DNA of 34,873 bases from Tortispora ganteri. Its lineage: Eukaryota. The notes below the pieces were generated by a model that ran no database searches, was not told the origin of the DNA, and saw only the letters and a program-made list of their open reading frames with translations. Location: NCBI GenBank assembly GCA_003707115.1, contig PPNB01000002.1, positions 682,001-716,873 on the forward strand. The letters are read 5' to 3'. This document shows, piece after piece, positions 1 through 34,873 of the stretch (the stretch's first letter is position 1; each line of letters opens with the position of its first letter). The position numbers were made by a program, and so were the translations under genes.

Positions 1-112
1 TTTATGATATTAAATATTATAACTATGATTGTGCATATCTTTAAAGAACCACTATAGAAAGTGTTGAAGCTCATCTCATACGCCTAAGAGCTTAAATATA
101 CACCTTATTAGG

Positions 113-985
113 CTAAATTTTGCTAGTAGAACTTTTGCTCTTTTTTGTTCCGGCAACGTTGAAAACTTTCGGGTTTATGACGTCTTCAGGGTAGTTGATG
201 AATGTATTGGATACTTGCCAACTGCCTCCATCAACGACGACAACGGCGCCATTCACAAAAGAAGCAGCATCGGAGCAAAGGTATACGGTAGATAACGCAA
301 TGTCACTAATAGTTCCCATGCGACCTACCGGCACACTCTTCGCAGTAGCATCTTGATTAGGGCTAAGACGATCCATACCTTCAGTGCCGGCAATAGGACC
401 TGGAGCTATGATATTAGATCTGACACCTTTTGGACCATACTCAATAGCAATTACCTGTGATAAGCTGTCAATTGCAGCCTTAGCTGCCGAAACGTGACCC
501 TGGTATGGGACACCACGGTAGTGAAGAGTTGCTGATACGAAGATAACGTGTCCCTTTGACTTGATCAACTCATCTGAAGCAGCTTTGAAAGTATTGAAGG
601 AGCCCAGAACATCAATATCAATAACAGTTTTAAAAGCATTAGGAGATAATTGTTCAATTGTAGCGAGGAAGTTACCAGCAGCGCCACAGATCAAAATATC
701 GATACCTCCTAGTTGTTCGACAGTAGTTTTGACAGCAGCAGTTAAGCTTTCATAGCTTCTTACATCGACACTGAGACCTATAACTTTTGCATCAGGGCGA
801 ATTTTTGAGATTTCAGCAGCAGCTTTCTCTGTTTTCTGTTTGTTGCGACCTATAATAGTGGCATTAGCACCCAATGCCACTAATGCTTCGACCTGCCCTC
901 GACAGATCGAACCGGCACCTCCGGTACAGAATACCACCTTATTCTTAAATATATCAGGTTGGAATAACTTTTCGACACCATGCAT
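113..985 (-). CDS. SPS19: Peroxisomal 2,4-dienoyl-CoA reductase (SDR family)
   Basis: TGGAGSIC nucleotide-binding motif, GAAGNFLA, HVSAAKAAID and IAPGPI are typical of Sps19/DECR2; C-terminal SKI is a PTS1 variant. Confidence 0.92.
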   Translation of the reverse strand: MHGVEKLFQPDIFKNKVVFCTGGAGSICRGQVEALVALGANATIIGRNKQKTEKAAAEISKIRPDAKVIGLSVDVRSYESLTAAVKTTVEQLGGIDILICGAAGNFLATIEQLSPNAFKTVIDIDVLGSFNTFKAASDELIKSKGHVIFVSATLHYRGVPYQGHVSAAKAAIDSLSQVIAIEYGPKGVRSNIIAPGPIAGTEGMDRLSPNQDATAKSVPVGRMGTISDIALSTVYLCSDAASFVNGAVVVVDGGSWQVSNTFINYPEDVINPKVFNVAGTKKSKSSTSKI

Positions 986-1041
986 GTTTATGGATCAATA
1001 CGAGTGACCAAGAAGGTCGCTCTTTATATATTTGTGCGAAT

Positions 1042-1064
1042 GTGGGGTAGAACAGTAGCCTCGG
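1042..1064. promoter_or_regulatory. Putative Mig1/CreA site (GTGGGG, 1042-1047) and FarA/Ctf1/Por1 site (CCTCGG, 1059-1064) upstream of SPS19
   Basis: Exact matches to SYGGRG and CCTCGG within 80 bp of the ATG of a beta-oxidation gene; TATA-like TATATAAA on the minus strand at ~1023-1030. Confidence 0.5.
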
Positions 1065-1610
1065 TAGATCTTGAGGGAGGAGCTTATAGGTGTCTTACCG
1101 AACCCGTTGCCAAGGGGCCCATCACAGTTTGGCCACAATAAGTCCAAAGGACAAGACAGCACACTTCTACACTTTTGCCTAACTTGCTCATTGGATCACA
1201 TAGCAGATCGCGCTGCGTATATATAGAATATCCTTGATTTGTTAGTATGGTTACAGACAAACAGCTTGAAAATGTTGTCCTTGGATTGGGTGTCATAATG
1301 ATGTTATTAATAATGGTTTACCAGTTTGCCGCGACATTTACGAAAGAGAGCAACAAGAAGACCCAATGAACCAATAGTTCTCTACGGTGGTATCACTAAC
1401 CGGCAACGTATTATGACTAGTTATATCTTATGACTTTAAGTACGATTAGTATAAAGATAATTTAATGTAGATATGGTAGATACGTGTATATTAACGAAGA
1501 TCCGAGTATATGTGACATTTAAGGTTTTTTTTTTTAACGAAGCTGGGTTATGGAGGGAAAAATAGATTTCAACTATTATTATACATTAATATCCTCGGGA
1601 CATAGCGGTT

Positions 1611-3779
1611 ATGTTGCGCGCGCTTTTATATCGATCTAGAGTAGCTTCTGTGGCAATACGGAGTGAGTTTGTAGTGAAGCGGTATATTTCTGCTTGTTTA
1701 TGTAATCGCATTGAACAGGCAGTAGCTAGTCAACCGATTGAGGAAGAGCAGCGGCAGCAGGTACGCAAGGAAGACAGATACGTTACTTCGCGAATGAAAT
1801 ACGCTGATTTAATGACTGCTGACACTGAAAGGTTATGGATGAACGATTTTGATAGAAGGAATTCATTAATGGAGATCCGTAACGCCCTAGACTCTTCAGA
1901 CCCTGTGAGTGCTTGTATGGTTATTGCAGAGAGATCGAATGATCATGATTTTTTGAGGTTTTTGAGAGAATCAGGTATGCATACGGAACTAGTAAACTAC
2001 ACAATGAATCACGAAGATAACCCCGATATTCCTAGTCTTACTGAGCTACTTGAGGAATTCGCTGCTCATTCCTTGCACGAGGTGGACCATTGGGTAAACG
2101 CTATGTACCATTACTCCAAAATAGGTCACCCGGATATAGCGCTTGACCTTTTTCAACGACACCTTAAATATGAAGAAACTAAAAGAGAGAAGTATATGAA
2201 AGGCGCTGCTTCAGGTTCAAGGCATGCTGCTTCTGTTCTTAAGAAGATGACCACTGGTACTTTCTACTCTCCTCTATCGCAACCTGCACTTGTTTCATAT
2301 ATTATCAAATGTATGCAAGAATCAGTCACTCCTGATGCCTCTGAGGCTCATAAAATTGTTAATATGCAAGTCTATCCTGAGTATAGACGTGTTATTAATG
2401 AATTACAGCGGCATGGATTTGATTTCGAATTTGCCGAAAAGGTCGCTCAACAATTAAGAGCTCTTGAGTCTAAATTCATCGACACATCCAGTGCAGCCTA
2501 TCTAGATCGTATAAGAAATCTCTCGTTTGGACGCAACTTTAACGCTGTTGATGAAAACTATACTCAACTGAAATTGCGAAACTATAAAATGACTCCGGCT
2601 GCTTGTTTGGCTTACATGTCCGGATTCCTGGTCTTAGAACGGCCAGATATGACATTCAATGTATGGAAAGAAAATGAAGCGAAACTATTTTCAAAAGATT
2701 CACCAGCTGATGTATCATTTTATGAAATCTTGCTCATGGCTACTGCCAAATCAGCCAGCACCAAAGATGAACTACGAGCTGCCTGGGATAACTTACTAGG
2801 AGCTGGCTACTCGCCAACTGTTTCTGCATACGACGCATTAATATCTGGTCTTTTCAAAATTGACCTTGTGCAAGAAGCACTAGCTGCATTTGAAGAAATG
2901 CAAAACAGCGGCTTGTCTCCATCACAAAAAACATTCAATATTGTCCTCAGTGGGCTACTAAAACACGGTATGGGAGCTGAAGCAGAAAGTTTTCTTGAAG
3001 AAGGACAGGCTAACGGCTATACGGCCGATCCTGTGACTTGTAACGCGTTTTTGTCTTCCTATTTGGCGAATCGAAAGTACGAAGGCGTTTTGGAAATGTT
3101 TGACCAGATGCTGAAGAATAATATCAAACCAGACGCTGCTACATATACCATTATTGTCGACTGTCTGTTCAAGCAAGCAAGTGAACGCAATAAGACTATT
3201 AGCATGGATGATATTTCTGTCATTATTGATCTCATGAATTCAAACAACGTGACTCCACCTATGGCACTATATTCAGCTATTATTGACGGGTTTACTGAAG
3301 CTAACAATATGGTGGCATACAAGGGTGCACTGAATTTGTACAAGGGGATTTTAGCTCAAGGACTTAAACCGAACCACTTTGTTTTCTCTTCTATAACTAA
3401 AGCTAGACTGAAATACGGCACTTTGAATGAAGCAGAAGAAGTTCTAAGAGAAATGAAAGAGCATAAAGTCACACCTTTACCAAACATTTACAATCAGTTT
3501 ATGTCATATTTGTCTCGAAGAGATAGATTAGATATGGATCGTGCTATGGAATTTTATCGGGCAATGCTGTCGAGAGATTGCAAGCCAAATAAGTTTACAT
3601 ATTTCTACTTGCTGAAAATAGCCAACATGACTAGAAGCATCAGTGATGCAGAGACCATTATTAAAGATATGCAGAAACGACATTTCACAACAACATCTGA
3701 TCCGCTAGTCAAAGTGCTCAAAAATCTTCAAAAGTTAGGTGCTAATATTTCAGACGACTACATAAAGTTGTTTGATTAG
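1611..3779 (+). CDS. Mitochondrial pentatricopeptide-repeat (PPR) protein
   Basis: Arg/Ser-rich N-terminal presequence; tandem 35-aa repeats such as PTVSAYDALISGLFKIDLVQEALAAFEEMQNSGLS, PSQKTFNIVLSGL and PDAATYTIIVDCL. Confidence 0.88.
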   Translation: MLRALLYRSRVASVAIRSEFVVKRYISACLCNRIEQAVASQPIEEEQRQQVRKEDRYVTSRMKYADLMTADTERLWMNDFDRRNSLMEIRNALDSSDPVSACMVIAERSNDHDFLRFLRESGMHTELVNYTMNHEDNPDIPSLTELLEEFAAHSLHEVDHWVNAMYHYSKIGHPDIALDLFQRHLKYEETKREKYMKGAASGSRHAASVLKKMTTGTFYSPLSQPALVSYIIKCMQESVTPDASEAHKIVNMQVYPEYRRVINELQRHGFDFEFAEKVAQQLRALESKFIDTSSAAYLDRIRNLSFGRNFNAVDENYTQLKLRNYKMTPAACLAYMSGFLVLERPDMTFNVWKENEAKLFSKDSPADVSFYEILLMATAKSASTKDELRAAWDNLLGAGYSPTVSAYDALISGLFKIDLVQEALAAFEEMQNSGLSPSQKTFNIVLSGLLKHGMGAEAESFLEEGQANGYTADPVTCNAFLSSYLANRKYEGVLEMFDQMLKNNIKPDAATYTIIVDCLFKQASERNKTISMDDISVIIDLMNSNNVTPPMALYSAIIDGFTEANNMVAYKGALNLYKGILAQGLKPNHFVFSSITKARLKYGTLNEAEEVLREMKEHKVTPLPNIYNQFMSYLSRRDRLDMDRAMEFYRAMLSRDCKPNKFTYFYLLKIANMTRSISDAETIIKDMQKRHFTTTSDPLVKVLKNLQKLGANISDDYIKLFD

Positions 3780-3788
3780 AGCAAAATG

Positions 3789-3806
3789 TATATATATATA
3801 TATATA
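3789..3806. repeat. (TA)n microsatellite in the convergent PPR/SNO1 gap
   Basis: About 9 TA units; may double as a TATATA-type 3'-end efficiency element. Confidence 0.75.
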
Positions 3807-3835
3807 TGTCTAAAACGGAAACAATGAGACCTTCT

Positions 3836-4513
3836 CTAACTGAAAGTAGAAACCCAGTATTCGTGAACTCTTGTATCGTTAGTAAGTTCAGGATGAAATG
3901 AAGTTCCAAAAATTCGGCCTTGCTTAACTGCAACTATATCACCGTTTTTAGTTTTTGCAAGTATCTGTACAGGTTCGCGAGCATTAGCTGCTTTGATGTT
4001 TATAGGAGCGCAAATGGTGCCCTGAGGGGGGGATCTATTGGTAGGATCAAGTATAGTGTCAACAGCAGGAGCTCTAATAAAAACACAGTCAAATGGTGTT
4101 AATTTATCCTCCAGGAAATCAAGATTCATTGGTTCTATAAAGGATTCATTCTGGCGGCCAAAATGGTTACGGTTTATTCTTATGCTGAGACCTCCTACCA
4201 GTTCTTGCCCGTCACGTTTAGTTCTATTGGCTTGATCCGAAACAAGAATCAGACCAGCACAAGTTCCCCAGATTGGTTTGTCGGTATCATTTACAAACTG
4301 GCGTAAGGGTTCTAATAAACCAGAGCGTTCAGCAACCAGCGACATCGTCGTTGACTCACCACCAGGTATCACCAATGCATCGCACTGATCGAGTTGCGCT
4401 ACAGTTCTGACCTCTTGAACTTGATAATCCAGTCCACGTTTAGCTATTACCTGTTTCAACATATGTACATGTTCAAAGAACGCGCCCTGTAAGGCCAAAA
4501 CTCCTATAATCAT
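3836..4513 (-). CDS. SNO1: Pyridoxal 5'-phosphate synthase glutaminase subunit (Sno/Pdx2)
   Basis: GVLALQGAF, PGGESTTM, WGTCAGLIL (catalytic Cys), FIRAP and FHPE motifs. Confidence 0.95.
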   Translation of the reverse strand: MIIGVLALQGAFFEHVHMLKQVIAKRGLDYQVQEVRTVAQLDQCDALVIPGGESTTMSLVAERSGLLEPLRQFVNDTDKPIWGTCAGLILVSDQANRTKRDGQELVGGLSIRINRNHFGRQNESFIEPMNLDFLEDKLTPFDCVFIRAPAVDTILDPTNRSPPQGTICAPINIKAANAREPVQILAKTKNGDIVAVKQGRIFGTSFHPELTNDTRVHEYWVSTFS

Positions 4514-4611
4514 CGGGGTTGGTAATAAAAATGGAGTAAATTTCCCGATCTCTTAAAAATAGAGTTTTTGTGTAACAGCTTACCCTTAGCGTACCATACT
4601 TTCGACGATAA

Positions 4612-5226
4612 ATGGATGAAGCTGACTATAACGAATCAGAAGACGAGGATTTCGTGCCGCCAAGTGATTCAGACAGCGAAGATGAGCACATAGAAATTGT
4701 ACAAAAGGAACCCGAAACTGTGAAACCGACTGTAGATGTTGACAAAGTCTGGGAAAGTCTCAAGTCCGAAGTGCCAAAGAAACCGGTGGCAGTAAACGAC
4801 AAGCCACAAGAAGAGTATATCACCATAACGCGTACTTATGAGTTTGCTGGAAAAGTAGAAAAAGAGACAAAAAAGGTACTTAAATCCTCTGCGGAAGCAA
4901 AAGCGTATTTGGACTCTTTGGATGAGAAGACGGCAGCGAACTCTGAAGATCGAAAACCAACGTCAACACTGAAACCTAAGTTGGGCCCTAGACGCGGCAA
5001 GAAGAGAGTGTCAATGCTTGATAAAATGGCTAACGAGCATAAAGCAAAGAAAATAAATACATTGGAAAAGAGTAAATTGGATTGGGCTAAATATGTCGAT
5101 ACCGAGAATATAGGTGATGAGCTTAATCAACACAAAAAGGACGGATTTCTTGACAAAAGAGATTTCTTATCTAAAGTCGAAAGACAAAAATACGATGATC
5201 TGGTAAATGCCAGGAAAAAGGTTTAG
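4612..5226 (+). CDS. SWC5: SWR1 complex subunit Swc5 (BCNT domain)
   Basis: Acidic N-terminus with DEDF motif, RTYEFAG, and C-terminal BCNT domain (NTLEKSKLDW...KDGFLDKRDFL). Confidence 0.92.
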   Translation: MDEADYNESEDEDFVPPSDSDSEDEHIEIVQKEPETVKPTVDVDKVWESLKSEVPKKPVAVNDKPQEEYITITRTYEFAGKVEKETKKVLKSSAEAKAYLDSLDEKTAANSEDRKPTSTLKPKLGPRRGKKRVSMLDKMANEHKAKKINTLEKSKLDWAKYVDTENIGDELNQHKKDGFLDKRDFLSKVERQKYDDLVNARKKV

Positions 5227-5338
5227 CAATAGAGACTAAAGAGGGGGGAAAGGGATAAAAAATCACAGAAATGTTTTTGTACTTAGAAATTAAAGACATT
5301 CAACTCATCAAAACGAGTATGGGCTTCATGTTCAGTTT

Positions 5339-6908
<1,570 letters not shown>

Positions 6909-7361
6909 TTCTATCTGGTTAGTATCTTTAGTGAATTAAAATAAGAGTTATATGTTATATCTAATCATTTCGAATATCATGGATAACTGAATCAAATATG
7001 AACTAGAGGGCAGATTTTTTATATGACACATCTCGGAAAAATGGCCTATCATCCACCGTGGTCACTATTTGACGCTAGATAGATATATTACTTCTGCAGG
7101 AGACTTACTGTTTAACGGAAAATACTTCAAAAACCTCAGATCAACTCTGTCTCTTTGAGAAACTAACCAGACTGGTTTAAAATATATATATATATAAAAA
7201 CGTATGCTATGTTCTAACGATAAATTTCTGAAAATATTGTATAAGGATTAGCCAATTACAAAGCTTGATTTTAAATGAGAAAATATAAGCCGCACAATCC
7301 CAAAATGGAAGCCGATTATTCTCGTAAGTAAATGAATATTATTTGAAATGTTGAAGCATTA

Positions 7362-9339
7362 TTAATCAATGCGTTCACGTTTAACATCTGTTGGTTCATA
7401 ATTTGAATCATCGTCATCATCGTAGTCATTAGACGTTTCCTAAAAAGTGGTTGTTAGTGTATGTACTTTAGTATCGTAGATCCCTTTCCGTATGCGATAA
7501 TCTCGTAAATCAGTGTGCCTCGAAACAATACCTGCTTTCTATTCGGGTTAGATCAAAAATTGCTTTTTGATCAGCAATTATCTCTCTTATATTTAGTACA
7601 ACGCAATAAACTGTAAGCTTTAGCGATGACTTGAGGATTTTTCAATACAGAATCATATCGACCCACCCTAAAGAACATTACTATTGCTGTTAAGTACTCA
7701 TCAAAAATGACAATGATACTTGGCAATTAATGTAAAGCAAAATAATAAAAGAGTCTTAATCTACAAGGCAGCATTGCTGCGGGTATAGGTATTGGTTCAA
7801 AGCTCAATGCTGGCGGTTTGTGGTCCGAGGTTCGCTAGATCACTTCACAAGATCGACATCGGTGGGATAACGGGCGTGTTTAACAATACTTACAAGTTTG
7901 TGTTTGCCTAGCAAACTGTCTCGCTGGTCTTCCTCATGTTTGACCTTATTAGTAGGAGCAGGAGCTCCAGTTTCGTCATAGCAAGTGGCATGGTATATGA
8001 CACCATCCACTTCCACTGCATTCATCCATACCCAGTCTTGGGCTTTGTCACTCCATACACTTTCAAAATTCTCTTTACACACTGGGCATGGCTCTGACGC
8101 CCGTGAATCCGTAAGCGTAGAAACATATTTCTCACGTAGCTCTTTAATACGAGCAGCTTTGATATCCGATTCTGTCTCTACTTTCTTCTTAGGTCCTATG
8201 TCCTTCTCAGATATATCTGACTCATCGATACCACTAGCAGACAGCCATTCTTCTACAGACGGAAACCAGGCACGACTGTGGAGAATCTTTTCATCTCGCG
8301 ACCTAGCATTAACGCGGAAATGAAAGTCTAGATGATTAGCGCGCCTAACTCCAGCTTCAGCTGATGAACTAAATCGCTTCGCACAACTGGAACACTGTTT
8401 TGGCAACTCATCATATAAAACCTGATACGCTCCAGGTTTTAATTCTGTTAATGATGCCGTTGTTATCTTAAAGATATTAGAACTAGATTTATTATCGTTT
8501 GTAGCCGGCGAAATGGGCTTCAACAGACCGGCTTGTTTCAAAGTAGCCAGCAGCTTAGTAGCATCTACATTCTTCAGAGTGGCACCAGGCTGAGTCGTAC
8601 CATTCGCATTAGCTGAGAGATTAGAGTTCATATAGCTCATGACATTCGTGTTAGGTGGATTAGGAGCGAAATTTTGCTGGGTTTGCTGAGGAGGATATGC
8701 GGCTGGTTGCTTCCAGGCATCGGGATAAGATCCACCGGTTTGGGGTAAGATTGGCATAGGAGGCTGTGCATTAAATCCGTTAGCGGGATAACCAGGCGCT
8801 ATTTGTCCATAATTTGGAGGCTGATAGGAATTTCCGAATGCAGGATTATGGAAAGCGCCTGGAAGATTCATGTTGGTGGGCATAAAGCCATTATATCTTC
8901 GAAGTAGATCTTGCTTGACATTCATCATAGTATGGATATCTTTAGTAAAGAAACGTTCAAGTTTCATAGTAGGATCTTCGGGAAACAGCGTAGGTCTGTG
9001 GAACACAGGCTGAAGCCAAGTCAGAAAAAGGCGCTGTATCTGAATTCTGGTCGAGTTATCGACCAGAGTGTACGCTTCCGTTACTGTTTTGTAGATATTA
9101 TGTGCAAAAAGTTCAATGTAAGGAGGACCAACATTTTTGCAAATAGAATCAAGGAGATATAATGCAGGTAATTTTAACGGTGGTTTGACCCTAGATATGT
9201 GTAATTGTACGGCGTCAACGATGGCTGGTGCAAAAGGAACGTTGTTTTGTGCCGTCATTGTGAGGTTGTTAATAATGGGCTTCGAGTTAAAAGTAAGCTC
9301 ATCTAAAGCAGCCAGGTAGCCCCTTTTAAACTCGTCCAT
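7362..9339 (-). CDS. PCF11: mRNA 3'-end processing/termination factor Pcf11, 2 exons (9339-7894 and 7439-7362)
   Basis: N-terminal CID (LTFNSKPIINNLT, LYLLDSICKNVG), zinc motifs CSSCAKRF..HLDFHF and CPVCKENF...YHATC, and Clp1-binding SRAWF. Phase-0 splice adds ETSNDYDDDDDSNYEPTDVKRERID*. Confidence 0.9.
7440..7893 (-). other. Putative 3'-terminal spliceosomal intron of PCF11 (454 nt)
   Basis: GTAAGT donor at 7893-7888, CACTAAC branch at ~7459-7453, pyrimidine run plus TAG acceptor ending at 7440; the downstream exon is in frame. Confidence 0.8.
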
Positions 9340-10014
9340 TTTGTTTCCGGCAATGAAAAAGACGGAGTTGATGCAGTTGTCGAAAGGAAAAAAAGAAAGT
9401 GATATGGTTTGCGAAAAGAGAGTAGGAATTTAAGAATTGGGTTAGGGTTATATGTTGATTTGATTGTATTGAGTAATAGTAGTAGCAGGCGGTATATTGG
9501 TATAGCGCAATCTAGATGAGATAGTGGAATGGAGTACCTGAGGAGTATATGAAAGGAATATCCATTAATTGATTAGACGATGTTGGTAGTAAAGAAACTG
9601 GCGGAGAGAGATGAAAAGCGGCCATTAGTGGATGTAGGTAGTGGTGAAGATCAGAGTAGTTGAGTGATATGCAGGCAAGTAGAGTAGCATTAATTTCAAG
9701 ACAAATGTCTAAAGACGAAATATTTAAAAGGACGCAATCTACAGTGCAGAGTAGAGGCCGATGATTGGCCGTGCAGATAGGAGGGCAAGTAGTCTATGGC
9801 CGTGCCTAGGCCGATAAGGTTTTGCGGACACCACCTACGTAGCGTGAAGAAAGGTATTGTGGGGAGGGAAAAATAAGAAGCAAAAAGTGACTTTTTTGAC
9901 ATATCGATACTTTCTTTTATCTTCTTGTTTAAATATTGGCGATTCTACTAATTATCCCTCTTATAATTCGATAACTACTCTATACAAATTGAGGTTTAGA
10001 TTTTTTTTCTAATT

Positions 10015-10926
10015 ATGTCTCCAGTTGGTAATAAAGACTCTAAAACAAGCGGAGCATCTCGTGTTCTAGGCTCTGCAACTGCTGGTATAGCTGAACTAAC
10101 AGTGTTCCACCCTGTCGACACTATTTCTAAGCGACTAATGAGCAACAAAACTAAAGTCGCGAACCTGTCAACCTTGAACACGGTCATTTTCCGCGATTAC
10201 GCTAACGCTAGTGTCGGTCGCAAGCTGCTCTCTTTGTTCCCTGGCCTAGGCTACGCTGCGGGTTACAAGGTCCTCCAGAGAGTGTACAAGTATGGTGGAC
10301 AACCCTACGTCAATGATTTCCTCAATAAAAACTACGGTAGCATTTTTGAAGACTCTTTTGGCAAGAAAACAGGCAAAGCTTTGATGTCAGCTACCGCTGG
10401 TTCTCTGATCGGCATCGGTGAGATCGTATTGCTCCCGCTCGACGTACTCAAGATCAAGCGTCAAACCAATCCAGAATCTTTCCGCGGCCGCGGATTTTTG
10501 AAAGTATTGGCCGACGAAGGTTTTGGCCTATACCGCGGCTGGGGCTGGACTGCTGCCCGAAACGCGCCTGGTAGTTTCGCTTTGTTCGGCGGCAATGCGT
10601 TCGCTAAGGAGTACGTCTTAGGTCTATCTGATTACAACAAAGCCACGTGGGGCCAAAACTTTGTGGCGTCTATTTTTGGTGCATCGGCATCTTTGATTGT
10701 ATCTGCACCGTTGGACGTCATTAAGACCCGCATCCAGAACAGAAACTTCGATAACCCCGAATCTGGCTTCACTATTTTGAAGAACATGGCTAAGAACGAA
10801 GGTTTCTCTGCCTTCTTTAAAGGACTCGTCCCCAAACTTCTCACCACGGGTCCCAAACTTGTCTTCTCGTTTGCTCTAGCTCAATCCCTTATACCTGCCT
10901 TCGACAAACTCATCGCTGGTAAGTAG
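10015..10926 (+). CDS. GGC1: Mitochondrial GTP/GDP carrier
   Basis: Three carrier signatures (PVDTISKRL, PLDVLKIKR, PLDVIKTRI) and Ggc1-like YKVLQRVYKYGGQP, RNAPGSFALFG and TTGPKLVFSF. Confidence 0.95.
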   Translation: MSPVGNKDSKTSGASRVLGSATAGIAELTVFHPVDTISKRLMSNKTKVANLSTLNTVIFRDYANASVGRKLLSLFPGLGYAAGYKVLQRVYKYGGQPYVNDFLNKNYGSIFEDSFGKKTGKALMSATAGSLIGIGEIVLLPLDVLKIKRQTNPESFRGRGFLKVLADEGFGLYRGWGWTAARNAPGSFALFGGNAFAKEYVLGLSDYNKATWGQNFVASIFGASASLIVSAPLDVIKTRIQNRNFDNPESGFTILKNMAKNEGFSAFFKGLVPKLLTTGPKLVFSFALAQSLIPAFDKLIAGK

Positions 10927-11186
10927 ACCCGCGCTTACGCCGACTTACAGGACTTCACCACCTGTCCTCTCCCTGACTCATGCGATTCAGATCGTATGGC
11001 CGAAACAATGTAGATAGAATTTAAAGGGTTTTGTTACTTTTATGTCATATATCATGTGCCCTGATACATATCCGGATATCATACAGTGAAGCTTGCAGCC
11101 GGCCCAACCATCATTGTACAGTTACACCTCCTACCTTATATAGTACCATCCCACCCACAACTGACTCTTCCTCTTGCTATATTTCC

Positions 11187-12785
11187 ATGCCGCCTACAAC
11201 TAGATCCAGTCAAAAACCAAACTACCAATACCATAATTCTAAAGATAAAAAGGGAAAAAATGCAATGGGATCAGGAATTAGAGAACACAATATTAATTTG
11301 ATACACAAAATATCCACTGGTCCACCGTATTCTCATACTCCTTCCTCTGTTTATATACCTCACAAGACGAACTTTAATCCTCCAACTAATCCGTTAACGC
11401 CTGCTGATGGTCTTCCAACATCTGATTTTTCAAATCATTCAAATTCAAATACTACATTCATTGGTCCATCATCTTCAAGTATCCTCTCCTCTCTCTCTCC
11501 TCTGAGCGAGCACACTCTAGTCAAATTCTGGACTCCCTCACCATACCCATACAACCCTCCTATTGGCATTCGCCAGGCGAACCCCTTGGCGCCACTACTC
11601 CCGCAAATACACAATCTCAAAATGATCTGGGACACTGTACCAGCAAACGATTGCGAATCTCAATGCAATTCCAATTCCAATTCCAATACCAGATTAACTC
11701 ACAATACCAATTCCAACAATAAGTATACTGCAATCAAGTTCAGTTCATCTGTAGGTCCTTCTATCTGGAACTGCTCTTCACTAATACGTTCTCATAGTGT
11801 CGCGCCACACATTCGTGTACCTGAGAATGCTGACACCGACTACGATGTTCGTGTACTCGAGCATATCGGCAAGATTCTGTTTAATTACGATTTTGCAGCG
11901 AGCTGGAGTTTGCGAGAACTACTGGATCGAAAATCGGATTCTGCCATCAGAGAAACAGCGTTAAAGCATATAATTGCTAATTGTATAAGCTTGACCATGA
12001 ATATATTTGGCTCAATTGTTGTCGCACGCGCCTTTAAATTCATGTCCGATTCTCAAAGAGGCCGTGTTGGTCAGGCTTTTCTTTCTAACCTTCACAGACT
12101 CATATTCTGCAAAATGGCTCTTATCCCTTTACAACAAGCCTCAAAATTACTTCCTGAGAGATTCAGTGTACGCATACTCAGATATATCTCCAATCACCTC
12201 GATGACGTATTGCAAAATCAGCATGCCTCCTGTGTTCTGTATCAGTTCCTCAGTAATAATGCTTGCACAAACCTTGTATACAATCAAGAACAACTACAAC
12301 AGGCTTTAAGTGACAAATGGATCACTGTGGCCACATCACCTGTCTGCCACACACTGATATATCCGTATATCAAATACGCTAACGCAGATCAGAAACATCA
12401 GTGTATCCAATCCTTGATTATGATGTTAGATAAAATTGTCATTACTAAATCAGGTATGCTAACTATGGCATATATATACATAGAATGCAGCTATGTAAAA
12501 AGAAGAGAAATTGCGCAAAAATTTGCACATAATGCATTCACCTTAAGCAGCAACCGGTATGGTCAGGCATTTGTGAGAAAAATTTGGAATTACCCTTTAG
12601 TATCCTCCGCATTTATCGATGAATATATCAACGCCTTATGTCTTACTAGGTACAATGGCGTGACATATATTTCTCTTATGCTTTTGGCCAAAGGTGAAGA
12701 CGATGATGATTTCGTTTCATGGATAATTGCTAATGCCCCGGTGAAGTATCTGGAATTGCTAAAGAAAGCATTAGCAATCAGTTAA
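11187..12785 (+). CDS. Divergent Pumilio/PUF-repeat protein, Mpf1-like
   Basis: Low-complexity Pro/Ser/Asn N-terminus, then ~7 helical ~36-aa repeats (LTMNIFGSIVV, LQNQHASCVL, LSSNRYGQAFVRK). First in-frame ATG is at 11187; the track start is TTG. Confidence 0.7.
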   Translation: MPPTTRSSQKPNYQYHNSKDKKGKNAMGSGIREHNINLIHKISTGPPYSHTPSSVYIPHKTNFNPPTNPLTPADGLPTSDFSNHSNSNTTFIGPSSSSILSSLSPLSEHTLVKFWTPSPYPYNPPIGIRQANPLAPLLPQIHNLKMIWDTVPANDCESQCNSNSNSNTRLTHNTNSNNKYTAIKFSSSVGPSIWNCSSLIRSHSVAPHIRVPENADTDYDVRVLEHIGKILFNYDFAASWSLRELLDRKSDSAIRETALKHIIANCISLTMNIFGSIVVARAFKFMSDSQRGRVGQAFLSNLHRLIFCKMALIPLQQASKLLPERFSVRILRYISNHLDDVLQNQHASCVLYQFLSNNACTNLVYNQEQLQQALSDKWITVATSPVCHTLIYPYIKYANADQKHQCIQSLIMMLDKIVITKSGMLTMAYIYIECSYVKRREIAQKFAHNAFTLSSNRYGQAFVRKIWNYPLVSSAFIDEYINALCLTRYNGVTYISLMLLAKGEDDDDFVSWIIANAPVKYLELLKKALAIS

Positions 12786-12841
12786 CCTCATTGGAGCAGA
12801 ACCCGTTTCAAAGAAGGATGCGTATGTGGAGTCCGCTCTCA

Positions 12842-14110
12842 TTATAAACATCCAGGACAGTTGTGCAACAGATCATGCGCAAATATATCACAGTCTAGAC
12901 AGAACGTGTTGGAACATTTAGGGCATATGCAAGACGTTGTGTTAATGGGTATAGTGCTCTGACATGCATGACATGAAGTAGTTTCAGGGGTATCTATTTC
13001 TTTCCATGATTCCAGGGGTACAAGGTGATGGAAAGATCTTGCTAAGTGTGTGGATAAAATCAATGTTAATGAACAAATAGGGCACTCGACAGGGAGGAGT
13101 GGAACTTTTGCATTACAATTAGGACAGAGATACCCTCCTTTGGAGAGAGAACTGTCGATAGATGAGAAAGAAGCGACCTCATATGTTTTTCGACTTGGAA
13201 ACCCCATTTTCACTAAAGCCGAAAAAGTTTGATCCTTAGTGGAGTTTGGTTTGATAGTAGCTGGAGGTGTTGTGGCTTCATGAAGCAAGTCTTTGTAATT
13301 GGCTTCATTTAGAATCACACCGTAGTATTTTTCCGAGCCTGAATTGGTTCTTTTGCAGATTTCTGAACATATGAGTACTTGCGCCGCTAGTCCTATGATT
13401 CTGACTCGTATTTTGTCATGAACCAGTGCATCGATCGTCTTATAGATATCGCCAGGGTCGTTAGTGACGAGCGATCCGTAAATAATAAGCACTTCCTTGA
13501 GTCCGTGAGACGGCAGATGGTAAAGCAATGCTCTAGCCATTTCAAGGGCATTTTGCAGAGATGGGGCACCCCTTGGCTCGGATCGCGCAGAATCATTGCG
13601 CAGGTCTCGCAGGGCCTGTGTATGGTCATGCGGGCTGCCTCCTAAAGGAGATATCACATGACTAATGCCGTCTCGCATGCCTAGAATAGCCATTTGAGAC
13701 AATGGATTCTGTTCGAAAAATTCAGTAACAAATTCAACTGCATAATTGTATGTGAGTATGGCACGCGTTGGACGTATATCCTTTTCTGACATACTATCGC
13801 TCATATCGATAACAAGAACCATATGGCGTATGATTCCACGCTGCACAGGCGTGGCATCAACAAAGCGACGCCGTTTAGAAGACTCTAGAAGACCTGCAAC
13901 CGCTGTTGCTAGCGATCCTGCTTCGTCCTCTTGCACAGTATCCCATGTTCTCTGAATGCGGTCTTCCCATGCATACGGCGCAGCGATTGCACTTTGCGCA
14001 GCAGATCTTCGCGTGCCATTACTTCTAGACCTCCGTGAAGACGTTCGAGCAGAATTGTTTAGATTTATACCTTCGTTATCTGATGCAACATACTCCCCGT
14101 CAGAATCCAT
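12842..14110 (-). CDS. SSL1: TFIIH subunit Ssl1/p44
   Basis: YAWE..IQRTW, vWA domain (QRGIIRH, EFFEQNPLSQM, PSLQNALEMA), C4 zinc finger, STHLARSFHHLVPL and C-terminal C1-like domain (FCLDCDIFAHDLLHNCPGC). Confidence 0.96.
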   Translation of the reverse strand: MDSDGEYVASDNEGINLNNSARTSSRRSRSNGTRRSAAQSAIAAPYAWEDRIQRTWDTVQEDEAGSLATAVAGLLESSKRRRFVDATPVQRGIIRHMVLVIDMSDSMSEKDIRPTRAILTYNYAVEFVTEFFEQNPLSQMAILGMRDGISHVISPLGGSPHDHTQALRDLRNDSARSEPRGAPSLQNALEMARALLYHLPSHGLKEVLIIYGSLVTNDPGDIYKTIDALVHDKIRVRIIGLAAQVLICSEICKRTNSGSEKYYGVILNEANYKDLLHEATTPPATIKPNSTKDQTFSALVKMGFPSRKTYEVASFSSIDSSLSKGGYLCPNCNAKVPLLPVECPICSLTLILSTHLARSFHHLVPLESWKEIDTPETTSCHACQSTIPINTTSCICPKCSNTFCLDCDIFAHDLLHNCPGCL

Positions 14111-14588
14111 TCCTACCAGAATCAGCTTTTTGTAATGTCTTTCTACTGGCTAGATTGCTCTGCCGGTTTGACCTTTCACTTCAAAATAATCAGGGTTAGG
14201 TGTTGCTACGGCCCTCCTTTTTGTGCCTCTTATAAGGGCGAAACAACTTTCCCCCTTAGACACTGAACTTATACTTGTATCGCTATTACTTTGTTAAGTG
14301 TAGTAATAGCTATTTTATCGATCAGGTATTTGCATAAAAAAAAAAATAGAATAACTATCGTTTTCAGTGTTTAGTTTATCGCTATTATACGCTTATCCAC
14401 AGTTTTACTGATTGTGCTGTGTGGCTACAGTGAAGCTACTATTGACTTTCTCTTCCCCCCACATATACACAGATTTGGACAATTACACGAACGCGCCAGA
14501 CGCCCACTATCGTCCCGCACATTCCACGAAAACTTGCTGGATCCTCGGTATTTTGCTCGTATATTTTTAGATCTGGTGTCTTGATTTT

Positions 14589-14621
14589 ATGCCGCACTTT
14601 TTATTGTCCCTATTAAAATAG
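14589..14621 (+). promoter_or_regulatory. Candidate uORF (MPHFLLSLLK*) upstream of the sugar porter
   Basis: The only + strand ATG between 14138 and 15355; whether it lies inside the transcript is unknown. Confidence 0.35.
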
Positions 14622-15355
14622 TTGAAAAAAAGCTCAGTTCGTTACTTCTGCTAGTCGGTCTCCTTTTCCCTTATCCAATCGGCACGGCTAATTTGGTACA
14701 TTTTGCATAAACAAAATCAACCGACGCACCCTCCACGGTATATCAGAAAGTCACGAATCCGTTATCGAACTCGTAATCGGACCCTTAATAACGCTTTAGC
14801 ATTTACCAAAGCCTAAACAGTTAAGCGTTCCTGCTATCGCTGAAAGATATCTACCTTTCATTGACATAAGTTTCGCTTTTCCTCCCCTTCGTTCTGATAT
14901 CATAACGACTGGGTTACTGGGGTCACTTTATTACCCTTGCTATCCCGGTTCTCTTCAATTATCCCGTGTCTGTGAACGCTTCTAATTCATTGGACCAACT
15001 CGGCATACGTGCCAGGCGGTCATCTTCGAATTTCCCTATTGGTTCTCAATCAGACTCGTCTTTATCTCTGAGTGAACTAGATTGTGATATTGTAGATCAA
15101 TCTAATAGACAAGTTTCTTTTGCGTTCCCTGATTTTTTGTCAGACGAAGAAGCCCAATTTTTAAGCTCAGATTCATCAGACGAGGTCCTTGCCGACGATT
15201 CGTCTACTGGAGTATACCTTCACAGATATCCTTCCTCAGGTTCTTCTACAAACCCGCGAAAGAGAGTTCATCATCATAAGTACAAATTTGAAATTGCTAT
15301 ACCTGAACCTCAATTCCCTGTCGCTCCTGCTATTTCCCGAATTTTAGATACCATT

Positions 15356-17122
15356 ATGTCTGCTATCGCTGGTCCCGATCCGCATGTTCGCAAATCCCCT
15401 GTCGCAAAAGGTCTAGTGGGAAAGCGACTCCTTTATTTTACTTCCATTTTTGTCTCACTAGGTGTGTTCTTATTTGGATATGACCAGGGTGTCATGTCTG
15501 GAATTATAACTGGGCCATATTTTAAAGATCAGTTTAACCAACCTACTAGTGCTCAGCTTGGTACAATGGTGGCAATTCTTGAAATTGGTGCTCTTTGTTC
15601 CTCTTTAGTGGTGGGCAGAATTGGTGACATTATAGGTCGTCGCAGGACTATTTTATGGGGTGCCCTCATATTTGTTCTCGGAGGTGCCTTTCAAACTATC
15701 GCTACTCGCATGTTTGTACTTATAATTGGTCGCGTCATTTCTGGTGTTGGCGTAGGTTTGTTGTCTACAATTGTTCCTGTTTATCAGTCAGAAATATCCC
15801 CGCCCCATAATAGAGGCAAGCTCGCTTGCATAGAGTTTACTGGCAATATTGTTGGTTATGCCTCTTCCGTTTGGGTTGACTATGGTTGCTCATATATACA
15901 GTCGAACTTATCTTGGCGCATTCCTTTGGGATTGCAATGTATAATGGGAACATTACTTCTATTCGGGAGTCTCATAATATGTGAAAGCCCACGATGGCTC
16001 TTAGACAATGACCATGACGAGGAAGGAATGATTGTCATTGCTAGTTTATATGGCCATGGTGATATTTATCATCCTCGTGCGCGACAAGAATACCGTGATA
16101 TCAAGGAAAATGTTTTGATTATGCGTGCTGAAGGCGAACGGTCTTATTTAGACATGTGGAAGCGTTACAGGCGTAGAGTGCTTATTGCTATGTCATCCCA
16201 AGCATTTGCTCAACTTAACGGTATTAATGTTATTTCTTACTATGCGCCTCTTGTATTCGAGCAAGCAGGATGGGTAGGACGAGACGCAATTTTGATGACC
16301 GGCATAAATGGCATAGTTTATGTGTTGTCGACTATCCCTCCATGGTACTTGGTAGATCACTGGGGCCGAAGAGTCATTTTACTTTCTGGTGCAGTTGGTA
16401 TGTGCATTTCCTTGTGCACCATTTCATATTTCATGTATTTGGATATATCACTGACGCCAGCTATGGTAGTTGTGTTTGTTATCATATACAATGCATTTTT
16501 TGGTTACTCATGGGGACCAATTCCTTGGTTATACCCACCTGAAATCATGCCATTAAGCATTCGCGCCAAAGGTGCATCATTATCTACTGCGTCTAATTGG
16601 GCATTCAATTTTGTTGTAGGTGAAATGACTCCTATTTTACAAGATTTGATTGCTTGGAGATTATATTTGGTTCATGCTACCTCGTGTGCACTTTCCTTTC
16701 TTTTGGTTTACTTTGTTTACCCTGAAACTAAAGGTGTACAACTTGAGGATATGGATCTTTTGTTTGGCGATCAATCAATTGCCACCACTCCGTTCGACCA
16801 GCGTTCACTAATGTCGTCTGAAGGACCAAGCGGCCCAGGTGCCGCTGAATCAGCCATGTTTGGCGCGAACAATCCTTCACTAGCAGCGGCTCTTGCTGCT
16901 GCTGAACGAGAACAGTTTGATGGTGCTTCACTGAGAGCTGGCTCTATTCGCTCTTCTAGGACTGGTGTTAGCATTAGCGCACAGGATGTGGAACCTCCTG
17001 AAATATCTCATGACACGGTCAGATCACATACTGACCACCGAGCTAGTCAAGTCCTGAACAGCGTGTTTAGCGTATTCTCAAAAAAGAATAAAGAGAGTGG
17101 ATACCAGCCACTTGATAGATAA
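15356..17122 (+). CDS. MFS sugar porter-family transporter (frame open upstream to 14906 without ATG)
   Basis: FGYDQGVMSG, GDIIGRRR, VPVYQSEISP..RG, ESPRWL, QLNGINVISYY, WGPIPWLYPPEI and PETKG motifs; first ATG at 15356; ~130-aa C-terminal tail. Confidence 0.92.
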   Translation: MSAIAGPDPHVRKSPVAKGLVGKRLLYFTSIFVSLGVFLFGYDQGVMSGIITGPYFKDQFNQPTSAQLGTMVAILEIGALCSSLVVGRIGDIIGRRRTILWGALIFVLGGAFQTIATRMFVLIIGRVISGVGVGLLSTIVPVYQSEISPPHNRGKLACIEFTGNIVGYASSVWVDYGCSYIQSNLSWRIPLGLQCIMGTLLLFGSLIICESPRWLLDNDHDEEGMIVIASLYGHGDIYHPRARQEYRDIKENVLIMRAEGERSYLDMWKRYRRRVLIAMSSQAFAQLNGINVISYYAPLVFEQAGWVGRDAILMTGINGIVYVLSTIPPWYLVDHWGRRVILLSGAVGMCISLCTISYFMYLDISLTPAMVVVFVIIYNAFFGYSWGPIPWLYPPEIMPLSIRAKGASLSTASNWAFNFVVGEMTPILQDLIAWRLYLVHATSCALSFLLVYFVYPETKGVQLEDMDLLFGDQSIATTPFDQRSLMSSEGPSGPGAAESAMFGANNPSLAAALAAAEREQFDGASLRAGSIRSSRTGVSISAQDVEPPEISHDTVRSHTDHRASQVLNSVFSVFSKKNKESGYQPLDR

Positions 17123-17312
17123 AGGAAATATCAGAGAAAGTGACTGACTGGCTGGAATCTAGCGCAGTAGGAATCCAACTTTAAAGGCGCTTCTCTCGTC
17201 GTTGATTCAGTTCAGCTAGCTGCGTACAAATATTTTACATTCTATATCCCAAAAATACACATATGCCAATATATCCATTGTTACTGTATTAGTAAGTAAC
17301 CCACTGCATTGT

Positions 17313-18224
17313 TTAATGGCCAGGGTACTTATCGTAGAGCTCTTTAGCATAAATACGGACCGTAACCTGTTTTCCTGTAGTAGTGATAAGATTAACGTCT
17401 TCAGTATCAAGGTCGAAATCAAAAATATCCGCATACTCTTTTTGTCGTGAAGATTTCGAAGAAGTAGAAACAGGCACTACGCCGACTGCAATAGTCCACT
17501 TAAGAAGTATCTGCGCTGGAGTTTTCGAGTACTTCGCAGAGAGCTCTTCAAGAACTGGTTTCAGAGGATCAGATCCGGTAGGAGGGTGCACAATAGGTCC
17601 TAACGGGTGATATGCCTCAACTTGTATATTGTTCTCTTTGCAGAATGGAACAATATCAGGAGTTTGAGCGGTCAAGTAAGGGTTGAATTCGATTTGATTG
17701 ACATCGGGATGATAGTCAGGATCACCAGTTTCCTGTTCAAGCTTTAAGAGAGGTTCAATTTGAGAAGTAGTAAAATTGGATACACCAATTGCTCTTAACT
17801 TTCCAGCCTTTTTAAGGGATACTAATGTTTTCCAAGTGTCAACATCGGAGATATCCTTGTTGTCAGACGGGAAGTGGATAAGGTAAAGATCGAAATAACC
17901 AAGGCCGAGGCGACTCAATGAGGCATTGACTGCAGCCTCCGGGTCGGCACGCCCATTTAGCAGTTTACCCGTGACAAATAACTTGTCTCTTGAAATTCCA
18001 GATCTTTTGATTGCCTCCCCCACCTCCTTGTCGGTACCGTACATCTCAGCGGTATCGAGATGGGTCAGGCCATTCTCGATGGCGTTTACGACGGACTCAA
18101 TTAGAGGTTCGTCTAGCTTGTCTGCATCATTGTTGTCGTATCCCTTATACCATCGGGTTCCGACACCGTAGCCAACGAGAGGTATGGTAACGCCAGATGG
18201 TAATTCTTTCTCTGGAAGAGTCAT
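17313..18224 (-). CDS. Aldo-keto reductase
   Basis: Catalytic tetrad in DTAEMY, FVTGK and LYLIH, plus IGVSNF and NQIEFNP. Start placed at MTLPEKEL (18224), downstream of TATAAAA at ~18278-18272; an alternative ATG lies at 18290. Confidence 0.9.
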   Translation of the reverse strand: MTLPEKELPSGVTIPLVGYGVGTRWYKGYDNNDADKLDEPLIESVVNAIENGLTHLDTAEMYGTDKEVGEAIKRSGISRDKLFVTGKLLNGRADPEAAVNASLSRLGLGYFDLYLIHFPSDNKDISDVDTWKTLVSLKKAGKLRAIGVSNFTTSQIEPLLKLEQETGDPDYHPDVNQIEFNPYLTAQTPDIVPFCKENNIQVEAYHPLGPIVHPPTGSDPLKPVLEELSAKYSKTPAQILLKWTIAVGVVPVSTSSKSSRQKEYADIFDFDLDTEDVNLITTTGKQVTVRIYAKELYDKYPGH

Positions 18225-18318
18225 TGGATCAATTAATCGGAATTGACGGAAAGGTATGAGTTTCCCCGCCCTTTTATACACCTGCGCCATTGTAGATAAG
18301 GTTTGAACCACTAAAGAA

Positions 18319-18629
18319 TGTTGGAAGACGGTTGCCAAGGGCACAAGTTCCCAAACCGTAAATCTAGTACTAGTGCTTATTTTGCCTAATCTCCCTTAAA
18401 TAAAGTTAACACTACTTAAGATAACTTCAGGCAACTCACAAGTTCCTGAAAACTCAACAACAACTCACTCTACGACATTCGAATATCGTACTATCAGAAG
18501 GTTTTAGCCCAGACTCGTAACAGGTCAAGGTTTCCCTGTTTCTAATACTTCACGTACTATCACGTAGTTTCTGTTCATTGCGCTCAAACCCCTAAGCTAC
18601 ACTACCCTAATCCAGGTAGTTCTCCAACA
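18319..18629 (+). repeat. 5' LTR-like unit (311 bp)
   Basis: Begins TGTTGGAAGACGGTT and ends TCCAGGTAGTTCTCCAACA; both ends align with 20731-21176. Confidence 0.88.
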
Positions 18630-18869
18630 ATTTCATATACCCAAAAAGAGAAAACTAATTGTGTTTCTTTGAATAACATATAGTGGCGTAACCCTACATT
18701 ACATGCTAACATTATAAAGAGACATCAAAATTGTTCCTGATCAGGTCAGACACAATAACAGAGTCACACAGATACAATCACACACAGCAGATTTAGACAT
18801 CTGCACCACTAGCTCATAATACGCTATCTAAATATTGTACGATCAAGAGGGTTGAAAGCTGAAACATCA

Positions 18870-20009
18870 ATGACAGAAACTCGCGGACGTGGTCGTCGTA
18901 ACATTCAGAATGAAGCTCTAACTGGAACACTCAAGGACTTTACAGTTCCTGAAGCATCAGAGGTTCCTGCGGAAACCTCACGACCTTCTGAATCTACCTC
19001 GACAACTAGTGGAGAGATTCAAGATCTATATAGCAGTTTCGAGGAGATGGAGAACGCCGAAAAGTTGGCTGATTCAATAAGAGACCGCATTAACATTTCT
19101 CTTCTTCGCAATGAGAAGAAATACAATTTAGATGCTGAATCCTATGATGATGTCCATTTTCTGCTAACCAGCATACTTAGCAGTGCCAAATCAAGTCAAG
19201 ATGGTTTAACGATTTCCCGTTGGGTATATGAGGATCCTTATATGGAAGAACATTCAATCATTGCCACCAATGGCCTAAGACTTCCAAGAAATTGGAGATT
19301 TGTTGAACATAATGTAGCCCAATCAGCTCTTCTGGCAATTGTCAATTCAGAGTCTTTAAGTGATATTGAATTCCTATTATCTGGCCCGCCTGAATATGCC
19401 AATGAACTGGGTACAATTGATGGACGTACTACTCCAACTTTGCATCAAATTATGCGCAGAGCGTGCATAGGTTCATATGCCTCAAGCGGACAAGCTGCTG
19501 ATGACTTGATGACTCAAATCATGCTTTTTAGGATTGACAACTGTAATCCAACCTTAAAAGAAGTAACAGATGCAGTGGAAAAGTACGTTAGCATGGCAAA
19601 TAGAATCGATTTTCTTCAGCCTTCCAACTACTACAGTGTCATCGCTCACTTGTTGCAAATCCTGCCAACAAACCACTCTGTGTCAGAAATAGTCTCGAAA
19701 ATGACTGATGAACTGGACGAGGCTTACAGGAGAGGTGAGCGTGCCCCTTCTATACAGTCAATCACTGACAGATATTTTAAATGTGCCAAATTTTACCATA
19801 ACAGTGGCAATTCGGCAACTTCCAGGCCGTTTTTACTTCATCGAAATCAGCCTGTATCCTCGTATAAGATCTCCAAGAATTCCAAAAGGAAACGAGGTCG
19901 CTCAAATCGGAACACTGCTGGTTCAATCACATACAAATAATGCTTCAAACGAGAACATTCTGCCCAAGAATGCCGCAGCCGTAAGCAGTCGTTATCAAAC
20001 AGCACTTAG
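18870..20009 (+). pseudogene. gag-like gene with a premature stop in a decayed zinc knuckle
   Basis: 356-codon ORF from ATG 18870 ending in a basic stretch; reading through TAA 19938-19940 gives YK*CFKREHSAQEC, a broken CX2CX4HX4C; next stop is TAG 20007-20009. Confidence 0.75.
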
Positions 20010-20091
20010 AGTCCTCTAGGCAGTAAGCCAAATGATAAAATGTGGGTCTTTATAGTCAGAGAAACAACCGAACGCACCTTTGACAAATTTA

Positions 20092-20600
20092 AAAGACCTT
20101 GGCATAGTCTACAAGTACGGAGCCGATGAGAACATACATGGATTTACTGACTTCAGTTATCAAAATTGCATGTATTGCAAATCTACCACGGGCTGGGTCT
20201 TACTTCAAGCTGGCGCTCCTGTCGCATGGGCCTCAGTCAAGCAAAATTTTAATGCACTTGCCGCAGCGCATACAGAATATATTGCTTTATGTTCTGCCGC
20301 CGTTGAAGCTGTTCATCTTAAATAAAAGCTATCAGAAATAGGGATACATCATCCTGAAGGCGTTGCACTCTATGAAGACAGTCAAGCATGCATTGCAGCA
20401 ATCAAAGGTGACTTCACTAGTACGAAGATGAAGCACATTGATGTGAAAGTCTACGCTATTCGAGAATTCGTGCAACAGAAAGACGTCAATTGCATTATAT
20501 TGAATCAGAGCTCCAACTCGCCGACGTATTGACAGAAGCACTGCCACGACATGAACACTTTGATCATTTGTGCAAACTTCTTACTGGATCAAATAAGTGA
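20092..20600 (+). pseudogene. pol remnant: Ty1/copia RNase H
   Basis: GFTDFSY, KSTTGWV, VAWASVKQ, TEYIAL, LYEDSQACI, KHIDVK and QLADVLTEAL motifs; internal TAA at 20323-20325 and a frameshift near 20490. Confidence 0.9.
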
Positions 20601-20720
20601 TTCCCGTGGTAATGGAATCGAATAACCCATAAACGATTATGGGGTCCTTTATTATACATTTCTCAAGTACATTCAATACAAACTATTCTGTTGTTGTTAT
20701 CAGAAGCAATAGTGTTATCT

Positions 20721-20730
20721 AGAGAGGGAG
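20721..20730 (+). other. Polypurine tract
   Basis: AGAGAGGGAG immediately before TGTTGG of the 3' LTR. Confidence 0.85.
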
Positions 20731-21176
20731 TGTTGGAAGACGGTTCTCAAGGGCACAAGTTGCAAATCGTGAATCTAGTACTAGTGTTATTTCACCTGAT
20801 CTTCTGAAATGAAAGTTGAACCTGCTGATCTATAACAACATACTTCTGAGCTCTTCCATAACGTACAGTAGAGAATCTAAATGATTCTCTAATTAAAAGT
20901 GAAGTGGCGTAACCCTACATACCTACTAACATTATAGATAGACGTCAAAATCGTCCCTGATCAGGTAAGACAAAAGAACAACTTCTCAGCAGATTAGATA
21001 TCTGCTTCACTGACTCATATTACGCTATCTAAATATCATACAATTAGAGGATTTACAGCCAGACTACATTACAGGTCAAGGTTTCCCTCTTTCTAATACT
21101 TCAGGTACTTACACGTAGTTTCTCTCATTGTGCTCAAAACTCTAAGCTGCAATACCCTAATCCAGGTATTCCAACA
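20731..21176 (+). repeat. 3' LTR (446 bp)
   Basis: 8-bp terminal inverted repeat TGTTGGAA/TTCCAACA; preceded by the PPT. Confidence 0.9.
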
Positions 21177-21217
21177 GGAACCTATAGCACCAGTTACACG
21201 AATATGTTAGAGACAAT

Positions 21218-22444
21218 ATGTCGGGATTCACCAGATACACTATCCCGCCGCTTGAAGATCATGTAGACTCTTACTCGTTTCAAGATCCAGATGATGACAT
21301 ATTTGCATTAGCTCCCAAAACAGATCCGGATGATTCGGAACTCTACCCGACTGAACTGCCGCCTTATCTTCGAGATCGAACCACAGCGTTTGCTGAAGAT
21401 CTTACTGCGCCTGTACTGAAAGCACCATTGACACCACAAGAGCTGTCGGACAAGTTTCAGAAGTTCTATAGTGAAATTGAACAATGCGCGCTCGAAAAGC
21501 TTAGCGAATCGCATTTCGAGCCGGAAATGCAGCTACGTACCGCTAAAGAGGCTCAAAAAGTGAAAGCTATGATCTGCAATAAAGATAAAATTGCTTTGAC
21601 TTTTGTTGCTTTGGCACAGACTGACGTATGCACACAACTATATAGTAGATTGATCACTCTCCAGACTTCTGGAGACGCAGAGAAAGACGCAATTATAGCG
21701 CAACGGTGTGCATTCTTACGGAAAATATCATTTTCTTTAGAAAACTTGTCTTTGCCTGCCAAAGAAGTTTCCAAACCAGATCTTAATAAATGTGTTTCCA
21801 TTTTAGCTACTATAAACGATTGCACTACTCCTGAAGCGAAGCTTGATGTTATTGTTAAGACGCATAAAGCAATAGCAGATTTCCACTCGTCTCCTAATGC
21901 CGATGCATTGTTACCCTTATTCATCTACACTCTTATCTACATAGAAGTGGATAACATGTTCTCCAATATAGAATATATTAGGCGGTTTCTCTATACTAAA
22001 TTTCTGAATGGGTTATCGCAATACTGCCTCACTACTGCAGAAGCGGCTTTGCAGTTTGTTATGAACCTGGATATGGCGCAATTTAATTCCGACTGTGAAT
22101 GGGATTCTTTTATTTCTCACACTACTGTGAGTGATGTGAAAGAGGATAAACCAGTAGCTCCTCTTCCGGCGGTTTCTTCGTCAAGAGGACTGTTTGGCTT
22201 TTTTTCATCTCCAGAGACACCCTTTAGACCAATCGGTGCGACTCTGGAGAACTCGTATAGATATTTGTCATCAAAAAAACGGACAGACTTAGAACCGGAC
22301 AAGAAACCAACGGCTAAAATCGGAAAACCAATTGATAAATTTCTGCGCAAGAATGCGTCTGATATTACGATCAGCGAAGTTCACGAACTTCTTCAGGACT
22401 ATCAGCGTCTAGTGAAAGAGCTGAAGGATTGTGGACTGTTATGA
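21218..22444 (+). CDS. VPS9-domain Rab5-family GEF (Muk1-like)
   Basis: TPEAKLDVIVKTHKAI, NADALLPLFIYTLI, SNIEYIRRF and YCLTTAEAALQF; C-terminal DITISEVHELLQDYQRL. Confidence 0.85.
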   Translation: MSGFTRYTIPPLEDHVDSYSFQDPDDDIFALAPKTDPDDSELYPTELPPYLRDRTTAFAEDLTAPVLKAPLTPQELSDKFQKFYSEIEQCALEKLSESHFEPEMQLRTAKEAQKVKAMICNKDKIALTFVALAQTDVCTQLYSRLITLQTSGDAEKDAIIAQRCAFLRKISFSLENLSLPAKEVSKPDLNKCVSILATINDCTTPEAKLDVIVKTHKAIADFHSSPNADALLPLFIYTLIYIEVDNMFSNIEYIRRFLYTKFLNGLSQYCLTTAEAALQFVMNLDMAQFNSDCEWDSFISHTTVSDVKEDKPVAPLPAVSSSRGLFGFFSSPETPFRPIGATLENSYRYLSSKKRTDLEPDKKPTAKIGKPIDKFLRKNASDITISEVHELLQDYQRLVKELKDCGLL

Positions 22445-23222
22445 TATTTTTGCATTCGAAAGACGAAATTCTTTCATCAGGATTGAGTCTAAGCATCATG
22501 GTGAGTAATTTTAACAGCATTGTGTCGATTTCGGGACACATTCTAAGAATGAATTTTGTTGTTGTTTGATCGCACGCATCAGGTACGTCATGTGGACGCG
22601 ATAATCTTTCTCCTATAAATGAGTTAAAGTATTGTGGCCAGTTATTCTTGTTCGGGAATCCGAAATCTTTAAATATACGACTAATGACCTGCATTTTAGA
22701 GACTGCTGGCGGCGTCTGTTTGGCTGCCTTGAATTCAATGTATACTAAACCGAGCGACCATACGTCTGTCTTGCACGAATAGGGACAGTTAAATAACATC
22801 TCTGGTGAAGAATAATTAATTGTTCCAGAATATTCTTGCACATTTGTAATGAGCGTAGCTGATCCAAAATCGATTAGTTTCACAGAACCATGACGATCAA
22901 TAAGTATATTAGACGGTTTGATATCTCTATGTATAATTCCTATGCTATGAATATAAGAAAGCGCTTCTATAAGCTGTACTAAAATTGTTTCTGCTAATAG
23001 AGGCGTTGGATTGATGGACTCGATGTACTCGTAGATTATCGTAGATTCACAGTCGATATAAGCCAGCGGTGTAAGGATATTAGGGTGTGAGAGTTGCTTG
23101 ATAATATTAGATTCATAATTGTAATCATTAATGTAATTAAATATTTTATATACAGCTTCTTTTGATTTATATGTGCCTTTTTTAATGGTTGAATAAGGTG
23201 TTTGAGAAAGGATCTTGTTCAT
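22371..23222 (-). CDS. Ser/Thr protein kinase, CDK-related, probably Cak1/Csk1-type
   Basis: HRDIKPSN, DFG, GTINYSSPE, DVWSLG and LNPDERIS; no GxGxxG loop; first ATG at 23222. Confidence 0.75.
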   Translation of the reverse strand: MNKILSQTPYSTIKKGTYKSKEAVYKIFNYINDYNYESNIIKQLSHPNILTPLAYIDCESTIIYEYIESINPTPLLAETILVQLIEALSYIHSIGIIHRDIKPSNILIDRHGSVKLIDFGSATLITNVQEYSGTINYSSPEMLFNCPYSCKTDVWSLGLVYIEFKAAKQTPPAVSKMQVISRIFKDFGFPNKNNWPQYFNSFIGERLSRPHDVPDACDQTTTKFILRMCPEIDTMLLKLLTMMLRLNPDERISSFECKNIITVHNPSALSLDADSPEEVRELR

Positions 23223-23265
23223 AAAACCGAGGATGATGTGTAAAGGAAAAGTGAACCTTCGATTA

Positions 23266-24588
23266 ATGTTTAACAAATCAGTTTTACGCTGTTCACGACA
23301 TATTCTGTGGTCACAAACTAAATCAACATTTAGATATAAATCAACTTTAAGCGATTATTTAAGAAATGTTATAGAAACAACTGGACCTATCACGCTTGCT
23401 GCCTATATGCGACAATGTCTAACTCATCCGCAGTACGGATACTATACTAGTCGTGATCCTCTTGGCAAGGACTTTATAACGTCACCTGAAATCAGTCAAA
23501 TGTTTGGAGAAGTGATCAGTATCTGGTATTTTGTTCAATGGGTACAGCAGAATACCCCTAAATCTTCTAGGATTGTCGAAATAGGTCCTGGCAGAGGAAC
23601 ACTAATGGCCGACATGCTAAGAGCATGGAGTAAAGGGTCTAGTCTCAGGTCTTTCCTTGATTCAATTAACGATATAACAATGATCGAAGCGAGTCATCAT
23701 TTGTTGAAAAAACAACATGCATTATTATGTGGTTCTAACCCGCTAAAAAAGACAGACACTGGTTTTGCTTCTACAACTATAATAGGCAAAAAACCGATAT
23801 ACTGGCACGAAGCCATCACTGACATTCCTTCTGATCTCCCCGTGTACATGATGGCGCATGAATTCTTTGACGCTTTACCGATTCATTCATTTGAAAAGAC
23901 ATCGTCCGGATGGAGAGAACTTTTAGTCGATTATGGCATCGAACCAGACCCGCCATCGTCTCTTTCATTGCCCGGCCAAACTGTCATCAAGACCGCTACA
24001 CACAAACAATCTACATTTCATATTGTTCAGGCAAAGTCAGAAACGCTTTCTAGCAAGCTACTTTCTAGTTCAAAACGCTTTGATTCGCTAAATATCGGTT
24101 CACGTGCTGAAATCTGTCCCGAGGCATTAAACTATGTTGTTCAACTAAGCAACATCATATCTCCATCTGCTCATGGAGCCCTGCTCGTTATAGATTATGG
24201 TGCAGATACTATCCCTGCTAATACTTTCAGAGCCTTCTTTGAAGGCAAAGTAGTCAACCCGTTTGCTAACCCTGGAGAAGCTGATCTTACTGCCGACGTT
24301 GACTTTGGTGCTTTGCGTGAAGCAATAATAAATCAATGTCCTGAAATGGCCGTTCAAGGACCAGTCGAACAGGGCTCTTTTCTGTTATCTTTAGGTATTC
24401 AAACTAGAGCTATGAGACTAGTCGACTCAAAAACAGATGACAATGACAAAAAGAGGATTTTCGACGCATACAAGAGACTTATCGAACGGTCAGGAGGATC
24501 TATGGGCAAAACATACAAGGCATTGGCTATTATTCCTAAACAATTCGCATCTACGGATTTATTGGGATTCGGAGGTACATTTGAATAG
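23266..24588 (+). CDS. NDUFAF7: Mitochondrial protein arginine methyltransferase NDUFAF7/MidA
   Basis: YMRQCLTHPQYGYY, DFITSPEISQMFGE, EIGPGRGTLMAD, AHEFFDALP and DLTADVDF. The start could also be ATG 23233 or 23236. Confidence 0.92.
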   Translation: MFNKSVLRCSRHILWSQTKSTFRYKSTLSDYLRNVIETTGPITLAAYMRQCLTHPQYGYYTSRDPLGKDFITSPEISQMFGEVISIWYFVQWVQQNTPKSSRIVEIGPGRGTLMADMLRAWSKGSSLRSFLDSINDITMIEASHHLLKKQHALLCGSNPLKKTDTGFASTTIIGKKPIYWHEAITDIPSDLPVYMMAHEFFDALPIHSFEKTSSGWRELLVDYGIEPDPPSSLSLPGQTVIKTATHKQSTFHIVQAKSETLSSKLLSSSKRFDSLNIGSRAEICPEALNYVVQLSNIISPSAHGALLVIDYGADTIPANTFRAFFEGKVVNPFANPGEADLTADVDFGALREAIINQCPEMAVQGPVEQGSFLLSLGIQTRAMRLVDSKTDDNDKKRIFDAYKRLIERSGGSMGKTYKALAIIPKQFASTDLLGFGGTFE

Positions 24589-24603
24589 AATACATTATCT
24601 CTT

Positions 24604-25824
24604 TTACTCATCACTACCCATCTCACTGGCCTCGTGAGTGGCCTCATCTGCTATAGGCTCTTCCTCAAGGCCTCCATCCACAGATACATGTTTGGCCTCA
24701 TCATCACTTGCCTCTTGTTCCTCAGAAATTTCGGTATATGGATATGTCTCTGGGTCAAACTCATGTTTGATATTGTTGCGAACTGCCTTTTCGGCATCAT
24801 CTACTTCGTGCACGCTTAGCTCAATCACAGAGACGTGGTTGTTCTTCTGAGCAGCCCCGTACCTCGGGTTTGTTCTTTGTCTCTTCAAATATACACGTCC
24901 AGTGATAGGTACGTAGCGCGCAATTCTTGAATCGGTGTCAATATATGTAACAAGCTCCGATATTGCTTCACCGTTGCGTTTGTAATCCATAATGTAGTCA
25001 CGTTCATGTGTGAATTTATATACCTTATCTGTATGAACCGGAGTTGAAGATTTCTTTTCAGACTGTAGGTCCTCAACGTTTTCTTTCGCCGTATGGAACC
25101 TCGAAACGCATTCTTCTTTACCAATCGAGTATGGACGATATAAATCTGTTGACATTATAGCAGGGTCGTTCTCTTTTTCGTTAGCAGAATGTGCTGGCTT
25201 GATAATTATGTATTCGAGATCTAGGGCGTTCACGTCTGGCAATAGAGGATAAACTTCTTGCGCAAATAAATGCTTTTTTTTTGGATGCTTTAAGGCACCA
25301 TCTGAAATTGACGAGTTCGCACTGACAAACATCTCGTCTATGAGTTTTGCTTGCTGTTCCGGGTCGGCAAATTTCTCAGCATTTTGAGCATCCCATTGAG
25401 ATCTTTCTTTGCCTATATTCAATTCTCCGCGCTGTTTAACCGCTTCGGAGCTGATATACTCCGTTCTTCGTAAAAATGCCACCTGTGGCTGTGGTTTTCC
25501 TGAGGAGAGACGTTGGGCCTTGAAAGAAGCGATATCAACCAACAGAGCTTGATCATCAGGATGCAGTATGGCGCCATCTACAGGTCCCAAAGAGCTCAAA
25601 TCCTCATTAAGGGCTGCAGGTATGTTCAGTAAGTTCAAAGGCATACCAAGTTCTGAATCAATGTCTACATTGGGTAATGTCTTGCCTATTAGAGGTGTGA
25701 CAAACGATGGTTCCAGGAAAGAATCTATCGTTACAGGTATATCCCTTAATGCTGGTGCACTCGGCGGAGGTGGAAGGGCATTCGAATACCTGATTCGAGC
25801 AATATACTCTTGATGCGTCGACAT
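24604..25824 (-). CDS. PAF1: RNA polymerase II-associated factor Paf1
   Basis: QEYIARIRYSNALPPPP, LGMPLNL, LHPDDQALL, FLRRTEYIS and LKHPKKK; acidic C-terminal tail. Confidence 0.94.
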   Translation of the reverse strand: MSTHQEYIARIRYSNALPPPPSAPALRDIPVTIDSFLEPSFVTPLIGKTLPNVDIDSELGMPLNLLNIPAALNEDLSSLGPVDGAILHPDDQALLVDIASFKAQRLSSGKPQPQVAFLRRTEYISSEAVKQRGELNIGKERSQWDAQNAEKFADPEQQAKLIDEMFVSANSSISDGALKHPKKKHLFAQEVYPLLPDVNALDLEYIIIKPAHSANEKENDPAIMSTDLYRPYSIGKEECVSRFHTAKENVEDLQSEKKSSTPVHTDKVYKFTHERDYIMDYKRNGEAISELVTYIDTDSRIARYVPITGRVYLKRQRTNPRYGAAQKNNHVSVIELSVHEVDDAEKAVRNNIKHEFDPETYPYTEISEEQEASDDEAKHVSVDGGLEEEPIADEATHEASEMGSDE

Positions 25825-25935
25825 GAAGAAGATGAGTGGTAACTGTAGATAGTGGACGTGGAGAAGTGTAAAATTTCAGGGTTAGGGCCAACCTTCACCG
25901 GTTCATTTTTTGCACCGATTCGATCGATCTCATTG

Positions 25936-26676
25936 ATGGAATTGATTGAAGACCCTGAAGAACATGTGCTTGAATTGTTTATAAGTAAAGAAGATGAATA
26001 CTATTCTGGTGCGGGAGCTAAAGGGTTAGGCGCTATAGACGGTACAGCGTTAGATTTGGATGTCGTAGTGGGTGACAGGACCTATACTGTACATCAGAAC
26101 CCCGGATTCTTTAACAGTACTGATCCTAGAGGTACTACTGGTGTAATTCTATGGAGAACTTCATTAGAAGTTGCAAAATGGCTTAATTCAAGTCCTAGTT
26201 TTTTGAATTTAGATTGTGTTTTGGAATTAGGCGCTGGAACTGGTCTTCTCGCTTGTACTGTTCCTGCAACAACATATATAGCCACTGATCAGTCGAACGT
26301 ATTAAAGCTTTTAAAAAAGAATCTAAAATTCAATGCAAGTTCACAATCTGTACTGGCTATCGAATTTGACTGGGAATTCCCACAAGAGAGTATGCATGTA
26401 TTGTGTACCAATTCTTTCCCTCCTATATCGCTAATTCTCGCAGTAGATACTGTGTATAATTACGCTTTGATTGATCCATTCGTTAAAAGCCTTGAAACTA
26501 TTGCTAAGCAATGGCCAAATGCAACAATTTTAATTGTACAGCAACTTCGTCAATCTGATGTACTTGAACAACTTTTAAAGGCCTGCTCAGCTAAGTTTTT
26601 AGTGTATTATGTTCAAGACACTCCGCTACCCCGTACAATCTATTGTTCGCATACATTAAAACTTAAAGAAAGTTGA
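25936..26676 (+). CDS. RKM5: Seven-beta-strand protein lysine methyltransferase, Rkm5-like
   Basis: EEHVLELF, GLGAID, GTTGVILWRTS, VLELGAGTG, ATDQ and AVDTVYN motifs; first ATG at 25936. Confidence 0.75.
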   Translation: MELIEDPEEHVLELFISKEDEYYSGAGAKGLGAIDGTALDLDVVVGDRTYTVHQNPGFFNSTDPRGTTGVILWRTSLEVAKWLNSSPSFLNLDCVLELGAGTGLLACTVPATTYIATDQSNVLKLLKKNLKFNASSQSVLAIEFDWEFPQESMHVLCTNSFPPISLILAVDTVYNYALIDPFVKSLETIAKQWPNATILIVQQLRQSDVLEQLLKACSAKFLVYYVQDTPLPRTIYCSHTLKLKES

Positions 26677-26741
26677 ATTAATGCTAGTCGTTCGTAATGT
26701 GTGTGTGTGTTGTGTCAGGTGTCATGATTTGGCATTCATTA

Positions 26742-28415
26742 TCAGCGGCCAGCTCTATTATCTTGCGGGCCGCGTCGCAAAAAGGACAGAAAGTCATCCA
26801 GTTCGTGCTGCGTGTCATCTAAGTCTTCTTGTTCATCGGAACTCAGAGAAAACTCTTCAGACTCTCTAACTGCGCTTATTGCATCATTTGCCGCATAGCC
26901 ATTCGTATTTGCTTTTGCAGACGAAGAGGTATGTTTAGATGCCACAGATCCCCTCCGTATGGATCCCAGCGTTATAATAGACAGTACAGAGTTGGCTATT
27001 GATATCCTCCGGTTAGGTGAGTTCTCGTTGGATTGCGGAAGAGAGTTAAAAGAAGAGTCGTTGTTTCTTCCCATTAACTTCTTTTTCATTGACATGATTG
27101 ACTGGCGAGAGAGTGCTCTAACTCGTCCAAGGTTCTGCCAGGGCTTTTCTTTCAGTGCATAAACCAATGAATCAACAAAACAGTTGATAGGATAAAAGGC
27201 AGAAACAAGAATGTTAAGCCAGACGGGTATATGTGCAAAGAGTGACCATATACTAGCCATTACTGGAAAAAACCATATAAGTATATAAGCGGCAGGGTAG
27301 ATGAACACGTAAGTAAGCTGTCTCTTGAAGACCTCTCTGTCGACTTCTGCAGTATCAGGTTTTGCGCTCTCATCCAAGGATGGAACTTCTTTAGCAAACA
27401 AGAATGTTTGTTGGCGCATAGATGTCATTCGTTTTTCTAATTTGAAATGAGAATCGGTTTCATCGTGGTGCTCACTTAAGTTATCAGTGCCATTTTGTGA
27501 TTGGCGATCCTTCTCAGAACTGCTATGGCTATTATTATTTAACGAACTTTTGCGCTGGTTTTGAGGGTCATCGCACTTCTCATTTTCGCCACGCTTTGTC
27601 AACGGTGAAATAATCGACTCATCTGTAACCCTTCTTTCCTTGGTCGCAGCCAAAGAAAATGATTCGTTTATTTTTTTAGCTTGGTGCTTCGTCGATGTCT
27701 CTCCGATCATGGCAGAACGACGTGTAGCATGTGCGGCCTTCGCGAAGACAGCGCGTGCGTGGAAATATATATAACCATATAATGCCACAATCAGAATGAA
27801 TACAATGTAACGAGGCACCCAGGACAGGAACAGGTTCCAGTATATGGGATCACCGTTCATGTAGCACATTGAGCCGGAAAATACATATGTTTGGTTCGCT
27901 GGAAATCCAATAAATATTAATGATGCTGTGAGAACAGGAATAGCAACCCACAGAAAATATACGATCAATCTATAGTCGTATATTCCACCTTTTGATCGAT
28001 CGGCAAAATTTGGATATCGAACGGCGAGGAAGGAATGCACAGCTATTACCAGAATAGCTACATCTTCAGAACGCGTAAATACAAATAATGTATATCCACT
28101 GGCAGTGCACAACGCCGTATTCGTAGTTTGCAGTTTCACCACTGCGGGGAGAAAGCCTTGTGCAGCAATCCATGCCGATAGCCATAGTTGTGGTAAAGCT
28201 CTGAGGAAATCTGAAACTAGCAACAGAAGTACCAGATGAGTTCTGTATGGCAAACTTCTTTCAGTTCTTGCTTTGATTGCCAGTAAAGTTATCATTATAA
28301 GCCCTGATAATAAAGATAAGCTTGAAGTAAGTAGCGACAAAGAGACGGCCCATTTGACTTCGGCGTCTTCCAGGTCGTCACCGTCATTATATAAGTATTG
28401 CGAGCCCGCGGCCAT
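26742..28415 (-). CDS. Gpr1/Git3-family glucose-sensing GPCR
   Basis: Seven hydrophobic segments, YRTHLVLLLLVSDFLRAL, CTASGY, LSWVPRY, a long third intracellular loop, KRQLTYVFIYPAAYILIWFFP and FVDSLVYALKEKPW. Confidence 0.85.
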   Translation of the reverse strand: MAAGSQYLYNDGDDLEDAEVKWAVSLSLLTSSLSLLSGLIMITLLAIKARTERSLPYRTHLVLLLLVSDFLRALPQLWLSAWIAAQGFLPAVVKLQTTNTALCTASGYTLFVFTRSEDVAILVIAVHSFLAVRYPNFADRSKGGIYDYRLIVYFLWVAIPVLTASLIFIGFPANQTYVFSGSMCYMNGDPIYWNLFLSWVPRYIVFILIVALYGYIYFHARAVFAKAAHATRRSAMIGETSTKHQAKKINESFSLAATKERRVTDESIISPLTKRGENEKCDDPQNQRKSSLNNNSHSSSEKDRQSQNGTDNLSEHHDETDSHFKLEKRMTSMRQQTFLFAKEVPSLDESAKPDTAEVDREVFKRQLTYVFIYPAAYILIWFFPVMASIWSLFAHIPVWLNILVSAFYPINCFVDSLVYALKEKPWQNLGRVRALSRQSIMSMKKKLMGRNNDSSFNSLPQSNENSPNRRISIANSVLSIITLGSIRRGSVASKHTSSSAKANTNGYAANDAISAVRESEEFSLSSDEQEDLDDTQHELDDFLSFLRRGPQDNRAGR

Positions 28416-29494
28416 TGTGATAATAGGAGATTATAAGTAATTTCGAAGTAAAATTACAAAGAAAAAGTAGAAATTGTTTGATTCTACTTCAACTCCTTTA
28501 CTGGCGGGCAAGCCAGCATCCAAACAAGAAAAACAAGTAAGAAACAGTTTGACGACAGCCGTCTCTTGAATGTTTTCACTTGTTAATGTACCACTGAACA
28601 GTTTAAAGCCGTATGCAAATTTGAAAGTTGGGGCTTGAAATAATCAATAACCTAAATTCAATTTATGAATAGCAAATATAACGCTATACAAATAAATACA
28701 AGCTCTTCTACAGGGTTAATTGTGTAGTTTTTGCTCTTTTGACGTATTATGGTAAGGAGCGCTGGACAATAGTATACAAAATCGGTTGTTCGGGCTATTA
28801 TGTAAAACCTTATCGATGATACAGTTTACATGACTTTTCAATGTACGTCATTTCACATATTGTATCTGTTTAGGTAGTAATCGCTAATCAGATTTATTGT
28901 TTCTATAATTTACCTTCTAATAAATATTTCTGTCTAGATATAAATAGCTAGTTAGATGTGACTTTATCATTGATAATGCAGTTTAGCGATGATTCTAGTC
29001 AAACCTTATTTCAAGTGAACATTTCGGGTATTGAATATAAATATTATCTGAACACAATATATTTTATTTTAAGATAATTCACAAATTTAATTTAAAGTAA
29101 CTCATCAATTAAATTTGTGCTTTTAGCTGTTTATTATAGGTGTGAAATGTATTGAGATGAGTTCTGCGAGCCTTTGTAGCCAATGGTACGTAATGCGGAG
29201 TACAGTACCGATCCAACCTTATTCACAGCGGTATTATGGGTGATATATACGGACGGCAATTAAATGCACAAATTTGTAGTTATTTCTGCAAATTTTGCCT
29301 TATAATTGTATATTTCTAGTATTTATTTATTTATTTTAATTCTTAAATAATTTTTTCAAACTCTTAATTTTCTTTAAAATCAATTAAATTTCTTTCCATC
29401 TAGCAATTGCAAATTTGTTATAGTTACTAGATCTACGTTGGCGATCGATCTGTCAAACTCACCTTCCGATACCTTCAAGCATCTGCCATCCAGA

Positions 29495-30208
29495 ATGAAG
29501 TATTTTGTTCCTTTAGAATGTAATCCTGATGTATTTAATGAGTTAGCACACTCAATGGGTGTTCCCAATTCAATGGAGTTTGTGGATGTATACTCGCTTT
29601 CGCAGGATATGTTGGACTTTGTCCCTCGACCTGTCCATGCTTTGATCTTGGTGTTTCCCATTTCGCCCGCCTACGAGGAATACCGACAAACTCAGGATGC
29701 AAATCGACCTGAATACAGTTTATGTGGTGATCAGGAAGACGCTTTGTGGTTTAAACAAACAATAGGGAACGCTTGCGGAACATATGCTCTCATTCATGCA
29801 TCGCTTAACGGCGATGTGCAGAAATCTTTGATCCCCGGATCCTTTTTTGAAAATTTACTTAAACAGGTTACACCTGCAAACCCACTTCATCGTACAGAGA
29901 TTCTAGAACAAAGCAAAGAATTAGAGACTTTGCACTCTAACGTTGCTCAATCAGGCGATACTGAAGCTCCAGCGGCGGACTCCTCAATAGACCTACATTA
30001 TGTATGCTTTACCAAAAGTGCCAAAACTGGCCATATATTTGAGCTTGATGGACGCCGTAAAGGTCCAATTGATCTAGGTCCTCTTGAATCACCAGAATAT
30101 GACGTTCTCTCTCAAAAAGTGACTACTCATGTGCAAGCTTTCATTGACAGAGAATCGGCTTCAGGTAATCCTAATTTTTCTATGATCGCACTGGTTTCAA
30201 ATAATTGA
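29495..30208 (+). CDS. YUH1: Ubiquitin C-terminal hydrolase (UCH-L3 family)
   Basis: PLECNPDVF, PVHALILVFP, KQTIGNACGTYALIH (catalytic Cys), LHYVCF and ELDGRRKGP. Confidence 0.93.
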   Translation: MKYFVPLECNPDVFNELAHSMGVPNSMEFVDVYSLSQDMLDFVPRPVHALILVFPISPAYEEYRQTQDANRPEYSLCGDQEDALWFKQTIGNACGTYALIHASLNGDVQKSLIPGSFFENLLKQVTPANPLHRTEILEQSKELETLHSNVAQSGDTEAPAADSSIDLHYVCFTKSAKTGHIFELDGRRKGPIDLGPLESPEYDVLSQKVTTHVQAFIDRESASGNPNFSMIALVSNN

Positions 30209-30250
30209 AAAAGCTCGTCATTATTATGGTTATATTATATATTAATAAAG

Positions 30251-33200
30251 CTATTCGCAAAAAGAACCCTCTTTGGAATCTCTAGCTGATCCGGAGAACT
30301 GTCCTCGGCTGCTTTCTGCTTCCACCAGTTCCCATTCATCTTCCGACAGCTCAACTACATACTCCCAGTAATTTGAAACCTTTGAACTTACCTCTTCTGT
30401 CTTCCTGATAACAGAAGGACTGTGAACTGGAAAGTCTCTCCCATGTGTTCCATCTAAGTTGTATATCTCGTACATGGCTCTCTGCACTTTCGACAAGATC
30501 CAGCATTGATTCATGATAACCCATGCTTCTTCGCTATTATCTTCATCCAGATTATCCATGTTATATAAAAGCATTTGAAGTGCTTGTGGAATCTTGGATA
30601 CCATTCTCTCCACGTCTGTCAGACAGACATAAGTTGTCGATAAAATAGACAATGCCAGGAATCGAGTTAATTCGAGTCGCGCCTTAAGGTCTTGAATATC
30701 TTGCGCTGCAAGACTTTTTGCTGAGCAGACAATATCAAATAGCTGGTGTTTCCGACTCTTTGTTAAGAAAGAAAATGTAGCATATATGGTATTGAATGGC
30801 GCTTGTGACCACTTCCTATCGGGGTTCCTGCTGTGGTACTTTGCCGCTTCTCGAAAGCTAGCAGCATATTCATCGTGCATATTTAAATGACTGTTGTACT
30901 TCTCTAATACGTACCTAAGCCGTTTAGCGCGACAAGAGAGGTTTTGATTTTTCCCAGCTTCGAAAAAAATCAAAGCCGGTACAAAATCTTTAGGGTTGCC
31001 TGATCCAACTCCAATATAGTACTCGATAATATCCATTATATCAAAGCACGTAGCAACATCCAGTGCGGTCATTGCGATGTTCTGGATTAATGGCACGTTC
31101 TGTTGAATCATTTGGTGTATAGTTGCCCGTCGTAGTTCACGTGGATCTTGAATGCCTCCACGCAGAATTTCCGCTGTAAGACAATTCTCATGGTTCTCCT
31201 CGTTTCCACTTATAATATCCTCAGAATGCCATGTAACAATATTATGCAGCATATTTATTCCAAACGCATTGCTCTTGTCATCTTTGTCGCTAAGCCTCTT
31301 CGTAATCACCTCGTTGTGGCCTGTTTGCATCAATTTTGACGGGTCTCCAGCAAATATAACAGAAAAGCATCTGTCACTAACGCGTTTGACTTCCTCAGGG
31401 TACTCAGAATCAGCAGATATACGCTTTAGTTCATCAACAAACATCTTCTCCGTCGAGCAATACCATTGGTCATTCTTACTGCATGCTGAACCGTTTTTAT
31501 AAGCTGCGAGTAAAGTGGCAATCAACAGAAGAACCCTTGGTGCTGATCTATTATCTGGTTTGTAGGTTTTGCTTTGTTTAAGCAAAGAAATTATAATGGA
31601 CCAGTACTTCTTTGGAGTATCCAGGTCGTCATAAATGAGAACAAGTAGTTTGCAAGCTTCATAAAGCGGTTGAAAAGAATACCGTGTTAGTTCGCTTGTG
31701 ATAAAACATGCCATGACATCTCGGCAAGAGTCAGGTATACAGTCAGGTTCATGACGCATGATAGTTGTAGTAATAGACAGCAATTCAGCCATGTTCTTGT
31801 CATTAATGTCACTGCGTGTTTGAATGCAAAGCAGCAAAGCAGAAGCTCTCTTAAACTGCAGCATTCTTGGGAATTCATCCGAGATCACCTTTAAGAGAAA
31901 GCAAGCGCTTTGTTGCTTTCTAGTAAATACATCGGTATCCGCGCATATCATGGCCAAGAGCGTACCAGCGACCGCTGGCAGTGCCGATTTTACGCCCTTA
32001 AAAGTATCGAAAAAAGGTACCAAAAGTTTTATAGCACTAGCAAAATCTGAAGCATATACAGAACTCTCGCAGATCACTGAGAGTGCATCAGACTCTGTCT
32101 TGGAAGACTCCAGTATGATTGTAGAAATCGATTTGGAAGCAAAATCACGTACCTGTTGATCGGAATCAGACGTAAAATCCAACAGCAAACCCATTATTCT
32201 AGTTCTAATATTGAATATATTGGATATAGAATTGTGACATTTGGCAAAATATGCTTTCAGCGACTGTATCATCCTTTTGCGAACTGCTAAGCTTGATATA
32301 TTCATCTTGCACCGAATGAAGATGATGAAGGAGTAGGTAGTGGATTCCAGATCACCACTGCTAGCTTGAACAAGTGGCGAGAATGCCGAAAGCGCTGCAC
32401 ATTGTAATTTGGCCTTTTCACTTACAATTGAATCAAACACAAATTGCCTGATATCCTCATCGTTCGATAGATAATCAAATTTAGGCAATATGCTCCCTAT
32501 TGCTGATAAGAGTCGCACTTGCAAATCTAATGTAAGTTTGCTCGAATTCGTAACGAGAATTTTTGAATGACTCAGGACGTTCATTGTCAAGCTCTGGTGC
32601 ATTATAGTAGCAAATTTTCCGTCACCTTTCGCATTAGTATAGTCTGGTTTGTAAGTACAACATTTTTTGGCCCATGTCTCAAACATATCTCTGTTGCCTT
32701 CATCAAGGCAGAGATCATAAACAATGAGTAAAGCTGCAAACTTCAAAGCATGTGAAGTGTAAGGAGTTTCAAGAAGACCGTACTCATCACATTCAGAATA
32801 ATGTGCATTTATTACTGCATTTATATCGCAAAAATCAATAAATTTCTGATGATCTATTTCATAATCTGTAATAGCCACACACAATTTTTTGAATTGGTCG
32901 ATTATAAAGGAAGCAACAGAAGCATGTTTGGTGTCATTTAAGGTCTCCATAAAGGTATCAAGCAACACCTGAATTATTTGAATCCCAGCCGGGTAGTCTG
33001 GTACTTTAAACAGTATGAGCAAATCGTCAAATATAGCGTCTAGCCAACCGAGGAGGCAAGATCCACTATGAAATAGAGAATGCTGCTGCATGGCGGATAC
33101 CATCGACTCAGAAAAGGCTTGAAGATAATCTGTAGTGATATTTTTCATAGAGAGCATCTGCCTTTCCGTTACTGTGCTGTTTATCATGCATTGAGAGTGG

Positions 33201-34459
33201 AGTAATTCCACTACGAGTTTTGTAACGGGAAGAATAGTGTCCCCATTGCTGAGCTTGCAATGGCGTTCAAATTTGTGAGCAAAAGGAGTAGTTGATGTAA
33301 ACGATGGATCTGATACCGTTGTCCATAGTAAAGAAAATAGTTGCATGGCGGGCTCCAAACATAGTTGGTTTGAATCAATGACATTCAAGAGCAAGGTCGC
33401 AGCAGTTGATTGGATATCACCATATGAGGAAGTGGCATAACCAGAATTCTTCACGCTCAGGTATGGGCTGAGAAGCTTGATAAGAATAGAAGACAAGCGA
33501 ATGCGTCCTGACTCAGGGACTTTAATCTTTGGAGACTGAAATAAAGTATTCAAAGCCCATAATGTTCTTACTATACACTCCAATTCGGGGGGAGTGGTCG
33601 ATTCTAGCGTTTCAAGGAACCTCGATAACGCCCAGGAAAGAGAATCACAAATGCCTATCATCGTAGGTTCTGAGATAGTGTTGAAAGATGACAAAAGTGT
33701 TAAATATATTAAACATCTGGTGCAGCAAAGTATTTCTCCCATACGCGTCTGGTTCGTAAAGTTGTTTAACGCAAGTAAACAGATAGCAGTAACCTTGGAC
33801 AACTCCACTTCGATTCCCTCGATGCTTCTTATCTCAGAAGAGTGAACAAGACGGGAAAAAACTGACTCTATCTGTGTAAGATCTCTCGAAGAAGGGGTTT
33901 CTAGAAGTTCAAGGTCATTCAGCAGGCTTTCAATCGACTCTGGTGCATCCAATGTATCGCTGGGCAACTGAACATCTACTGTCGGGCGGTTGTATAAGAC
34001 GCGCTTGAGAGGCCGCTCAGATTCAGAATGGTTATCACGTTTCAGATGTTGTAAGAAATTATTCAGTTTAGTGTCAAGTTTTGGATGTTTCATGTTGGGC
34101 AACTCGCAATCTGAGTTGGCTAATCCTGACAAAACCCGCAACGCATCCGCAGATAGATCTCGAGCGTCAAAATCCAGCATCACCTCATCGCTGCACAGTA
34201 TTTCCGGAACAGGCAAAAATTTCTTAGCCAACTGCTTCGCAAAGTATGGTTTAATGACATCTACAATGTCTTTAGTGTCGTCTATAGACAATGAAGATAG
34301 CGCGTCATCAGACAAAGGGATCGTTCCACAAAGTCTAGGGGCCGGTATAGCATCGATAATAGCTTTGACGGGAAGGATTCCAGTAACCGGCGTAAATTTT
34401 CTAGTATCATCTATAGTCTGAGGCAAAATATTATTTACTTCTTTGAGAGCTCTAGTCAT
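30251..34459 (-). CDS. SCC2: Divergent cohesin loader Scc2/Mis4/NIPBL-like HEAT protein
   Basis: 1402-aa helical protein with FDDLLILFKVPDYPAG, SLAVRKRMIQSLK, DSDQQVRDFA and GSGNPKDFVPALIFFE, matching Scc2 blocks in the expected order. Confidence 0.7.
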   Translation of the reverse strand: MTRALKEVNNILPQTIDDTRKFTPVTGILPVKAIIDAIPAPRLCGTIPLSDDALSSLSIDDTKDIVDVIKPYFAKQLAKKFLPVPEILCSDEVMLDFDARDLSADALRVLSGLANSDCELPNMKHPKLDTKLNNFLQHLKRDNHSESERPLKRVLYNRPTVDVQLPSDTLDAPESIESLLNDLELLETPSSRDLTQIESVFSRLVHSSEIRSIEGIEVELSKVTAICLLALNNFTNQTRMGEILCCTRCLIYLTLLSSFNTISEPTMIGICDSLSWALSRFLETLESTTPPELECIVRTLWALNTLFQSPKIKVPESGRIRLSSILIKLLSPYLSVKNSGYATSSYGDIQSTAATLLLNVIDSNQLCLEPAMQLFSLLWTTVSDPSFTSTTPFAHKFERHCKLSNGDTILPVTKLVVELLHSQCMINSTVTERQMLSMKNITTDYLQAFSESMVSAMQQHSLFHSGSCLLGWLDAIFDDLLILFKVPDYPAGIQIIQVLLDTFMETLNDTKHASVASFIIDQFKKLCVAITDYEIDHQKFIDFCDINAVINAHYSECDEYGLLETPYTSHALKFAALLIVYDLCLDEGNRDMFETWAKKCCTYKPDYTNAKGDGKFATIMHQSLTMNVLSHSKILVTNSSKLTLDLQVRLLSAIGSILPKFDYLSNDEDIRQFVFDSIVSEKAKLQCAALSAFSPLVQASSGDLESTTYSFIIFIRCKMNISSLAVRKRMIQSLKAYFAKCHNSISNIFNIRTRIMGLLLDFTSDSDQQVRDFASKSISTIILESSKTESDALSVICESSVYASDFASAIKLLVPFFDTFKGVKSALPAVAGTLLAMICADTDVFTRKQQSACFLLKVISDEFPRMLQFKRASALLLCIQTRSDINDKNMAELLSITTTIMRHEPDCIPDSCRDVMACFITSELTRYSFQPLYEACKLLVLIYDDLDTPKKYWSIIISLLKQSKTYKPDNRSAPRVLLLIATLLAAYKNGSACSKNDQWYCSTEKMFVDELKRISADSEYPEEVKRVSDRCFSVIFAGDPSKLMQTGHNEVITKRLSDKDDKSNAFGINMLHNIVTWHSEDIISGNEENHENCLTAEILRGGIQDPRELRRATIHQMIQQNVPLIQNIAMTALDVATCFDIMDIIEYYIGVGSGNPKDFVPALIFFEAGKNQNLSCRAKRLRYVLEKYNSHLNMHDEYAASFREAAKYHSRNPDRKWSQAPFNTIYATFSFLTKSRKHQLFDIVCSAKSLAAQDIQDLKARLELTRFLALSILSTTYVCLTDVERMVSKIPQALQMLLYNMDNLDEDNSEEAWVIMNQCWILSKVQRAMYEIYNLDGTHGRDFPVHSPSVIRKTEEVSSKVSNYWEYVVELSEDEWELVEAESSRGQFSGSARDSKEGSFCE

Positions 34460-34476
34460 AAAGAATTCTGTGGAGA

Positions 34477-34504
34477 ACGCGTCTAAGAGCGTATCAAAAC
34501 GCGT
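34477..34504. promoter_or_regulatory. Two MCB (MluI) elements upstream of SCC2
   Basis: ACGCGT at 34477-34482 and 34499-34504. Confidence 0.6.
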
Positions 34505-34596
34505 AGTGACAGTGCGATTAAGGTTAAATGAGTTTGTCCAGTGAACGACGGTAGTAGGGTGAAAGTAGGCCTAGTGAAGGAGAGCGAACAGCGCCC

Positions 34597-34865
34597 CCTA
34601 TTGGCTAGAAATATCACGTGCAAACACCTATACCCTTGAATAAAGTTTTTTAGAACTGCAGAAAGATGTCGAGCAATGCATCCTATTGGCTATATATCAG
34701 GTGATATACCCTATACCCTGGATTAAAGTTGCGCAAAATCACTGAAAGGCCAAAATAACCCTGAACCCTTCCCAAGAAAACGGAAAACCCTAACCTGATT
34801 TTCGAGGCTTCTGATTGGCTGCTTGTAAACTTTAACCTTATTTTTAAATCAGAGCTTCTGATTGG
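34597..34865. promoter_or_regulatory. Promoter-like cluster of CCAAT boxes, an E-box and AACCCT motifs
   Basis: ATTGG at 34600, 34685, 34814 and 34861; CACGTG at 34615-34620; AACCCT at 34757, 34764 and 34786. Confidence 0.5.
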
Positions 34866-34873
34866 TCAGTTTC

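Follow-up and report, generated by a model that had tools for sequence, protein, structure and literature searches.

Could a sugar porter gene of Tortispora ganteri begin far upstream of its first ATG? Within the window (the whole 34,873-nt stretch analyzed here, positions 682,001 to 716,873 of contig PPNB01000002.1; coordinates below are those of the window and lie on its forward (+) strand unless marked (−)), the main ORF opens at a conserved AUG, spans 15356..17122, and encodes a 588-aa sugar porter that retains the TM1 Asp. The first in-frame ATG is at 15356, and the frame runs uninterrupted from 14906 to the stop at 17120–17122. The AUG-free part of this frame (14906..15355), limited upstream by an in-frame TAA (14903..14905), would add an N-terminal extension of up to 150 aa, and it offers the in-frame near-cognate codons CTG 14909, ATT 14930, and GTG 14966. 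The initial annotation had reported this 150-codon frame, its stop, and its near-cognate codons, together with RRSS (aa 37–40), RQVSF (aa 68–72), an acidic Ser patch, RKRVHHHKYKFEIAIP (aa 118–133), and a C-terminal YQPL, and each of these is indeed present in the sequence. We consider it likely that the region encodes an ancient extension, initiated at a near-cognate codon and belonging to one ascomycete porter orthogroup, and that leaky scanning yields two isoforms.

Measured against ~200 kb of T. ganteri DNA (20 stretches of 10 kb) plus nine paralogue loci and the window, the 150 codons above the first ATG are the maximum among 105 sampled ORFs (median 12), and the 767 nt from the porter ATG to the nearest upstream ATG in any frame are the maximum of 104 (median 102; runner-up 753), with a single-locus chance of ~1e-4 for each. 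Seven T. ganteri paralogues have 2–54 codons above the first Met. ATG is absent from every frame between 14592 and 15355, and the stretch 14150–15355 contains 1 ATG compared with 17 CAT, this sole ATG opening an out-of-frame 10-codon uORF (14589..14621). Furthermore, codons 30–150 of the frame score at the median of 342 coding windows, a level reached by 1 of 85 noncoding windows, and a change point in codon usage (15 bits in total) falls at codons 5–61 (5–95% interval). Judged from these sequence features, the 150-codon AUG-free frame looks protein-coding.

The 588-aa ORF matches Pfam Sugar_tr (PF00083) with 368 bits (cut-off 22.3) and TIGR00879 with 341 bits (cut-off 237.8), its closest solved structure is the plant STP10 (Foldseek top match), and it belongs to the sugar porter (SP) family of the MFS (TC 2.A.1.1), sharing its 12-TM core fold and its signature motifs. 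The closest named protein is a partial model from Tortispora caseinolytica, 98% identical and without a start of its own. The label of T. reesei Stp1 was considered and rejected, as the residue numbers given in the available part of the relevant report (PMC4642563) did not fit by hand comparison. In a quick tree built from 76 core sequences, the branching agrees with that of the species and the basidiomycete-like rows fall outside; therefore, the porter sequences form one orthogroup, in which no characterized member was found. The YQPL near the C-terminus (17102..17113), which the initial annotation had read as a YxxPhi signal, is conserved as a motif class, 103 of 121 homologues having a YxxPhi among their final 30 residues, and a conserved Tyr-x-x-hydrophobic motif in a cytosolic tail suggests a YxxPhi-sorted membrane protein. 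Upstream of the porter lies a divergent gene at 12842–14110 (−), presumably TFIIH p44/Ssl1-like, with ~800 nt between its ATG and the top of the extension frame. Elsewhere in the window, what we take to be a DAHP-synthase-like ORF (5339–6508 (−)) shows an open stretch of 113 codons ahead of the first in-frame ATG, due to a 5′ intron (GTAAGC...ACTAAC...TAG), and the stop-to-stop frames of a presumed kinase-like ORF (22371–23354 (−)) and a presumed methyltransferase-like ORF (23206–24588 (+)) overlap head to head, with hardly any gap between their ATGs.

Is the extension present in other fungi? Among 80 related fungal loci from a metagenome scan, which are phylogenetically non-independent, 49 contain the whole extension (43 distinct and 6 duplicates) and 11 are cut inside it. 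Ten non-ascomycete-like loci either have no extension or show an in-frame fusion to another porter; at four loci (L082, L083, L084, and L087), the orthologue and the C-terminal half of another sugar porter upstream share one open frame, which suggests a tandem two-transporter fusion in a non-ascomycete-like lineage. Eight loci resisted automatic parsing, and the three of these that were viewed comprised two truncated extensions and one locus without any. Two ascomycete-like loci, one yeast-like and one Sordariomycete-like (L014 and L024), have no extension, through loss or because they are paralogues, so the extension is dispensable in some lineages; the leader of L024 is likewise long and ATG-poor. 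Seven genomic loci (L019, L023, L026, L027, L029, L030, and L033) do not have the intron that follows GLxGKxL in most filamentous relatives.

In these relatives, purifying selection acts on the extension at the protein level. The initial annotation had named frame conservation and dN/dS in fungal relatives as a check on its proposal, and the frame is kept, with extension dN/dS values of 0.09–0.29 in 12 of 13 pairs and one pair saturated (“core” dN/dS values were excluded, being corrupted by introns). Mismatches at codon positions 1/2/3 number 114/95/394 in the extension compared with 36/43/44 just above the AUU. Indel lengths at the nucleotide level did not discriminate, multiples of three making up 5 of 18 in the extension versus 9 of 42 upstream. 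Across 19,038 nt of extensions, there are 9 ATG against 269 CAT. The length of the extension ranges from 91 to 193 aa, mostly 131–164, with which the 130–150 aa suggested for T. ganteri is consistent.

The start in the relatives was placed at the Ile or Met where conservation begins; its amino acid is therefore set by design, and the codon and its context are the tests. The codon is ATT in 41 of the 43 distinct loci, ATG in one (L035), and either ATC or a strong-context GTG close by in one (L022). The flanking bases hardly vary: position −4 is C in 42/43, −3 is A in 40/43, and +5 is C in 42/43. By comparison, the other Ile codons of the extensions are 179 ATC, 56 ATT, and 48 ATA, and of 28 codons for the Ile in NIPL, which is just as conserved, 1 is ATT. 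Two loci have an in-frame stop three codons above the AUU. By best match, the ATT loci fall nearest to Dothideomycetes (24), Leotiomycetes (7), Sordariomycetes (7), and Eurotiomycetes (3). The AUG that replaces AUU at L035:2444-2446 stands in a weak context and is a natural exchange of start type. L022 (2935-2946) has a short extension (~91–94 aa) with a strong-context GTG and then EQITLP, resembling the “MEVPL” starts of P0012 and P0015, two yeast-like proteins; GUG may be the codon used in early lineages.

Just above the AUU, most relatives share a small hairpin, GGRCUG-loop-CAGYCC, of 6–7 bp, which ends ~12–14 nt above the AUU. Its 5′ motif is present at 27 of 33 dereplicated loci compared with 7 of 264 control windows, and it is found in all three frames, so the motif is not coding. 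Over 27 distinct rows, 88% of the cells are paired and 15 are compensated (slid controls, 27–56%), and none of 500 shuffles reaches the covariation score. As the structure was derived from the same sequences that were counted, and just 3 of the 7 pairs reappeared with RNAalifold, this support is good but not independent. Neither the AUG locus L035 nor L022 has the hairpin; a family model misses these two and L026, and its extra matches are close kin of the training loci and hence not independent. Rfam gave no match at gathering score in 5 loci, and a downstream hairpin at +12..+62 was not supported in the family (mean z −0.16). In the relatives, the hairpin probably adjusts the frequency of initiation at the AUU.

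The T. ganteri extension can be joined to this family through its C-terminal end. Its last 25 residues align with the orthologues in exact register before the conserved Met, and in a 33-sequence alignment, P133 and M151 are invariant, with I130, I132, and I150 nearly so; P133 stands 18 residues ahead of Met151 in T. ganteri as in the family. An ungapped profile of the 25 pre-Met residues, built without the T. ganteri sequence, gave it a score reached by 43 of 100,000 shuffles and by none of 104 other pre-ATG regions. An HMM of ten yeast-like homologues matched the extension with an E value of 1.6e-6 (0 of 3000 shuffles), and the score of a Pezizomycotina HMM was reached by 2 of 2000 shuffles; against aa 1–110 alone, the latter gave 1.3 bits. 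Statistically clear homology is confined to the last 25–40 aa. A phmmer query with aa 20–152 returned no match among 318 candidates, no Pfam or NCBIfam family covers the extension, and the ESM Atlas, queried with one relative's extension, gave no usable match. A search with a yeast-like extension found itself and one other protein only, and YKFEIxIP is common to T. ganteri and one homologue.

The conserved motif of the peptide is KFEIAIPEP (15284..15310), of the form IxIPxP, and the FEIAIP that the initial annotation had singled out thus proved to be a conserved element; we presume that IxIP could also be read as a calcineurin PxIxIT. Beyond it, AlphaFold2 predicts an amphipathic helix over aa 142–155 (15329..15370; hydrophobic moment 0.66) that spans the main Met, and ahead of it, disorder over aa 1–124. 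By alignment, RKRVHH (15257..15274) is the counterpart of the family's KRVRY/KRARF, a basic motif of the K-R-[VA]-x-[YF]-like type present in 38 of 43 extensions by a loose pattern, and in T. ganteri, it has no aromatic residue. The acidic Ser block (15164..15202) corresponds, in the alignment only, to the family block WSDTGDLAEQLADEEDPL. In the MAFFT alignment, RRSSSNFPI (aa 37–45; 15014..15040, ending in ATT 15038) lies opposite the family block RRPANIPL, a correspondence that is weak when taken by itself. The two signaling readings of the initial annotation did not carry over to the family. RRSS, taken as a PKA-type site, is not conserved as such: RRx[ST] occurs anywhere in the extension in 19 of 43, and RRSS aligns with RRPA. 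Likewise, RQVSF (15107..15121) is RVxF-like at a position that is not conserved; the strict motif ([RK]x0-1[VI]{P}[FW]) is found in 4 of 43 extensions and RQVSF is off the aligned site, so a PP1-docking RVxF protein is not supported. Most likely, the tail would govern the sorting, turnover, or activity of the long form, and fungi with the extension probably produce the transporter in a longer form as well, under regulation of its own.

Taken together, a misannotated non-AUG extension is very well supported for the family, where the relatives strongly support the core of the original proposal, and well supported for T. ganteri, where homology and codon usage agree. Which codon, then, might T. 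ganteri use? The first 100 codons contain no near-cognate codon in a strong context, the best contexts being those of ATT 14930 and TTG 14990, at the 20th percentile of the genome's AUG contexts. Our best guess, with somewhat less than an even chance of being right, is ATT 14930..14932 (weak context, U at −3), which is preferred because it is the family's codon, gives an extension of 142 aa in line with family lengths, and follows a −12 kcal/mol fold, the last argument being post hoc. A start there places ITLAIP in alignment with the family's first IP. Codon usage alone, through its change point, puts most weight on the rival starts GTG 14966 and GTG 14972 (14966..14974), which have a poor context, and ATT 15038 is a third candidate. 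The fold in question is a predicted hairpin at 14881..14922 (−12.0 kcal/mol, core 14885–14913), just above ATT 14930; a second one, at 14993..15021 (−12.9 kcal/mol), lies upstream of ATT 15038 and downstream of both GTGs. These are the only two windows of the leader that fold at ≤ −12 kcal/mol (background, 12 of 528), with weak shuffle z values of −0.8 and −1.5, respectively. The family hairpin+AUU model (R1) found no match in the T. ganteri leader; the hairpin above ATT 14930 is possibly an analogue of the family hairpin, not related to it in sequence.

How have databases dealt with this extension? Many orthologue annotations carry 100–250 extra N-terminal residues that share the blocks IP..RRPANIPL, SDFSxWSDTGDLAEQLADEEDPL, KRVRY, KEDIxIPxP, and the helix before Met, and upstream of the first IP, the annotated N-termini are unrelated to each other. 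In 9 of 120 database matches, the protein is fused to an upstream mitochondrial carrier. Such unrelated N-termini and carrier fusions are the signature of gene finders seeking a missing AUG, and the fused models are probably annotation artefacts of its absence. Models that fuse the extension to upstream genes are P0058, P0060, P0061, P0066, P0072, P0078, P0091, P0101, and P0113; P0103 and P0122; and P0055, the upstream genes being PF00153, PF03641, and PF12271. A profile search with the extension yielded 176 representatives; among the 150 matches listed, 138 run, as judged by pattern, into the TM1 junction, the remaining 12 being truncated or variant. Where the start could be read (55 profile matches), it is Ile in 49 and a Met at or near the same place in 6, and a comparison of P0006 with P0124 shows that a database “M” start can be a gene-caller GTG/TTG. 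The missing AUG explains the erratic database models, with their invented N-termini and carrier fusions, and such fusions could flag further hidden non-AUG starts. Furthermore, the long isoform would be overlooked in expression tests that rely on the annotated AUG form.

We propose the following course of events. Scanning ribosomes would first reach an inefficient start, which in filamentous ascomycetes would be the AUU in its strong context, and in T. ganteri, a near-cognate codon within 14909–15040, most likely ATT 14930. The fraction that initiates there would make a transporter of ~730 aa, whose tail would be mostly disordered, with Ser, acidic, and basic stretches, followed by an IxIPxP strand and the amphipathic helix adjoining TM1. 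The remaining ribosomes would scan through the ATG-purged stretch to the conserved AUG and produce the 588-aa form. In the relatives, the small hairpin ~12–14 nt above the AUU would tune its use. Leaky scanning past the inefficient start and on to an AUG in good context best accounts for all the features and predicts two isoforms.

Could the long form instead be the sole or dominant product, with the “main” Met an internal residue of the helix? Met151 does lie within a predicted helix with conserved residues on both sides, and exclusive UUG/GUG initiation has been described, in the accessible part of that work, for Kluyveromyces ISC1 (10.1101/2022.03.25.485750). Against this, ATG has been purged from all frames of the extension, as expected with scanning to the AUG; the main AUG has a purine at −3 in 32 of 33 loci; the AUG that replaces AUU in L035 has a weak context; and lineages without the extension start at the main Met. 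We therefore regard sole use of the long form as improbable, and two isoforms as the better reading.

It is very unlikely that the T. ganteri frame itself is an untranslated relic, is bypassed by an internal transcription start, or is used over only its last ~20–60 codons, for example, from ATT 15293. That codon is the sole near-cognate one in a strong context, at the 74th percentile of AUG contexts, compared with weak contexts for all the candidates upstream; the leader lacks the family hairpin, and the clear homology is near the Met. However, coding-like codon usage extends far above 15293, to the change point, the first codon of the IxIP motif is the one at 15293, and there are matches to the family among the basic residues further up. 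Moreover, an unused frame should not remain open and ATG-free over such an evolutionary distance.

An ordinary two-exon gene, with the T. ganteri extension spliced to an upstream AUG exon, is highly improbable, although 5′ introns of this genome do produce similar false extensions: five other long upstream frames were inspected, and all five were 5′ introns, with GTA[ACT]GT/GTAAGC donors and ACTAAC branch sites. The stretch 14871–15013 is also free of AG, with CTAAT at 14982 and CCAG at 15012–15015. On the other hand, 14150–15360 contains no GTA[ACT]GT, GTAAGC, or GTGAGT donor and no CTAAC branch site, signals of the kind that the inspected introns have. The sole upstream ATG (14589) belongs to the 10-codon uORF, which lacks a donor that could be used, and the other ATGs are located within or next to the divergent neighboring gene. 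In a relative, the mRNA-type contig L020 and genomic L049 agree at each of the 212 nt above the AUU, and a downstream intron is removed in L020, so there is no splice to an AUG exon at that locus. Splicing of this kind, which the initial annotation had named among the findings that would overturn its proposal, is thus disfavored both by the lack of canonical signals in 14150–15360 and by the unspliced relative. Finally, a chance open frame in a long 5′ leader deserves next to no weight: short motifs do arise by chance, and RQVSF and RRSS are not conserved, but in-register homology, coding-like codon usage, and family-wide selection have already largely refuted it.

Could the hairpin and the AUU together form an ascomycete-wide translational switch, in which scanning dynamics set the ratio of the plain to the long form, and the long form is rerouted or acts as a sensor? 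We regard this as possible but doubtful. In such a switch, a hairpin on the exit side of the 40S subunit might, speculatively, tie AUU use to helicase and ATP supply and hence to carbon status, and the tail blocks (NIPL, DTGD, the basic motif, and IxIPxP with the helix) might reroute the transporter or turn it into a sensor. If true, it would represent a new natural class of start-site element, in which a hairpin sits 5′ of a near-cognate codon and which misannotation has concealed in many fungal genomes. Like the T. ganteri porter, the glucose transceptors Snf3 and Rgt2 have long cytosolic tails. Snf3/Rgt2-type transceptors signal through their long C-terminal tail, with little or no transport.

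How does the porter compare with known non-AUG starts? To our knowledge, few fungal genes have a non-AUG start that is deeply conserved, and full-text searches of the literature yielded no account of either this extension or the hairpin, although genome-wide Ribo-seq tables and subscription journals could hold one. The closest known case is the Neurospora/Pezizomycotina cpc-1, which, in the available part of its report (PMC5487733), has conserved near-cognate starts (ACG, AUU, and CUG) in good context. Both extensions are conserved at the protein level, and in both cases automated annotations include the extension and leave its start unresolved. However, cpc-1 encodes a bZIP factor, has uORFs, and offers several near-cognate codons as alternatives (PMC5487733), whereas the porter is a 12-TM transporter for which, in the relatives, a single AUU is nearly invariant and is preceded by a conserved hairpin. 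The ascomycete extension of cpc-1 is reported as confined to Pezizomycotina (PMC5487733), whereas that of the porter reaches early-branching yeasts; that report, in its available part, makes no mention of transporters.

Dual-start fungal aminoacyl-tRNA synthetases offer a second comparison (PMC7049704, in the part accessible to us). The ArgRS of Cryptococcus has a strong-context AUU upstream of an AUG reached by leaky scanning, as proposed for the porter of the relatives, and the exchange between a weak AUG and near-cognate codons reported for fungal synthetases in evolution fits the weak-AUG swap at L035. The synthetase extensions are mitochondrial targeting peptides on soluble enzymes, whereas the porter extension is ~140 aa long, acidic and Ser-rich with internal conserved blocks, and sits on a membrane transporter. 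Kluyveromyces ISC1 shares with the porter a conserved non-AUG yeast start and a misannotated AUG; in the accessible part of that work (10.1101/2022.03.25.485750), out-of-frame AUGs block scanning to the annotated AUG. In the porter, ATGs are purged, which favors two isoforms.

The hairpin also has a counterpart, in engineered 5′UTRs. According to the available part of a single-molecule study of start-proximal hairpins (10.1101/2021.12.08.471614), those placed immediately 5′ of a start form again close to the exit channel, leading to back-scanning and rescanning, and their effect plateaus near −12 kcal/mol. The hairpins seen here are likewise 5′ of a proposed start and in the ~−12 kcal/mol range. 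The hairpins of that study are engineered and reduce initiation at the codon next to them, and yeast shows selection against such hairpins, whereas the hairpin of the fungal porter family is natural, conserved, and 5′ of a near-cognate codon. The porter would extend the known systems to a membrane transporter, one whose AUU is nearly invariant in four classes and is preceded by a conserved hairpin.
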